From positions 20,050 through 84,049 of the IMG/VR virus record IMGVR_UViG_3300042013_000018: DNA of 64,000 nucleotides. One strand, written 5' to 3'. The position numbers were made by a program, and so were the translations under genes. The notes under the pieces are model-generated. The model had not been told where the DNA came from and searched no databases. It was given only the letters and a program-made list of their open reading frames with translations. Shown here piece by piece: positions 1 to 64,000 of this stretch. Each line of letters starts with the position of its first letter. The first letter of the stretch is position 1. This stretch comes from a virus (Duplodnaviria > Caudoviricetes).

Positions 1-21
1 TACTAAACATGGTAAATAATT

Positions 22-447
22 ATGACATCTCTCAATAGCCTCCTAGGATTAACAGAGGAATATAGCATGAAATATATAAACAAACAATTTCTGAATGACT
101 CAGCAGATGAGACAGGATTTATTGTAGTGAAGGCTACAAGTGAACGTTATGAAGACTTGACACGTTATTATGCAGAGCATCCTTCTTGTGATGCTGAAGT
201 GCAGATTGGTGATTGTTCTAAGAAGATTTACCTTGACTGTTCTATTCACAAAGAGGCTGACCTTAAGAAACGTACAGATAAGATTAATGTCTTGATTGAT
301 AATCTTGTCGGTCTTAGAGATATACTTCCTGTTATCTGGGCAGATGCTGTGCTACAATCTACACTGTGGCTTGAAGAGAATAAAGATGTAGAGGAGGAAG
401 AAATGGAGATTGTCCCACTTAACACTACAGGATTGAGAACACTATGA
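22..447 (+). CDS. Hypothetical phage protein (true start may be Met16, ~67)
   Basis: 141-aa ORF coupled to the next gene by an ATGA overlap at 444-447. Confidence 0.6.
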   Translation: MTSLNSLLGLTEEYSMKYINKQFLNDSADETGFIVVKATSERYEDLTRYYAEHPSCDAEVQIGDCSKKIYLDCSIHKEADLKKRTDKINVLIDNLVGLRDILPVIWADAVLQSTLWLEENKDVEEEEMEIVPLNTTGLRTL

Positions 448-659
448 AATCTAACCCACTAATTGACCTACTCGCTACAGCTGTAGTATTGGCTGCTGTC
501 CTTATAGGTGGCTATTACTATCTCAGTTGGAAGCGTGACCAACAGAATGCTCCTGTCAAGGTTGTGCAGACACAGGTTAGTAAGCCTGTAGGTACATATA
601 AACAGAATGCTGTGATGGATAAGCAATCTTTCGAATTCTTGGTTAAGCACACGGAGTGA
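444..659 (+). CDS. Small membrane-anchored protein
   Basis: N-terminal hydrophobic helix LIDLLATAVVLAAVLIGGYYYL; followed by a terminator. Confidence 0.65.
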   Translation: MKSNPLIDLLATAVVLAAVLIGGYYYLSWKRDQQNAPVKVVQTQVSKPVGTYKQNAVMDKQSFEFLVKHTE

Positions 660-674
660 CTTTATTTTAAACAC

Positions 675-712
675 AAAGAAGCCCGCTCTCTCACGAGGCG
701 GGCTTTAGTTTT
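675..712. terminator. Probable bidirectional intrinsic terminator between convergent blocks
   Basis: AGCCCGC...GCGGGCT stem (680-704), A-rich on the left and T-rich on the right. Confidence 0.7.
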
Positions 713-771
713 GAGAAGAGCAAACGGCGATAAGCTCTTTATTGTCCTATGGGACTTCTTATATTTATTCT

Positions 772-1137
772 TTATGGTAAGGTAGTTGGAACGTTAAGAA
801 CAGCATTAGATTGATTATTATTTATGTTGACAACACGACTATTCCTTTTATCTTCTACTTCCAACTTCTGTATCCTTTGTTCTATTACAGACAGCCTGCC
901 ACTTGTACCAACTTGATAGTTGTCTTGGTTCTCTGCAAGCCTATTAATACGACTTTCAAAGTAATCTACATTATTACTAATTGCTTTCAGTGAATCTTGC
1001 TTGACACCCGCAATACTTTGAATCAAGGCATCACTGATATTTTCAGCCTTTGTGTTGTTAAATAGGATAGTGATCATCAGAATGAGGGACATAAGGATCA
1101 GCAGATTAATAACTCTTTCAATCACCTTCCAAAACAT
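772..1137 (-). CDS. Lysis-cassette-associated protein with N-terminal TM and coiled coil
   Basis: Hydrophobic N-terminus (VINLLILMSLILMITILF), heptad-like C-terminus; last gene of the lysis operon. Confidence 0.6.
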   Translation of the reverse strand: MFWKVIERVINLLILMSLILMITILFNNTKAENISDALIQSIAGVKQDSLKAISNNVDYFESRINRLAENQDNYQVGTSGRLSVIEQRIQKLEVEDKRNSRVVNINNNQSNAVLNVPTTLP

Positions 1138-1146
1138 GCAGTCTCC

Positions 1147-1455
1147 CTACTTCTTTAGCTTGCCAAAGTACAACTCAAGCCTGTCCAGAATATCTTGTTT
1201 ATCTGAAACAGACTGTTGCCTCAGGTTGCTGAACATCGCATCCATCTTTGTGTTGATCCCACTTACAGCATCTTTCAAATCTTCCTTGTTCACCTTGTTC
1301 ATCTGCATAACCATAACTTTATCTTCAAGCGCCTTGAAGTCTGTACGCTGTTGTTGATACGTCATGAATAGTGCAGTAACAATCAAGGAAAGAAGTGCAA
1401 GGCTAAGGCGTTCCCACAGGTTACTAAACTTGACATTCACTTCATTATTTGTCAT
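1147..1455 (-). CDS. Single-TM holin/antiholin-like protein
   Basis: One TM (LSLALLSLIVTALFM) plus coiled coil; overlaps the o-spanin end. Confidence 0.5.
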   Translation of the reverse strand: MTNNEVNVKFSNLWERLSLALLSLIVTALFMTYQQQRTDFKALEDKVMVMQMNKVNKEDLKDAVSGINTKMDAMFSNLRQQSVSDKQDILDRLELYFGKLKK

Positions 1456-1726
1456 TTTTGTAAAGCTCCATCTTCCGCACTTTATTATCCCTAATAGCTT
1501 TCATCTGGTTTTTATACTTAGTGATGCAGCTAGTATTTTTATTATAACCAATAGCCAACTCAATCAAACTCTCACCAGCAGGGACAGCTTTACATGGATC
1601 AGTTAACAAGCTGTCCGGTGGATACACAACTTGCGTCTGTTGGCTCTGCACTACAGAAGGACTTGTGGAGCAGCCCGAGGATAGTAGGACTGAGCAAACC
1701 ATCGTCAGGCAAATAAATAGTTTCAT
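1445..1726 (-). CDS. o-spanin (Rz1-like lipoprotein); start corrected to 1726
   Basis: MKLFICLTMVCSVLLSSGC signal peptide with lipobox, Pro-rich region (YPPDSLLTDPC); overlaps the i-spanin 3' end in another frame. Confidence 0.8.
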   Translation of the reverse strand: MKLFICLTMVCSVLLSSGCSTSPSVVQSQQTQVVYPPDSLLTDPCKAVPAGESLIELAIGYNKNTSCITKYKNQMKAIRDNKVRKMELYKNDK

Positions 1727-2069
1727 TATTTGGTTTCTCTTTGGTACGTTGCACAGTAGCCTGTACAGAGGTTTTCTTTGCGGAGGAATAAGACTGAAGG
1801 TCAGTTGAAATGGCGTCTGAATACTCTTGAACAAAAATGTTTGAAGCATTCAACTCAACCACAGAAGCATCATCTGTTTTACAAGACAATTCCTTTAAGT
1901 TAAGGGACTTTTGCATGTCTGTGTTGACGTTGATGGCTACGACTAGTGCTGACTCAGCTTCAACCTTAGCCCTATAATTATGCACAGATAACCAGCCAAG
2001 TGATGCCGTTGACGCTGCCAAACCAAGAATGATATACAAAGAGATGCTAGAGAATATACCACTAAACAT
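1599..2069 (-). CDS. i-spanin (Rz-like)
   Basis: N-terminal TM then helical periplasmic region; downstream of endolysin/holin and overlapping a lipoprotein. Confidence 0.75.
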   Translation of the reverse strand: MFSGIFSSISLYIILGLAASTASLGWLSVHNYRAKVEAESALVVAINVNTDMQKSLNLKELSCKTDDASVVELNASNIFVQEYSDAISTDLQSYSSAKKTSVQATVQRTKEKPNNETIYLPDDGLLSPTILGLLHKSFCSAEPTDASCVSTGQLVN

Positions 2070-2445
2070 TTGGTGGTCCCTCTTGTGGCCTATCCCCTAC
2101 AACAATGTCACCTGTGACTGGATCATATGTCCACAATTTACGCTGCTTGATAAATCTAAAGAAGATACCAGATGCGTTGAGGCCAAACATAATCAAGCCA
2201 TACGTTTGTACAGTCATGGTTGGCTCAAGCAACCCCATGAACGGGAGGATCTGCTCAATGAATGTCAACAGAACAGATGCAACGTAACACCAGAAACTCC
2301 AAGTCTTGAGAACTTTACGCCAGTTAGGAACCACTGTAAGTTTCTTTGGGGAACTTGATACTGTAGATGTGATTGTTGCTTCAACAGCCGTATCCTTGGT
2401 TAAGGGTTCTTGAAGAGGAACCTCACTCTTTACTGAATCTGTCAT
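2062..2445 (-). CDS. Putative holin (2 TM)
   Basis: WRKVLKTWSFW followed by two hydrophobic segments; directly after the endolysin. Confidence 0.6.
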   Translation of the reverse strand: MTDSVKSEVPLQEPLTKDTAVEATITSTVSSSPKKLTVVPNWRKVLKTWSFWCYVASVLLTFIEQILPFMGLLEPTMTVQTYGLIMFGLNASGIFFRFIKQRKLWTYDPVTGDIVVGDRPQEGPPNV

Positions 2446-3007
2446 AGGCTGCCTTCAATTTAACATCGTAGGAATTTTTAGCATACGATGGGCCGTTGTA
2501 AGCAAGCGCTACAGCTTTCCAGTCTTTTGCTTTTAGTGCTTTGAGAACTTTTGGACTAGCTTTAACAAATCGGATAAACATATCAAGTTGTCCATCTTCT
2601 GTGTAAGCTGCATTCACCAACTCTTGAACTGAAGCATAACCAAGAGCTTTGTGATGAAAACCCATAACTTGATAAGCACCCCAAGAAGCACTTTCCAAAG
2701 CTGTTACACGATCAATTTCTACAGCCCTAGCAAGACGCTCATGCTCAGCAATCCCACCTTTGTATCCACCGGGAGAGGAGTTCACAATATCAGGATACTT
2801 AGCCATCAAATCAGCAGACTTCAAAGGGGTATTGTCACGTAGACGCTTGAACATGATATGACGTTCAAAGAGAATCTTTGGGACTTGTTTACCAGAGACA
2901 GGATCTGTGATGAAGCCACTACCATTACTCTCTACTGAAGCAATTGCTTTCACAGCAGCCTCTTCAACACCAAGTGTTTGAGCAGCCTTCTTATAGTCAA
3001 TCATCAA
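2423..3007 (-). CDS. Endolysin, N-acetylmuramidase (DUF3380-type)
   Basis: AIASVESNG, PKILFERH, SASWGAYQVMGFH, YNGPSY motifs; no separate cell-wall-binding domain. Confidence 0.9.
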   Translation of the reverse strand: MMIDYKKAAQTLGVEEAAVKAIASVESNGSGFITDPVSGKQVPKILFERHIMFKRLRDNTPLKSADLMAKYPDIVNSSPGGYKGGIAEHERLARAVEIDRVTALESASWGAYQVMGFHHKALGYASVQELVNAAYTEDGQLDMFIRFVKASPKVLKALKAKDWKAVALAYNGPSYAKNSYDVKLKAAYDRFSKE

Positions 3008-4143
3008 AGATTATCCTTCACAATCTTGTTCACACCTTGACCGTCATCCCTAAGCCCTTGAATCGTATTGCTTTGAAAGATGTTCTGTGTGATGATATAT
3101 TTATTACTGGTGCCATAGTTAACCAACAAACCAAACCCTTGTTGTCCAGCAAACAACCCATTCTTGAATGTGCAATTACTCACAGTGAAGTTGGAAGCGT
3201 TAGGCCATACAGACAATCCATGCCACTGACCAGCAAATCCTGAATAGGAGTTCGACTCAAACCTACAGCAACTAAAACGTGTGTTTAGATTGGTGTTTTT
3301 AAGAGTTGCCCCATGTCCACCATTATTAGCAAAGGTGCAGTTAACAAAATCATTATCCGTACTGTTACCAATAGTCATACCCTCAAACCCACTACCTACA
3401 CGACCACCAGAGAACCAGCAGTTAGTAAAAGCATTCATACGAGAACGTTCTAGACTTACACAAGACTCGTATGAGGAATCAAAGCAGATGTTAGTGAAAG
3501 CACTGTAATTCATTCCCCAAGAAGATCCTTCACATTGAAGTGAGTGCCTACCTGAAAGAATATCACCATTGGAAGCTAGAATTGCATCAGAACCGTTAGT
3601 GGCATAGACACAGGAAAGCTTGCCATATTGACTACCAACACTTGCTTGGATAAGAAAGTTGGTCATATACACATCAATCCAATGATCAATATAAATACCC
3701 GCCTGACTGAAAGTCTCAATCTGGAAGTTATCTAGCATTGCAATTGAACTGTTATCAAGGAAGACAGCAATAGAGGTGTTGTACACTCTAAATCGGCTTA
3801 GACTGCAAGTGTGACCTTTTACATAGATACCAATAGAGGCCCAGTCCTCAGGAGTGTATCCCCAAAAACTAACATGTAGATTGTCCACACCACAATGATT
3901 TCCTGTGATATTAATAATCTTCACGCCTTGAGTCCTACCATATATCTTTGAAGCTGTCCAACCACTGCCAACTAATTTGATACCCTCTGAAGGGACATTG
4001 ACAGTGCTGACACTATAAGTCCCTTCAGGGAAAAATACAGATCCGCCTGTCAAAGCTAAGGAGTTGATTGCATTCTGGATACACACAGTATCATCATAAA
4101 CACCATCCCCTTGGGCACCAAAATCTTTTACATTAATAGTCAT
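3004..4143 (-). CDS. Right-handed beta-helix (pectate-lyase-3-like) depolymerase/tailspike
   Basis: NVKDFGAQGDGVYDDT..IQNAINS...GGSVFFPEG start motif and Asn/Cys ladder repeats. Confidence 0.85.
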   Translation of the reverse strand: MTINVKDFGAQGDGVYDDTVCIQNAINSLALTGGSVFFPEGTYSVSTVNVPSEGIKLVGSGWTASKIYGRTQGVKIINITGNHCGVDNLHVSFWGYTPEDWASIGIYVKGHTCSLSRFRVYNTSIAVFLDNSSIAMLDNFQIETFSQAGIYIDHWIDVYMTNFLIQASVGSQYGKLSCVYATNGSDAILASNGDILSGRHSLQCEGSSWGMNYSAFTNICFDSSYESCVSLERSRMNAFTNCWFSGGRVGSGFEGMTIGNSTDNDFVNCTFANNGGHGATLKNTNLNTRFSCCRFESNSYSGFAGQWHGLSVWPNASNFTVSNCTFKNGLFAGQQGFGLLVNYGTSNKYIITQNIFQSNTIQGLRDDGQGVNKIVKDNL

Positions 4144-4691
4144 TCTTTCACCAGTTTAAAATTTTGGATACCCTTCTCAATCTCAAGAAGATAAGTTAGG
4201 TCTTGACAATCCTCTATTAACTTTGACGATTGTCTATCCCAAGAAAACCAGAGTTGTTCATCCTTGTTCAATCTCTTAAGAGCATCTTTCAATTGACTGA
4301 GAGTCAAAGACTCCCACACTCTATTAGAATGCAGGAAGTCTACAGACTTTATAGTTTTATCTAAAGAAAGAGTTTGTAGGGCTTTGGATAAACCTTGAAA
4401 ATCTTTTTCGAAATATGAACAATTGACTTTTCTTTTAAGACGAACTCTAGAGACAAGTTCCGATTTAAAGATGGTTAACAAGAAATCAATACTAATCTCT
4501 TGCATCCAAGCTTCGGCTTCAAAGTCCTCGTCAGCTACTCCATAAAATACAGGCACACCACTAGAAGATTCAGATTCAATAGAAAACAAGAGTGTCAAAC
4601 CAAGAGGCATATCTGGCCCTCTCTTAGCTGGCTCAACCATTACTGGTATTCTTGTTGCAACATCTACTAGGGTGTACTTGTAATATTTCAT
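4140..4691 (-). CDS. Tail fibre-associated/assembly protein
   Basis: Immediately downstream of the long fibre gene; positional inference. Confidence 0.5.
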   Translation of the reverse strand: MKYYKYTLVDVATRIPVMVEPAKRGPDMPLGLTLLFSIESESSSGVPVFYGVADEDFEAEAWMQEISIDFLLTIFKSELVSRVRLKRKVNCSYFEKDFQGLSKALQTLSLDKTIKSVDFLHSNRVWESLTLSQLKDALKRLNKDEQLWFSWDRQSSKLIEDCQDLTYLLEIEKGIQNFKLVKE

Positions 4692-4699
4692 AGAGTCTC

Positions 4700-6814
4700 T
4701 TAGGTTGGTATAGCTACACGTCGAACGGCCCTTGCAACAAAAGATCCGTTAGAAGTTGATACGATATAGGAACTATCATTACCATTATCAAAAGTCCAAG
4801 CAAAGGCTGATGCTTGTCCTTTGCTTCCATCCATTGTGGAGGTCCAGTAGTTTAACGGCTCAAATGCTTCTGCCTGCCCTAGGCGGAACGCCGCAACAGA
4901 TGTGACTGCCGGGTTGTCTGATGTGTATCTATTGCCTGCTGGCACAGAGTCTGGGTTTACACCATACACTGACAAGTTTGGGGTTGTTGTTGGCTTTAGA
5001 TACCGATAGCAAATCTCTAGCTCGTTATTCGCTGGCAAATACCAGTCTGTGTAACCATTAATACTTAATGTATCACAGAATTGAGCGGCGGGGCTTGTGC
5101 TTGGGTATGCGGTAAGGATAGTGTTTTGGTTACTTAGACCATCATTCTGTGTTGTAATGAGGGATGTTGGTGATGTAGACCGGAAAGGTAACCCCTCTGA
5201 TTGACCGCCCTGAGACTTAGGTGCGACAATCAGCGCATACTGGACAGCACCAACTGTAATATTAGCCCCGGCATAGTAGCCACCACCGTAAGGAAGCCCA
5301 GCTGATGCCGGAGTAAATACGAAGAAGATAACCTTGGTTGTAAAGGTGTACTCACCCCATCCACTCTTACCAAGTGATGCACCGGCTTGACGTACTCTCG
5401 CTTTATACTGGGTATTCTCAAGAAGGAGGCTTGGAGGGACAGTGATAGAAACTTTATTAGTAGTATTACCCAGCGATTGCCAGACCAAACTTCCATCACT
5501 AACCTTCACTATTTGCCAGTCTGTTGATACATGGGTATCTGTACCTCCAAACACAGCAAAGGGGGGGGTCGAAATGACTGGAGTCTCCCCTACGTCGGTC
5601 GGGCCTCCTGTGACACTTACTGTAGGAGTAACAACATATTGATTGGTTGTAGTAAAGGAAAGGGTGACACTCCAAGCGCTGTTACCAATCACCACACCTG
5701 TGTACCGAACACGAGCGTAGTAAACAGTGCCAATGGTCAAGACCCCAGATGGGACTTGAATGTTTGTTTTGTTTACAGTATCTACACCGGAATCAAATAC
5801 AATGGTAGTAAAACCAGAATCTGTGGCAACTTGCCATTGACTTGACTGGTGAGTGTCCTGTCCAGCCGGGGCGGTGGTGAAAGCAGTGGCTGAAAGTGTA
5901 GGGGAAAGCTCAACATTAGCTTGACCACTCGTTGGGTAAAGAATAGTTGGTATTACAACACTCTGAGCACCAACAGCAATAACAAAGTAAGAAGGCGTCC
6001 CATCTTTAATTACAGTGAGGGTAATCTGAGGTACAGTGGTCGGGTTTGGGATCACCAGACTGATTGACTCATTGGTGCGTGTTGCTGTACCAACAGAACT
6101 AGATACAGAATAGATACTAAACGAATTATAGTCTGTAATAGTATAGGTGGCAGTGGTGCCTTGGGTAACAATAGTCAGACCCGAAAGAGATACATCTTCT
6201 CCACTACCGTTGCCACTACTAACATCTACCCAGCCGTTGGAAGTGTAAACATAGGTATTTTTATTAACAGTTTGTAGTGTTACATTAACCCCATTAATAA
6301 CTGCTGTTGCGGTAATATTGGGATTTTTAGCAATAACGATTGCATCCCCAACATTAGCAGTTAAGGGGAAGGTTACAGTAAGCGGAAGGTTTAGGTAGTA
6401 GCTACGATTTACAAGAGCTGTAAAGTCACTGGAAAATACCTCATAACCACTGTAGCGTTTACCGCCAGCATAACCATTTACTGTTACAAAAGCCTGCTCC
6501 CAATAAACTTCAGCAGTATCCTCTACAGGATCAATACCCCTACTAAGTGCTTTAGAGATATAAATTGTACCGTTGCTGCCAGCTGTATAGCTCTTGTTGG
6601 CTTGATATTCAGTCTGGTCATCCCACACAGGTAGGCCGTGCTGATTGACGTGAGCGTTAAACTGGTCTTGACGGTTATCCAACCAATTGAAATTTTGACG
6701 AGTGGGGATCTCCGGTAACCAACCCTCCTGAATCTTATCGTCAGATGGTTTAATCTTGTCCCCACCATCGGCCCAGATCGTATTAAGGCTCGTAGGTTTT
6801 GGAATATCAGGCAT
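4700..6814 (-). CDS. Tail fibre/receptor-binding protein with Ig/Fn3-like repeats and C-terminal DUF1566 (C-type lectin-like) domain
   Basis: N-terminal IWADGGD..P...KIQEGW anchor, two repeated HxSxxWQ(V/I) beta-sandwich units, C-terminal GYTDWYLPANNEL...YWTST...ARAVRRV. Confidence 0.85.
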   Translation of the reverse strand: MPDIPKPTSLNTIWADGGDKIKPSDDKIQEGWLPEIPTRQNFNWLDNRQDQFNAHVNQHGLPVWDDQTEYQANKSYTAGSNGTIYISKALSRGIDPVEDTAEVYWEQAFVTVNGYAGGKRYSGYEVFSSDFTALVNRSYYLNLPLTVTFPLTANVGDAIVIAKNPNITATAVINGVNVTLQTVNKNTYVYTSNGWVDVSSGNGSGEDVSLSGLTIVTQGTTATYTITDYNSFSIYSVSSSVGTATRTNESISLVIPNPTTVPQITLTVIKDGTPSYFVIAVGAQSVVIPTILYPTSGQANVELSPTLSATAFTTAPAGQDTHQSSQWQVATDSGFTTIVFDSGVDTVNKTNIQVPSGVLTIGTVYYARVRYTGVVIGNSAWSVTLSFTTTNQYVVTPTVSVTGGPTDVGETPVISTPPFAVFGGTDTHVSTDWQIVKVSDGSLVWQSLGNTTNKVSITVPPSLLLENTQYKARVRQAGASLGKSGWGEYTFTTKVIFFVFTPASAGLPYGGGYYAGANITVGAVQYALIVAPKSQGGQSEGLPFRSTSPTSLITTQNDGLSNQNTILTAYPSTSPAAQFCDTLSINGYTDWYLPANNELEICYRYLKPTTTPNLSVYGVNPDSVPAGNRYTSDNPAVTSVAAFRLGQAEAFEPLNYWTSTMDGSKGQASAFAWTFDNGNDSSYIVSTSNGSFVARAVRRVAIPT

Positions 6815-6836
6815 AATCTCTTATCCTTTAAAATTA

Positions 6837-7310
6837 TTAGGAGAGGCTGGCTGAAATTACAGCTGAAGACATCTCGTTAGTGTACGGGTTTGGGGTGATT
6901 GGCCAGACTACAGCACTCGCCCACCCCGCTTGCAAAACTACTTTGTTCAAATTGATGCGGTATTTTTTCCAAGCTGTTATTTGTACAGCGCGGCTAGGCA
7001 GTTCTTCAGCCCAGCCCGGTTCATCCTCTCCAATCTCAATAGCATCATTAATCATGTCGATGCGACCTTGGATAGCAGTGATCTGCGCATTCGCTTGTCT
7101 CAGGAAGGCGTTAAGTTTTTCAGTGTTAACAGCCACCCAATCTATCGGGGTTGGTGGTGGGCTAATAAACTCTCCATTGCTATATAAATAACCCGGAACC
7201 ACATCGCTTGGCCCCTCGATGAAACCCTCTTCCCAATAAGGCTGCTTTTGTACAACTACACCATCTACAATCAAAAAATACCAAATTTCATCGCTCATGA
7301 TAGTTTCCAT
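6837..7310 (-). CDS. Tail fibre assembly chaperone
   Basis: C-terminal AWKKYRINLNKV...GW...VVWP.TP motif typical of fibre assembly proteins. Confidence 0.8.
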   Translation of the reverse strand: METIMSDEIWYFLIVDGVVVQKQPYWEEGFIEGPSDVVPGYLYSNGEFISPPPTPIDWVAVNTEKLNAFLRQANAQITAIQGRIDMINDAIEIGEDEPGWAEELPSRAVQITAWKKYRINLNKVVLQAGWASAVVWPITPNPYTNEMSSAVISASLS

Positions 7311-8623
7311 ATTTTAATGTCTAGATATTTTTCAGGAGTTCCTGTAGCACTTACAGGAAGACCAAGCCCACTACCGTTAACGGATTGTGCCCAGTATTGT
7401 ACAATGACGTTAGATGTTGTGCTGAGTGTGAATTGGCCGCTGGCCGTTGAGTCAGCAGACACTGTAGTTGTCATGATAACAGACAAGCCGTCTATCAGAA
7501 CTGTCGAATTTGTTGAGTTATATATTCTAGTTTTGGCCCGATCTACTCCGTAGATCTGCGAACCTAACTCACAGTAATACGTACCAGCGGGGAGTATTAG
7601 AGTATTAGAGGACAAACTAGCGCCAGAGATTTGATTAGTAATCGTAGTGTTGACAGTGCGTTGTTGCCAAGAGCCTGATACATTAGAGCCACCCGCTGTG
7701 CCTAGCGGACGTTGGTCAGTGGCTTGAAAGAGGGGGCTTCCTGATGCAGATATACCATCGATCTTTAATTTGTCTGCTGCTGTAAGTACACCAGCCGTTG
7801 TTGTTGTAGCTGAAGGTAGTGTAGTGCTCGCCCCCGTTGAGGATGTTACAACAACTGTGGATGCAGCTGGAGTATTCCCGAGATTCGTGCCTCCAACAGA
7901 TCCCGCTGCAACAGCTGCTGTGACAAAAGCTGTGCTGGCGATCTGTGTGTTATTAGTGCCTGCCGTTGCCGTTGGGGTTGTTGGAGTTCCTGTCAATGCT
8001 GGAGAGGCTAAATCTGCCTTTAAACCTAACCCTGCTGCAACAAATGCCGTATTGGCAACCTGTGTTGTAGATGCACCAGCACTAGCTGTCGGGACTATTG
8101 GAGTACCTGTGAATGTGGGTGAAGCAATATTAGCCTTCAAATTCAAAGCTGTCTGCTGAGCAGTGCTTACAGGCTTATTGGCATCAGTTGTATTGTCTAC
8201 GTTAGCAAGGCCCACATCTGTCTTAGTGAGAGTTACGTCACCTGTACGTGTTGCGACACTTGTTACGGTGTTGACTTGGGCACCTTCAGATACACCATTA
8301 AGCTTCGTCTTATCTGTTGCTGACATAAAGCCAGCTTCAGTTTGTGTGGCATTTGTATGTGCTGCACCACGACTACCAATATGGGTTGTTAGGTTTGTCT
8401 CAACACTATCTACACGAGTAGTCAAACCATCAATGTCAATAGCTTCTACAGCATCTTTAAGGTATTGTGTACGATTAGCAAGTTGCTGTTGAGCTACATT
8501 CAGATAGCCAGCAGTAGGAGTACCAAAGCTACTCTTTTCAGGACTACCACCAAGAAGTGGTGTAGTGGTTTCAACTTGAAATACTGTCTCTTCCCATACG
8601 GGATTCTCTACAATGTTACCCAT
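7295..8623 (-). CDS. Second tail fibre protein
   Basis: N-terminal NPVWEETVFQVETTTPLLGG...QQLANRTQYLK; repeated ASP(T/A)(F/L)TGTP..PTA..G..TQ(V/I)A.TAFV shaft units. Confidence 0.8.
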   Translation of the reverse strand: MGNIVENPVWEETVFQVETTTPLLGGSPEKSSFGTPTAGYLNVAQQQLANRTQYLKDAVEAIDIDGLTTRVDSVETNLTTHIGSRGAAHTNATQTEAGFMSATDKTKLNGVSEGAQVNTVTSVATRTGDVTLTKTDVGLANVDNTTDANKPVSTAQQTALNLKANIASPTFTGTPIVPTASAGASTTQVANTAFVAAGLGLKADLASPALTGTPTTPTATAGTNNTQIASTAFVTAAVAAGSVGGTNLGNTPAASTVVVTSSTGASTTLPSATTTTAGVLTAADKLKIDGISASGSPLFQATDQRPLGTAGGSNVSGSWQQRTVNTTITNQISGASLSSNTLILPAGTYYCELGSQIYGVDRAKTRIYNSTNSTVLIDGLSVIMTTTVSADSTASGQFTLSTTSNVIVQYWAQSVNGSGLGLPVSATGTPEKYLDIKIWKLS

Positions 8624-9452
8624 ATGTTACTCCAATAAATGATGCAAATTTACCACCCACACCTTCTTGTAGTGATGGTCCTGCAAGTTGTGTTCCGTCT
8701 GCTACTTGACTGCCATCAGCAAGAAGGAATGTATAATTACCAAAACCTTTAGCATTAGGAACGCCTTGAAACCCAAAGAAAGAGTCATAGTCAAAGTTGC
8801 CGTAATTGACTCTTACACCCAACGGCTGAGGAAGTAGGTAGGCATTGTAACTGTCTGTCTTTTGAATATAAGTAAGAAGACTACGCTCAAACGAGGTAAG
8901 CTCTTTACCGACAAGAAGTGTGTAAGCCGCTGATCCTTCATTCTGGATAGTTGAACCAGAGGTGGAAAAGATAAAATTAGCAAACTCCATCACTTGCTCA
9001 GGGGTGGCGTGTGTGCTGTTCTTTGCAATCTTGGCTTTGATGAAGATACGATAAACTTCATCTGTCAGTGTGATGTTACCAAAGCGTGGATTGTTGGCAT
9101 CGTAGAATACAGCACCAACACTTGGGTCATAGAAGTCACCAAATGATCCAGCATTAGGAACACCAGCAAACCCAAAGAACTCAAAGATATCTACGCTAAG
9201 TAGTGTACGAGGCTGGCCAACAATCTCGCCAATGTTATCAAGATTTACACCAACAGCAGTATCAAGGCTACGCTCTTGCATAAGCTGGCGAAAGACTTCT
9301 TGTAGCTCAATCTTTCCACCAAGCAAAACTTGGACGTACTTGTCAAATATCTTAGCGCCTTCGTTTGAGACCGGGTCGTAGCGAAACTGTTCGGTATAAC
9401 GTGATCTAGCTTCTGAGAGGTAGTTGATCACCTCAAAATTATTCACAGCCAT
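8616..9452 (-). CDS. Baseplate wedge subunit (DUF2612-like)
   Basis: AVGVNLDNIGEIVG, LTDEVYRIFIKAKIAKN; follows baseplate J. Confidence 0.8.
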   Translation of the reverse strand: MAVNNFEVINYLSEARSRYTEQFRYDPVSNEGAKIFDKYVQVLLGGKIELQEVFRQLMQERSLDTAVGVNLDNIGEIVGQPRTLLSVDIFEFFGFAGVPNAGSFGDFYDPSVGAVFYDANNPRFGNITLTDEVYRIFIKAKIAKNSTHATPEQVMEFANFIFSTSGSTIQNEGSAAYTLLVGKELTSFERSLLTYIQKTDSYNAYLLPQPLGVRVNYGNFDYDSFFGFQGVPNAKGFGNYTFLLADGSQVADGTQLAGPSLQEGVGGKFASFIGVTYG

Positions 9453-9462
9453 AAGTATCTCC

Positions 9463-10905
9463 TTAGATGAATGTGATATTCTCAGGGAGAACTTGACCTA
9501 CACCGTCGAAAGGAATAATAATATTTGCTACAGCAGTAGGAGGGTTAGTTGTGCCAATCAGCATACTATCTACCTGATGCCCAGCAATGGAGTTCACTGG
9601 CGTGTACAGACGGCTATACAAAATATCCTGACCAATACTCAGACCATCTACATAGTTAATGATCGCTTCACGAATTTGATCATACCCATCTTCAGGGAAA
9701 TTCTGATCAGTTGTAAGCTCAAGCTGAATATAGATATTTACAGGAGTTGGACGGGAGAATTTAATCTCTCTCGTATAACCAAACTTATCTGTAATCGTGA
9801 CAGTTGTATTACCAACAGATGCAACACCGGCGCCACGGTTATCCCAGATGGCTCGTGCAATCTCTACAGAAGTACCACCATCAACCAATACAAGGAAGCT
9901 ATGTCCCGGAGTTCCGTTAGCATTTGTAACGTCTGTATTGTTGTCATCAATATAGACTTGCTGTACATCGTCAAGACTAAACAAGGCTGAATAGACAGCT
10001 TCTACAATATTCCCAGCACGTTCAAACTTTGTATTACGAAAGCGAATACGCAGTTCTTCATCAGTCTCACGTAATCTACCACTAACAGCAGCTAATGGGT
10101 TTGTTACACTGTCCCAACCAAGACGTGATGTCTGAATCTGAGTGATAGTTCCGATAGGTTGACTAAGAGGACCAGCAGTTGTGGCGACAACATCACCAAG
10201 CTTATCTACCTTGACAATACCAAGGTTGGTGGATGTGGTGAAACTTGTCTGCAAGAAGATATCAGCCAACACAAGCTTAAGGTCATTGTTCGCTGTGTAG
10301 CTGGTGATAATCTCAGGGTAGGTGGAATCAATAGAAGCTTTCAATCCAGCGAGGATAAGAGCTTTGGTTGCACCAACAGGAGATGTATAGCTGATAATCT
10401 GTGTAGCAGCTTGTCGAGTAAAGCTTATCGTGTATGTGGTGGAATCAGCTACAATTACGCTAGTGACTGTTACCCCTGACGTGTTATCAGCTGACAAGAG
10501 AACGTCGTTTAGAAGGCTAAATTGTTCACTAGTTGTAGGGGAAGACACTGTGTTACCAGCAGCAATCAGTGTCCCTGTGTCACCAGACAGCAATACTTGA
10601 GCAGTTGTGTAAGTGTTCTCAAACCTTGCTGGAATACCACTGAGCAAGATCATGTTGTCTAGGGAGATGCCTGTTGCGCTATTAGCGTCAAAGGCTGAGT
10701 AAACTTGTTGTGCTGCCTCCCAGAGGTCTGCTTCAGGTACAGATGCGATTGCTACAAGGCGTCCGATTACAGAACTATCATCTGTGTTGACCGTATCACC
10801 CGGCTCAACTTGGTCTTGGAAAGCAACTACAGCACGAGCTTTATCCTCTGTTACAACTTCAGGAAGCCTTTTGGTAGTGAATCCTGTATTACTTAAACCT
10901 GCCAT
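9463..10905 (-). CDS. Baseplate J-like wedge protein
   Basis: GRLRETDEELRIRF, EIARAIWDNRGAGV, IKFSRPTPVNIY motifs. Confidence 0.85.
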   Translation of the reverse strand: MAGLSNTGFTTKRLPEVVTEDKARAVVAFQDQVEPGDTVNTDDSSVIGRLVAIASVPEADLWEAAQQVYSAFDANSATGISLDNMILLSGIPARFENTYTTAQVLLSGDTGTLIAAGNTVSSPTTSEQFSLLNDVLLSADNTSGVTVTSVIVADSTTYTISFTRQAATQIISYTSPVGATKALILAGLKASIDSTYPEIITSYTANNDLKLVLADIFLQTSFTTSTNLGIVKVDKLGDVVATTAGPLSQPIGTITQIQTSRLGWDSVTNPLAAVSGRLRETDEELRIRFRNTKFERAGNIVEAVYSALFSLDDVQQVYIDDNNTDVTNANGTPGHSFLVLVDGGTSVEIARAIWDNRGAGVASVGNTTVTITDKFGYTREIKFSRPTPVNIYIQLELTTDQNFPEDGYDQIREAIINYVDGLSIGQDILYSRLYTPVNSIAGHQVDSMLIGTTNPPTAVANIIIPFDGVGQVLPENITFI

Positions 10906-10914
10906 AGGGCTTCC

Positions 10915-11280
10915 TTAAACTGGGGTAATTGTAATTGGTTGTGTAATAGTTCCGTCAACAACCTTAACCGAGAATGTCAGGCTATACTGCCTATTAACAA
11001 GAGAGGAGTTGAATGTGACAATTTGCTTTACACCCGGTTCTGACAAGATGGCAGTCTGAAAGATCAAATCTACATTAGCTTTGGTTGTCTTTTTACCGAG
11101 TATGGATTGGAAGTAAGGAACACCATAAGTCGTGTTGTAGAACCAGTCACCCTTAAAACTTCTGAGGAGTATAAGGAGTCTTTGACCAACAGTCTCTGTG
11201 AGAGGGTGTGTTACCCCGATATCTGTAAGTGGACCATTCTCCCAAACACAATCATGAGAAATATCTAATTTTAAATCCAT
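10915..11280 (-). CDS. Baseplate sheath-initiator (gp25/gpW-like)
   Basis: GDWFYNTTYGVPYFQSILGKK motif; position between spike and J. Confidence 0.75.
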   Translation of the reverse strand: MDLKLDISHDCVWENGPLTDIGVTHPLTETVGQRLLILLRSFKGDWFYNTTYGVPYFQSILGKKTTKANVDLIFQTAILSEPGVKQIVTFNSSLVNRQYSLTFSVKVVDGTITQPITITPV

Positions 11281-11289
11281 ATTAAAACC

Positions 11290-12114
11290 TCATGGGACAG
11301 GTGGACTAGTAGGAGATCCCGGCACCGATGAGATGTGTACATGGGCACTGAAGATAATGCCGTTGAAGGTCTGCACACCAATACCTGTGTAATTGCCATT
11401 GTGTGAGTAAGAACCAGTTTGTGTAGTGTTACCAATGTGCGTGATATTACCTGTGAAGTTAATACTAGGTACATCCACATTCATAGTTGGACCAACGACA
11501 TTCATCTCTTCTGAGAAGTTAATGTTAGCCACGCTACAATTAATTGTCACAGGCTGGTTGCTTGTATTAACCTCGATACTGCCATCAGCTTTAATTCTAA
11601 CCTCAGCTTCCACACCACCTAAGTTAGAAAACATAACGGTGTCGGAAGTGCTGTGCGTCAAAACATGCTTAGCTGGGTCGTTAATTGCTGAACCGGGGGG
11701 TTGTATGCCCGGATAGAACATCGCGTCTGAAGCACTCATCTTTCCCGCTGTTTGGGGTGTAGATGGCCTACCATTACCAGCCTTCCAAGCTGCCATATCT
11801 CGCATAGAGAAAATGGCCGTTCCTGTGGTCCCAACTTCAATTGGGAATGTCATACCAGCTTTACTGGATACAGGAAAGGAGATTGGAACACCATAAATAG
11901 GCGGACGTTCTTTCACACTACCATCTTGTAGCTTTTGATTAATAGTAGGTTGGATATCTACCATCTGCCCAGAACCATTATCTCTAACAGCGATGACAAT
12001 ACAAGGAATTGCTGTATTAACACTTTCCATCTTGTAATCAAAAGCTGAGTTAACTGTATCTTGGATGGCAGCTACCAGACCTGTATCAATTGGCATCTTT
12101 ATCCACCTTCTCAA
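11290..12114 (-). CDS. Baseplate central spike (Gp138/gpV-like); likely start 12096
   Basis: OB-fold-like N-terminus (VDIQPTIN, VPISFP), beta-helix C-terminus and HxH tip (SAHVH). Confidence 0.85.
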   Translation of the reverse strand: MRRWIKMPIDTGLVAAIQDTVNSAFDYKMESVNTAIPCIVIAVRDNGSGQMVDIQPTINQKLQDGSVKERPPIYGVPISFPVSSKAGMTFPIEVGTTGTAIFSMRDMAAWKAGNGRPSTPQTAGKMSASDAMFYPGIQPPGSAINDPAKHVLTHSTSDTVMFSNLGGVEAEVRIKADGSIEVNTSNQPVTINCSVANINFSEEMNVVGPTMNVDVPSINFTGNITHIGNTTQTGSYSHNGNYTGIGVQTFNGIIFSAHVHISSVPGSPTSPPVP

Positions 12115-12985
12115 GATAGGAAGCTTTAATTTCAGTCACCCAAGACTTTGAGCGATAACCACCTGAATGACGAAGGCTGTCCACACGAAACCATCCAGTG
12201 ATGTAGGTGTCTTCAAGTCTGATAATATCACCAGCAACAATATCAGGATTAAGCTGAATCTTCATCTGTATGCCGGGCTTCTTGGCTTTATCTTTCTTGG
12301 ACCTTTTACGATCCCCAGAAACACGATAAGCATTTTCAATTAATCCCGTGTAGGCTGAGATGACATAAGCTTCATTGAAGTTTTCGTTGTTAGCTCTATC
12401 GTTATTTTTTACATACAGAACGTCATCATCAACTTGCCAATCCAGTCCGTACTTCTCGCCAAGCTCATCCAACATCTCTTTAGGGCTTCCCATTAAAGGG
12501 TATCCATAAAGGATTTCATTGTTCAAGTTGGTGCCATTATAAACTCCACGACTAACGCCGGGGAGAGCTTTACGAAGAGCCTCAGCAACCTCTTTAACTG
12601 TGCTACCCGGAGGTACAATTTCGTTTAGAACTTCGTGATTAAGTTCTTGGTATCCTGAACCTAACTGAAGTTGTACAACCACATCTGTACCAGACTTGCG
12701 AATACTCACATGGTTAACAACACCACCGAAGATTCTCTTGATGTTGCCAGCGTTTAAGTAGCCAACACTGAGTGCCGCTGCTGGGTAATCACTATCAAGA
12801 AGTTTTAGTTGGTCAGGATTAAGGTTGTAAATCTCAATTGCAGCAGAGTTGGTACGTTTTTTATTGTCTGTTGATTTTGATACATCAAATGTTACTTGCA
12901 GATTATTCTGTATTTCAAAAGCTTCACCTGACTTTGGATTACCCACGATCAAACTAAAGACTCGATTTGTTTGATATCCATCCAT
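12086..12985 (-). CDS. Baseplate hub protein
   Basis: VTFDVSKST, AAIEIYNL, LNPDIVAGDIIRLE motifs; position upstream of the spike. Confidence 0.8.
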   Translation of the reverse strand: MDGYQTNRVFSLIVGNPKSGEAFEIQNNLQVTFDVSKSTDNKKRTNSAAIEIYNLNPDQLKLLDSDYPAAALSVGYLNAGNIKRIFGGVVNHVSIRKSGTDVVVQLQLGSGYQELNHEVLNEIVPPGSTVKEVAEALRKALPGVSRGVYNGTNLNNEILYGYPLMGSPKEMLDELGEKYGLDWQVDDDVLYVKNNDRANNENFNEAYVISAYTGLIENAYRVSGDRKRSKKDKAKKPGIQMKIQLNPDIVAGDIIRLEDTYITGWFRVDSLRHSGGYRSKSWVTEIKASYLEKVDKDAN

Positions 12986-12997
12986 AAGGTAATCTCG

Positions 12998-13321
12998 TCA
13001 GTAGATATAGTACATATTGTAATACTCATTGATATTTTCAGGATAAACTTTGTAAGGTTCAGAGATAATATTAGCCTTCTCTTCTAACCAAAAGAATCCT
13101 GTAAGAGTATTAAGTGCATAGTCTTGCATCAGTTCATAAGATGGTACTAAAGCAACACCCTCAACCAGCGGAATATTCTCTGCTGTAAGGAGCGACAGAA
13201 AGTATAATCCAGCCCTTGAGTTATATTTGAAATCAAGGATATAGGAGTTGCCTTGCAAGTTAACAGCATAGTTATAATCTGGATCAGAGTAAAGCGGCAG
13301 TGTGATATAGTTGTAAGCCAT
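12998..13321 (-). CDS. Baseplate-associated small protein
   Basis: 107-aa ORF with YNSRAGLYFLSL motif in the conserved baseplate gene order. Confidence 0.65.
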   Translation of the reverse strand: MAYNYITLPLYSDPDYNYAVNLQGNSYILDFKYNSRAGLYFLSLLTAENIPLVEGVALVPSYELMQDYALNTLTGFFWLEEKANIISEPYKVYPENINEYYNMYYIY

Positions 13322-14106
13322 TAGTTTGACCTAGCCTCTCTTGATGGATCTACGTCTACTTTAGGGGCATCAGCACTCCCATCCTCGGAGGATTTTGGTG
13401 TGCTATCAACCTTACCCTTTGTAGACTTAGCTGCTGCTTTCTTCTTCAGAGAATCAGTGATATCTTTAGGAATAACTGCTTTCTTAAGAAAAGCAAATGT
13501 TACTTGTTCAAGCTTCATATCAAAATATAAGGCATAACCAGTATTCACATCTTCTTTGAAATTAAGATCAGTAATAACTAGATTATTTGTAATCTTGCGA
13601 AGGATTGTACCATCGTACTCAAACAACTCTACAATTTGAATATTAGGGTCAAACTGACCTGTCTTATCATTGTAAATAATACCACTCATCAAGCCCTCAA
13701 GGGCTGATCTGATTTGCTCAAGTAGATCTTCTCTCGCACTATCAAGCACAACTTCAGGAGCGCTATCAGACAGAAACTGGCCGATGCTATCGGGAAGAAA
13801 CTTCTTTAGAACACTCTGGTCAGTTGAATTAACAGACACAGCTGTTGGGGGTTCAAAACTATTATAGGGTGCATTACCTTCCAAATCTTGAATCAGATAA
13901 GTGTTGGTAGAAATATCAGCACCTGAGATAACAGCAGACAAGCTTATTACTTTGTTTTCGACTATGTAATGGTCAACGATGAAAGAACCAAGGGCAATGG
14001 GATGTTTAGTCACTTGCCCCTTGTTACTTCTGTTCATCGAAATTGTAGCATCAAAGAACACCATACCACCCGTACTGCTGTCACCCCAACGAAGGCATAA
14101 CGACAT
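13321..14106 (-). CDS. Distal-tail (Dit-like)/baseplate protein
   Basis: VTKHPIALGSFIVDH motif; directly after the tape measure. Confidence 0.7.
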   Translation of the reverse strand: MSLCLRWGDSSTGGMVFFDATISMNRSNKGQVTKHPIALGSFIVDHYIVENKVISLSAVISGADISTNTYLIQDLEGNAPYNSFEPPTAVSVNSTDQSVLKKFLPDSIGQFLSDSAPEVVLDSAREDLLEQIRSALEGLMSGIIYNDKTGQFDPNIQIVELFEYDGTILRKITNNLVITDLNFKEDVNTGYALYFDMKLEQVTFAFLKKAVIPKDITDSLKKKAAAKSTKGKVDSTPKSSEDGSADAPKVDVDPSREARSN

Positions 14107-14134
14107 ATTTTACTCCTTATTGTAGGTAAAGCTT

Positions 14135-16420
14135 TTATTCGCGGGATGGCCAATTGACTTGAGCTTGTTCAAAAGCTCCTGTAAGTGCTGTGGCTGTTGC
14201 ATTAGCCATTGCTTGAGCTTGGGCTTCAACTTCAATACCCGCAAGTGTTGCATCAACATTGACAGCTATATCAAAGTTGTTTGTTACATTGTTGTTAGTA
14301 ACTGCTGCTTCAGCTTGGGACATGGCAAGTGATTTATTGTAATCTTCTATCTCTACGGGGGATTGAGGATTATACTGAGACAAGTCTTGATAAGGTTGAC
14401 CAGAAGGAGTGGTTTCAGGATTATTAAAGAGCCCTAAAGAAGACTCCATAGCATTCTGGTTATTAAGACCAAAACCCTGACTTTCATAAGTAGGTGTAAG
14501 TGTGTCTGTTGGTGTAAGTGAGCTATTAAGCCTTGTACCTAAAGCATCAGAATCTATCGCAGCACGAACAGCAGCAGCAAACTTATCACCTTCTGGGTCT
14601 GCCTGCATAGCTTTGAAGTTCTGATAATACTGTGTACTTAACTCACGATCAGCATCAAATCTTGTAGGATTCTGGTAGTAAGGAGATGTTGGATCATCAT
14701 AAATAGCTTGACCGCGAGTCTTAGCTGCACCCAGACCGACCAAGAAGTTAGTAGACAAATCTCCTACAACAGCAGCAGGACTGGTATACTCCAATCCAAA
14801 CAGATTGGCCTTCTCAGTGTCTGAGCGAGTTCCTTTTTCCTGAACACTTGGAAACTGTCCATTCTTCCACTTCTCAAATCCTGCAATAGCATTCAAGATA
14901 GCAGCTATCTCTTTAGACGTAGCTTCAAGTGTTGGAAGAAAATCAAACTTAAGACTTGAAATGTCCGAAAAGATTTGTTTAATATTTTGCCAATCAGCAA
15001 CAAGCTCTTTAGTCTTACCTTCACCAAGCCAATCTGCTACCAGACTGTCCTTACCCTCTAGTGCCCGGACGAACGACTGAGGAAACAACAGAAGATCATC
15101 GGCCCACTTAGTTGCTTCATTGAAGCCCTCGGCAAGTGTTGTGACCAAACCGTTAGACTCAGATAATCCAGCGTTCAGGGTGCGGAAGATACGAGCAAAA
15201 CCTTCTTCAACCCCGGCGTTTGATGCAACTACTGCCAAATCACTTACAGCATTCTGATAACGGGCTTGTTCAGCTTGCGATGCTAACGAGGCTTTACCTA
15301 ACGCACCACCCTCGTTAGCCCTTTCAGAGGCTGTAGCCCCGGCATAAGTGAGGATATCACTTGTAACTTTCCCTTTCTTCATATCAGCAAGGAGAGCTTG
15401 GATTGCAGCTTGACCTGTTAAATCACCCTTACCCTTGCCTGTAGCTTTAAGCTGGGACTGATAAGCTTGTGCGAAGAGTGCAGTACCCCCCGGCAAAGCC
15501 TCTGCAATTTGGCCAGTAAGTTCCTCAGATTGAAGTTTACCTTTACCAGCAACTTGTGACAGCGCCCGGAACAAACGGTTCTGGGTAGTCTTATCAAGTT
15601 TATTAACACGGGCTAACTCTGCAAACCCACTAAATACTTTCTGGCTGTCTTTTACACTAACACCAGATCCTGTGAGACCAGAGATGAGTTTATTATAGTC
15701 ACCTGACGCATCAAGGTAATTAAAACCAATCCTCTCCCCTTCTTTACGCAGATATTGAAAAGAGCCTTGTCCTTGTTCAGCAGTACCGCCAGCTTGTTGA
15801 ATGACAGCTTGGGACTGCAACTGAGCAGATACAACTTGTTGATTTCGCTGATTCAGTTCAGAAAGGCCATAACCACCCAAACCTAGTGCTAAAGCTGGGG
15901 CATAAAGTCGCGACATGCCACCAGCAATACCACCGGCAACCGCAGCGTGTCTTGGCCTAATACCGCCATCGTTTGCCGTACTACCCGGAATATGAGTAGG
16001 ATTAACTTTTGGTCTTAAGGTTGTAGACTGGGATGCCACTTTTGCAGCAGCAGCCATAGCTGTAATCAAAGCAGCATTAAGATGGGATTGATCTACATGA
16101 AATCTTGCGATCTGGAAAGTGTTTCGTGTGCTGGCAATATCAAGTGCTGTACCTAATGCAATATTAAGCGCTGTCTGATTGACATCAAACTTGCTAACAT
16201 TGAATGTAAGTTTTACACTAGCAATTTCCAGACCTTTGAGAATAGCTGCTTCCAGCTTATCTTGCTTTAGAGAGAACCTACCAAGACTAAACCCCCTGCC
16301 ACCCGTTGTACCCAAACCCCTGATGCGGGACTCTAAAGCAGCAAGTTCCTTATCTGCTTTAGCAAAAGAAGACTTGTCAATGACCAAACCAAATGACGCG
16401 AAGTATTCTGCAATTTTAAT
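14135..16420 (-). CDS. Tape measure protein (start proposed at ATT 16420; ORF track uses TTG 16387)
   Basis: Long Ala/Gly-rich helical protein with LSQVAGKGKLQSEELTGQIAEALPG tape-measure motif. Confidence 0.85.
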   Translation of the reverse strand: MKIAEYFASFGLVIDKSSFAKADKELAALESRIRGLGTTGGRGFSLGRFSLKQDKLEAAILKGLEIASVKLTFNVSKFDVNQTALNIALGTALDIASTRNTFQIARFHVDQSHLNAALITAMAAAAKVASQSTTLRPKVNPTHIPGSTANDGGIRPRHAAVAGGIAGGMSRLYAPALALGLGGYGLSELNQRNQQVVSAQLQSQAVIQQAGGTAEQGQGSFQYLRKEGERIGFNYLDASGDYNKLISGLTGSGVSVKDSQKVFSGFAELARVNKLDKTTQNRLFRALSQVAGKGKLQSEELTGQIAEALPGGTALFAQAYQSQLKATGKGKGDLTGQAAIQALLADMKKGKVTSDILTYAGATASERANEGGALGKASLASQAEQARYQNAVSDLAVVASNAGVEEGFARIFRTLNAGLSESNGLVTTLAEGFNEATKWADDLLLFPQSFVRALEGKDSLVADWLGEGKTKELVADWQNIKQIFSDISSLKFDFLPTLEATSKEIAAILNAIAGFEKWKNGQFPSVQEKGTRSDTEKANLFGLEYTSPAAVVGDLSTNFLVGLGAAKTRGQAIYDDPTSPYYQNPTRFDADRELSTQYYQNFKAMQADPEGDKFAAAVRAAIDSDALGTRLNSSLTPTDTLTPTYESQGFGLNNQNAMESSLGLFNNPETTPSGQPYQDLSQYNPQSPVEIEDYNKSLAMSQAEAAVTNNNVTNNFDIAVNVDATLAGIEVEAQAQAMANATATALTGAFEQAQVNWPSRE

Positions 16421-16434
16421 TTTATATTACTCCG

Positions 16435-16704
16435 TTATTTGGTTTTATTATTCTTCTGCTTTTGTAAAGCCTGTTCTTTCAGGGCATCATAAACATCAAG
16501 ATATTCAAGAAGATCAAATAATACACGACCACTCTTCTTATCAGCTAAGAATTCTGAGGCTATATCTAACCCGCCTTTCTCATGAAAAGCTATGCGGTAA
16601 ATTTGCCAGCTACCGGAGAAAGTCTCTTGTACCTCTTTTTCCAGACCAACTGCTGGAGCTACAGATTGTTTTATTTTTCGTCTGTAGCGGGTTCTTCCAA
16701 AAAA
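16435..16704 (-). CDS. Tail assembly chaperone T extension (89-codon -1 frame, no own start)
   Basis: Open frame FFGRTRYRRKIKQ...SWQIYRIAFHEKGGLD...LLEYLDVYDALKEQA...K* begins exactly at slippery T TTT TTG (16698-16704). Confidence 0.8.
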   Translation of the reverse strand, partial: FFGRTRYRRKIKQSVAPAVGLEKEVQETFSGSWQIYRIAFHEKGGLDIASEFLADKKSGRVLFDLLEYLDVYDALKEQALQKQKNNKTK

Positions 16705-16991
16705 TCAGGAAAGTTCCAAGCAATCACAGCACCATAGAGTTTAGAAAGGTGCTTGTACTTACGAGAGAAGATTACATCAAAACGTTTCTCATCAATCATG
16801 TGATTATCTTTGCTGACATAGTTGCAAATGATTTGCTTGCGCATGGCAAGGTTATCTTTGCCGCTGTCCATCTCTTCTTGATACTGTTCCATGAACTGCA
16901 AGCTTTTAGTTGCAGGCATAGCACTTACAAGGTATTCAATCTTATCAACTGTAAGTGTTGTTTGTTCCAATAGTTCAGGTAACATCGCCAT
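16671..16991 (-). CDS. Tail assembly chaperone G
   Basis: 106-aa ORF between tube genes and tape measure, with a slippery heptamer near its 3' end. Confidence 0.8.
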   Translation of the reverse strand: MAMLPELLEQTTLTVDKIEYLVSAMPATKSLQFMEQYQEEMDSGKDNLAMRKQIICNYVSKDNHMIDEKRFDVIFSRKYKHLSKLYGAVIAWNFPDFLEEPATDEK

Positions 16992-17032
16992 TATTTTATC
17001 TCAAGGTTAACATTGTTTAAAAGCAAACAGAC

Positions 17033-17527
17033 TTAAAATAAGTCACTAACAAAGTTAGATGCTTCATCTAATACGCCATCAAAAAGAGATGTTTGCGGCC
17101 TTTGATTCCCCGCAACAATATAGCTCTTAGTGGTCTGACAAAAAAGGTTCCAAGGGCGTTCTTCAAACTGCCCAGAGAAAGTAACTACGGGGTATCCGGT
17201 AATGTATGCTTCGTCCGAAGAGAATACGCTCTTACCAGAGTTATCTTTCAACAACAAGCTAATTCTACCAGTACCCTCAGATAAATCAACATCGTGGATA
17301 TAGGAGAGCACTTCGTTAGCTTGAACACTTTGGATGATTCCCAAGCTTAGTGTTGCTGATGTGTCCTTGTTCCTAACCCTAGTATGTTTGCCACCAGTAC
17401 CTTTGACCGTATAAAACCCCAAAGGTCTTGTTATCGTAATTCGAAGCCAACCTGTAACCTGATAGCCACCAATTGTCAGGATAACATCCTTTGGACTATA
17501 GGTGTTGACAGTAAAGGAGTTCGACAT
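17033..17527 (-). CDS. Tail-tube-like protein (DUF3277-like paralog)
   Basis: TYSPKDVILTIGGYQVTG start resembles the two upstream tube genes. Confidence 0.7.
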   Translation of the reverse strand: MSNSFTVNTYSPKDVILTIGGYQVTGWLRITITRPLGFYTVKGTGGKHTRVRNKDTSATLSLGIIQSVQANEVLSYIHDVDLSEGTGRISLLLKDNSGKSVFSSDEAYITGYPVVTFSGQFEERPWNLFCQTTKSYIVAGNQRPQTSLFDGVLDEASNFVSDLF

Positions 17528-18025
17528 TTATATCACTCCCTCAATAACTGATACTGCGCTAGTAGCAAGATTAAGCAAGTCTTGTAAAATACCACTAGCA
17601 TCTTTGTTGCTACCGATATTTACTACCGCCTGAGACGAGCGTAAAACCCAAGTTCGGCTATCAAAAGTTGTACTCTCCACAATACTGGGAATACCTTCGA
17701 TCCATGTGTTGGTAGAAAAGAATAGATCTGTACCAGATAAATCCTTGACCAGCAAAGGGAACTTCATTCTCTGGGTTATCTCATCAAGCTGCCATAGCTT
17801 TGTAAGGACATCATTAGACGTTGAGCCACGGTGAAAAGTTAAGGCAATTGTGTATGTCTGACTGTTTGTATACAACCTTGTGATTGTACCATCAGGTGTT
17901 TCAGTAGTTGTGTAAGGAACTTTATCTTTTGTTATTGTGATGAAGGTTCCGTTGCCAAAACCTGTCAGTGGAATACCGAAAGCAAGGCAATTAACTTCAT
18001 CAGGAACATAGTTAGCAATTGTCAT
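17528..18025 (-). CDS. Tail-tube-like protein (DUF3277-like paralog)
   Basis: NYVPDEV...TGFGNGTFITI; clear similarity to 18071-18601. Confidence 0.75.
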   Translation of the reverse strand: MTIANYVPDEVNCLAFGIPLTGFGNGTFITITKDKVPYTTTETPDGTITRLYTNSQTYTIALTFHRGSTSNDVLTKLWQLDEITQRMKFPLLVKDLSGTDLFFSTNTWIEGIPSIVESTTFDSRTWVLRSSQAVVNIGSNKDASGILQDLLNLATSAVSVIEGVI

Positions 18026-18070
18026 AACATCTCCTTAAACATAGGGGCGTATTTCAGCCCCTAAAACCAA

Positions 18071-18601
18071 TTAAGGATTCAAACGCCACCGTGCATCAAC
18101 TTCAGCCCCAAGGGACTCCATTGCAGCAACTTCAGACGGTGCCAAAGGTGTGTTACCACCAATGAAAATATCACTGCCGAACAAATAGATAGCCCAATCA
18201 CGAGTACCGAACTCAGAACCAAAGGTAGCATTTGCCGGAGCGACAATTACTGCACTATTGCTGGAGGCTACAGTTTGCCCACTCAAGTCCTTCATGGTGC
18301 AATTGAAAACATAGGTGTTATCTTTTGCTTTTGCATCTGCAATTTGAAGTTGTTGAAACAACGTGTTGGAAGGTGAGCCTTGATGCAAAGTAACAGTTAC
18401 GTTCATTGCAGTTTTGCTACGCTTAACACGAGCAAAAGAGTTATCACCAACACCTTGATACGGAGTAGAACTTGGAGTAATGCGTTCCATGTTAACAAAT
18501 GTGCCATCAGCAAAACCTGTTACACGGTGTACGAAATCACCTTTTGACAAGATGATCGTGAAATCATCTGGCAGGTAATTCGCAATAAAATTGTCAGCCA
18601 T
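18071..18601 (-). CDS. Major tail tube protein
   Basis: Directly after sheath; NYLPDDF...TGFADGTFVNMER...VTLHQGSPSN. Confidence 0.8.
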   Translation of the reverse strand: MADNFIANYLPDDFTIILSKGDFVHRVTGFADGTFVNMERITPSSTPYQGVGDNSFARVKRSKTAMNVTVTLHQGSPSNTLFQQLQIADAKAKDNTYVFNCTMKDLSGQTVASSNSAVIVAPANATFGSEFGTRDWAIYLFGSDIFIGGNTPLAPSEVAAMESLGAEVDARWRLNP

Positions 18602-18624
18602 AAATATATTTTCCTATTGCGAAT

Positions 18625-19902
18625 TTATACGGAGAGGTAAAAATTAATTGCTACGCTGCGAACAGAGCCTTGCAAACGAGCACGAATCACGAATACACCA
18701 GCAGCACGTTGGGCGCGGAGGGTAGCGGGGATGGACAATACTGGAGGAGTTGTAACTGTCCACCCAGAATCAATCAAACCATTACTTTCAGCCAAGGACA
18801 GGACAGCACGGATTTCATTTTCAACAATCAGCAAGCCCGGATCAGTCATCGGGATTTTCAGGCTGTTGATAATACGGAAATACACGCCCTCTTGGAGCCG
18901 TGCCCGAAGCCAATCTTTGCCAATTGCAACGTCAATGTAAGCGCCGCTGAACATATTACCATCTTGGAAGATGTCAACACCACCTTTACGACGGTAGAAG
19001 TTCCAACCCTTGTTACGCAGATTGGTCATCTGAGTTGCACTGAGGATACTGCGAGTAACGTTAACGGCTTGTTTGTAATCCCAATCGTTAGCACCCGGAG
19101 TAACTGCCAGTTGACTGCCAATCCATGCCAGTTCTGGGAACTCTGTAGCTGCTGTTGCAGACCATACACCAAAGGTACGTTCAGCATTCTTAGCTTCAAG
19201 CTTGTAACCAATATCGGTAATACCAGTAGTTGGTGCTACAGCGTCTGGAGAGGAAAGACCATAGATCTTTTCCATAGCTTGGATTACATCGGAGAGAGCT
19301 TCTTGTTCAGCTACAACTTGTGTATCAGCAGTCAGGCAGTACCAAACATCATTCTCAGCATCAACAGCTGCAAGCGCTGCTGGATAAGTTTCAGTAGTGG
19401 TATTGACAGCAACCATGTTAGCCGAAGCCTTTACGCTCCAAGGCAGTGTTGTTGGAGTCAAGTTAAGAGTCGCTGTACCAGCAACAGTAACACCTGCAGG
19501 AGTGCCAATTGCGGCTTTAAGGCCGGTCACAATAGTGGTAGCTGTAGCAGCAGTACCCGAAGTGAAAGTGAATGGCACACCATTCAATGTAACACTGTAA
19601 AGGGTGTTATCAGCAGCAGTTGGGGTATAAACTACGCTATCAACTTGACGACGACCAATAACTACGTAAGGAGGTGGAGCACCAATTACACTGTTTTGAC
19701 CGAAAGCTTGACGAGCCATAATGTAGGCTTTGTCAGTAGTTGCAAAGTCAGCACCAACTTCAGTGATGCTGTTATACACACGAGTGCGTTCAGGGAAGTT
19801 TGTGTGGGTTGCCAGAACCAAAGGTACTGCAAAAGATGCTGTGCTGATTGCTGTTGATTGATCCGTAATGACAACGGAAACTACATCGGAAAGATCGCTC
19901 AT
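18625..19902 (-). CDS. Tail sheath protein (DUF3383-like)
   Basis: SDVVSVVI start, YIDVAIGKDWLRARLQE, KIPMTDPG motifs. Confidence 0.9.
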   Translation of the reverse strand: MSDLSDVVSVVITDQSTAISTASFAVPLVLATHTNFPERTRVYNSITEVGADFATTDKAYIMARQAFGQNSVIGAPPPYVVIGRRQVDSVVYTPTAADNTLYSVTLNGVPFTFTSGTAATATTIVTGLKAAIGTPAGVTVAGTATLNLTPTTLPWSVKASANMVAVNTTTETYPAALAAVDAENDVWYCLTADTQVVAEQEALSDVIQAMEKIYGLSSPDAVAPTTGITDIGYKLEAKNAERTFGVWSATAATEFPELAWIGSQLAVTPGANDWDYKQAVNVTRSILSATQMTNLRNKGWNFYRRKGGVDIFQDGNMFSGAYIDVAIGKDWLRARLQEGVYFRIINSLKIPMTDPGLLIVENEIRAVLSLAESNGLIDSGWTVTTPPVLSIPATLRAQRAAGVFVIRARLQGSVRSVAINFYLSV

Positions 19903-19936
19903 AATTTAATATGATCCTTTATATAAGTAGCCATTG

Positions 19937-20479
19937 CTACGGGTAGATAATACTTTCTGGAATTTTTATTAGGAGTGGTATTTCTGATGTATTATCTTCA
20001 AGGACAACACCTTCTACAATATCAACAACTTGATTTGTATTAGCTATATAGTTAAAGGTTACATCAATGTTGTGATACTCAACCCACTTTGTGTCTCTTT
20101 TCTGTGGTGCCCTGCGGATTTGACTCTTACGCAAAATACCAAGTTTATTTCTTTTAAGTTCTTCAAGAGCTACTGGATTGTTGTTAATTCTTTGAGAAAA
20201 GCTCTTTGACATATCACCAGACAAACTCCCAATGAAACTAAACTGCACCATTATTTCTGACGAAGTTTGAATGGATAGTTGATCAGATGTGTTAGCTAGT
20301 GTAGATGTCATGTGATGTCCAATCTGCCTGTCCTCAAGAATGTTGATAACAACATAACTCTCAGCAGGTTCGGCACCATTGTTGTGACTAAATATTACTT
20401 GAGGGTTTGTGTATTCATTCAAAGCCCCTATTGCAGCCCTGCGAATAGCAGCCCTTACTTCACTGTATAAGGCCATCAA
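19937..20479 (-). CDS. Tail terminator/neck protein
   Basis: Position just upstream of sheath; size and composition. Confidence 0.6.
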   Translation of the reverse strand: MMALYSEVRAAIRRAAIGALNEYTNPQVIFSHNNGAEPAESYVVINILEDRQIGHHMTSTLANTSDQLSIQTSSEIMVQFSFIGSLSGDMSKSFSQRINNNPVALEELKRNKLGILRKSQIRRAPQKRDTKWVEYHNIDVTFNYIANTNQVVDIVEGVVLEDNTSEIPLLIKIPESIIYP

Positions 20480-20931
20480 ACACTCCCCACCCTATAGTCA
20501 ACAGAATTCAACATCGTATCTGTATCCCTGAGTGGATCATTAAATCCTTTTAGTTCAACAGTTTTAGGGCTGTTAGGAGGACTATCCCAATCAATAATCT
20601 GTTGTCTCATTTCATTGACAAAGACAGGACCAAGAATCTTCAGGGACTGCATAGGAGACTCCCCTTCAGCAATCCTTGTAATTGCACTGGCAATATTCTT
20701 ATCAAGCTTCCCTGCACGAAGAACACCACCAAAACCGACACGCATGAAAGGGCGTGGAGGGTTATCAGAACTTCCTTCCTCGTTCCATTGAGCTACCTGA
20801 GCTACTGGTAAATTACCATTCTCAGGACCATAATTAGACCCAGAAAAGAATCCAGTGTTTAGTTCAGGAATATTCTTTAGTAGATTAGCTTTCACCTTCT
20901 CCCACTGAGCAGTGTTTTTTGTAAACTTCAT
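20476..20931 (-). CDS. Neck/tail completion protein
   Basis: VAQVAQWNEEG, PPRPFMR, SPPNSPKTVELKGFNDPLRDT motifs. Confidence 0.7.
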   Translation of the reverse strand: MKFTKNTAQWEKVKANLLKNIPELNTGFFSGSNYGPENGNLPVAQVAQWNEEGSSDNPPRPFMRVGFGGVLRAGKLDKNIASAITRIAEGESPMQSLKILGPVFVNEMRQQIIDWDSPPNSPKTVELKGFNDPLRDTDTMLNSVDYRVGSV

Positions 20932-20940
20932 ACACTATCC

Positions 20941-21357
20941 TCAGTTTGGGGTAAGAGATATACGGGTTGCATAAGCTTTACAATGTTCAAGAATTCCCAT
21001 GGCATTTTGCCAATCGTCTAGTTTCATAATCTTATAACGATCACCTTTCCAGACAAACTCATCAGCATCCCAACCGCCATCACCTTCTTTAGCTGTACGC
21101 AGAAGATCAGCAGAGTAGAGCTTCCACCAAACACGAGTTCGTTCGGACTCAGGTAGCTGAAGGATTTCATAACCTTTAAGGGGTTGGATATTTACTTGAA
21201 CTTCTACTTCAACAGTAGATCCTTCTACCCAACGTCCATCAACATATTCACCTAAAGATCTACGATAAATAGTGAGGGGAATCTTATGTGTCAAAAGGAA
21301 TTGTGGTTTTAACATCTCAACTCCTAGTAAACAAATACTTCGCCATGAGGATGACAA
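20941..21357 (-). CDS. Head closure/head-tail adaptor (likely start 21315)
   Basis: GEYVDGRWVEG, VNIQPL, LPESERTR motifs; position. Confidence 0.7.
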   Translation of the reverse strand: MSSSWRSICLLGVEMLKPQFLLTHKIPLTIYRRSLGEYVDGRWVEGSTVEVEVQVNIQPLKGYEILQLPESERTRVWWKLYSADLLRTAKEGDGGWDADEFVWKGDRYKIMKLDDWQNAMGILEHCKAYATRISLTPN

Positions 21358-21758
21358 TCATCACAGCCGCATCCTGTCTCACAACAAGTTGCTTCCCTGC
21401 AATTATCTCCATCGCATACTTCAATAGACATGAGCTTGCTTGGGCACTTGTTAGCAGACCAAGGCATCAATCCCATTGGAATAAGTGTTGTTGGACTGTT
21501 GATGAAGTTACCTAAAGCTGCTAGGTAGTTCTTCGCATAGTCGTTCCACACTAAAATATCGCCTGTCTGCTCACGGGTGCTATAACCAGCAATAGTAAAT
21601 GAGGCTGAGATAGCTGCCATCCTAGCTGCTTGGTAAACATTCTGGTTTGTTAGATCAAGAAACTGTTGAATCTCTTCATCTGTAAAAATTGGGTAAAATG
21701 GATTTGATGGAACATTACCAATCAACAAATTTACTTGCTGAACAGGTGTAAGGGCCAT
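21324..21758 (-). CDS. Head-tail connector
   Basis: VNLLIGN...FTDEEIQQFL motif; Cys-rich C-terminus. Confidence 0.65.
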   Translation of the reverse strand: MALTPVQQVNLLIGNVPSNPFYPIFTDEEIQQFLDLTNQNVYQAARMAAISASFTIAGYSTREQTGDILVWNDYAKNYLAALGNFINSPTTLIPMGLMPWSANKCPSKLMSIEVCDGDNCREATCCETGCGCDDCHPHGEVFVY

Positions 21759-21802
21759 ATTGCTCTCCTTATTAGAAAGGAGGCAGACAAGCTGCCCCTA
21801 TT

Positions 21803-22021
21803 TTAAGCTACAATGCCAGCAGCTTTAAGCTTGGCAAGGAATGCGTTCAACTCTACCAACAGTGCAGCAGTATCAGCACCAGCAAAGTTAGCCTGAGTAG
21901 TAGCTTTCTTTACAGTACCATTTACAGTGGTGGTTGCAGCAGGGACAGCAGTACCAGCAGCCAATTGAGCTTCAAGTGCTTGCAGTGCAAAGATCCAACC
22001 ATTTTTAGTTGTTACAGGCAT
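21803..22021 (-). CDS. Small head fibre-like protein
   Basis: PAATTTVNGTVKKATTQA...LNAFLAKLKAAG motif directly after the capsid gene. Confidence 0.6.
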   Translation of the reverse strand: MPVTTKNGWIFALQALEAQLAAGTAVPAATTTVNGTVKKATTQANFAGADTAALLVELNAFLAKLKAAGIVA

Positions 22022-22040
22022 ATCATACTCCTCAGAATAT

Positions 22041-22060
22041 GGGGCTATATTTCAAGCCCC
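22041..22060 (-). terminator. Hairpin after the major capsid gene (attenuator/stabiliser)
   Basis: GGGGCT-TGAAATAT-AGCCCC on minus strand, weak U-tract. Confidence 0.45.
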
Positions 22061-22071
22061 TTTCTTATGTC

Positions 22072-23139
22072 TTAGGTCAACGACAGACGCAGGATAGCTT
22101 CTGGATTCAGGCAAGCGTTCAAGAAGTTCTGCTCAGTCATGATTTCGATGACATCATCTTTTTCGTTCAGGTATTCGAAGAAATAGCTACCCTGAGCGCG
22201 ACGGTTGATACTACCAAAACGGTTAGCCGGGGCGTAGTAGGTTTTCAGGAAGTTACGGATACCAACAGGCATCATGTAAGCGTCACCTTCTGGAATGAAC
22301 GGTACGAAAGTACCAGCAGCATTCTCGTAGCCAGCAGCACCGGCATTGATGAAGGTGATACCAAATACGCTCATCATTTCAAAGCGAGCATCCAGACCCG
22401 GTACATCCATACCACCTTGACCCAACAGAACACGGGTAGCTTGGGTTTGGTCAACATACTTATAAGCATCAGTTACGTATGCGTTCTGTTGAACAGCATT
22501 GTAGTAGCTATCGGAAGCCAGAACAACGAACGAACGAACAGTGCCAGCTTGACCATCACGCAATGCGTTACGGGTAGCTTTCTTAGCATCGTTGAAATCT
22601 GCACGAGGGTCAGCAGCCGAGGACAGATCGGTAACAATCTCGATACGAGTAACACCAAACTCAGTGTAGAAGTTGGTAGCTACAGTGGCACGAGGTGCAT
22701 ACACAGTACCTTGAGTAATCAACTGCATACGAGCAGCTTCTTTGGTCAGTGCGTGAGCTTCACGAACATCGATCATTTTGTCAGCACGAACCGATGCAAC
22801 GCTTTCCAGTTCAGCAAATTCGGCCAGCGAGCCTGCAACAACAATACCGTCAACATCATTTGGAGTGATTGCATCGTCCAAAGGGAAGTGGGGGATTTTC
22901 AGCAACAGAGCATCTTGTTCACGACCAGCGATAGTCTGATTACGTTCATCCCAGTTACGGTCTTCCAGCAGATGAGACTTACGAGTCGAACGAACAATCT
23001 CGATAGTCTTTTGGGTGGAGTATACATCTTCAAACAGACCCAGAGCATTGGTGATACCAACGGTGTTTGGGATAACAATCAGAGAGTCTGTGCGGTCAAC
23101 AACTTTACCGTTGTTCTGACGATCTAGTACAATAGCCAT
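22072..23139 (-). CDS. Major capsid protein (lambda gpE-like HK97 fold)
   Basis: KIPHFPLDDAITPND, YFFEY..., MTEQNFL motifs; 355 aa following the decoration gene. Confidence 0.9.
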   Translation of the reverse strand: MAIVLDRQNNGKVVDRTDSLIVIPNTVGITNALGLFEDVYSTQKTIEIVRSTRKSHLLEDRNWDERNQTIAGREQDALLLKIPHFPLDDAITPNDVDGIVVAGSLAEFAELESVASVRADKMIDVREAHALTKEAARMQLITQGTVYAPRATVATNFYTEFGVTRIEIVTDLSSAADPRADFNDAKKATRNALRDGQAGTVRSFVVLASDSYYNAVQQNAYVTDAYKYVDQTQATRVLLGQGGMDVPGLDARFEMMSVFGITFINAGAAGYENAAGTFVPFIPEGDAYMMPVGIRNFLKTYYAPANRFGSINRRAQGSYFFEYLNEKDDVIEIMTEQNFLNACLNPEAILRLSLT

Positions 23140-23183
23140 ATTCTTTATAATTCCTTAGCTTAGAGAGTTTGTTAAACAGTGGC

Positions 23184-23648
23184 TTAAACTGTTTTAAGTA
23201 CTTGGATGCCTTGCTGTTCAAGCAAACCTTTGAGGGTTTCAACTTGAGCATCAGTGAGAGCAGCGCCACCGATGTTAGTAGCAGATTTAGCAACTTCTTT
23301 GATGTAGTATTCTTTCAGTTGCAGAGCACCCGAAGTACCAACAAAACCAACAGCGTTATATTGATTGGCAGCAATTGCACGAGCAACAAACGACGGATTA
23401 AACGAGTAATGATCACCGTAAACAACGGCAAATTCATTGGTCAGAACCAGCGGAGTAGCAGAGGCCAGTACAGTCCAAGCAGCAGTCAGATCGGCGTTTT
23501 TAGCACGATAAACTACGGTGCCCATGCGGATAGCTGGAGTGATAGGGGTAACGTTCAGGTCACGACGGCTGTAACCAACCGAAGGGTCCATCTCATGCAC
23601 AACAAGGTCAGAGAAGCGTTGAGCAAATGTTTCAGTAACGAAAGGCAT
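23184..23648 (-). CDS. Head decoration protein
   Basis: 154 aa between protease and capsid; FSDLVVHE..P..GYSR start. Confidence 0.75.
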   Translation of the reverse strand: MPFVTETFAQRFSDLVVHEMDPSVGYSRRDLNVTPITPAIRMGTVVYRAKNADLTAAWTVLASATPLVLTNEFAVVYGDHYSFNPSFVARAIAANQYNAVGFVGTSGALQLKEYYIKEVAKSATNIGGAALTDAQVETLKGLLEQQGIQVLKTV

Positions 23649-23698
23649 ATTTGATTCCTTTAAATAATGGTGTTGTAGGGTCTACCCGAAGGGAAGCC

Positions 23699-25072
23699 TT
23701 ATTTCAAACCTAGTTTTTGTTTGATTAGATCTTCAGTAACATCTTTGGATTTTGAAGTAGTTTCTACAACAGCTTCAGTACCTTGATCGCCAATCTCTGT
23801 AAACATGTCAGATGCTTCTAGAGCTTGTTTCTGTGCAGCAAAACCACTCAGAACAGTTTCAAATGCCGAGTCATCAAGGCTGGACAGGGAGGCAGAAACA
23901 CCTTCCAGTTTGTCAGCGCTCATTACAGCGGCAAGTTTGGACTTACGAGCGTCCATTTTAACGGCTACAGCAGCAGCCTCAGCAGAGGCTACAGCTTCTT
24001 TCATCTGTGCAACTTCAGAGAGTGCAGCAGAGAGCAGGGTTTCTTTTTCGGTGAGGGCTGCAAGCAGAGTTGCATGAGCTTCTTTAACAGAGGAGAACTC
24101 TGCAAGTTGCTCTTGGTACTGAGCAAGCTGAGCCTGCATTTCAGTGGTCTGAGTCATGTTGGGAGTTTCCTCTGTATTGGTTTTCATATTAAAGAGTTTG
24201 TTTTTAAGCATTCCATTCTCTTGGGGTTTCTGAGCCGTATCGGCAAGGTAATTGTAAAATGACTCAACGGTCATCTCTGCATCAATCAAACCAAGTGCCA
24301 TAGCTTCTTTTGGAAGGAATGTACGAGCTTCGGTTGACTTAACACTATCACTTGATAGGTTACGCTGAGTTGCAACAAACTCTACGAATTCAACATACAA
24401 AGAATCAACTTTGGATTGAATATCGTTGATAAAGTCAGGACGGAAAGAACCATCTTCTGCATACGGCACCTTACTGGAACCTGCATACACAAAGGACCGC
24501 TCATAGCCTTCTTTTTCTAGAGCTTTCGAGTCATTCATAAGACGAACAACTACACCAATCGATCCAACTTCAGATCCCGGAGAAACAATAATTTCATCGG
24601 CAATAGAAGTAAGACCATATCCGGCGCTGGCTGACATACCGTCTGCGAACGCAAGAATCTTTACACCATTGGCATCAGCCAAGTCACGCATATATTGAGC
24701 AGTTGGGAAGAGACCATGAGCTTCGCCACCGGGGCTGTCAATCATTAGAGCAATTGTTTTAGCACCACTTTCAACCAAATAGGTGAAGTCTTCTTTCAAC
24801 TGAGTGTAAGAAGTACCACCACAATCAAAACCCATCATAGTGATCGGACGATATGACAAGGGTCCGTCGATAGAGAGGGTTGCTACCCCGAGGTCTTGAT
24901 TAAACGAATAACGTTCAACTTGACCAAAACCACCATCTTCATCACTTTGAAGTTTGAAGTCTTTAGAGCAACGATCATCTAGGTATTTAGCAATTGCATC
25001 AAAACCTTGGACAGACATCAACTGTGGAGTATTTAAAGTCTTCTCACGGAGACGAAATAAAGCGTGCGGCAT
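23699..25072 (-). CDS. Prohead protease (S49 family) with C-terminal scaffold region
   Basis: IDSPGGEA, ASAGYGL, VGSIGVV motifs; Ala/Glu-rich coiled C-terminus. Confidence 0.9.
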   Translation of the reverse strand: MPHALFRLREKTLNTPQLMSVQGFDAIAKYLDDRCSKDFKLQSDEDGGFGQVERYSFNQDLGVATLSIDGPLSYRPITMMGFDCGGTSYTQLKEDFTYLVESGAKTIALMIDSPGGEAHGLFPTAQYMRDLADANGVKILAFADGMSASAGYGLTSIADEIIVSPGSEVGSIGVVVRLMNDSKALEKEGYERSFVYAGSSKVPYAEDGSFRPDFINDIQSKVDSLYVEFVEFVATQRNLSSDSVKSTEARTFLPKEAMALGLIDAEMTVESFYNYLADTAQKPQENGMLKNKLFNMKTNTEETPNMTQTTEMQAQLAQYQEQLAEFSSVKEAHATLLAALTEKETLLSAALSEVAQMKEAVASAEAAAVAVKMDARKSKLAAVMSADKLEGVSASLSSLDDSAFETVLSGFAAQKQALEASDMFTEIGDQGTEAVVETTSKSKDVTEDLIKQKLGLK

Positions 25073-25086
25073 TTACGCCTCCTTGG

Positions 25087-26580
25087 TTACACGTTTTCAT
25101 TATTTGATGTGGAAGAGTCGCCTGAACTACCATTGGATGATCCAGTGCCGTTGTTCAAGCCTTCGACCATCCCGGAACCTGATGCTGATGTGTCTGGGGA
25201 AAGAATCTTTGTAAGATCCTCTGTAGACAAACCAAGATCCACACGATAAGGGATATCAGCAGCTTTCATAATCCAGTTGATAACTTCAGGAACTTTTGGA
25301 AGGTTGCCAGTTGCGCTCACACGCTGGATAAACTTACCAAGCTCATCAAGAGATTCAGTACCTACAGAACCATAATCTAGGAACGGCATTACGTCAGTAT
25401 CCCAACCATTCAACTCAAATAATTGTTTAATGAGGTCATGGTTCAATTGAGATTTGATTTCATCCAACTTAGATTGGATTGCCATCTCTACTACGCTAAT
25501 CTTAGACTCTGCAAGAGAGAAGCTACCACTACCATTACTTCCAAGAGAAAGGAAGTCAGCAAACAACGCTGTCAGAATCTCTGACGTATAACGGTTGATA
25601 ATAGCGTTAGTGTCGTAAGACTTCTGACCAGTGATGGACTGAAACTCAAGCTCAAACATTTTGTTGCCAGCACCATCAACCAACAAGGGAAGAATGATCC
25701 CTGATTGTTTGGCTTGATGCATATTGGCAAGAATCTTTTTATACTCTTCGAAAGCAGCTTTCTTATCTTCCGATGCATCAGCCACCATATACTCAGGAGG
25801 CAAATACAGAACTTTAAAACCGTTAGAGTCTTGTGCTACAGCAATCGCTTCACTCTCTTGATAGGCTTGCTTGTATTTCCAAGCTTGCCATGCACCATTG
25901 AGTGGGGAAGTTCCGACAGGGCTATCTTTTAAAGGGTTATTACGGAACAAGAGGAACTTCTTACGAGGGATTTTCTTTTCCATTGTCTGGCCACTAGAGG
26001 TGGAGACGAAATCCCAACCATTAAGGCTCTCTGTACCGGGAAGCATTACATTCTGGATACAGCCCGCAAGCTCGCGACCGTTGTTCTTCCAATACCATTT
26101 AGAAATACTATCTTGTGAACGGATAGGCAGCTTCTTGATACCAATAAGGCCATCATTATACTTACTACCTTTTTCCTTCAGGCGATACCGGAATACCTTT
26201 TCGTGGACACTAAATCCGTAGCGGTTGTAAGAGACGGCTTGTTTAATAAAGCTTTGGAAGTCTTCATCCATATCAGAAATACACTGACGAACAAAGTTAG
26301 CTTTCTCTTTAAGTTGTTCCTCATAGCCTTCAGGAATCTTTACAGTCCAAGGTACACGAGCAATCATCATCTCTACAAGTTCAAGGGCTGGAGCAATAGC
26401 ACCATCTTTTGCCATACGCTTGTAGGTGTTAATTGCTTCAGGCCAACGAAGTTCATGTGAGCATTCTTCGAGGATTTGACCGCCGAGCGTCAACAAACCT
26501 GAATAAGCAGTTTCACCCATTGTAATTGTAGGGGTTTCATTTTCCCCAGCCTCAAGGGAGACTTCAGTGTCTACAGCCAT
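25087..26580 (-). CDS. Portal protein
   Basis: 497 aa between terminase and protease; YGFSVHEKV, SGSFSLAE, LNHDLIKQLFELNGW. Confidence 0.85.
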   Translation of the reverse strand: MAVDTEVSLEAGENETPTITMGETAYSGLLTLGGQILEECSHELRWPEAINTYKRMAKDGAIAPALELVEMMIARVPWTVKIPEGYEEQLKEKANFVRQCISDMDEDFQSFIKQAVSYNRYGFSVHEKVFRYRLKEKGSKYNDGLIGIKKLPIRSQDSISKWYWKNNGRELAGCIQNVMLPGTESLNGWDFVSTSSGQTMEKKIPRKKFLLFRNNPLKDSPVGTSPLNGAWQAWKYKQAYQESEAIAVAQDSNGFKVLYLPPEYMVADASEDKKAAFEEYKKILANMHQAKQSGIILPLLVDGAGNKMFELEFQSITGQKSYDTNAIINRYTSEILTALFADFLSLGSNGSGSFSLAESKISVVEMAIQSKLDEIKSQLNHDLIKQLFELNGWDTDVMPFLDYGSVGTESLDELGKFIQRVSATGNLPKVPEVINWIMKAADIPYRVDLGLSTEDLTKILSPDTSASGSGMVEGLNNGTGSSNGSSGDSSTSNNENV

Positions 26581-26591
26581 GTAATCTCCTA

Positions 26592-28034
26592 TTAGGTGAA
26601 GAGGTTTGGTCTAGTCAAATTTGCTGAGATCAGGCCAGAAGTGAAGTTTGGAATAATTTGTCTTTGAGCAAGGGTAATGAAAGAATCACTAGTTGCATCG
26701 ACTTGATCATCCTTATTTTTACGGCTGCCATCGAAGCTTTCCAACTCGTCAAAGTATGTATCGTTCCAATCAGCTTCAACATAATCAATCAGACCCGCTT
26801 CGGCGGCTGCTGCGAATGGTTGGAAACGTGTTATTTTTGACTTGTTAGAAGGGCGCATTCTGGCGTAAAACCCGTCTGACAAAAGCTCTTTAATCATCAT
26901 CTGTCCGGCAGCTTTACCGGCTTGTCCGGGCTCTTGAGGCAAGATAATCTCTGTACTTGGTGGGTCAGATTTGGCTGTTTCAATAATCTTAGCCATAACT
27001 TCACCAAACCTTGCACGAAACCTAACAACATCAACTACAATATATCGACCTTGTTTTGTCTTACCAATTAAAACACCAGCCGTCCAGTCAGGATTTGGTA
27101 AGGATTCCGATGGGATGGAACCTGCTATATCCCATGCACGACAGTAAGACACAATCTCTTTATCGAACAAATTAACTTTACTACAGAATTCTTTTTTCAT
27201 GAATCCTGCTGCACTTTCGCGAACAAACCAATTGCCCTCTAGGAGCCGTTTACGTTCAGTACCACGAAGACCTTTAAGCCAAGCTACATATTTAGGGTTA
27301 ACTTCTTCTACAATTTTATTATCATAAACGTTAGCGCTAATAAAGGTAAAAGATAGAGCATCTTGCTCTCTTACACCATACTCAGCCAGAAGTTGTTGTT
27401 TAGTATCACCCCAAACAAAATCACCATCCATGAAAGAAAAGTATCTCAACATCCCATCTTTTGAACGGTCAGGAGTTCCATCTTCTTGCAAATAAGGTTC
27501 AACCCACTTTCTGAGGCCGTGGTCAGCATCAGGATTGCAGGTGATTTTAAGGTGAGGTTTGATCGAAGGGCAAGAAGGGTTACGCATACGAGACATGATA
27601 TATTGTATCATGTACATCGTATATTGAGTTCCCTCATCAATATAGAAAAGATTAGCTTCAGAACCTTGCCAGTTTACATCCGCTGCATCATTCTCAAAGT
27701 GCTTGAGATAGATTTCAGCACCACTAGCATGGAACACGAATTTACCATCTTTCGCACGCCACGTATATTCATCTGGTTTATATGCTTGACTAAATACGCG
27801 CTTACATTTAGTTAGCAAACCACCCGGACCATTAAGTTGAGGCGTTGTACGACGGGTCATTACACCAATGAAGTTTGGAATGTCTGTATACTTGAGGAAG
27901 TCGATAACCCCAATTTCACTTTTTCCGCTCGCGGCTGCGCCACCGAATAAGGTTACGTCAGCCTCCGAGGCGATATACATACTTTGACGTAATGAACATG
28001 GCCCCGGTAGCTTTTTCTCAAGAATTTCAGCCAC
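26592..28034 (-). CDS. terL: Terminase large subunit (GTG start at 28034 after GAGGAGG)
   Basis: Walker A GGAAASGKS, Walker B FYIDEG, TCNPD coupling motif, nuclease RAWD...DDQVDA. Confidence 0.95.
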   Translation of the reverse strand: MAEILEKKLPGPCSLRQSMYIASEADVTLFGGAAASGKSEIGVIDFLKYTDIPNFIGVMTRRTTPQLNGPGGLLTKCKRVFSQAYKPDEYTWRAKDGKFVFHASGAEIYLKHFENDAADVNWQGSEANLFYIDEGTQYTMYMIQYIMSRMRNPSCPSIKPHLKITCNPDADHGLRKWVEPYLQEDGTPDRSKDGMLRYFSFMDGDFVWGDTKQQLLAEYGVREQDALSFTFISANVYDNKIVEEVNPKYVAWLKGLRGTERKRLLEGNWFVRESAAGFMKKEFCSKVNLFDKEIVSYCRAWDIAGSIPSESLPNPDWTAGVLIGKTKQGRYIVVDVVRFRARFGEVMAKIIETAKSDPPSTEIILPQEPGQAGKAAGQMMIKELLSDGFYARMRPSNKSKITRFQPFAAAAEAGLIDYVEADWNDTYFDELESFDGSRKNKDDQVDATSDSFITLAQRQIIPNFTSGLISANLTRPNLFT

Positions 28035-29190
28035 TTGTGGCCTCCTCAATGTATTTAATAATCAAGTCTTTAGCTTCATTACTAAAGCATTCAGTGTAGC
28101 CTGTGAACTTCTTAGTTGGTTTATGATAATAACCAAGAGATTTTAGTTCTCGCATAATCTTTCTTTCAAGATTTGCTGAGTCTATATTAATCATCTCTTT
28201 TTCATATACAAAGCTGTAATCGTAAATATCTTTTTGACGTTTGTAAACCTTTTCTCGGCCCTTCTTATTACAAGTAATACCAAGCTTAAGGAAAGATTCT
28301 TCACCATCAGACATTTCAATAATATAAATAGAACCTAATCTTTGACCAAGTTCTACATCTTCAGTGTATCGGTCAACCATATTATATGTTGTTTTATCAT
28401 AAGTGCATTGGGCGCAACCTTTACCTTTTACGTGGCATAGTGGTCGTTGCTCAAAAATCCCATGAACATCACATACAATCTTAACCTTTGTTTCTGTATT
28501 TACGTATTCTGCAAATTCATAAGAGTATTTATCTTTATGAATTTGCTTTGCCCGTTCAATAAAATATTCTGTTGTGTATTCTGAATAGCGTTGAAGTAAA
28601 CTTCTTTCAACACCGCACTTAGGACAACCATTTCCATACATATGCGGTCCGGCTGATTGAATAAACTCACCATGCTCTGGACAGCCAATGATAACTTTCT
28701 GAGTGAAGCCTTTAGTTAAAATAGCTTTAGAATAGTCATATTTATTTCCATGAAACTCTATGCTCTTAGCTAGAAAGTCATCTTGTGATAGTCTCTGCTT
28801 TTGTACGCTGCATTCTGGACAGCCACGGGACACCAAGTGGTGTGCTACCGTCTGACTGAATACCCCATGATCCTTACAAATAATATCGATTTTACTTGTA
28901 GTCTTGGTTGTAGTCACTAAACAATAGTCAAACTTGTTTTTGTGTATTGCGGAGGCTTCAACAACAAAGTCTTCAATAGAACGCTTGAGTGGGATAGACT
29001 CATGAACACAATGGCGACAACCTGCACCTTTCAGGTGAGAGTCTGTTCGCTGAACAAATATACCATGATCTGTACATTCAATATCAATGTAATATCTAGG
29101 ACCTCGTGCTTCCCAAGCAACATACTTATATTTGCTATCGTGCACGCTATTTGCTTTTTCTATAAATCTCTCGAAATTAAATTCTGGCAA
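28027..29190 (-). CDS. Homing-endonuclease-like protein with four Zn-ribbon (DUF723-like) repeats and GIY-YIG-like C-terminus
   Basis: Repeats I.C..HG.F.Q....H..G.GC..C; C-terminal GSIYIIEM...FLKLGIT. Confidence 0.8.
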   Translation of the reverse strand: MPEFNFERFIEKANSVHDSKYKYVAWEARGPRYYIDIECTDHGIFVQRTDSHLKGAGCRHCVHESIPLKRSIEDFVVEASAIHKNKFDYCLVTTTKTTSKIDIICKDHGVFSQTVAHHLVSRGCPECSVQKQRLSQDDFLAKSIEFHGNKYDYSKAILTKGFTQKVIIGCPEHGEFIQSAGPHMYGNGCPKCGVERSLLQRYSEYTTEYFIERAKQIHKDKYSYEFAEYVNTETKVKIVCDVHGIFEQRPLCHVKGKGCAQCTYDKTTYNMVDRYTEDVELGQRLGSIYIIEMSDGEESFLKLGITCNKKGREKVYKRQKDIYDYSFVYEKEMINIDSANLERKIMRELKSLGYYHKPTKKFTGYTECFSNEAKDLIIKYIEEATSG

Positions 29191-29221
29191 AACTGAAACC
29201 TCTGATTAGGTATTTAATAGG

Positions 29222-29276
29222 TGAGAGCTATCTACTGAATCAGCAGTAGAAGGGCTTGCAATCCTGTTCGCTCTCA
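29222..29276 (-). ncRNA. Three-way-junction RNA element upstream of the endonuclease
   Basis: TGAGAGC/GCTCTCA closing stem, TCTACTG/CAGTAGA hairpin, short AGG/CCT hairpin with TTGCAAG loop. Confidence 0.55.
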
Positions 29277-29286
29277 TTGTATTTCG

Positions 29287-29634
29287 TTATTCTACTTGAC
29301 CACTTGCTTTCAAATACTGGCTTGTCATAACCGAGCGGTCTCTGCCCCCAATACCATGCTTCTTCTTCACTACAGCTTTAAACTCAGACCATTCCATATC
29401 ATCAAGCTGTTCTTTCGTGAAGTTCTCTTGCATCACTTGAAACTGAAACCCCGGTTTGTTTTCCATAAGCTTGTCAGTCTTCAGATACATCCAGCAGCTA
29501 TGAGGGAAACGCAATGCTGGCACTTTATCTTCTTCAAGAGTAGCGCCCATATTGGCTAGCTCAATAACATTCTTCATGAATGTGTAGCCAATACCGTCAT
29601 TACCTGTAACCAATACTTTATATTCATTTGCCAT
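29287..29634 (-). CDS. Hypothetical conserved phage protein
   Basis: 115-aa ORF with RBS and its own promoter. Confidence 0.7.
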   Translation of the reverse strand: MANEYKVLVTGNDGIGYTFMKNVIELANMGATLEEDKVPALRFPHSCWMYLKTDKLMENKPGFQFQVMQENFTKEQLDDMEWSEFKAVVKKKHGIGGRDRSVMTSQYLKASGQVE

Positions 29635-29667
29635 CTTAATTCTCCTCTTATTCGTTTCAAGAAAGAG

Positions 29668-29697
29668 ACTATATCAAACTTAAACTCGTTCTGTCAA
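29668..29697 (-). promoter_or_regulatory. sigma70-like promoter
   Basis: TTGACA-18-TATAGT on minus strand. Confidence 0.6.
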
Positions 29698-29730
29698 GCT
29701 TTCATGTAAAATAATTGAAATAAATTTACT

Positions 29731-29754
29731 AAAAAGAATCCATCCATAGATTCT
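29731..29754 (-). terminator. Intrinsic terminator after the repeat fibre-like gene
   Basis: AGAATC/GATTCT stem followed by a T-run on minus strand. Confidence 0.55.
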
Positions 29755-29768
29755 CTATATAAAGTTAC

Positions 29769-30980
29769 TTAGTTACGAGGTGTAACCTGCACAGTAACAC
29801 TAGCTCCAACCAATGCAACAGTTGCTCCTAGCAATACTTCAACAGACAGCAGCGTCACAAGGTTTCTCTGCGCAGCCTGTACTACACAGCCTGTATTGCT
29901 CACAGACACAACCCTTACCATCTGATTAAACGTACCACCAATGATTTGTGGCTGAACATCAGGAGGAATTGTATAAGTGTTAGCAAAAGTAATTGTAATA
30001 TTTCCTGAAGCATCTGATGTTCCAAGGAAAGTTTCTACTTTACGCAATCCACTTGTAGCTGCTGTAAGAGAAGCTGTGGTGGCATAATTACTCAAGCTAC
30101 TTGTAAGAGCATATCCAGACAAGGCCGAGTTTGTGATATATCCACTGCCATTTGTAAGCTGATTGGTGTTTGTAGGAATCACTGGGGCATTTGTAAGACT
30201 TGAGTAAGGAATGCTTGCCCCTGTGCTTATCTTACTATCTAACGCTGTCTGTAACCCTGTCACGTCACTAATAGCATGTGTGTGGCTGCTAGGAGTAAAC
30301 GTTGTAGGCTTACCTGTTAGACTTGAATATGTCCCATCAAACAATACAGGCTTGTTTGTAAGGTCAGCATAACTACCACTAAATAGTGTGGGCTTTCCTA
30401 CCAAGTCAGTGTAATTTCCACTGAACAAAATAGGCTTACCAGATAAGTCTGAGTACGCCCCTGAGAACAGAGTAGGCTTGTTTAATATCTGAGAAACACC
30501 ACTAGTTGATGTCCAATCAGCGTTAACCTGAGCCACTTGAGGAGGAACACTTGTCAGAAATCCACTATCGTTTGTCAATTCACTAGTTCTGGTAGGAACC
30601 GATACAGCGCTTGGTTTATTAGATAGATCGTTGTAATCTCCTGAGAATAGCTCAGGCACATCTTCAAGATCATTGTAGCTACCAGAGCTTGCCACTTGAG
30701 ATAGTGCAAGATGTTCTTTCTGCTGATCAACAGTTGAATAAGATAGCCACGCTACAGCAGCAGGCATACACGCTGTTGCCTTAAACTGCCCTTGAGAATC
30801 TTTCATCAAGAGGCTGTTGTTTGACATATCAACTGAAGAGATTTCTGTAAGTACTGTTGAGGCTGGTTGTGCATTAAGGCTTTGGGATGTTATTACAACA
30901 TCACCTTGCTCACCATTCACAGAATTGACAGCACCTGTCGAGCTTGAATCATCACTTGGAAACATCGGACGTACTGGCAT
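29769..30980 (-). CDS. Fibre-like virion/decoration protein with 14-aa tandem repeats
   Basis: AVNSVNGEQGDV, repeated KP.LFSG.Y.DL.G units, HTHAISDVTGLQTALD motif. Confidence 0.7.
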   Translation of the reverse strand: MPVRPMFPSDDSSSTGAVNSVNGEQGDVVITSQSLNAQPASTVLTEISSVDMSNNSLLMKDSQGQFKATACMPAAVAWLSYSTVDQQKEHLALSQVASSGSYNDLEDVPELFSGDYNDLSNKPSAVSVPTRTSELTNDSGFLTSVPPQVAQVNADWTSTSGVSQILNKPTLFSGAYSDLSGKPILFSGNYTDLVGKPTLFSGSYADLTNKPVLFDGTYSSLTGKPTTFTPSSHTHAISDVTGLQTALDSKISTGASIPYSSLTNAPVIPTNTNQLTNGSGYITNSALSGYALTSSLSNYATTASLTAATSGLRKVETFLGTSDASGNITITFANTYTIPPDVQPQIIGGTFNQMVRVVSVSNTGCVVQAAQRNLVTLLSVEVLLGATVALVGASVTVQVTPRN

Positions 30981-30981
30981 A

Positions 30982-31245
30982 TTAGGCCACCTGTACGCAG
31001 AGACGACCAGAACCCTTAGCCCAGATAATGGACTCTCCTTGATCGATCATATACATTTCGACAGTGATAAGCTGTAGACCGTCTAGGGAAGAACTTGCAG
31101 GCTGGAAAGGTTTTAACTGGACACGGACATTACCCGTTCCCTTAAACTGAAGAAGAACTTTAGTTCCTACAGGAATACCGGAGAGGAGGTTTACATTCTG
31201 ATAGCTAACATTATCTAGCACAACATCTGCGATTGTATCTGACAT
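30982..31245 (-). CDS. Small hypothetical (probably structural partner of the fibre-like protein)
   Basis: 87-aa beta-rich ORF ending 1 nt before the next start. Confidence 0.6.
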   Translation of the reverse strand: MSDTIADVVLDNVSYQNVNLLSGIPVGTKVLLQFKGTGNVRVQLKPFQPASSSLDGLQLITVEMYMIDQGESIIWAKGSGRLCVQVA

Positions 31246-31298
31246 CTTAACACCTTTTTATATTTATTTTTAGGTGTCTGGTTATCAAGAGGTTTTAT

Positions 31299-31590
31299 AG
31301 CCGCAACAACAGACTACTACGGCTTCTAAGAATACAGCCTCTGTCTGTCTTGGGGTGTAACGAATAAGTGTGACCATTTCAGGTCACGAACCCCACCAGA
31401 GGTTCTAGGGGTCTCAGGAACTAGCTGAGATACCAAGCCGAGGCTTGATTAGTATTCCCTTGTTCTCACCCTACACCAACGAACATATAGAAATTGATGG
31501 GGTTGCTCTATACAGCCAAGGGAAATTCTTTATAGGTCATTTAAGCCCTATTAAACCGTCTTTATAGTATTAGTGGGTCAACTATAGTCT
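31299..31590 (-). ncRNA. Large multi-hairpin structured RNA (family unidentified)
   Basis: At least 7 stems in an ORF-free gap; G-U pairs favour the minus strand. Confidence 0.65.
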
Positions 31591-31597
31591 TTAAGCT

Positions 31598-32002
31598 TTA
31601 TTCGTCTTCCGGGTCAATATACACCAATGAAAGACGTGGTTTAAGCTCAGCAGCAATCTCCTTAGGAGTTTGTTCAGCTTCTTCATCTTCACGCTTGCCT
31701 TTCAGACGAGCATTGAACGAACCAAGCTCTTCTGCGCTTGCACTCTTGATCACCGAGACAATAGAGTTCAGTACCCACTTGGCACTTGCAACACTGTCAG
31801 CATTAACTTCTGTGCCAGCCAAACTCTTGTCTACTAGCTGTAGTGCAAGGTCTTGACGCTCAAGAAGCTTGTCAGCGAGTTCACGAAGTTTACTCTTCTT
31901 GATTCGAGTAGAAGAGTTTCCTGAAGTATTCCGATTACTTTTTTCGCCGTCGAACTGTGTCGCACGAGACTTGTCAGTTTGTGTGGGCTTCTTATTTGCC
32001 AT
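31598..32002 (-). CDS. Putative terminase small subunit
   Basis: N-terminal RATQF.G..S.RN.SGN motif, helical body; upstream of terL in the same block. Confidence 0.5.
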   Translation of the reverse strand: MANKKPTQTDKSRATQFDGEKSNRNTSGNSSTRIKKSKLRELADKLLERQDLALQLVDKSLAGTEVNADSVASAKWVLNSIVSVIKSASAEELGSFNARLKGKREDEEAEQTPKEIAAELKPRLSLVYIDPEDE

Positions 32003-32035
32003 GGTATTTACCTAAATGATTTGTTGATAGAATTT

Positions 32036-33046
32036 TCAAATCTCAATACCACCATACTCTAAGAATATTTCTCTTACAGTATCCAGATTTAATACCGAGG
32101 TTGTTTCAGAAAACCCTGCCTTCATGAATTCTCTAGGGACAATCCCACAGACTAATGTACTTTTACAATAACTCTCAGCCGCTCGGCACTGATTTCGATC
32201 ATTGAAATGGAAAAGATGTGTATTTTCAATTCGAAATACTGAGCTATATCTCTGTTCCTTAAGCCTTCTGGTTATGTCAGAAGTTATTCCGAATTTTATC
32301 GCAATAGGTAGATCATTATCGTAAACAATGTTGATATAAGATTGGTTCTGGTTTCCAAAGTTTGTACAGCCACAGCAGTAGACACCCCTCTTCAGTGCAG
32401 ATGCTTGAGCTTCGCCATAAACATTACAGACGGGGCATTCTACTGACCAGTATATGGCGAACCCGCTAGGACGTTTACCCAACCTTTTAAAGATAGTGTC
32501 AGGGTGATATTTTCCACTAGCAAAGAAAATGTCGCATGTCACAGAATTCTTATGTACTTTACGATCTATGGACTTAGATTCATTACCACAGGAAGGGCAC
32601 CCTCTTCCTAATTTAACTAAATTAGATAACTTACCGGATGTCCATGTCCCGTGCTTATTGCAAACAAGCTTGCATAGTGTGGTAGCTCCAATATAAGCTT
32701 CAGCCCATCCATCAAAATAGAATCCAAGTTCAGAACTCTTTCTCGTAGCTAAAAGTTTCCACTGATCTTCAGTCCAACGAACTCTAGGAGAGCAACCACA
32801 AGGTATCTGACCTCTATTTAAGTCTGTGAGCGTTGCCCAGAAGAAACCTTGATCAAAAAGTTCAGGATCTTTGGCACACTCATGACACTTGAGATAGTGT
32901 ATATTGTAATTTTTACTAGGATGTTTACTATAACCTAGCAACTCTAACTGTGGGTAGTTTACAAAAATAAAGCCATACTGAACATCATCCATTCTCTTTA
33001 AGTGGACGTTCTTCATATCTGCAATCATAAAACCTTCTTTAGTCAA
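32036..33046 (-). CDS. Homing-endonuclease-like protein (Zn-ribbon repeats plus GIY-YIG-like domain); likely start ATG 33028
   Basis: CxxC repeats (CHEC, CNKHG, CPSC, CPVC); SYINIV...IKFGITSDITRRL. Confidence 0.75.
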   Translation of the reverse strand: MTKEGFMIADMKNVHLKRMDDVQYGFIFVNYPQLELLGYSKHPSKNYNIHYLKCHECAKDPELFDQGFFWATLTDLNRGQIPCGCSPRVRWTEDQWKLLATRKSSELGFYFDGWAEAYIGATTLCKLVCNKHGTWTSGKLSNLVKLGRGCPSCGNESKSIDRKVHKNSVTCDIFFASGKYHPDTIFKRLGKRPSGFAIYWSVECPVCNVYGEAQASALKRGVYCCGCTNFGNQNQSYINIVYDNDLPIAIKFGITSDITRRLKEQRYSSVFRIENTHLFHFNDRNQCRAAESYCKSTLVCGIVPREFMKAGFSETTSVLNLDTVREIFLEYGGIEI

Positions 33047-33112
33047 ACTACCTGATAAGCCGCAACAGGGACGTTCAACTAACCCTACTCAAAAAGTAGT
33101 TTGCTAAAGAAG
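33034..33112 (-). promoter_or_regulatory. Long hairpin overlapping the translation initiation region of the endonuclease
   Basis: TTCTTTAGCAAACTAC pairs with GTAGTTTG(A)CTAAAGAA; the 3' arm abuts AAGG-TTTT-ATG. Confidence 0.6.
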
Positions 33113-33134
33113 TCTTTCTGTTGGACGTTTCTAA

Positions 33135-33383
33135 AGGCTGTTGCGCAGCCTGTGTAAAGTATGTAAATACTTTCTAAAATTATCTCAATAGGACAATACC
33201 TACAATATGCTACGCAAGGAGATAATTTTAGAAAGCTCACTGATAGTCGGGAGAGGGCAACTACCAATGAGTAAAGACATTTCTTGAGGAGAGCAAGTTG
33301 TCTTTAAGGTCCGGCATGAGGAGGGAGACGCCGGGAGGAAACACAGCATTAATAGAATTTCTTCTTGGTAGCTGTGGTGAAAC
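33135..33383 (-). ncRNA. Multi-hairpin sRNA with CU-rich anti-SD-like loops
   Basis: Six stems; three consecutive loops CUCCCUCCUC, CUCUCCU, GCCCUCUCCC; 17-bp perfect stem 33170-33186/33219-33235. Confidence 0.7.
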
Positions 33384-33457
33384 TGGTGCCCCAGTAAGGA
33401 ATCAAACCTCACTCTGTTGATTACAAGTCAACTGCATCATCACAATGCTTCAAGGGC
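33384..33457 (-). tRNA. trnT: tRNA-Thr(UGU), encoded CCA
   Basis: GCCCTTG..GCAT/ATGC D-arm, GTTGA-CTTGTAA-TCAAC anticodon arm, T-arm with TTTGATT loop, GGGGC-A-CCA end. Confidence 0.85.
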
Positions 33458-33584
33458 GAATCAGTTAGTAGAATTAAAACCCTTTACCGTCACGGACTGC
33501 CCTTTTCACAGGGAGGAACACAACCATTATTATATAATGGGACACTTCAGTGTTTTTAATGTTCTTTGCTATTTCACGTTTACT

Positions 33585-33612
33585 ATTATACAGACTTATT
33601 TGAGAATGTCAA
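33585..33612 (-). promoter_or_regulatory. Consensus sigma70 promoter upstream of the tRNA/ncRNA block
   Basis: TTGACA-16-TATAAT. Confidence 0.8.
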
Positions 33613-33660
33613 CACATTTCTATTAAATTGTATACATTTATTAGCTGTCTCTATCAGGCA

Positions 33661-33852
33661 TCACTTTCTTAAAGACTGTTCCATAGTGACTGATACCCTC
33701 GTGTTGATATTCCCAGCGAAAGCATCCATCAACAAACTCTTCAGCACTTTCTTCAAAGAAGCATACACAATCTTTTTCTTCAGCCCCACAATCAGGGCAA
33801 TAGTTTTCGTTGCCCATTCTTGTGGACTCCAGTTAGTTAACTTCGATTTCAT
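33661..33852 (-). CDS. Small basic hypothetical protein
   Basis: 63-aa ORF in operon orientation; weak RBS. Confidence 0.35.
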   Translation of the reverse strand: MKSKLTNWSPQEWATKTIALIVGLKKKIVYASLKKVLKSLLMDAFAGNINTRVSVTMEQSLRK

Positions 33853-33901
33853 TAATGTAGCAAGAAAGCTTGCAATAAAGCAAGCCCCTTGACAACTAAT
33901 A

Positions 33902-34651
33902 CTAGATATAATTATAAAGTTTCTTATAATTCACGAAATAGTATGGATCATCTTTATACTTATCATAAACCCTTCTGGCTTTTTTACACCGCTTACCTGA
34001 GCGGATGTATGAAATGTATGACTGGTCTAGTCCTACAATTTTAGCTACTTGAGACAGACTTAAATCCCCATCACACAACCTGAAAAGGTCAATATAGTGA
34101 TTCCAGCAATGTAATGGGTAGTCTTGGTTATGAGTCTTACAGACTGCCAAAAACTCTTCCGGGATGTGGTTTTCTTTGTACCACTCCTTTTTAATGGATT
34201 GATCAATTGCTTTACGATCAATACCCGAAGTATCTCCAGTAAGGATAAATCTGACAGCCCGCTCCTTTATAAAAGCCTCTGTTAGTGTCCTCCCAATGGT
34301 TAGACCTGTGTCCCAAGAGTGTTTAATGTTTTCTGATTTTGTTGCCCATTCAAGGTTTTCAACTCTATTATCTCCTTTATCTCCATTTATATGATTTACT
34401 TCAGGTTTATTTTCAGGGTTGGGGATAAAGGCTTCGGCCACCAATCTGTGGTGATACTTGTGTTCTTGTTTTTGTCCTTTTAAAGAGACTGCACACATGT
34501 GATATGTAAACTCTTGCCTTGATTCCACGTAGAACCTTTTCTCTCCTACAGATACTTTACCACGGATATGTGAAAATACCTTACCCTCTGTATTTACAGA
34601 GTATCGCCCTTCATATCCATCAACCCACTTTTCATTTTCTTCCAACATCAT
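33902..34651 (-). CDS. NUMOD4-HNH homing endonuclease
   Basis: [19 protein letters not shown] (NUMOD4); [35 protein letters not shown] (HNH). Confidence 0.9.
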
Positions 34652-34695
34652 ACCTCACCTCCATTCAAATCATCATTCCACAGCCACTCAGGAAC

Positions 34696-35112
34696 TTAAT
34701 CAACAGGAAGCAGTTCACCCACCTCTTGTTCTCCAGTCTTTTTAGCTTTAGTTAAGGGAGTTTTCCCCTTGCCTTTCCACAGTAACAAATTATTCACCCT
34801 ACGGTAGTGCCAGCGTCTTCCGTTGCTGCAAGCCTCTTTTTCTGCATATACAACCCCATTCTTAATAAACTCAAGAATGATTTCACCTGTACGCCTCAAA
34901 TCCATACCAACTGCTTCTGCGATTGTGGACTGAGCTTCAAAGTGCTCCCCACCTCTTTGTTGTACAAAGAATTGATTTCTTGCTTTCAAATATAAGTAAA
35001 CAAACTTTGCACCTTGTGACATTTTGACAGCTTCGCCTGTCTCTTGATTCACGTAGCCTTTTGCTGCCATCAGCACGTAGGGTAGTTTTATGTATTGCTC
35101 TTCTGCTTCCAT
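34696..35112 (-). CDS. Winged-helix DNA-binding protein (replication-initiator-like)
   Basis: KFVYLYLKAR...FEAQSTIAEAVGMDLRRTGEIILEFIKNGVV HTH-wing pattern. Confidence 0.7.
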   Translation of the reverse strand: MEAEEQYIKLPYVLMAAKGYVNQETGEAVKMSQGAKFVYLYLKARNQFFVQQRGGEHFEAQSTIAEAVGMDLRRTGEIILEFIKNGVVYAEKEACSNGRRWHYRRVNNLLLWKGKGKTPLTKAKKTGEQEVGELLPVD

Positions 35113-35171
35113 TGTTTTATACCTTGAGTTTTCATAGTTATATAGTTTCAGTTAGTTATATGCTTTTTACC

Positions 35172-35297
35172 CTATTTCTTCATTTCGTCCATCTCCTTTA
35201 CCTTGAACATATATTTAATGATGAATGCCTGACGGCTCATTTCACCACGGTGTGCATCGATCCAATCTCTAAGGTCACGAGGTATGTATAATTCCAC
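35172..35297 (-). CDS. 41-aa ribbon-helix-helix (CopG/Arc-like) protein, absent from the ORF track
   Basis: GTG start 5 nt after AGGAGA; MELYIPRDLRDWIDAHRGEMSRQAFIIKYMFKVKEMDEMKK. Confidence 0.7.
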   Translation of the reverse strand: MELYIPRDLRDWIDAHRGEMSRQAFIIKYMFKVKEMDEMKK

Positions 35298-35320
35298 AAT
35301 CTTCTCCTAGTCTTTAGGTA

Positions 35321-35600
35321 TACGCAGAAAGTGCGTGTTCTAGTCTATATCGTTTAGCTTCGCTTTGCACCAACAATCTATGGCACAACACAAAACTAAA
35401 GCCTTGCACAATACAAATCAATAATGATACAAATCAAAAGAAAAAGATTCGTGCTGTCCTGCTCTCTTTTGTGGTGCGTGCTATAAAAGCTTTTCTATCT
35501 TTCTTTTTCTATCTCATTCTCTCTATCTTACTCTTGCGTACTAAGTGCGTATAGGTAAGCGTACTTTTCTCGTATAGCTATGCGCATAAAGTGCGTGTAC
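35321..35600. repeat. Dispersed operator/iteron-like repeats (AAGTGCGT core)
   Basis: TACGCAGAAAGTGCGTGTTC (35321), TGCGCATAAAGTGCGTGTAC (35581), TGCGTACTAAGTGCGTATAG (35535), GTGCGTGCTA (35474). Confidence 0.6.
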
Positions 35601-35747
35601 TTATTATATTTGATCATTGTAACAAAGCCCCTAAACCTCAATTCGTACTGAAACTATACTCCTGTTTGTATAGCAAAGTCAACCATATTTCGTGGATATT
35701 CATACCGCTCGTCTGTTTTGATACAATAAAATATAATTTATAAATGC

Positions 35748-35776
35748 TTGCATTTTATCCGTATAGCTGACATACT
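35748..35776 (+). promoter_or_regulatory. sigma70-like promoter of the HTH gene
   Basis: TTGCAT-17-CATACT. Confidence 0.55.
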
Positions 35777-35813
35777 GTGTACATCAAAACTAAATATAGT
35801 GGAGTATAGTAAA

Positions 35814-36119
35814 ATGCAGTCATATCAGAATGTTTGGGAAGCTATCACAGATGATCCACATGAAGCAAAGATTTTGAGTATAAAATCAAAGCTGACGATG
35901 CTGGCTGTCCAGTTTATCCGGAACAAGCAGTTAACGCAAGCTGAAGTATCCCTTTTGACCGGTGTATCACAACCTCGTATTAGCAATATGATGAGAGGTC
36001 AACTAGATAAATTTAGCATAGACATGCTATTGACACTTGTTAGTAAATTGGGTATTGCTATAGAGATTGGATTCGATCCAGAATACGGACTCACGATTCA
36101 GTTGGGTGTTGTGCAGTGA
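35814..36119 (+). CDS. XRE-family HTH protein resembling HigA-type antitoxins (start corrected to 35814)
   Basis: NVWEAITDDPHEA...LTQAEVSLLTGVSQPRISNMMRGQLDKFSIDMLL. Confidence 0.85.
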   Translation: MQSYQNVWEAITDDPHEAKILSIKSKLTMLAVQFIRNKQLTQAEVSLLTGVSQPRISNMMRGQLDKFSIDMLLTLVSKLGIAIEIGFDPEYGLTIQLGVVQ

Positions 36120-36122
36120 GCT

Positions 36123-38210
36123 TTGCATTCCTCCCACATCTGTGCGAAGATGTGTCCTACATTAAATGAAAGGAGAGACGAAATGACTAAAGAAGATTTT
36201 GAATGGGCGTGTAATTTTCTAGAAAAAGAAGGCTTCTCTGAGGTAGCAGATGATTTGATCGAACACATGAAGGCTGTAGATACAATCATTGACTGCGCTC
36301 TAGAGTTTGATTATGGTAGACTTGAGATATTTGCTGCTTTTAATACCTATCGTGGAGAAACTAAATGAGCAACTGGCCACAACCACCAAAACAAATTAGA
36401 ATCACAGGCTCTGGCAGGGAACTGACACCAGAAGAATATAAAGTCTACAGGTCTGTTGTGTACGAGTATTACTTCTTTAATAACAAGAAATGGACATTTG
36501 AGGGTCAATCTGTTTTCTTTGGTGGACAGAGTATCCATTATTCTGATTTCATGAAAGCTAAACGTGGTAGTCTATAATGTCTGGCTCTGGTGCAAACAAG
36601 AGAAGTCAAGCATTAGCTGTAAGATGCTATAATCTAAGACAAGAAGGTTTGACACTTACAGAAATCTCTGGGTTAGTGGGTCTGGATAGGGATAAAGTGT
36701 ACACAAGAATTATCTTAGGGGAGAGACTGTCAAATGCAGATCAAAACACCCAAAGTTAGTGCAGTTTTTACCCCTTCCAGCAACGTTACACGAAAACCCT
36801 TGTGCTGCTATAGGTAAGCTGATATTGTTCACAAATGGGCTGTAAATTACACACATAGAGGTTGAGGAGAATTTAGATGGGTGACGTAGTAGGACTAATC
36901 GCAGCATGTGTATTGACAGGGTGGGTTGTATTCGATGCCACTTTCGTTACAATTGATTCTGACGAAATTAGTAAGCTGAATAACTATTGTAAAACCAACC
37001 AAGGGGTGGCTAAAGTTAAATACACAACTGACCGTAAAAGTAAAGTAACTTGTGCTGATGGCGCAATCTTTGAGATTGAGGGTCATTGATATGAAATACC
37101 CTTCGGGTGAACCCCGCAAAATAATCATTGACTCATCCACCGAGTCACACATATCAACACATACATTCTACATAAACAGAGAAAACATCTTGACAGATGT
37201 CTATTTATCCTCTACATCTAAGAATACAAGAGCAGGATTTGCAGATTTCCTTCCTCTGCATTGTGTGGATAAGGATGTTATGAAGGCTTTTGAGATAATG
37301 TTGGAGGAAGAATGAAAATGAAAGGTTGTTTTAACACTCTTGAAGATGCTATGAAGTACATTAAGTATCTGGCTTGGGAAGACCCTAATGTCAGCGTGAA
37401 GGTATACTGCGAAGCTGGCTGTTGGTATGTTGAAGGATATGGTAAAACTGTTTGCAGTCAACCGCCAATTGGTTGGTATTGCACACGATCTGGTGGGCAC
37501 GAAGGCCCTTGTGCAGCTTATCAAAACGGAGAGGTGTGAAAATGAAAGTGTGTTGTGAGACAGGTAAAGAGGTAGAGGGTATTGACAAACTAGGGTGTGC
37601 CTCCTCTGATCATTGTCAAGGTATGGTTGAACTTGTAGAGTATAGCCAAGAGATTGGACTTTATCCTGAGCTTAGAGACGAACAGATTGAGGCTATACGT
37701 AAGGCTAGTAGTGCGACAAGTGTTCCGAGGGAGAATTTTGATAAGAGGTTGTTTGAATGAAATTTACAGATCAAGATAAAGCCCTCATCCTTGAACAATA
37801 TTTGCAATGGGTGAATGAGGTATGTGATGATTGTGAGGAGAAGGCATACTTTCATGCTGATGAGGTTGTCAGGAAGGTGATTAGTCTCACAGAAGAAATG
37901 TCTGAATCTAAAATTGCATGGAAAGAGTTTTTGAATAAAGATTTAGGTGAGGATTATTAAAAGAGGTCTTGCTTTCTAGATAAAAGTGTGCAATATTGGT
38001 ACTGTTGTTTAAATTAATTAGGGGAAAACGTATGACAGCTTTTATGATTACAATGTTTGTGTTGCATTTGTTGAGCACAGGTGGTTATATGACAGAGGTT
38101 GCTAATAAGAGCTTTCCATATTAACAAGAGAAAACTTATGGAGGTGCTTGGGCAAGTTTGGCGATTAGTTTAGGGTTTGCTATTTGGGCAGGTGTGTTGT
38201 TGCTGGGTTG
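36123..38210 (+). other. Cluster of tightly coupled small hypothetical ORFs
   Basis: Chain of 60-90-aa ORFs with ATGA/TAATG overlaps and GGAG RBSs (e.g. 36365-36577, 36577-36759, 36877-37089, 37312-37539, 37757-37960). Confidence 0.6.
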
Positions 38211-38252
38211 AGAAGGGTTGTATTAATTAAATAATTGAAATAGTGAGGTGGT

Positions 38253-39047
38253 ATGGGTAGTTCGAAAGGGAGGCCACTGAATGATGAAATTCTAGGCAAA
38301 GAGTTTAGGAATAAACAAGGGTGCAGCTTCATTGTGGTTAAGTATGAAGGTGCTAATTCGTTAACAATTGAATTCGCTGAACCTTACGCCTACACAATGA
38401 AGTCAGCCACTAAAGAAATTAAAAATGGCTGTATAAAGAACCTACTCTTCCCTCAGGTTTACGGGGTTGGTTATCTTGGGGTAGGGCATGACAGCAAACC
38501 TGTGCAGATTGAGGGTTTTGATAAACTCGTGGATGTGTATGCAATCTGGGTTGCAATGCTTGGTAGATGTTATTCTGAAAAGGTACAAATTAAATCTCCG
38601 TCTTACATTGGCTGCACAGTCAGTAAAGTTTGGCATAATTATCAAAATTTCTTAGTTTGGTACAAAGATAGTATGCGAGGCAAGCAAGGATATGAAGTAG
38701 ATAAGGATATTCTTGTAGAGGGTAATAAGGTTTATGGACCAGACACCTGTTGTATTATACCTTGTGAGATAAATTGCTTTTTCACCGCAACAAAAGTCAC
38801 TGGTGGTCGGTATTTAACAGGTGTTCAGTTTCATTCTCGACTAAACAAGTATGAAGCTTGTATTGGAGGAGGAAGTGCAGGAAAGAAAATTTACTTGGGT
38901 GTTTATGCAACTGAAAGAGAAGCGTCGGAGGTATACAAAGAGGCTAAGAGAAGTCTTTTGAAGGGATTGATTGACAAGTGGCAGGATAATCTTGATAACA
39001 CTGTATGTGAAGCTCTACTAAAACTTACTGTAAAGGAATCACACTAA
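38253..39047 (+). CDS. HNH-type homing endonuclease with AP2-like C-terminal domain
   Basis: VYAIWVAMLGRCY, DKDILVEGNKVYGPDTCC, KIYLGVYATEREASEVY. Confidence 0.85.
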   Translation: MGSSKGRPLNDEILGKEFRNKQGCSFIVVKYEGANSLTIEFAEPYAYTMKSATKEIKNGCIKNLLFPQVYGVGYLGVGHDSKPVQIEGFDKLVDVYAIWVAMLGRCYSEKVQIKSPSYIGCTVSKVWHNYQNFLVWYKDSMRGKQGYEVDKDILVEGNKVYGPDTCCIIPCEINCFFTATKVTGGRYLTGVQFHSRLNKYEACIGGGSAGKKIYLGVYATEREASEVYKEAKRSLLKGLIDKWQDNLDNTVCEALLKLTVKESH

Positions 39048-39793
39048 TGGCTAAAAGATCGCAAGCACAAGTAGTGGAAGAACGTTGGGTTAAAAAGGCT
39101 GATATTGGCCGTGTTCTGAAGCCTAAGTTTCAAGATGAAAACTATCTGGCTGCTCCAGTGTCTGCAAAGAATGATGTTCAAAAGTTGTTCTTGAATGCAC
39201 TTAAAGAGTTTGATGTTGTGGTGTTCTCTGCTCCGGCAGGCGTGGGAAAAAGCTATCTGACCATGAGTGAAGTGTCTGACTGGCTTAAGAAAGGTGTTTA
39301 TAATAAAATCACTCTTTCTCGTGCAGTGATTCCTATGGGTCGTAGTTTGGGTATGTTGCCGTCTACTCTTCAACAGAAGTTTGAACCGTTCTTGATGCCA
39401 TTGCTTGAAGTATTGTGGAAGCGTTATGGCAAGAGCTATTACGAGAATTGCCTTGCTAACGGTTCAATCGAGCTTCTTGCTCCCGAGTACGCTCGCGGCA
39501 GGTCGGTGTCAGATGTAATGATCATCGATGAAGTTCAATGTATGGATCAAAATGAACTGTACACAATGCTTACCCGTATGGAGCAAGGTTCTAAACTGAT
39601 TCTTATTGGGGATGGTACTGGACACCAGACAGATATTAAAGGGGTTAATGGTATTGAGTGGCTTACTAAGTTTGTAGAAAAGAATCCAGAACTACAGAAA
39701 CACATTAAAGTAATTACAGCAACTAGCGAAGATATTGTGCGCGGTGGTTTGTGTAAAGCAATGGTACAGGCTCGTGAAAAGGAGAGTAAATAA
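39047..39793 (+). CDS. phoH: PhoH-family ATPase
   Basis: APAGVGKSYL Walker A, PEYARGRS, IIDEVQ, LILIGD...QTD. Confidence 0.9.
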   Translation: MAKRSQAQVVEERWVKKADIGRVLKPKFQDENYLAAPVSAKNDVQKLFLNALKEFDVVVFSAPAGVGKSYLTMSEVSDWLKKGVYNKITLSRAVIPMGRSLGMLPSTLQQKFEPFLMPLLEVLWKRYGKSYYENCLANGSIELLAPEYARGRSVSDVMIIDEVQCMDQNELYTMLTRMEQGSKLILIGDGTGHQTDIKGVNGIEWLTKFVEKNPELQKHIKVITATSEDIVRGGLCKAMVQAREKESK

Positions 39794-40560
39794 TGTCTGA
39801 AGATACTTTTATCCCAATGTTTCCACCTAAAAACATCTTCACAACTGAAGTACGAGGACAGCAACACACATATTATCTAACTGGTCCTATTACAGAGCCT
39901 GAGAACTATGTAGATCTATGTAATATTCTTCGTAGCAGCGGCCCACAGGACGAAATCCTGATCCGCATAAATTCGTCAGGTGGATCTGTAGCCACAGAGC
40001 GGATGATTTGTAATGCTATCCAAGAATCTGAAGCAAATGTTGTAGGATTTATTGAGTATGCTTGTATGTCAGCCGCTACGACTGTATTCTTGGCGTGCAA
40101 ACAGCACGGATGGGGGCCACACATTCAGTTCATGATTCATTGTGCGTGGTGGAGCAGTTTTGGAAAGACACCAGATATCAAAAGTCATACTGAGTTTGCA
40201 CACAAACAAATGGAGGAAGAAATTACTTCTACTTACAAGGGTCTGTTGTCGGATGAAGAATTGATCCAATGCAACGAAGGTAGAGAATTCTGGTTTGGTG
40301 CAAAAGAGCTAGGAACACGAATGGAAAACTTCTATGAGTACCAGAAGTCCCTTCCTTGTGATTGTGGCTCACCTGATTGTCAAGCTGGCATGCCTTTGGA
40401 AGACGAAGAAGACTACGACAATATGCCTACACTAGAAAGTATTGTAGAAAATGCTGTAGCTAAAGCACTTGACGCACACCAGAAAAAGATTGATACTGCT
40501 GCCCGTAAAGCTGCAATTGCTGCCAATAAAGCAAACCAAAAGAAAATTGAGGAGAAATAA
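39793..40560 (+). CDS. ClpP-like serine protease
   Basis: IRINSSGGSV, ACMSAAT (catalytic Ser), FMIHCA (His). Confidence 0.85.
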   Translation: MSEDTFIPMFPPKNIFTTEVRGQQHTYYLTGPITEPENYVDLCNILRSSGPQDEILIRINSSGGSVATERMICNAIQESEANVVGFIEYACMSAATTVFLACKQHGWGPHIQFMIHCAWWSSFGKTPDIKSHTEFAHKQMEEEITSTYKGLLSDEELIQCNEGREFWFGAKELGTRMENFYEYQKSLPCDCGSPDCQAGMPLEDEEDYDNMPTLESIVENAVAKALDAHQKKIDTAARKAAIAANKANQKKIEEK

Positions 40561-40732
40561 GATGGCAGTCACAGCTAAAACACTTTATGAAGACGGCCTG
40601 ACACAAATGATTGCAGAAGGTATTGACATCAAACAACTGCCGAAAGTTGAGTTTGATGAAGATGGTAAGATTTCTTACTCAGAAAGCGAGGAGGATTTTC
40701 TATCTCGTTGTGAAGAAGAACGTAAATAGCCC

Positions 40733-40761
40733 TTGCACAAACCAATGTGCTGGCTTACAAT
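40733..40761 (+). promoter_or_regulatory. sigma70-like promoter overlapping a hairpin
   Basis: TTGCAC-17-TACAAT. Confidence 0.6.
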
Positions 40762-41155
40762 AGCAGCACATGACAAACACACAGGAGAGAATATTAATGA
40801 GTACAATAGTAAAGGATGATTTCTACGTCAAATATCTAGGACCAACTGATGAGGATCTTATCAAAGGTCAGATTTACCCTATAGAATCTCTGAAGGTTGA
40901 GAAGAGTTATTTTGGATTGGGTTGGCCTGCAATTTATTTTGAATTCTACCCTACTTTGACATCAGGTTTGTTTGACCGTGCAGTTGGTGACGAGAATTTC
41001 ATTGTTGTGCAAGCTGACTATTGGGTTGAGCAAGAGCTTGGCTATCCAAAAGATGGTGAAGTTATTGAGTATATGGGTTGTAAGTTTCCTTGGTCTGGTT
41101 CAGAATTCAGTTTACCCCTAATGAAAATGGCTCGTAGGAATAAGGCAGATTGGTA

Positions 41156-41275
41156 ATGACCCCATACGACTTCGACGACCAATCAGAAGACCTGTCTGCT
41201 ATCCTAGAACCAGCATTCTCAATTGAGCCTGATGAATGGTTGGAATTAGACCTAGAATCAATGTGTATTAACTAA
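41156..41275 (+). CDS. 39-aa acidic microprotein
   Basis: TAATG-coupled ORF MTPYDFDDQSEDLSAILEPAFSIEPDEWLELDLESMCIN; 12 D/E, no K/R. Confidence 0.5.
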   Translation: MTPYDFDDQSEDLSAILEPAFSIEPDEWLELDLESMCIN

Positions 41276-41819
41276 GGAGAGAGAAATGTACAACGAACAT
41301 ACTGATGATGAGATTAAAGAGCTTTACCATAAGACAGCAATGGAGTTATCATTCTTTAATGCAGCAGAGGGACAAAGTTGGTATACTGAGTCTGCTGCTC
41401 GTAGTATTTGTCAAGGTATTTATAAAGAGCTTTGTGCAGAGTTTAATTCTCGTGGAATTGAGTTTCCTAAAGGCAACTATCTAATTTAAGGAAAATAACA
41501 ATGTATCAAACTCAGCACTCTAGTCTGACAGCACTATTCAAAGTTATTAAAGAAGAGAAACTTGAGCAATTTTCAGTATTACTTGAGGATAAACAATTGT
41601 CTGAGAATAATATTGTACAAGTCTACAATCTATCACGACCTTGGGTGTCTAAAACGGAGAATAAAGAATGAGTTCTAAATATGAAGCGCTTTGCAAATTA
41701 TATGCTGCCATCAATCATCCAGCGAAGGCGAGTAAAAGCAGCGTCACATACTTCCGTGAGAATGTAGATGCAATGTTAGTGGTATTGAATCAGTTAATTG
41801 AGTTGGAGAAAGAGCAAGA

Positions 41820-41960
41820 ATGAATAGTTTTAACACAGTCACAGAAGAAGGTTATGATGTAAATATCTCTTCTTGGATTCTTCACGATCTAGAAGATGCT
41901 ACAACTGAACTTGGCGAGGACATGATTTCTAGTATTTTGGAGGAGATGGATTGTGAGTGA
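41820..41960 (+). CDS. 46-aa acidic microprotein
   Basis: MNSFNTVTEEGYDVNISSWILHDLEDATTELGEDMISSILEEMDCE; 13 D/E, no K/R. Confidence 0.55.
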   Translation: MNSFNTVTEEGYDVNISSWILHDLEDATTELGEDMISSILEEMDCE

Positions 41961-42206
41961 CATTAAAGATAAATTCCAAAGAATTAAGATTATGCAAGAA
42001 AAACTGACCTCGGAACTTCAACAACTACAAGCATCTTGCCCACACGAGGACAAGCAAGGTGAGTATAAAGGAGACACAGGCAACTGGTCTGCTAGTGATG
42101 ACTCTTACTGGATTGATGCTAGATGTTTAGATTGTGGGAAAACTTGGATTATTGATAGCGCAGCTAATAAATCAGAATATTATGATTTCAAAGGTGTATT
42201 AGTGTA

Positions 42207-42347
42207 ATGACAGACTATGACCGTTGGCTTGATGAAAATTTAGATGACTACTACGAAGATGCTGAAGAAGACGTTGTAGACGATGATGATTGGCTTATAG
42301 ATCAGTTTATTGAGCATGAAATAGAAATGGAGAATTATTATGACTGA
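42207..42347 (+). CDS. 46-aa extremely acidic microprotein
   Basis: MTDYDRWLDENLDDYYEDAEEDVVDDDDWLIDQFIEHEIEMENYYD; 21 D/E, one R; overlap-coupled on both sides. Confidence 0.6.
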   Translation: MTDYDRWLDENLDDYYEDAEEDVVDDDDWLIDQFIEHEIEMENYYD

Positions 42348-42618
42348 AGCTAAGAAGAAAGATCCTAAAGTGACAACAGTTGATTATAATACCTTCACTG
42401 ATTATCTATTCATTCCACCCGCAACCTTCTACATTCAAAATGCAATGGGTGAATATGTGTTTGTTCATACAGCCTCGCGGGCTATCGCTCAGGAGTATAT
42501 TGATTCTGTGTACGGCAAGTCACGCTATACAATCGTCGCATCGAAATTACAAAAAACAGTTAGTAAGTCTGAAAGTGGTGAATTGAGCTGCCGGGGAACG
42601 GCTACGAGGTCTAAATAG
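42340..42618 (+). CDS. Hypothetical conserved phage protein
   Basis: 92-aa ORF with RBS, coupled to neighbours. Confidence 0.65.
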   Translation: MTEAKKKDPKVTTVDYNTFTDYLFIPPATFYIQNAMGEYVFVHTASRAIAQEYIDSVYGKSRYTIVASKLQKTVSKSESGELSCRGTATRSK

Positions 42619-42627
42619 GAGAGAGAT

Positions 42628-43530
42628 ATGGGCGGAGAAAATTTTAAAGATCTTACAGGACAGACTTTTCAATACTTGACAGTATTGGAGCGTACAGATA
42701 ATTTAGTTTACAAAGGTAATAAAATTAAAGTTCGGTGGTTATGTGAATGTGTTTGTGGGGAACAGGTTGTAAAATACAGTAGGGCGCTTAAAGTAACAGA
42801 CAAACCTGTATCTTGTGGCTGCATGACGCCTAAGAAGCCTGTAAAATATGATCTAGTGGGGCAAGAATTTGGATTCTTGACGGTGATAAGTAGAAGCGGA
42901 ATTAAGAACGATAACAGGAATTATTTTTGGAATTGTCAGTGTGTATGTGGGGAAGAAGTCTTGGTTCTAACACACAGTCTGATGAAAAATGAGAAGAAGT
43001 CATGCGGATGTAAAACAAAAGCTGAGACAAGTGGTACACATGGGATGTATAGAACGCCGACTTGGATCTCTTGGAACTCTATGAAACAGAGGTGTACGAA
43101 GGAGTACCATAAATCCTATGAATACTATAAAGATGTACCTATTGACGAAGCTTGGTTAGATTCATTTGAGACATTTCTGTCCGACATGGGTGATCGCCCT
43201 GATGGTATGACATTGGATCGTATTGACAATTCTCTGGGTTATTATAAAGAGAATTGTCGTTGGGCTACAGATTCTGAACAGCAGCAGAATAAAAGGCCAA
43301 ACTACATAAACAAGCATAAAGGATTGGCAGGTGTTGGTGCCAGTGGAGATAGGTTTCAATCAAGAATACGTCATGAAGGGGTGCGTGAATATTTAGGTAC
43401 GTTCGATACACCAGAAGAGGCGAATGATGCCTATAATAAAAGAGGTTTTGAGTTGTTAGGAGACGCTTGGATTTATAAAGGCCCTCCTCCAGATAAAGAC
43501 AACCAATTAGGAGAACAACATGAAATTTGA
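42628..43530 (+). CDS. HNH homing endonuclease with Zn-ribbon repeats and AP2-like domain
   Basis: Two DLxGQxF..LTV...W.C.C.CG repeats; RPDGMTLDRIDNSLGYYKENCRWAT; YLGTFDTPEEA. Confidence 0.9.
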   Translation: MGGENFKDLTGQTFQYLTVLERTDNLVYKGNKIKVRWLCECVCGEQVVKYSRALKVTDKPVSCGCMTPKKPVKYDLVGQEFGFLTVISRSGIKNDNRNYFWNCQCVCGEEVLVLTHSLMKNEKKSCGCKTKAETSGTHGMYRTPTWISWNSMKQRCTKEYHKSYEYYKDVPIDEAWLDSFETFLSDMGDRPDGMTLDRIDNSLGYYKENCRWATDSEQQQNKRPNYINKHKGLAGVGASGDRFQSRIRHEGVREYLGTFDTPEEANDAYNKRGFELLGDAWIYKGPPPDKDNQLGEQHEI

Positions 43531-43731
43531 ACTAAACGAAAATGAACTAAAACGTGCTGAAGAATTCAAGAATATGTGCCACATGATTATGAGCTACGCT
43601 GCTCAATCAGACGATGACATGAAGATTCTTACTTACCACTATATCTTTTCCGGCGGTGGTGGTATTGGAATCAGCAGTGCCATAGAATGTGATGAATTAG
43701 GTATTGGTATTTCATTGACTGATTATGAAGC

Positions 43732-44247
43732 ATGGTGATGACTAAAGAAGACGATCTTTACATGGATATTGCTGTCAGGGCATCACAAGATAGTCATGCC
43801 ATCAGGAAACAGGTTGGAAGTTGCATCCTCACTAAGAGCAGAGGTTTGTACTTAGGTTATAATGGTACTCTCCCCGGAATGGATAACACTTGCGAGGATA
43901 AAGTATATTCAGAAGGTGCAGGCGGTTGGTTGGATATTGAAACTTTCCGCGAAACCTTTCCTTATGAAGATGAGATTGGGCACTACAAGTTAGTTACCCG
44001 AAAAGGCGTAGTTCATTCTGAAATTAATTCACTCTGCAAAATGGCTCGTGAGGGTGTAAGTGCAGAAGGTGCTACAATCTACGTAACATTGTCACCTTGT
44101 TCAACCTGTAGCTCCATTATTGCTTCCAGTGGAATTAAAAAGGTTGTATACTTAGAACGTTACAGGGATACCAAGGGAATTGAGATGCTGGAAGCCTTTG
44201 GTGTTGAAGTAGTACAATATGAGAAAGGAGAGAAACCAAATGACTGA
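43732..44247 (+). CDS. dCMP deaminase
   Basis: HSEINSL and TLSPCSTC Zn-binding motifs; RKQVGSCI. Confidence 0.9.
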   Translation: MVMTKEDDLYMDIAVRASQDSHAIRKQVGSCILTKSRGLYLGYNGTLPGMDNTCEDKVYSEGAGGWLDIETFRETFPYEDEIGHYKLVTRKGVVHSEINSLCKMAREGVSAEGATIYVTLSPCSTCSSIIASSGIKKVVYLERYRDTKGIEMLEAFGVEVVQYEKGEKPND

Positions 44248-44899
44248 CACAGATAAGATTCTAACCGCTGAAGAAATTAAAGACACTACAATTTTGCAAA
44301 TGGTAAGTCTCAAGAATTTCTTCTCTGAGCTAGGATACGAACCACTTTACTTTGTAAAAGGTATTGTATGCTTTGAAAGTGATTGTCCAACTAACAAAGG
44401 ACGTTCAACTATTAGTTTTAGCAATGCAGTAAATATCTACAATGGACGTTACCTAGACTGGCACGGTGTTGGTGGGAATAAAACCTTCAAGCCACCTTTC
44501 GACTTTGATCCCTATCGACTTAAACGAGCTATTGCTGCACGTATTGTTGAAGTGGTTAATATTCAAAAGAATAAAAAGACTGGAATGATCAAACCAACTA
44601 GTCAAATTGTTAAATTCGTTGATCCCGTCTTTTACAAAATGTGGATTGGTTCTAAGAAGTTCCCATTCTGAAGACTGCACGGAGAACAATAAAATGTCTA
44701 GAGATAGAATCTACGTATTCTCAAACGGTTGGTGTTTCGGCTGTGAATATTCAATTGCTACACATGGTCACATGGGAGATTATAGGGAAGTTGTCGTAGG
44801 ACAAGGTTGGTCAACAAGAGACTTGAATGTAATGGTTGCAGACTACCTTGAGGAGAATAGAGATAGTCTATTTGAAACCAATTGCTAAGAGATATTTAT

Positions 44900-44935
44900 A
44901 GAGCAGCTAGTCCTTGTGATTGGCTGCTCTTTTTG
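44900..44935 (+). terminator. Intrinsic terminator
   Basis: AGAGCAGCTAG...TTGGCTGCTCT followed by TTTTGTT. Confidence 0.75.
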
Positions 44936-44970
44936 TTATTCTTGATTCACTAATTTATAGGAGAGTGGTT

Positions 44971-45477
44971 ATGGCAAACGTATGGTTCATGAGTGATGCT
45001 CACCTAGATCACAAGAATATCTGTAACTTCCGGGATCAGTTCTCATCTGTGGAAGAACATAACGCAATTATCAAAGAGAATTACCACAAAGTGGTCACTA
45101 AACGCGATGTTGTATTTATGTTGGGTGACATGTGCTTCAGTAAAGAAGCTCTCGCAGATGTCAAGACTTGGGTAGCTGAAAAGAAGATTCTTATCTGTGG
45201 TAATCACGACCTTGAGCGTGGTATTGCAATGCAAGACTTGTGTGGCACATATGATGCAGTTTACAGCCTGCACAAATACAAAGGAATGTGGTTGAGTCAT
45301 GCACCAATTCATCCACAAGAGCTTCGTGGTAAGTTTAATGTCCATGGGCACATGCATTTTGATAAGATTGATGACCCCAAATATCTGAATGTCTGTATGG
45401 AACACACAAACTATACACCAATTGATTTGAATGAGGTCCGTAAGCGTCTGAATATTGTTGAGAAGGTCTATGACTGA
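44971..45477 (+). CDS. Calcineurin-like metallophosphoesterase (start corrected to 44971)
   Basis: SDAHLDH, LGD, GNHD, SHAP, HGHMH motifs. Confidence 0.9.
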   Translation: MANVWFMSDAHLDHKNICNFRDQFSSVEEHNAIIKENYHKVVTKRDVVFMLGDMCFSKEALADVKTWVAEKKILICGNHDLERGIAMQDLCGTYDAVYSLHKYKGMWLSHAPIHPQELRGKFNVHGHMHFDKIDDPKYLNVCMEHTNYTPIDLNEVRKRLNIVEKVYD

Positions 45478-48400
45478 AGATTGGGAAGCAAACTGGATCA
45501 GACAGCACCCTCAACACTATGACTCAAAAGGACACGCTGAGGCTGTCATCCTAAACATTGAGAAACGTAAGAGGATAGTGGAGTTGGAACAAGGGATTAA
45601 AATGTATAAGGAGAGATTGGGATTATGAAATTATCGGAAGCTATATCACATTTACAAGAGATGATAGATCAACACGGAGATATGGATTTTCGTCTTTGTG
45701 ATACAGACACACGGTGGTCACTTGACCTTGAACCTGAGCACCTAACCTATTATGAAGGCCACTGTGAAATTTATGTCAAAGGATATTGGGAGTTTGGGGT
45801 GTGAATAAGAAACAACTATTAGATAGCCTAAAACTATCCCTAAAAGACTTACACAAAATAAATAAACGTATGCAGCGTATCTCTAAAGAATTAAAGATTG
45901 ATGAGAATGAGCATATTAAGAATGCTTTGAATGAAATTAAACAGTTGATTGAGATTGGAGAGAAAGATGGAACAGCTTAAGAATTGTGAAAACCCAATTG
46001 AGATGCTAAAGTTTGGACGTATTCGTATTGGCTATCGGTGGGGAGATGGTTGCTGGGAAAATGATATTAATGGCTTTCGGGAGAAATATTATTTTAAGTT
46101 TTATAAAGTATACGATGACAGTAGATCAGCATTTGGTCTAGTTATTGGCAGCTTGTCACTACACTTCTCAACTCTAGATAAGGCGACTAAGAAATGAACA
46201 CACAACACCTGACACGAATGACTGACGAAGACCGAGCTAATGCAGCTATCAAACGTAAGGCTGATCAGCAATGGGCACTAGACAACATTAAAACTGAATA
46301 TGTAGACAAGCCACTATGGTCAGAATTGGCCTCCTCTCAGGGTGTAAAACTTCCCCTTTGGTGGAAACCAGCTTCCGAGACTAGATATGTAAAACGTGTG
46401 GCTAAGAAAGTGGGTGTAGACATTAACCTATTCGTTCAGGCAACTGGGTTCAACACTTTGAAAGAGTTTGTCAGTGCCAACCCTAAACTATCTGCTGTAG
46501 GTCTAGTTGGACTGTATTTAGAGGAAGCACAAGACATTAAATCACACAGTCATGTATACCCAGTGCAGAAAGACTCTAAAAGTAAAGGTAAAGAATAGTT
46601 ACTAGTGTAGAAAATAGGGTATAAAACTGCGTTCTCTATTTAGGAGCCACATTGTACACCTTTACACAACTCGAAGTTTCTGATAGTATATAATTCACTA
46701 ACTTAATAAAGTAAGTATTCTAGACATATCTACCCAAAACAGTAAGAATACTTGCATTTATGCACACCTTATAAAGAGGATATACAATGAAAAGACTTAA
46801 ACCAAGACTACGCCCACAAAATGATACCCATTATCCTTGGGTGTGTATGGTGGGTATAAACGACTTATCTTCTTCAGATAAAGCCACCGAAGGAGAGTGG
46901 TGGGCAATAGGTGTAGGAGAAACGATGAGAGAAGCTTATTGTGATTGGGTGGATAGGATTGAAGAGATTGATGGGTTAACAGCTATTGAGGAATTACAGA
47001 ATGTTTGAATGTTGGGCATACATAAACAAAGAATGGATCAATGGCTGGGATTGTGGGACACGTAAATCCACAAACGCTATCGTATTCCACCCTGATTATG
47101 ACATGACACAGACGTATTATATTGCTCAAGAGGATGTTTTCTATGGGAAAAGTCCTCCCGGAGTGTGTGTAGAGTGCTACAATACGCCAGAAGTTGGACA
47201 CAAGATGTCTTGCGAGCAACGATATAAGGAGAAATTGAATGGATGATCTACGTATTAAGCCACTACTGTTGGATTTTATTAGCTGGCTTAACAGTCAACA
47301 AACAGACCTCGTGATGTATGCTGGGTATGACGACCCTATTTACCTTGAAATTGCAAGTGAAAGGTTAGATAAGTTGATTAATAGATACCTAGAGGGGCTA
47401 GCAGAATGATCTGGTTTAATAAGATTTGGTTCTTCAAACCAAAGAAACGAGAACCTGCACCACTTCCACAAAGTTATTCTCAACCTAATTATGGTTCTGA
47501 AGAAGTGTTGCGAGTAAAAGACATCTCAGAGCCTGTGTTGGCTATTGTTGAGTGTATGAAGAAGTATCCTAGTAGGTTTAAGCTTAAAGCAGAATCGACA
47601 GTTACTGAGTTACAGCTTAGTGTTGTCTCCACGTACACAGTCACAGATTTGAAGACTAAACAAGAGATTGTGGTTACAGACCAGTTCAACCCCCCATGGT
47701 TGTGATTGGGTAAAGTATAGTTGGGTATGGTTGACTTGGGATGAAAAAGCTGTGTTGAGAAAGACATTTATTGACATGCTTGATGGGAAGATTAAAAGAG
47801 TACACTCAATCCAACGAGCAAAGATGAAAGGTATTTACAAATGACACGAGAAGAATTCATTGAGAACTTTATTAAAACAGAAGCCGGACTACTGATAGGC
47901 GATAGAGGAGTTTTAGACGCTATGACAATCTTAACTTTAAGTATGATCGGCTCTATCCACGACCTTCAACAACAGATTGCAGATCTACAGGAGAAGATTG
48001 ATGAACGGAGCTAAAGTGATAGCCAACCTTAAAGAGCAGGGGTTAGAATATGTCATTGCCTATAAGAATGACTACCCAGCAGTTGTTGACCACATCCGAG
48101 TAAAGATTGATGGTAGTTTTGTTCTTTATGAAGATAAATACTACGTCAAAAATAAGAAAGAGTGGGTGGAAGACTTTTACCGATCTTGTGACACGCTACC
48201 ACCTCGCACCTACACAGATTATCCTGCTGAGCGGGTATTGCACAAGATAGTTGAGGAGCTTTATGAGATGAGGAATAAAGCATGAACGTAGCTGACTTGA
48301 AAGAATTGATTAAAGAACTTCCAGATGACATGCAAGTAGAATCATGCTGTGACTGTGGTGGTCAGGATGGAACACATTTTCTTGTAAAAGAGGGTACGAC

Positions 48401-49122
48401 CAGTTATGATGGTTGGGAAACTGAAGTGGAATATGAGTATCTTTGGTGTGGAGGTAAGTGATGAACAATAAAGAAGTGAACTACGACAAACAACTAATCC
48501 TAGACTTCATCGCATGGTGTGCAAGTGAGAAGAATATCTTGCTGCTACAGCTTGAGAATGAGTATTTTCGAGAAGATGAATTGGTGCAGGAATATTTGGA
48601 GGATAGTGATTGATGGAAATTATTATTGGTGTTCTAATCTTTATTATTTGCTTATCCATCACTGCACTCCTATATGGATTTGTGAGATATCAAAGGCTGC
48701 TAGCCAAATATGAGATTGTATCTGATGAGTTGTGTGGCTACCTTGATGCGGATATTAAAGACAGTGGGTCTGAGTGGGGAAATGTGAGATGATTTCGGAA
48801 AGTTTCTTGAGCGTAAAGGGTTTAAATTAACATGAATGTCAAAGAACTGATTGAGTCTATGTGGTGCAACTGCGGTATAGATCATGCAGAACCTAAATGG
48901 CATTCACTTGATTGCTCTTATAGAGTCGAGTGGGAATTTCAGAAAGGAACTGTACACATGACAGAGAAAGAGAAATCTCTAGCTGAGAAGATTACTGGTT
49001 GGAAAGCAGAACATGTGAAACAGTATTATCCAGATGATCTAGACAGAATCTTTATGCAACGAACAGAGGAAGCATACCACTATGGTAAACGACAGGAGAC
49101 TAGTAAACTAAATTATGACTGA
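45470..49122 (+). other. Cluster of small hypothetical ORFs
   Basis: Dense plus-strand ORFs with RBSs (e.g. 45949-46197, 46194-46598, 46787-47008, 47406-47705, 47977-48285, 48610-48792, 48832-49122). Confidence 0.6.
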
Positions 49123-50362
49123 CATTAAGATCGTAGATGCAATCTGTGGCTCAGGTAAAACGACTTGGGTGTTTGATTACATGAAGTCTAATAAAGACAA
49201 ACGCTGGCTATTCGTATCTCCATACCTATCTGAAACTGGTGATGGAAGGACTAAGGGTAGAATTCAAGAGGAGCTTCCTGAGATGAACTTCAGGAGCCCT
49301 TCTGCTGCACCTAACAAGACAGAGTCATTCAAACGTCTTGCCTCTAGTGGGTTCAATATTGCAATTACCCATTCCCTGTTTCACTCTTTCAGCATGGAGA
49401 TAGCAGAGATACTAGAACAAAACGAATACCATCTGATTGTTGATGAGACACTAGACCTTATCAGTCTGTATGATGATATTGAGAAACAAGACGTGATCTG
49501 TTTGATTAAAGCAAATATGATTGTTAAACAACCTAATGGGCAACTCAAATGGAATCATAGTGAATACCCCGGCTACTCTGGGAGAGACACAGCAATCAAA
49601 GATATGTGTGACACTGAGGCTTTGTGGTTGCATGGAGAAAATGTATTAATACAACGTGTACCGCCAACTATCATCAAGTCTTGTAAGAGCTGTACTATCC
49701 TAACCTACATGTTTGAAGGCAGTTTGATGCGTTGTTGGTTTCAACTTAATGATTTGAAATATGACTACTTCTATCCCGATACACTGAGAGAAGAATCAGT
49801 GATTAGAAATATCATTAAGGACAAGCTACACATCGTAAAGCCTACCAAATACGTGTTAGACTTACAGTACGATGAACAAGGTATGTACTTAAATACACCT
49901 TTCTCTAACAACTGGTACAAACAAAACAAAGCTGATGATAACCTATTTAAACGTATAAAGGCTTCGATTGTCACTCAGTTACAAGAGAACATGTCTAAAG
50001 GGAGAACGTTCTGGACCACATTCAAACCCTTTAAAAGTAAGCTTGAAGGTAAGGGCTATACTCGTGCTGTCAAAGGTGTTGAACCATTTGTACCTAAGAA
50101 CATGAGGGCTAGTAACGAGTATGCTGATTTCAGTAATTGTGTTTACTGTGTCAATGTTTACCCTGACGTAACTCTTGTGAACCACCTTGCACAGTTTGGT
50201 ATCAAGGTTGATAAAGATGGTTATGCTTTAAGTGAGATGATTCAATTCTTGTTTAGAGGCAGTATCAGACAACACAAAGACATGCACATTCTGATTCTAT
50301 CTAATCGTATGAGGAGTCTCTTAGAAAACTACTTACTTTCAAAGGTGTCGGAGAGTAAGTAA
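49115..50362 (+). CDS. SF2 helicase-like P-loop NTPase
   Basis: DAICGSGKTT Walker A, LIVDETLD Walker B, QFLFRGSIR motif VI-like. Confidence 0.7.
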   Translation: MTDIKIVDAICGSGKTTWVFDYMKSNKDKRWLFVSPYLSETGDGRTKGRIQEELPEMNFRSPSAAPNKTESFKRLASSGFNIAITHSLFHSFSMEIAEILEQNEYHLIVDETLDLISLYDDIEKQDVICLIKANMIVKQPNGQLKWNHSEYPGYSGRDTAIKDMCDTEALWLHGENVLIQRVPPTIIKSCKSCTILTYMFEGSLMRCWFQLNDLKYDYFYPDTLREESVIRNIIKDKLHIVKPTKYVLDLQYDEQGMYLNTPFSNNWYKQNKADDNLFKRIKASIVTQLQENMSKGRTFWTTFKPFKSKLEGKGYTRAVKGVEPFVPKNMRASNEYADFSNCVYCVNVYPDVTLVNHLAQFGIKVDKDGYALSEMIQFLFRGSIRQHKDMHILILSNRMRSLLENYLLSKVSESK

Positions 50363-51254
50363 ATAACTTTACCCCCTTATAGGCTGTGGCTTACAGGGCA
50401 CTTTCTCTATAAGTCTATAGCAGTAAAATATCAACCATTACCTATTTTGGGAGTCAGCTTGTATCAGTGACTCCTTCATTGCTGTGTGCAAATATCTCTG
50501 AAAGCCTTTATTTATAAGGGTTCATACTCTTCAAATTACTGTCTCGGTATCATTGCAGCTTAACGCCTCCTCTGTAGCACGTCACTCCCCCACTCTCTAA
50601 TCCCAAAATATGGGACGATAGTCTGCTACCTATTATCTAGCTAATGATTAGTGAGCTATCGATGCAGACGACGGGACTTGGGCCAGTCTACCTATCAGCG
50701 ACCATTGAGCCAGTCTGGTATTCCAAACGGTATTCCAAGCCACTATCACTACTAGACAATCTCCTTTGATAACAAGCACTTAGCCTCTCAGTTCAACTTC
50801 CCATTGATCAACTGAACCGAGTATACAGGGGACACTATCTGACAGACAACCTTGACTACACCCTTAGTCTATGCTACATAGCCACTGTGCATGACCTATG
50901 CATACTCTTAGAAGAATACTATCAATACTGTATGCGTAATGAATAAAAGCTATAGTTGAAGAGGTTTACGAAGTAAATGTTGACAAGGAATGGTTAGTGT
51001 GAAGTGGAATTAGAGTGGTACAGGGAGCGTAGAGGCATCAAGCTTAACATGAAAGGTATTATTGACTACTTTCTTTCAGCCACTATAAGCTGACTAATAC
51101 ACTTTGGGAGTACGCATGTACACTAGAATTTACAAGGTTTAGGAGGGATTTTACAGGCTAGATATTTGAAGGGACTATGCAACAGGATTGTTAGTGACTA
51201 GAAACAACTAGATCCCACATTGTGGGATCTTATATTACCCTGCTAAATTGATTA

Positions 51255-51575
51255 TTACTTAAGCAGAGACCTTACTTTAGCATCAATCTCTTCAGCTTGC
51301 TTTTGAACAGACTTATTGTCTGTGTTGTACTCATTGAGAAAGCCAATTGTGCAAGACTTATCACCATGTACCAGGCACAGTACAGGCCCTTTAACAGTCA
51401 GTGTGTACAGAGGTGCATCACCAGTAAGATGATCAAGGCTTGAAAAGAACACTTCACTACCTTGATACACACTTTGACCATTGCGGCTGTAAGTAGCGCC
51501 GTCAATCCAGTCAAAAGACATGGCCATCAATTGAGCTTTGATCTGTGCGTATTTAGCAGCTTGTTTAGTGTTCAT
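51255..51575 (-). CDS. Hypothetical protein, last of the minus-strand early block
   Basis: 106-aa ORF with AGGAA RBS. Confidence 0.65.
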   Translation of the reverse strand: MNTKQAAKYAQIKAQLMAMSFDWIDGATYSRNGQSVYQGSEVFFSSLDHLTGDAPLYTLTVKGPVLCLVHGDKSCTIGFLNEYNTDNKSVQKQAEEIDAKVRSLLK

Positions 51576-51616
51576 GTTTTTATTCCTAAATAGTGTTTCG
51601 TTCTGATGTTTTAATT

Positions 51617-52117
51617 TTATAGGTTATCGAAAGCCCTGTCAACCCAATAATTGTATTTCTTTTCAGCCGTCATACGAGCTAAGACAGCATCTTCTTTATA
51701 CTCGTAAAAACCTAGATTTATCTTCTTCTTATCAACACAAATAGATGCATACCATTTGCGGGCAGCCTTGTCCCAAGAAACTCCAGTTGTTCCAGACTTA
51801 TTGCGCTTGTCTAGACCTCTGTTCCTATTGCTGACGGACGAAGTTACAACACGTAGGTTGTTAAATTTGTTATTTGTCCTGACTGTATCTTTATGATCTA
51901 TTAAGTCATCAGGCCATTCTCCCGTCATGTAGAGCCATACCAGCCTATGCGCAGGATACTTCTTACCATCAATGCTTATCTGTATATAACCACCTGTTGC
52001 GATAGCCCCAGCGACATCTCCTACTTTCATCGGGCCACGTCTTACATTGAAAGTAAATAGTCCTGTGAGGCTGTCATATGTGTATAGCTCTTTCAAACGT
52101 TCAACAGTTACTTTCAT
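51617..52117 (-). CDS. HNH endonuclease with AP2-like domain (start corrected to 52117)
   Basis: LKELYTYDSLTGLF, AHRLVWLYMTGEWPDDLIDHKDTVRTNNKFNNLR, KINLGFY. Confidence 0.9.
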   Translation of the reverse strand: MKVTVERLKELYTYDSLTGLFTFNVRRGPMKVGDVAGAIATGGYIQISIDGKKYPAHRLVWLYMTGEWPDDLIDHKDTVRTNNKFNNLRVVTSSVSNRNRGLDKRNKSGTTGVSWDKAARKWYASICVDKKKINLGFYEYKEDAVLARMTAEKKYNYWVDRAFDNL

Positions 52118-52774
52118 TTGTTTTCCTTCAAAGGTGAGAGCCACAATTAAGTGGCGTTGATTTGTTTCTATTGTAAGAGGATTCATCTACCCTGTAAAGG
52201 ATTATTTAAGGATAAATGTATTTATTTCAGACAAAAGAAAAGGAGCCCTTAGAGGCTCCTGTATATTATCCGTACACCCTTAGAAGGTGTAGTCTGCAAT
52301 AGTCTTGAGCGAGGACTCAAGTACATACTGGCGGAACTCTACCAGACGTTTGTCCGTAGGTTGCTCATTATGCCAAGCTGCAATAGCTTTATTGGCATAA
52401 GAGATTTTAGCTTCAATGTGAGCATCAACAATCTCACCAACTGTAGCAACAAGAACGTCGAAGTTAGAAATAGTCATGATGTAGCTCCAAGCTTGTGAGA
52501 GGCTTTATTGCGTCTCTGTGGGGTTGATTCTACAGAGACGCGAGCACCCTGTCAACCCATATCTCAAACAATTTCAAAAGAACTTATACACATCCGTCAC
52601 TTCAATATCCATCCCTTGCCAATCCTTCCCAACAAGTTCAATAGCCTTCCATACAGCTTCACATTCTGACATAGCACACACTACCACCCAAAGGATGTTC
52701 TTTGTGATGGATGTATCATATTTTACAGTAAACATTGGGAAGATCCTTTAAGAAGAGTTTGTTTCGTTAAAAGA

Positions 52775-52804
52775 ATTATACAAGAAAACCTTACATTGCT
52801 GCAA
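52775..52804 (-). promoter_or_regulatory. sigma70 promoter nested in a terminator
   Basis: TTGCAG-18-TATAAT overlapping the AAGCCTT/AAGGTTT hairpin with T-tract. Confidence 0.6.
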
Positions 52805-53252
52805 GGCTTTTGTATTCACTTTTCAAGCTTGACAAGGTAACTGAAGTTCCTGCCAATGTCTTGACACCAACGGTTATACCTACGGTCCCAGTAGTCAACA
52901 CAGAACTCTACAGGTTTATCTCCTAGTACTCTGTACAAATTTCCAACATCATCAGTATGAGTGGCTTCTTTCTTTGCTTGTTCTGGATAGTTAAACATTC
53001 TGATCAGCTCCACTGAAAACCAACGGTGTTTGGATAGTAAGTCACTTTGCGACGTTTGCCGCCAATCTCTGTGTAGTGGATACGATACGCAACCATTTCA
53101 GGTGCAAAACGGTTGTTGCTGTAGTCAATCTCTTTAACGATGACACGACCTTCACCAAACAGGGTGAACTTGCTCAGTTTGCTGATGATTTGCTCTTTGG
53201 TCATGTCTTTATCTCTCATTCTTAGAAGCACCTTTGCTTCTTTCTGTGTCCT

Positions 53253-53280
53253 ATTCTACTCTATTCCCCTTCCACGTCAA
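53253..53280 (-). promoter_or_regulatory. sigma70 promoter
   Basis: TTGACG-16-TAGAAT. Confidence 0.65.
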
Positions 53281-53393
53281 CAAGAGAATAGAGAAATTAA
53301 GCAAAAGAATGATTGAAAGAATTTATGATGGGATTGGTGATTGATAGGCAAAAGAAAAGGGCCTCTAAGGCCCTGTGTAGAGTATTTATCGAA

Positions 53394-53771
53394 TCAGCCA
53401 CTCGACCCCATCATACCATCACCACTCCAAGGATCTTCGTCAAGGTCCGAGTAGTCAACAATGTCCGAGTTCTTCAAGGGACGCACTACCCAATCTTCAA
53501 CATGAAGAACATAATCACCTGATGTTGTAAGCCTCACCATACATTCTTCACAGATACTTTTGTACTCATCACCTAAATCAAGTGTCCATTCAAGATGCTC
53601 TGAACAGAAGTACTTATCACAGCTATGCTCATCCTCTCCATGCATTCCACCACAAACATAACTTAGACCACGATCAATCTCTTTGTTACAGCCTTCATGG
53701 TCACATATAGCTTCATGTGCATAGCCAATCAGACGACCTTGTTTATCTGTACCGCAATGTGACCAACTCAT
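53394..53771 (-). CDS. Cys/His-rich putative Zn-binding protein
   Basis: CDHEGC...CGGMHG...CDKYFCSEH...CEEC. Confidence 0.7.
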   Translation of the reverse strand: MSWSHCGTDKQGRLIGYAHEAICDHEGCNKEIDRGLSYVCGGMHGEDEHSCDKYFCSEHLEWTLDLGDEYKSICEECMVRLTTSGDYVLHVEDWVVRPLKNSDIVDYSDLDEDPWSGDGMMGSSG

Positions 53772-54399
53772 TTGTTAACCCCACTCAAGAGAGCTTCATA
53801 ATCAGATAGTTTTACTACTCTAACGTTGTGAAAACTTGACTGCTCAAGGTGTCCGTCATCTGCATCCCTACTGATAGATAAACCTTCATAATAAGATCCA
53901 AACTCTAATGTATAGTAATCGACCTTTGTGTTGTCCTTTTCCTTGAGCGACTGAGTCAAGTAAACTTCAATAGTTTCTTTTAGACAAGCTTTCAGATTAT
54001 TGAACAGAAGAGGGTTTACTTCCTGATAGTCTTGAATCTTATCTAGAAGCCTCCAAGCAGCCTCATTCAATGCGTCTGAACCTAATTCAATATTAATAGT
54101 CATTTACTTTCTCCTAGTGCCCATTGCTTTAAGGTTTTCATATTGGTGAATTTTAGTGTATCACCTTTAGAGTCTTTAGTCCAGATGGCCCTAGAATCAC
54201 TACAATAAAACCATGAGTATTGCCTTGCCCAATCTCTTTGTTGCTGAGTCACACCTCATCCCTCCACAAATCTCTCTTATCAATACGCTTAGTCGCCAAT
54301 GTCTTGTCTTTACGAGACTGTTTAGAGGCCGATTCTAGCGAATCTCTTCGTTCATAACGCTTAGCTTTTGTAAAGCGTTCGAATGTGTTTGTGTTCATT

Positions 54400-54606
54400 T
54401 TAGTTAGGCTCACAAGTAATGTATCGTGCAAAGATGATATCAACAGCTTGAGTTTTGTCTTCACAGTAGAAGAGTTGGCTGTCTGTCAGAGATGTACCTG
54501 TGTAGAACTTATTCATAAAAGCTTGACCAAACCTCTCATGAGGATATTGACCATCAAGATATTCCATGGCAAACAATGAGTATGCACCAATATAAACTTC
54601 TTTCAT
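54400..54606 (-). CDS. Small early protein, paralog of 56449-56658
   Basis: Shared ERFGQAFMN.FYTG...TD..LFY motif. Confidence 0.7.
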   Translation of the reverse strand: MKEVYIGAYSLFAMEYLDGQYPHERFGQAFMNKFYTGTSLTDSQLFYCEDKTQAVDIIFARYITCEPN

Positions 54607-55013
54607 TTCATATCCCCAAACAATTCATTGTATTTATTAACACCTTCTGTGTTAATCCTATCTACACATTTCACATGCCACACCCCATCAGATGTCCTCC
54701 ACAATTTGCAAGGGAGATTGTGTGAAGCTAATAATTCTGCGATTGAAAATGCTTTCTGAGAGCTCATGATGTTTGTCCAATAGCCAGTTCAACTTCACGT
54801 TCCATGTAGCGACGTTGTGCGTATTGCAAATAGCTTACAGCAATAATCTCTTCATAACTACCTGATTCGGGCGGTGGCTCAATCCCGAAGTAACTCAGAC
54901 CTACGCACTTGATACCATTCTCAAGGCTATCAATCTCAGCCGTAGGTGCAGCTTTACAGAACTCACCGACTAGTTTCTTAAAGCCTTCAAGATCAACTGT
55001 AATAGAACTCATA

Positions 55014-55730
55014 TCACACCGCCTTCAAATCGTTAATGTAGTGTTTCGTTTTGATAGCCCATCTTACCAATGTCTTGTATGTCTGGCAAGCTTTAATTAA
55101 AGGATTTCGTAGGCAATTGGAAGGGTTTGTGTTCAACAGCCATGTTGGTGTGTCAACGGCGTCTATCACATTCTGTGCAGCTTTCTCGTCGTTATACGAC
55201 AGACTATCTTCAGCGTATTGTTCGTCATTGTACAGGCTGTCTGTGTCGTCTGAAGGGATTGGCTCAGGTTTCTTGACAGAGACAGCTTTCTTCAGCAACT
55301 CTTGAGCGCGTGAACGCTTGCACGAAAGGATATTTCTAAGCAAGGTATATTCTTCAGGATTGTGAAGCCTTTGCTTGTATTCAGCTTCTAAGTCAATCAT
55401 CTGCTGTGTAAGAGTCAGTACACGTCTTTGCTGAGGAAGGATCTTGTCGACCAAAGACACTGAAGATTTCTTCTTGACAGGTTCGTCCAAAGCTGCATAT
55501 GCATCAATGTTGGCACGATCTTTACTGAGCATGTGTAAAGATGCTGGGATAGCCTCAGTAGGACGATTCTGCTTCCTCATATGCCAGTAATCTGCACCAG
55601 ACAAGTCACGGGTTTCTTGAGTGATTTCATTCTTGTACTGACGACCATTAAGCGACACACCATCCCATGAATCATAGTCACCACCGATTGTGCTATCACC
55701 ATACCCTGAACGACCTTTGGATGACCACAT
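55014..55730 (-). CDS. Hypothetical early protein (238 aa)
   Basis: First gene after the promoter at 55769-55797. Confidence 0.7.
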   Translation of the reverse strand: MWSSKGRSGYGDSTIGGDYDSWDGVSLNGRQYKNEITQETRDLSGADYWHMRKQNRPTEAIPASLHMLSKDRANIDAYAALDEPVKKKSSVSLVDKILPQQRRVLTLTQQMIDLEAEYKQRLHNPEEYTLLRNILSCKRSRAQELLKKAVSVKKPEPIPSDDTDSLYNDEQYAEDSLSYNDEKAAQNVIDAVDTPTWLLNTNPSNCLRNPLIKACQTYKTLVRWAIKTKHYINDLKAV

Positions 55731-55768
55731 GTCTGTACCCTCTGAAGCTTTTCTGTTTCGTTAGGTGA

Positions 55769-55803
55769 ATTATAGGCATGAAAAAGCCCTCAGTCAAGAG
55801 GGC
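55769..55803 (-). promoter_or_regulatory. sigma70 promoter whose -35 box is the loop of a terminator hairpin
   Basis: GCCCTC-TTGACT-GAGGGC-TTTTT then TATAAT at 17 nt. Confidence 0.8.
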
Positions 55804-56448
55804 ATTTGTAGAAACTTTAGATAATTACAACACAATGTCTAAGCTTGCTTTAATCTCATGTAACTCTGCGATTTTCCCATCAATTACATCTTTAAGCACA
55901 ACAACAGCTTGTTCCCTCGACATAAAGTAGGCATATGGGTTGCCAATGGTTTGAATCCACTGACCAACTGGTGCAGCATCACTGACATTCTCAGCGAGCT
56001 CAAGTGTTAGGTACTCAGAATCTACTCGCCAATAAGTGTTTCCAAAAAGCTTTTCTACTGTGTTCATTGTGTTACCTCTTAAATTGTGTTAGGCATTATT
56101 GCCTGTATCTGGTTTGATATTCTTGATGATATACTGTAAAACTTTACAATCCTCCAACGTGTGGATTTTGTCTGTGCTCCAACACCAGATGCATAAGCAA
56201 GGCCAATCTTTGTAGCTATCTTCTGGCAAATCTTTCAGGAACCTACTTAGAGTTAAATCATCAGTCACGATAACCTCTCCAAGTATTAATCTTGTTCATC
56301 TCCTCAATCGCCTTTGTCTGCCTCTCCATCAACTCACGGTATTTCTTCTTACGGCTATTACCACTACTTATCGCACAAACGAGCCACACAAGTGCCCACG
56401 GGAAAAACAAGATTGTCAAGATAGCGTGAAATAGATGTCCGCCTGCAC

Positions 56449-56658
56449 TCATGACACCACCCCCAAATTAATGTATTTGTCAAAGATAATTTCAACAGCC
56501 TCATCACGGTCACGTGTGTAGAACAAATCAGGGTCAGTGATACCTCGGCCTGTGTAGAAAGTGTTCATGAAAGCTTGACCAAAACGTTCATTAGAGTGTT
56601 CACCAGACGCATAGCTCATCGCAAACATTGTGTATTCCTCCATTGCTACCTTTTTCAT
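56449..56658 (-). CDS. Small early protein, paralog of 54400-54606 (start corrected to 56658)
   Basis: MKKVAMEEYTMFAMSY...ERFGQAFMNTFYTG; ATGA overlap with the upstream 45-aa ORF. Confidence 0.7.
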   Translation of the reverse strand: MKKVAMEEYTMFAMSYASGEHSNERFGQAFMNTFYTGRGITDPDLFYTRDRDEAVEIIFDKYINLGVVS

Positions 56659-56792
56659 GCCATCACCTTCACAACCACATACCGACCCTGCAAGCCAGCG
56701 TTCAAACCAGTCGCCCATTTGACAGCCGAAGCCTTCGTACCACGAGAAGCTACTACTTCAGAAGTCTGTGTGTCTCTGATGATAAATTTCAT
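56655..56792 (-). CDS. 45-aa early microprotein, absent from the ORF track
   Basis: AAGGA RBS; MKFIIRDTQTSEVVASRGTKASAVKWATGLNAGLQGRYVVVKVMA. Confidence 0.65.
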   Translation of the reverse strand: MKFIIRDTQTSEVVASRGTKASAVKWATGLNAGLQGRYVVVKVMA

Positions 56793-56837
56793 TTTGTGTA
56801 TTCCTTTGTTTGGTTGGTTTTCTGTCTCTGTGTGACT

Positions 56838-56866
56838 AGTATCTGATAATCACACGAGCTTGTCAA
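56838..56866 (-). promoter_or_regulatory. sigma70 promoter
   Basis: TTGACA-17-GATACT. Confidence 0.7.
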
Positions 56867-57077
56867 CAACTATTTATTACGCACCAATCAAATTTTGTCT
56901 ATACTTGGCTGTAGTATTCCAAATTGCACCACAAGCAGCACACTCAACCCTTGATGTGGTTCTGTTATGCTTTATTACAAGCCAAGCTCTTTCTAGGGGT
57001 TGCTTCTTGCTTTCTGGACATTTACAAGCTGGATGATAAATCACGTCTGTCTTCCTGTGTTTGGTTTGTATGAGCTA

Positions 57078-57112
57078 ATTCTAAGACAAAAGAAGAGGGC
57101 CGTCAAGGCCCT
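57078..57112 (-). promoter_or_regulatory. sigma70 promoter with -35 in the loop of a terminator hairpin
   Basis: AGGGCC-TTGAC-GGCCCT-CTTCTTTT; TTGACG-17-TAGAAT. Confidence 0.75.
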
Positions 57113-57133
57113 TGTAGTAATTCTTTTCAGTAT

Positions 57134-60100
57134 TCAAAACCAAAACTCAAGCCACCCTAGCACACCACATGACACAATCCCTATCGAAGCTGTCGTCACA
57201 ACCACCCCCACACCCCAGAAGAAACTTGACAAGACAGACAGGATAAATTCTCTACTACCTCTCATGTAATACAGCAGGCATCCTATCAATGTCCACATAC
57301 CAAGATAGCTCAACCCTATGATTTGGATGGCCATCATTTCTCCTCACGAGCTTTGAGGAGGTTGCCACATGTTTCGGCTATTAGCTTCAAGAGACCACGT
57401 TGTTCGAGAGAGTTGTCTGTCACTTTAGAACTGAATTCGTGTATAGCCTCGACAGCTTCAACGAAGTCTGATAGCTGCTCTTTGAGTTGTTTTATCTCTA
57501 ACTCTTCCAAGACGAAAAGATCATTCATCAGCTTGAGTTGTTCTTTCACTTCGTCAACGTTCATTGAGGGTGACTCTTGCTCAACCTGTACAACTGGCTG
57601 CAACGGTCCAACAAACTCAGCTGGTTTAGGTACAAGCTCAACCACTTGATAGTTTTCGTCAAGCCAATCAGGGAGGAGGTCTTTAAAGAAGTAGTCGCGT
57701 GAATCACGTACAACGTAGAACACTTTAGGAAGTTTGATTGAATTACTCATCTTAATTCACCCGTGCAATAGAGGCATATGCCTGTGCAAGAGTCTTCTTA
57801 ACACGAGTCTTCTGGTCAGGGAACCGCTGTACGCGGTAGCCCCCTTCAACCAATTTGGTAATCAAGCCTACAAAGTTACCTTGCGAATCGTACATGCGGC
57901 GTACAGATGAACCCGACACAGGTGAAAAATGAGCTTTAACAGCGTTAGATTTAGCCATGTTAATAATCTCCGATTGGTCGCACCGTTATTGGTGCTAATA
58001 AAAGTTTAGGCATTCTGTGACTGAATGGTTTATCGCCTCTACTGCTTCGGAAGGATTCACTTCAAGCCTGCCCTATTTTATCCCCTTGCCTTAGCGGCGT
58101 CTTGGGTAGGTCTTTTCTCTCTTCTTGTTGCCAATACTAAAGAGGTGCGGACGGTCTGTCAACACCTTTGTGCAAGATTCTTTGAATTATTTTTAAGTCA
58201 TTGATGCATAACACAATTCTCGTAAATCCAAGCTCCTGATTCGTCCTTTGTGAAAGCAAACTCAACAATATAGTTGGTCAGACGTCGCCAATTATGCCCA
58301 CCTTGATGGACAGCCACCTGCCCAGAGTCATCCATTTTGAATACTTCCCGAGCGCTGACTACTACCTCTTCGCCTGTCGCTTGATCAATAACTCTGTACT
58401 TCATGCTGTGTCTCTCCTGACTTGTTCGACAGAAATCCTCTGTCATTCTCTGTATCGGCTGATTTTGGGGAATCTTTAGGGTTTCTGCGAAATAATTTCA
58501 TCTAATGCTTCGTCCAACACATCACCGTAAAAATAGGGTGATGTCCCATCTGTCATTTCAAGCTGTACGTGTGTGCTGATGTTATGGTTTCTCAGGTGTA
58601 GATACCTAGCGGAATTAACAGAAAGATTTTTAATCTCAAGCTCAAGCTTTTTCTGGTATGCTTCTAGATCCTTTACTTTCCCGTACCACAAATCACAGAT
58701 GGAATCTAGTCGATCATAATCAGCCTTCAATACAAGACTAATCCGACCAAGAGCTTCACCCTCAACCAAACCTGCCTTGGTGACGTGATAGTATTTTACT
58801 TTGATCATGTTCTCTGCTCCAAGCTATCTTTCCAATTTTCACAATCATGTGTACGACCAATTCTGACAAACTTCCCACCACTGAACATATTCAAATCAAG
58901 TCGTTGCCATTGATCTTCATAAGCATACGGCTCAAGATTGTAGCCATGCCAGACACCATCAGCATCTTGTGCGATATATTCTACCCAATCAGGGATGTCC
59001 TTCCATTTAGGCTTGCTCAAAATAATTCTCCTCATTAACAAAATTAACAACCCACCCCACAGTATCCATATACTCTACATCATCCTCACTCATGCTCCCC
59101 TCCATCTGAACAAGCCAGCTGTTAACCCATTGCTGGAAAGCCACTTCTCCCATATGCATCCCTGATAGAGCATCTTGGATGCATTCAAATTGAGTATCTG
59201 TTAGGCATGCTTTACCAGATGCAGACAGAAGGGATTGCTCAATGTGTTGGAGTGTGATAGTCATTTACTTTCTCCAACATTAACAGTGTATTAATATTCA
59301 CAGCTTCTTCTGTCTCAATGCTGATGTTTTCAGTTTTGTTACAGACATCTTCCATCATCTGTTCCACAAACGCAACACATTTTGATGAATATTCTTTCCT
59401 TGCATTCTTCAGCACCTCATACTCCCTATATGAGTCTCCAAACTCACATTCCCAGTACCTTTTCCGGGCATCGTAGACGTTTTGGCGTAAGGTTGATAGG
59501 TGAGCTAGGGGTGCAGATAAATCTGCTAAAGTGCTCATTTCCAACCACTAATTTCGTACCACAAACATGGACGATTCCACTCAACTGTGTAGCCAGCTTC
59601 ACGAAGGATAGCCACTTGTACTTCACTGATTTGGTCTTCCTCTTCACAACCTCTGTGGTCAAAATAAGCACAGTTATCCCCACCTTCTGCAACACGTTTA
59701 ATTTTGGAGTAGATATCACTCATATCTGTCTCTACACGGATATTTTGTTTAAGGTCTGAAAGCTTCATTGTGTAACTCCTAAAGCTTGATTAAAATAGCA
59801 TTCTGCCATACACACGGATATGTAACAAAGTCACGGTCATCAATAACAGCGTGCACACGAATACCAGACTCAGTATAGCCATCATGTGTGACTTTAAACT
59901 TACAAAGAGCAACTTCATAAGGAGTCTCAAACTCTTGTAGTGCAACCTTACCAAGCCAGCCAAGATCAATGTTCATTTCAAATTCTCCTCATCAGTCTTT
60001 ATGGCAACATCAATTAACCGTTCAAGTTCTATAGAAGATGCCTTACAATCCCCTGCACAGTCGTAGAAATCCAGCCAACTTTCACTAAGCTCTTCAAAAG

Positions 60101-61545
60101 GAAGGCCAGATGTACGGACGAAGGCTGACCAGCGGCTAGCGTTGAGCCTATCTTCTGGGGTTAGCTTTTTAGATACTGTTGCTGTTTTACGTTTGGTTGT
60201 CATATCAATTCTCCAAATAGCGTTGATAAGCTTCTTGTGGGGTGCATTCTGGTGAAGTGCAATCAGAGTTCCAGTCAAAGTATGCTGTAGCAAGTTGGTA
60301 TGAATAGTTAGGATTATTTTTATTTAAAGTGGGCCCTCCTTTTAGTAAAAGAACCTCAAACTCTGCAATCCATTCGCGTTTAGTATTCATTTAATTAGCT
60401 CCAATTCATTCTCAGATACATCATGAATGTGGCCTAAAATAGAGTCTGATCTTAGATCATCTTCAAAACAAACATAGCGATTGTGTGGAGCAGCCGGGTG
60501 ATTTTCTTTGTCAGATGTGTAAGCTGCGTAGACTGTCACAGGAAAGCCATCTTCAGCACCAGTATAGGACATAATCTTTACTTTATCATCGGGTTTAAAT
60601 TTGTAATTCATCTTAAACTTCCTCACTAGGTATTGGATAAAAGAACCGACAGACCTCTGTCTGTTTCACGCTTACACACATGATAAGCCACGACTGATAC
60701 TTCTGCAAGGGCTCTTTAGTAAATCTGTAGCACATACTAGCCTTGGAGCAATCTGTGCCAGCACATTTTGTTAATGAGAATTCTTTCACACTATAAGTTC
60801 CCTTGCAAGAATAGACAGATCATTTGCATAGCCTTCAAAGTGATCAGATGTCCAATGAGGGCTATCCCCATTCAATTGGGTAATCATATTATCCACTTTC
60901 ATAGCTTCAATTCTGGCATTAATTTCACAGATCATTGCAAAGTATCTGAGGCTATATTCGTTCATAAATCACTCCAATTCAAATTAAAAGTTTTTGCCGC
61001 CTTCTTCATCAGACATCCAATGCTCCGATTTTCCATCACAATCTGTCGTTTGTCCAGTATCTGCCACGTATTTTCTTGTGGGCATTTCATGAGCGTAAAA
61101 CCTGCTGAGATGAGCTGAGAGCGGATGTTTGATGTATAGTTATTCTTCATATGCTTGTCTCATAAAAACCAACATACCAACCTCTTGCGTAAGAGTGGCT
61201 TGCCCATGTAGGCCAGTTGTCTTTATTTCGTGTACGAGTTTCAGACACACGATGTCTGCCGTCAAGTTTACCCAACCAATAGAACCAAGCTTTACCAGTC
61301 ATAAAATTCTCCAATTAATTTTTAATTTAGGCAGTCACAACCATGTGAACATACGCACCATATTGGTTATCTTTACGGTCTACAGCCTTACGTGCTGTAT
61401 CGCGAGTCTTGTATGTGCCAACGATTGCTTTAGTGTAGCGATTGATTACGTTGTACATGATGTTCTCTCCTAGAGGCTTATTTACTTTCGATGAAGCTAT
61501 ATTAGCCAAAAGAAAGCCCCTGCGCAAGCAATTATAATTAATCAC
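57134..61545 (-). other. Cluster of small early-type hypothetical ORFs
   Basis: Dense chain of 43-140-aa ORFs with GGAG RBSs and overlapping start/stop codons. Confidence 0.6.
58134..58162 (-). promoter_or_regulatory. sigma70 promoter
   Basis: TTGACA-17-TAGTAT. Confidence 0.7.
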
Positions 61546-61575
61546 TAGGCAGGGGCTGATAGAGTTTGTTTATGA

Positions 61576-61971
61576 TCACTTAGGCTCAAAGAAACGGAAG
61601 ACTAGCACTAGGCCAGAGATAGCCCACAAGAGAAAGCTACCGATTAAGGCAAATACTCCGATAGATGTCTGCTCTACCTTATCAATACTATAAGGCCACT
61701 TACATTCAATCGGTTTACCATCCTTTTCAAATTGTCTGTACAAAGAGTCATTAATACTGTCACCGAATACTTTGCCTGTGAGCTTGTCACGGAAGATACC
61801 AACAGTGTTATAGGACTTATTCCCTTTATGTGAAGACATATCTGCTCGTGTGTCAATCATTAATGCTTCACGCATTTCTTCTCTATTGCGATATTGTGCC
61901 CAGTCAAAAACCCATAACCCTATGAGAGATAGGGTGAGTGAGAGTAGGATTATTTTAGTCCAAGTTTTCAT
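61576..61971 (-). CDS. Two-TM membrane protein with a loop domain
   Basis: Hydrophobic segments at both ends (IILLSLTLSLIGLWVF; IGVFALIGSFLLWAISGLVLVF). Confidence 0.7.
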   Translation of the reverse strand: MKTWTKIILLSLTLSLIGLWVFDWAQYRNREEMREALMIDTRADMSSHKGNKSYNTVGIFRDKLTGKVFGDSINDSLYRQFEKDGKPIECKWPYSIDKVEQTSIGVFALIGSFLLWAISGLVLVFRFFEPK

Positions 61972-63341
61972 TTCTTCTCCACATAGCAGAATTTATCTGA
62001 TCCCATTACCTTAAGATAGGCGTCTTTCATGTATTGTAGCGCAACACCTTCCAACTCTTCCAATACAATTACGCTATCGTGCTCGGGCAAAAGCACCTCC
62101 CCTTGCATAATCAATTTGCTTGTCACGTCTGATAGAATTTCACTATCAATATATTGAAGATGAACACCTTGATCCTTGAAGAAATACTTTGCAATCGGGC
62201 TATTATGGTAGGCCACAGCCTGTACAGAATGTCCACTGCGAAATTCAAGCTCACCCTTGCTGTCAAAGTCAGGCTCAATACCATAGTACAAGCAATCAAC
62301 TTCTTGATCTGTGCCACGCTTATCATAATCATTCTTGTAATGAGTGGTGATGTTTGCACAAGTCTTTGGATACGACTTAGCATTCAAAGCAATCATTACA
62401 GTACGCTTCTGAAGATTACGCACAGGGTCATAATTTGGTTTACAATATTTAGCTTTAAACCACTCAATCTTTTCCTGATCTACATTAAGGAACGATAAGT
62501 CAGCACCATAAGGGTTATAGACACCATTCCACTCTGTAGCAATCCAACTCTCAAGACTCTCTTTATCTTCTTGCCACTCTTTCTCATAAAGCAAAGATGC
62601 GTGCATAGCTTTAAAGTCCAGCTCCACAACGGCCTTACCATTAAGTTTCAATTCAGCTCTCTCCTCTTGACTCAAGGTTTGTACGCCACCAGTTGTGTTA
62701 TACATGCGACCACCTAAAGTTAAACTATCAATGAATGATCTTTTATACATCTGAACAGGAAGAATATTACCTTCGTGCTCAATCTCCACCTCAGACAGCA
62801 AGTTGTTAAATGTCGTCATCTGCTGCCTGATGTCTTTAATTCCTGTAAAACCACGATTACTTTTGATTTCTTTGGTAGCTCTATCTTTAACTTCAACAAC
62901 ACTTATGACATCAATCTCATCGGATACGTCTGTACCTTGCCATAAAGACAGATATTTTTGTGTGAAGATGACACGACTACCCACCTTATCCATCTCATTC
63001 CAATCTGTGATGCCACCAATGTAAGACACAAGATAACCCAATTCAGACAGGGAGTCAACAAGAGAAATCATCTTTCTATGGCGGATAGACTGACTGTTGG
63101 CTTTATATGGCAAAAAGTCACGAGGAATACACAGCCCCTGAGCACCATATTTGATAGCTCTTGCTGTGTTAGTGACTAAAGTCCATATCTCTTTTGTGTA
63201 GCCTAATCCTACTTCAATCTCTATTCCTTCGTATACGTGTTTATATTTGTTTGTTCTGTTGTAATGAATGTTAAAGTGAGTACATAAGGTAAATACATTC
63301 TTTCTCTCTTCTTTATTCATAGTCCATAGCTTTAGTATCAA
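61968..63341 (-). CDS. Compact polymerase of the PolA/T7-RNAP superfamily
   Basis: GGRMY, VVELDFKAMH (motif A), RNLQKRTVMIALN (motif B-like), EHDSVIV (motif C). Confidence 0.7.
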   Translation of the reverse strand: MILKLWTMNKEERKNVFTLCTHFNIHYNRTNKYKHVYEGIEIEVGLGYTKEIWTLVTNTARAIKYGAQGLCIPRDFLPYKANSQSIRHRKMISLVDSLSELGYLVSYIGGITDWNEMDKVGSRVIFTQKYLSLWQGTDVSDEIDVISVVEVKDRATKEIKSNRGFTGIKDIRQQMTTFNNLLSEVEIEHEGNILPVQMYKRSFIDSLTLGGRMYNTTGGVQTLSQEERAELKLNGKAVVELDFKAMHASLLYEKEWQEDKESLESWIATEWNGVYNPYGADLSFLNVDQEKIEWFKAKYCKPNYDPVRNLQKRTVMIALNAKSYPKTCANITTHYKNDYDKRGTDQEVDCLYYGIEPDFDSKGELEFRSGHSVQAVAYHNSPIAKYFFKDQGVHLQYIDSEILSDVTSKLIMQGEVLLPEHDSVIVLEELEGVALQYMKDAYLKVMGSDKFCYVEKK

Positions 63342-63410
63342 TCTCTTTAACCTCCTTTAAGATGTATGTAATAGTAGTAATATAGTTAAGTTATAAGATA
63401 GTCAAGCATT

Positions 63411-63659
63411 TTAGGCTGTAAGCCCCGTGGTATAAGGGCTGGAGCTGTTTACTTCTACATTCTTATCCACTGTGAATTGCCTCAGTTTAACACTCTTTAC
63501 TTTCCCAAGCAACTCACCATTATAAATCATTTCCTCTGCTAACTGCACAGCTTTCAAAATGTCAGGCTCATGTATCAAAGTCCAAGCATCAAAGTAAGTG
63601 CCATTAGCACCTTTGTGGGACTGCATGACAAGATATTCTGTAATAGTTCTAAGTTCCAT
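63411..63659 (-). CDS. Hypothetical protein (start corrected to 63659)
   Basis: AAGG RBS, MELRTITEYLVMQ...; follows the promoter at 63690-63718. Confidence 0.55.
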   Translation of the reverse strand: MELRTITEYLVMQSHKGANGTYFDAWTLIHEPDILKAVQLAEEMIYNGELLGKVKSVKLRQFTVDKNVEVNSSSPYTTGLTA

Positions 63660-63689
63660 CCTTAATGCCTTCCAATAAAATGTCAGCCA

Positions 63690-63848
63690 AGTATCTACCA
63701 CACTTAATCCCATGTCAACCCCTCACGACAACATTTTTCTGTGCTAGGCTCTACCCACCATCCCGCAAGCGTGTGTAGGGGTGTTCAGAAGGTGTGGGAG
63801 AATAATTTCTGAATAGGGCTTGACGTAGGGTGATCTGTGGAGTAAATT
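63690..63848. promoter_or_regulatory. Divergent sigma70 promoter pair
   Basis: Minus: TTGACA-17-GATACT (63718-63690); plus: TTGACG-17-TAAATT (63820-63848). Confidence 0.65.
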
Positions 63849-63893
63849 GGCTCCAACGAAATACAAACGTGGATTAATAGAGGAAGGATTGAG

Positions 63894-64000
63894 ATGAACA
63901 AGGTCTCTCAGAAAATTAGCGGTAAAATCATGAAATTCGCAAAATTCACTGTTCATGGTGACACACCAACAAATTTCTACGTGTTCGAACGTGGTGATGG
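63894..64000 (+). CDS. 5' part of a plus-strand gene truncated by the window edge
   Basis: GAGGAAGG RBS then MNKVSQKISGKIMKFAKFTVHGDTPTNFYVFERGD..., open to the end. Confidence 0.6.
   Translation, partial: MNKVSQKISGKIMKFAKFTVHGDTPTNFYVFERGD

Follow-up and report, generated by a model that had tools for sequence, protein, structure and literature searches.

Conserved structured RNAs of phages are for the most part unexplained so far. GOLLD and ROOL were known beside tRNAs for 15 years until cryo-EM revealed them to be cage-forming. In enterobacteria, small RNAs are cut out of 3' untranslated regions (3' UTRs) by RNase E, and phage T4 carries its "species 1 and 2" RNAs within a tRNA cluster. 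GOLLD consists of a conserved and a variable domain, with tRNAs sometimes present in the linker, and one GOLLD RNA was first found beside a Met-tRNA (PMC12286853). Fremin and Bhatt (2023) reported 8,495 candidate structured RNAs from IMG/VR, the data source that we also used, and these are likewise covarying intergenic phage motifs without known function (PMC10690425). The main text of that paper describes no motif downstream of a gene like orf134 (see below); the accompanying catalogue may already list the motif that we report here (PMC10690425).

The window that we analyzed is a stretch of 64,000 nt, corresponding to positions 20,050-84,049 of IMG/VR virus record IMGVR_UViG_3300042013_000018, an 84-kb viral record with terminal repeats; the DNA was sampled from a rhizosphere metagenome. 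On the minus strand, an HNH endonuclease gene, tRNA-Thr (33384-33457), a T5orf172/CapR-type endonuclease gene (32036-33046), and orf134 (31598-32002; 134 aa) are followed by a 352-nt gap (31246-31597). The first gene past the gap is orf87 (30982-31245), which is assigned to a PHROG without known function (phrog_4770), and it is followed by a tail-fibre-like gene (403 aa), orf115, another endonuclease gene, and the genes for TerL (Terminase_6, T4-type), a portal of Mu type, an S49 protease, and the major capsid protein. TerL is ~50% identical to TerL of Pseudomonas Nankokuvirus/Pakpunavirus phages. The gap contains a member of a previously unclassified RNA family carried by uncultured ~85-93 kb phages with T4-type TerL. 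The family is new, well supported, and an orphan, although RNAs of this general kind are known; judged from its sequence, the window copy (31370-31531, minus strand) is a truncated, short-form member of the family plus a pseudoknot module.

GOLLD and ROOL are likewise phage-borne and unexplained in function, and they are often found near tRNA islands. Like GOLLD, the family has two separable domains and optional modules, and tRNA-Met or tRNA-Thr genes abut the RNA or replace a domain. However, GOLLD and ROOL exceed 500-800 nt, whereas the family core is ~70-160 nt long (up to ~450 nt with inserts); the helices and motifs are also unlike, and the GOLLD and ROOL models of Rfam gave no match on the window or its relatives. 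The small RNAs of 3' UTRs and tRNA operons resemble it in their position, either at the end of a coding transcript or next to a tRNA, in the hairpin with an A/U-rich 3' end, and in the A/U-rich 5' boundary; they are unrelated in sequence. The pRNA of phi29 is also structured, comes from a tailed phage, and is encoded close to packaging genes, but it differs from the RNA described here in its architecture, in the absence of an Rfam match at our locus, and in the T4-type TerL of this phage.

An initial annotation of the gap had described one structured RNA of ~290 nt, and every stem listed in it was recovered on the minus strand. These are the stems UAUAGU/ACUAUA (31581-31586 with 31563-31568) and AUAGG/CCUAU (31547-31551 with 31532-31536), a stem UUCCCUUG/CAAGGGAA (31517-31524 with 31455-31462) that encloses GUAUAGA/UCUAUAU, the stem-loop AUCAAGC-CUCG-GCUUGGU (31432-31449; helix P1 below), the stem UCUCAG/CUGAGA (31412-31430; helix P2 below), the hairpin GUGACC-UGAAAU-GGUCAC (31370-31387), and a G-U-rich hairpin AGCCGUAGUAG/UUGUUGCGGCU (31314-31324 with 31299-31309). 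Folding energy exceeded that of dinucleotide shuffles on the minus strand only: the whole gap folds at -99.6 kcal/mol (z -2.58, with 0 of 100 shuffles as good) compared with a z of -0.59 for the plus strand, and a 162-nt core at 31370-31531 reaches z -3.64 on the minus strand (0 of 200 shuffles as good). Two pairings had to be revised. The pairing CCCC..GGGG is not kept in relatives, where the conserved helix is instead GAACC(UC)/(GG)GGUUC around UGGU (P3); and the loop CAACCCCA, for which UGGGGUU (31389-31395) had been suggested as a partner, pairs instead with UUGGUG..GGG at 31469-31479 in the same module, as an H-type pseudoknot. The idea of one continuous RNA also did not hold, as the stretch is a composite of three units: the RNA at 31370-31531, an A/U-rich spacer at 31532-31597, and a separate leader of orf87 at 31246-31351.

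Using cmscan with all 4227 Rfam families, we found no match on the whole window at the gathering score; with the E-value limit relaxed to 10 for the gap and to 1-10 for relatives, there were only chance rows of miRNA/snoRNA type. Similarly, blastn of the region identified no match among cultured phage records, and no repeats of the element were found within the genome. The earlier designation as an unclassified phage ncRNA is thus borne out by the absence of Rfam matches and by a conserved RNA with covarying helices that occupies this position in ~35 related contigs.

We obtained 26 related loci (designated by L numbers) by searching IMG/VR with orf134 and orf87. The backbone of orf134, orf115, and TerL is kept among them; the orf134-orf115 interval is highly variable, and the RNA region within it is a hot spot of gene insertion. 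The first gene downstream of the RNA differs among relatives (orf87, orf115, a tRNA, or others), and in L014 a strong sigma70-like promoter (11/12) follows the RNA. Alignment of the gap to the relatives with blastn yielded patchy matches only: L005, L006, and L016 share its middle part, its final 100 nt were recovered solely in front of close orf87 homologues, and a segment of 60 nt aligned to L002 and L024, though at locations quite unlike that in the window. Within the relatives, a pattern recurred that consists of a hairpin, GGUAUC, a second hairpin, CCC, and a third hairpin with the loop UCUGGYGG. Further members were gathered by a pattern scan combined with a hairpin filter, and a covariance model (R1) was built from two minimal relatives with a six-helix structure. 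R1 matched ~35 related viral contigs, always on the strand of orf134, with one copy in each of five complete genomes. The pattern scan also returned 13 matches in 185,000 bacterial and archaeal genomes; R1 confirmed none of these, and they are therefore taken as chance. In a Nankokuvirus locus upstream of TerL, there was no R1 match.

The full form of the RNA is ~160 nt long and has six helices, arranged as a 5' domain (P1-P3) and a 3' domain (P4-P6). After AAAGAAUC, the 5' domain consists of P1, GGUAUC, P2 (loop GCCUAG or CUAGUU), ACCC, and P3 (loop UCUGGCGG); the 3' domain continues with AAAUGAC, P4 (loop GAAAGA), GUGGAGA, P5, and P6 (loop AGGnAGnGUGG), and an A/U-rich tail follows. Across the family, loops and linkers are invariant and stem sequences are free to vary. 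P1 is capped by UUCG, GAAA, or GCAA tetraloops among the relatives, and changes are fully compensatory both in P3 (GAACC/GGUUC in the window, GGCAU/AUGCC in L006, GCACU/AGUGC in L005) and in P2 (UCUCAG/CUGAGA in the window versus GACCU/AGGUC in L005). In full copies, the A/U-rich motif AAYUAUUUUAUA directly follows P6 (e.g., L015:3623-3640 and L014:3553-3570); this motif and its counterpart at 31359-31369 of the window may serve to terminate transcription, as a site of processing, or as part of a promoter. P6 itself is unlike a textbook terminator, with an A-U-rich base and a 10-nt loop, and a simple terminator scan makes no call there. Motifs of the Csr/Rsm type (GGA) are confined to the 3' domain and absent from the window. 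The segments UCUGGCGG and GGUAGUGUGG presumably resemble parts of 5S rRNA, and the Rfam 5S model gave no match to the RNA.

In the R1 alignment, the helices covary among relatives: 97.4% of helix cells are paired and 35 of the 41 pairs show changes on both sides, counts that come from a model-fitted alignment and thus lean toward the structure. When the partners were slid by one to three columns, just 32-39% of cells remained paired. The 22 strongest pairs by mutual information are all helix pairs, and mutual information revealed no tertiary contacts beyond the helices. Because G-U or U-G combinations far outnumber A-C or C-A combinations in helix cells (107 versus 11), the fold belongs to the RNA of the minus strand, not to duplex DNA.

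The RNA is associated with orf134. Of the 35 RNA loci, 31 have an orf134 homologue upstream according to an HMM of orf134, and the RNA lies on the same strand, 9-415 nt from the orf134 stop codon; in L121, it is located 908 nt past the stop, behind an inserted HNH gene. In minimal relatives, the RNA begins at or just after the stop codon, which AAAGAAUC overlaps. The association is not absolute, since 4 of the 35 RNA loci are without an orf134 homologue and among the orf134 loci searched with filters off, L002 and L022 yielded no RNA with R1. As the downstream gene is not constant and a promoter precedes it in L014, we infer that the RNA marks the end of a transcription unit.

Within the window, the conserved 5' boundary motif of the family, AAAGAAU, is present at 31525-31531 based on alignments (minus strand, as for all features of this copy); in minimal relatives, this motif overlaps or directly follows the orf134 stop codon. 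The window copy is 147 nt after the stop codon of orf134, on the same strand. With filters off, the top match of R1 on the 64-kb window is the 5' domain at 31388-31454 (16.3 bits, E 7.6e-5), consisting of P1 (31432-31449; loop CUCG) followed by GGUAUC, P2 (31412-31430; loop CUAGUUC) followed by CCCC, and P3 (31388-31405; loop UCUGGUGG). P1, P2, and P3 retain all of their base pairs, and the motifs GGUAUC, CCC, and UCUGGYGG are kept, with compensatory differences from L005, L006, L011, L014, and others. The copy aligns convincingly to model positions 1-67 only; positions 68-163 (P4-P6 and GUGGAGA) are without a credible alignment in the window. In place of P4-P6 and AAYUAUUUUAUA, the window has a short terminator-like 3' end (31359-31387), which consists of the hairpin GUGACC-UGAAAU-GGUCAC and the tail ACUUAUUCGUU. 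The simple terminator scan calls this hairpin (31370-31387; 6 pairs, 4 of them G-C), with an interrupted tail ACTTATTCGT, and the sequence ACUUAUUCGU that follows it (31359-31369) resembles the A/U motif past P6 in full copies. No second copy of the RNA was found in the window or the genome. A weak second match at 33755-33891 (8.8 bits), in a non-coding stretch upstream of tRNA-Thr, was unconvincing; the sequence around it has no long ORF on the gene strand.

Similar short forms recur. In at least six relatives (L006, L028, L082, L025, L024, and L026), P1-P3, in some cases with P4, is followed by tRNA-Met without a 3' domain; L021 seems to keep the 3' domain only; and in a DNA contig from metagenome X6, the P3-plus-hairpin part of the window copy is joined to a P2 of the GCCUAG type. 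In L168 and L169, tRNA-Thr is located between orf134 and the RNA, directly before the RNA. Two adjacent R1 matches occur at L167:4279-4559, one covering the 5' domain through P4 and the other a unit with the 3' domain, separated by an insert; this is a split or partly duplicated form. Such short, 3'-only, and split forms show that the 5' and 3' domains can be separated; the former is retained most often, and the latter acts like an exchangeable end module.

Between AAAGAAU and P1, the window copy carries a 68-70-nt insert, which is shared with L005 and L006/L028 and which we call module 1 (31455-31524, minus strand). It is closed by a stem of 8 bp (UUCCCUUG/CAAGGGAA) and contains a hairpin (GUAUAGA/UCUAUAU), and the loop of this hairpin, ACCCCAUCAA, pairs with UUGGUG..GGG just downstream as the H-type pseudoknot; the segments AUGUUYGU and GUAGGGUGAGA are conserved. 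Among seven distinct copies, 92.9% of cells are paired, with changes on both sides in 13 of 24 pairs, and the pseudoknot helix is 98% paired; slid controls gave 38-61%. Module 1 also occurs upstream of orf134 in L002, L024, L029, L030, and L113, and in L002 and L024 it is located immediately after a sigma70-like promoter. In these two relatives, stretches of 700-1100 nt without long ORFs (L002:~1815-2976 and L024:~610-1420) precede the orf134 homologue; each is headed by the promoter and module 1 and has loops of the CCUCC type, resembling those of the neighbouring RNA at 33135-33383 of the window. At L024:1075-1100, there is also a P4-like hairpin, UGAC-UGAUG-GAAAGA-CAUCA. The copies of module 1 and the P4-like hairpin at these sites suggest that modules are shuffled between RNA loci on either side of orf134.

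The remaining two units of the gap differ in their conservation. The A/U-rich spacer (31532-31597, minus strand) contains a pair of small hairpins and CUAUAAAGA in duplicate; none of the IMG/VR relatives retrieved here has a counterpart to it, and short contigs of other metagenomes with 80-95% likeness cover 31455-31601. A possible promoter in the spacer (TTGACC-N19-TTTAAT) is too weak to claim. The unit at 31246-31351 (minus strand) is kept only with close orf87 homologues, whatever precedes it, and we therefore assign it to a leader/promoter cassette of orf87 outside the RNA family. In this leader, GGCU..AGCC..GGCU is able to form two mutually exclusive hairpins, and the hairpin AGCCnnn/nnnGGCU shows compensatory changes among relatives. 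The second hairpin, AGCCGUAGUAG/UUGUUGCGGCU, abuts TATAAA (31294-31299), and TATAAA or TATAAT is found beside the leader hairpin among relatives. The ribosome-binding site of orf87 is located within the hairpin GACACCU/AGGUGUU (31272-31278 with 31249-31255). The leader may be an attenuator or a translational switch. A DNA contig from run X2 joins 31239 to 31363, and that relative either lacks the orf87 leader cassette or has it replaced.

The protein encoded by orf134 has about 200 homologues in metagenomes, all unnamed, and its nearest relatives are 96% and 86% identical; one homologue (P0091) is recorded on a contig of ~84 kb in a Pseudomonas sp. assembly. A metagenome scan with orf134 yielded 8 loci, few of them new, and TBLASTN against cultured phage records identified no homologue. 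The protein belongs to no Pfam or PHROG family. AlphaFold2 predicted a helical body with a basic, disordered N-terminal part (pLDDT 67); neither a PDB profile search nor a Foldseek search with this model returned a structural match to the PDB, and no RNA-binding fold is recognizable from the predicted structure or the profile search. The ESM Atlas likewise revealed no usable function, and one cluster with DUF5681 (score 0.91) is treated as a lead only. As orf134 belongs to no known family and has no structural match, its earlier label as the small terminase gene (terS) is unproven.

With a probability of about 0.5, we interpret the window copy as a stable, short-form family RNA that is cut from the tail of the orf134 transcript and acts in trans, probably by binding a protein. 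The RNA would be transcribed as the tail of the orf134 transcript, and its ends would be determined by the 3' hairpin together with either cleavage of the RNase E type at the A/U-rich boundary motif AAAGAAU or, where a tRNA abuts the RNA, tRNA processing. Once released, the RNA might act in trans as a stable molecule that binds protein through its invariant loops and linkers, with the basic orf134 protein as a candidate partner; the 3' domain would be a replaceable end module, for which tRNA-Met or a plain hairpin is substituted in relatives. Several features point to a free, trans-acting RNA: loops and linkers are invariant while stems are free, each genome has a single copy, abutting tRNAs are present whose processing would release the RNA, and the gene downstream differs among phages and is served by a promoter of its own. 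The tRNA-Thr between orf134 and the RNA in L168 and L169 is informative in this regard; processing of this tRNA would sever the RNA from the mRNA, which favours a free RNA over a 3'-UTR element. Because of the steady partnership with orf134, an RNA-protein pair is the most attractive single hypothesis. It is also possible, albeit rather doubtful, that module 1, the P1-P6 RNA, the neighbouring RNA with anti-Shine-Dalgarno loops, P4-like hairpins, and tRNAs, which occur on either side of orf134 in different phages, constitute a modular RNA system that forms, with the small basic orf134 protein, a new phage ribonucleoprotein or a self-assembling small counterpart of GOLLD/ROOL, or alternatively that module 1 is a new ligand-binding aptamer. 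The latter could be suggested by the size of the module (~68 nt), its H-type pseudoknot with invariant unpaired bases, and its usual position as the first element past a promoter or boundary.

The tRNA arrangement in L168 and L169 also bears on another possibility, namely that the RNA is a cis-acting element at an operon junction, a 3' UTR of orf134 that works in place, either by shielding the upstream message from 3' exonucleases or by controlling, as a regulated terminator or attenuator, how far transcription continues past the orf134 unit into orf87, the tail-fibre gene, and the packaging genes. The constant placement of the RNA at the end of the orf134 unit, with the stop codon overlapping AAAGAAUC in minimal forms, is consistent with such an element, as are the terminal hairpin with its A/U-rich tail and the structural/packaging module that is always downstream; a 3' end for which a tRNA or a plain hairpin can stand in would also suit a generic stabilizer. 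However, a mere stabilizer or terminator would have no need of invariant loops and linkers, the RNA is separated from orf134 by a tRNA in two loci, the next gene downstream differs between loci and is preceded by a promoter or leader of its own, and no alternative antiterminator pairing was seen with the covarying P6 strands; on balance, we consider a cis-acting role unlikely, though it deserves serious attention. The large cis-regulatory RNA proposed earlier is likewise unlikely in the sense of control over one downstream gene, because that gene varies. We also considered a riboswitch or other known leader and rejected it based on the lack of an Rfam class, the varying downstream gene, and the lack of a visible competing pairing. 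The truncation of the window copy, by comparison, could mean decay: half of the family consensus, including P4-P6 and GUGGAGA, is missing, and the score is 16.3 bits versus 50-200 bits in full copies. In a region that is a hot spot of gene insertion, the 3' domain might have been lost, and its function with it, when the orf87 cassette was inserted. We find this improbable, as all P1-P3 pairs are intact and motifs are kept despite compensatory stem differences, forms with the 5' domain only occur in at least six other phages, the P3-plus-hairpin part occurs in another metagenome, and the 162-nt core retains a z of -3.64.

The invariance of the single-stranded motifs and the association with tRNA genes could also be explained if the conserved loops were seeds for pairing with phage or host mRNA or with the NCCA 3' end of tRNA. 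UGGN is complementary to NCCA, as known from T-box leaders and RNase P RNA, and UGGC or UGGU is present in the P3 loop. In the five complete genomes, however, the complement of the P3 loop, CCGCCAGA, is neither enriched nor consistently placed outside the RNA gene, and a change of the loop-closing U-G to U-A suggests a closed tetraloop, which is ill-suited to pairing; we regard base pairing as quite improbable. Two further explanations seem very improbable to us. The initial annotation had raised a link to packaging, in which the RNA would be a pRNA-like part of the DNA packaging motor, and the only observation in its favour is that the RNA lies a few genes upstream of TerL. Our analysis lends this link no support: variable inserts lie between the RNA and orf115 and TerL, there is no match to any Rfam family, the large terminase is T4-type and the portal Mu-type rather than a phi29-type system, and no self-complementary loop pair of the pRNA kind was seen. 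The same proximity to packaging genes, together with a richness in inverted repeats, would be expected of a DNA-level element such as a pac site, an origin, or an operator array. Such an element is nevertheless hardly credible given the excess of G-U over A-C in helices, the strand specificity of the folding excess, and the presence of stable RNA tetraloops; moreover, stems that covary with free sequence are the opposite of a DNA site recognized by protein.

For so small a data set, the family combines unusually clean covariation with a simple modular anatomy and a tie to one small protein, which makes the RNA-protein hypothesis concrete and testable. If correct, the pair would operate at the early/late boundary of widespread soil and freshwater phages akin to the Pseudomonas Nankokuvirus/Pakpunavirus lineage. 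With respect to annotation, gaps of this kind should not be treated as empty, and orf134 should not be called terS.

The locus is also rich in mobile genes. Three endonuclease genes of T5orf172/CapR and HNH type occur within a 7-kb part of the window (28027-29190, 32036-33046, and 33902-34651), and one of them ends within the start of TerL (overlap 28027-28049). In many relatives they are missing from the corresponding sites, as expected for mobile homing endonucleases. We rejected the possibility that the RNA in the gap is a group I intron; it sits between two complete genes, and the Rfam Intron_gpI model had no match in the window. The same search identified a true group I intron at L024:5912-6138 (71.5 bits, E 1.8e-16), which lies past orf115, probably within TerL or close to it, with homing endonucleases abundant around it.

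Follow-up and report, generated by a model that had tools for sequence, protein, structure and literature searches.

What does a phage encode in a segment of about 250 nt that has no open reading frame, folds into a row of hairpins and lies directly 3' of a tRNA gene? The segment occupies positions 33135-33383, minus strand, of the window, by which we mean the whole 64,000-nucleotide stretch analysed (bases 20050-84049 of a phage record that is 84,049 bp long and has direct terminal repeats). An earlier note, made from the letters of the sequence, had described it as a minus-strand RNA of six stems whose C/U-rich loops would act as anti-Shine-Dalgarno (anti-SD) sequences. All of the stems listed there were reproduced by the computed fold. 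Specifically, the minus strand has a minimum free energy of -79.8 kcal/mol, a value matched by 0/200 dinucleotide shuffles (z = -8.09); the plus strand of the same segment reached a z of -3.17 only. The tRNA-Thr immediately 5' and the TTGACA-16-TATAAT promoter on the same strand were likewise recovered, using ARAGORN, Rfam and a consensus match of 12/12.

The features of the locus are collected in Table 1. The loops of hairpins H2, H3 and H4, which are CUCCCUCCUC, CUCUCCU and CCCUCUCC, respectively, each had an unpaired probability of 1.00, and the linker that had been counted as a fourth CU motif is indeed exposed. A fifth CU stretch, AUCUCCUU, lies within H5 and is mostly paired (unpaired probability 0.25). 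The sixth hairpin had been counted as part of the RNA and has to be removed from it, being borne by an inserted endonuclease cassette and missing from all 15 other members of the family described below. H6 is a weak terminator at best, with UUUAG after it, and was not called as a terminator. The conserved part of the locus is a structured, ORF-free RNA of ~215 nt at about 33171-33383 on the minus strand.

Table 1. Features of the RNA locus in the window, listed 5' to 3' along the minus strand
Feature	Position	Strand	Basis and remarks
HNH endonuclease	33902..34651	-	flanks the RNA locus
Sigma-70 consensus promoter TTGACA-16-TATAAT	33585..33612	-	12/12 match; 229 nt 5' of the RNA
Leader, promoter to tRNA, ~127 nt	33458..33584	-	read from sequence and fold
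tRNA-Thr (UGU) with encoded CCA	33384..33457	-	ARAGORN; Rfam tRNA, 47.3 bits; zero gap to the RNA
Single-stranded 5' tail GUUUCAC	33377..33383	-	alignment; GUUUCACC in most members, in any upstream context
H1: CACAGC/GCUGUG stem, AGAA-GAAA-UUCU tip, purine-rich AAGAAGAAA	33342..33376	-	fold
Linker UUUCCUCC, exposed fourth CU motif	33334..33341	-	unpaired probability 0.86
H2: CCGGCGU/AUGCCGG 7-bp stem displaying CUCCCUCCUC; loop 33318-33327	33311..33334	-	fold
H3: interrupted 12-bp stem displaying CUCUCCU; loop 33287-33293	33272..33306	-	fold; covariation
H4: 14-bp stem, G-U pairs included; CCCUCUCC displayed in loop 33250-33257	33236..33271	-	fold
H5: perfect 17-bp stem with two small hairpins on top	33171..33235	-	fold, alignment; 3' end of the conserved RNA
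H6: AGGCUG-CGCAA-CAGCCU hairpin	33135..33152	-	inside the inserted endonuclease cassette; outside the RNA family
CapR / T5orf172-type homing endonuclease	32036..33028	-	phrog_681 4e-55, PF21817, PF10544
Basic 134-aa protein, first gene of the packaging/structural block	31598..32002	-	homologues directly 3' of the RNA in relatives

Homologues were searched for using short patterns from the window sequence against IMG/VR and metagenomes. The true homologues found in this way were L008, L026, L145, L146 and L152; L004, L005-L015 except L008, and more than 100 hits of one 15-mer were mostly chance hits, and many such hits were discarded on reading. A covariance model, R1, was built from four sequences (218 positions, 52 pairs) and run over 24 phage records, comprising phages that share the portal protein and the records from the pattern search. 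Full-length matches were obtained in 13 of the 24 records, among them 12 of the 15 that were at least 90% complete, with scores from 237 down to 20 bits. By covariance model, the family numbers 16 members in all, with lengths of 197-252 nt. Three genomes missed by R1 were read by eye. G008 has the complete architecture after a tRNA, with a long insertion in H5; in G004, GUUUCACC, H1 and CU-loop hairpins are joined by an H5 that resembles the one in L207; and G021 has a reduced form, two CU-motif hairpins after a promoter of its own. Counting the 12 found by R1 and these 3, the RNA is present in 15/15 near-complete relatives (84-93 kb), in addition to the window's own genome.

The 16 members, folded independently, all gave one layout: a 5' tail, usually GUUUCACC, followed by H1, three CU-loop hairpins and H5. 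The three hairpins are adjacent and stable (11-15 bp) with pyrimidine loops, and H5 is usually a three-way junction. A strict filter recognised two CU-loop hairpins in L204 and two in L208. In an alignment of the family, A2, 92% of the cells are paired and 41 of the 52 pairs show double changes, counts that are somewhat inflated because A2 was fitted to R1, and with which the independent single-sequence folds agree. The covariation score of A2 was 0.54 against 0.17 in shuffles, and 0/500 shuffles reached the A2 value; in slid controls, for which partners were shifted by one, two or three columns, double changes were seen in no more than 14 pairs. Double changes occur in 7/7 pairs of H2, and 8/8 modelled pairs of H4 covary. 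The outer pairs of H1 also covary (7/7), whereas its inner AGAA/UUCU helix is kept as sequence, as is the H5 base, UUUCUWAA/UUWAGAAA, family-wide. Distant members have loop sequence, and no stem sequence, in common. The earlier note had set loops drifting while stems vary as an outcome that would speak against its reading, and the opposite was found: the loops are kept and the stems covary. In H1, the tip (AGAA…UUCU) and the purine run AAGAAGAAA are marked by sequence conservation rather than covariation, and since the run is partly complementary to CUUCU-type loops, it could touch the CU loops intramolecularly.

The pairs themselves indicate the strand. On the minus (CU) strand, the modelled pairs include 50 G-U against 13 A-C, and the CU-strand fold is more stable than that of the opposite strand in 16/16 members. 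Based on the G-U excess and the folding energies, the RNA lies on the gene strand, as the earlier note had it for this ORF-free segment, and the wobble-pair asymmetry shows that selection acts at the RNA level. No terminator was called at 33135-33383, and no consistent U tract lies 3' of H5 across members, so read-through into the structural genes is likely.

Searches of Rfam at gathering and permissive thresholds, using the window and 15 related loci, returned only tRNAs and one sub-threshold match to ar14; in the window, tRNAs excepted, no family matched even at E ≤ 10. For ar14, which has a gathering threshold of 58.8 bits, the best relative was L199 at 38.8 bits. No paper describing the RNA was found, the comparison being with literature other than the ~8,500 candidate structured RNAs from IMG/VR (PMC10690425). 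The RNA is thus a member of a clade-wide, previously uncatalogued structured RNA family, in keeping with the earlier remark that no such system was known from a lytic gammaproteobacterial phage.

The clade consists of uncultured 84-93 kb phages whose closest relatives in culture infect Pseudomonas and are of the Felix-O1/Ounavirinae type. By portal identity (42-52%), these are vB_PsaM_M1 (Ounavirinae), vB_PpS_SYP, phiPMW, KIL1 and PAK_P1. R1 had no match in any of the five. The window region and two divergent members, compared with GenBank phages by BLASTN, gave no homologue, and no cultured member was found. A gap in phiPMW was considered as an RNA locus and rejected, as it holds ordinary terminators. 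An intergenic region of vB_PsaM_M1 (L216 7763-7975; record 40762-40974) carries CUUAAAGAC, the start of the family H3, together with one 9-bp hairpin with the loop UGUUCUCCUC and an exposed AUCCUCCUAC. Overall, this region is not significantly structured (z = -0.65), and it could at most represent a degenerate remnant or decayed kin of the RNA.

The 46 displayed loops of the 16 members contain 258 C, 215 U, 10 A and 0 G, or 98% pyrimidine. CUCC occurs in 44 of the 46, UCUCC in 38, CUCUCC in 33 and the consensus CUCUCCU in 29. Loop length ranges from 7 to 20 nt with composition kept, each RNA has three to five CU sites, and 446 unpaired C stand against 61 unpaired G. The anti-SD of 16S rRNA is CCUCCU; this exact core is present in 9/46 loops, and CCUCC in 10/46. 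Of the claim that the loops are anti-SD sequences, the multivalent, anti-SD-like display stands, while the loops are not exact copies, UCUCC (38/46) being far more frequent than CCUCCU. The multivalent display is real and under selection.

A tRNA exactly abuts the 5' end of the RNA in the window, L198 and L201, that is, in 3/16 modelled members, and in G008. A conserved small ORF precedes the RNA in L146, L205 and L210, its stop codon lying only a few bases from the RNA start; in the remaining members, the upstream sequence was not called as tRNA by ARAGORN or Rfam. Release by tRNA 3' processing, proposed in the earlier note, therefore does not hold as a general rule. On the 3' side, the gene of a basic 130-138-aa protein starts 20-36 nt after H5 in eight relatives. 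In other members, a tRNA (as in L207, where it separates the RNA from the downstream operon), another element or, in the window, a 1.1-kb endonuclease cassette lies between the two; a different gene is 3' of the RNA in L146, L198 and L199. The tRNA link is optional; what stays constant is that the RNA heads the packaging/structural block.

In the window, the CapR / T5orf172 endonuclease gene is an insertion between the RNA and the conserved 134-aa gene. The 134-aa protein had no match in PHROG, Pfam or GenBank phages and, from its position, may be a small terminase. Further downstream on the same strand are genes for the terminase large subunit, portal, capsid and tape measure. Three homing-endonuclease genes lie inside 7 kb on the minus strand (28027-29190, 32036-33028 and 33902-34651). 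Two of these are phrog_681/CapR-type paralogues, one just 5' of the large terminase gene and the other separating the RNA from the 134-aa gene; the remaining one is of the HNH type. The region 28027-34651 is a hotspot of mobile insertions. A second ORF-free segment, 31246-31600 (minus), with moderate structure (z = -2.58), is found just 3' of the 134-aa gene, and GUAGGGUGAGAACAAGGGAAUAC within it closely resembles the sequence immediately 5' of the hairpin RNA in L208 (…GUAGGGUGAGACAAGGGAAUACCA); the segment is possibly a further mobile module of the clade, of small-RNA or tRNA-like kind. A conserved element, CCUAGUCGGG…GUUCAGAGG(C/U)AGAACAC, is present 3' of the RNA in L003 (~7940-8100) and just 3' of it in L202. 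The element includes D-arm-like sequence, and ARAGORN calls no tRNA there.

Promoters scoring 10-12/12 were also found 141-432 nt 5' of the RNA in L203, L206, L207 and L208. The leader in the window has an additional UUCCUCCCU / GUUCCUCCCUG motif at about 33506-33523 (minus). A similar motif, GUUCCUCCUGU, is 5' of the RNA in L200, and in L008 it lies ~40 nt 5' of the RNA, at a comparable distance, without a tRNA. Based on the motif in the window and its tRNA-free counterpart in L008, the tRNA may be an insertion into a longer non-coding unit. L207 (G003) encodes a 58-aa Cys-rich protein (MGNENYCPDCGAEEKD…) in a gene near-identical to that at 33641-33817 of the window, with a 12/12 promoter upstream. 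The hairpin RNA of L207 is strongly diverged, scoring 48 bits against 222 for the window. A near-identical gene beside a diverged RNA suggests that phages have swapped the RNA module by mosaic exchange.

We examined the ribosome-binding sites (RBSs) of the clade using crude gene calls in 13 genomes (G000 and 12 relatives). GGAGA exceeds GGAGG by 43 to 5 in the window's genome and by 595 to 176 over the 13 genomes (~3.4 to 1), a preference that parallels that of the loops for UCUCC over CCUCC, the ratios being similar. G021 is the sole relative with CCUCC-type loops and also the sole genome rich in GGAGG RBSs (39), which is a single case. In the window's genome, GGAGA RBSs precede 6/36 structural genes and 37/97 other genes (p = 0.02); in the small-gene block at 35.6-50.4 kb of the window, the proportion is 17/34 (p = 0.005 versus structural genes). 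The direction is the same in 12/12 relatives, with 48/340 structural genes (14%) against 504/1735 others (29%), where a pooled p-value would not be a true probability because the relatives share kinship. The duplex CUCUCCU:AGGAGAG has an energy of -9.8 kcal/mol, compared to -6.9 for the 16S tail at the same site, and as the loop has U at two positions, it can pair with either A or G there. The exact heptamer AGGAGAG was considered as a preferred phage RBS and rejected as not general: GGAGAG makes up ~24% of the GGAGA sites in the 13 genomes and, over all of them, is not enriched beyond base composition. A comparative duplex scan for targets returned no single conserved orthologous target. These results fit, and do not prove, an RNA that would bind RBSs in general, possibly sparing structural genes.

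Judged from sequence, multivalent pairing with GGAG-type RBSs is the most likely function of the RNA, and we give it slightly less than an even chance. The RNA would be made as part of a longer gene-strand precursor, which in the window would start at the sigma-70 promoter and include tRNA-Thr. It is probably excised, with the 5' end at the tRNA 3' end or at GUUUCACC and the 3' end at the long H5 stem; the 5' tail with GUUUCACC is a possible processing site. The three stable hairpins would serve as scaffolds that keep the G-free pyrimidine loops (core CUCC, consensus CUCUCCU) single-stranded. These loops, and the similar motif in the exposed linker, could then pair with the purine-rich GGAG(A/G) Shine-Dalgarno regions of mRNAs. 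With several sites per RNA molecule, ribosome binding could be occluded or the message marked for decay. Possible targets are mRNAs of the host or, within the phage itself, those of the non-structural genes with their GGAGA-rich RBSs. A broader proposal, that one multivalent RNA is a general RBS mask on host messages or on GGAGA-rich early/middle genes and thereby favours translation of structural genes, in which GGAGA is mostly avoided, appears to us unlikely.

Several points weigh against RBS pairing. The loops differ from the exact anti-SD; GGAGAG is not enriched, and the target scan gave no single conserved target; both the preference for GGAGA and the scarcity of GGAGA among structural genes may reflect the genomes in general and have no link to the RNA; and an RNA that binds every strong SD would hit phage genes too, unless timing or stoichiometry sorts them. 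Alternatively, the RNA may be a decoy, in which the pyrimidine loops titrate a C/U-binding protein of host or phage, such as S1, Rho (which binds YC dinucleotides), cold-shock proteins or KH-domain proteins (PNPase, NusA), and so alter translation, termination or RNA decay in infection. Loops without G and almost without A follow a stricter rule than GGAG pairing needs, and the variable loop length at constant composition, the surplus of unpaired C over G, the three to five sites per RNA and the failure of any conserved mRNA target to emerge are all as a decoy would have them. However, neither co-occurrence nor context links a candidate protein to the RNA, S1 and Rho have a loose pyrimidine preference that is less specific than the invariant CUCC core, and Rho loads poorly on highly structured RNA; we regard a protein sponge as a doubtful reading. 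Phage pseudo-ToxI RNAs neutralise ToxN, and by pure analogy the RNA might draw off an RNase or defence factor with which the host attacks the 3' tail of 16S rRNA or CU-rich sites like it. It displays several copies of a motif like that tail, and these phages have many genes for tRNAs and RNA repair (in kin, RNA ligase and polynucleotide kinase). Few loops, however, have the exact 16S sequence, as noted above, and no defence or counter-defence gene is linked; we consider such a decoy very improbable.

A further point against RBS pairing is the strict position before the packaging/structural block, which would suit a cis-acting role too. The RNA could be a leader that acts on its own transcript: an RNase III/E processing and stabilising module, a processive antitermination or Rho-modulating element, or a standby/regulatory site for the downstream genes. 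It always heads the structural block, either close to the 130-138-aa gene, as in the eight relatives, or with an insertion between; no canonical terminator follows H5; and the H5 base and 5' GUUUCACC are conserved in sequence, as expected of processing or binding sites. Yet the gene that follows is a different one in L146, L198 and L199, and the endonuclease cassette (window) or a tRNA (L207) may intervene, so that immediate adjacency to the operon is dispensable. A leader would also leave three identical loop motifs without a reason, and the RBSs of the downstream genes (AAAGG, AGGAA, GAGG) are not complementary to the loops. We regard this role as rather unlikely. Two further readings are close to untenable. 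One is a plus-strand sponge for CsrA/RsmA, comparable to CsrB/RsmZ: the complementary loops (GAGGAGGGAG, AGGAGAG and GGAGAGGG) all present GGA at hairpin tips and some structure is found on the plus strand too, but the G-U excess and the greater stability of the sense strand exclude a sponge on that strand. Moreover, all flanking genes and the tRNA are on the CU strand, no strong plus-strand promoter or terminator flanks the segment, and Rfam gave no match to CsrB, RsmY or RsmZ. The other, which we consider negligible in probability, is a trivial or DNA-level feature, such as terminators in a row, a site for packaging or for endonuclease cleavage, or hairpins formed by chance. The locus is indeed beside homing endonucleases and near packaging genes. 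However, the element is kept in genomes without these endonucleases, the direct terminal repeats are elsewhere, H2-H4 lack U tracts, and chance hairpins are excluded by a z of -8 and the covariation. An array of intrinsic terminators was rejected on the terminator calls and H5 flanks described above. A packaging RNA of the phi29 type was rejected as well, the phage having Mu-type portal and TMP genes; the H2-H4 loops, being pyrimidine-only, are not mutually complementary, which also argues against it.

Among described RNAs, the closest in design are the cuckoo/ar14 sRNAs (RF02344; CcsR1-4/RSs0680a-d, NfeR1), with which the family shares adjacent hairpins, a common C/U loop motif and compensating stems. 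Cuckoo RNAs are defined by 2-4 adjacent hairpins with one anti-SD-like loop motif and highly variable, compensating stems (PMC4615179), and as in cuckoo, there is little sequence conservation here outside the loop motif. The loops differ, however: CUCUCCU here versus CCUCCUCCC in every cuckoo hairpin (PMC4615179). Also unlike cuckoo/ar14, the present RNA has H1 and a three-way H5 in addition and belongs to a virulent-type phage, at a fixed site before structural genes and amid tRNA genes. The RNA thus falls outside the cuckoo/ar14 family, for whose model the window gave no match at E ≤ 10 and L199 stayed below the threshold. The CcsR RNAs are cut from a longer transcript behind an upstream gene (PMC8034643). 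In Staphylococcus aureus RNAIII, several loops with a C-rich motif (UCCC or CCCC) pair with the SDs of several mRNAs (PMC4615179), and the present RNA resembles RNAIII and the RsaE/RoxS-type sRNAs in having C-rich hairpin loops that could pair with SDs. It is unlike RNAIII in that the two have no sequence or structural homology, RNAIII is 514 nt long and encodes a peptide, and motif and host group differ.

As a non-coding RNA beside tRNA genes, it resembles Escherichia coli 3'ETS-leuZ, the T4 band C/D RNAs and the sRNA1 and sRNA2 of phage PAK_P3. These tRNA-adjacent RNAs are released from a tRNA precursor; 3'ETS-leuZ sponges sRNAs and has no CU loops. To our knowledge, the RNAs of the T4 tRNA cluster have stood unexplained since the 1970s. 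PAK_P3, a distant relative, produces abundant intergenic RNAs of ~100 nt beside tRNAs late in infection (PMC4933390). No relation is detectable to its sRNA2, which is defined by a T-loop-like 11-mer, and tRNA linkage is optional in the present family. The nearest functional parallel to RBS pairing is found in T4, where RegB cuts GGAG in early messages (PMC1702504) and RegB and RegA shut off early messages (PMC1702504, PMC3014915). This is an analogy of function only, a phage acting on its own GGAG SD class. The agents are proteins in T4 and would be an RNA here, where GGAGA RBSs are concentrated in non-structural genes.

We know of very few small RNAs of virulent phages that have a known function. 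Against that background, the present family is unusually clear-cut: it occurs in every near-complete genome of the clade, shows strong covariation, and repeats its candidate active site 3-5 times. If RBS masking is its function, the RNA would be an RNA-only route by which a lytic phage reprograms translation, as well as a multivalent anti-RBS scaffold that is compact and designable. Should a protein be what the loops bind, the RNA would reveal a host factor that these phages need to titrate.
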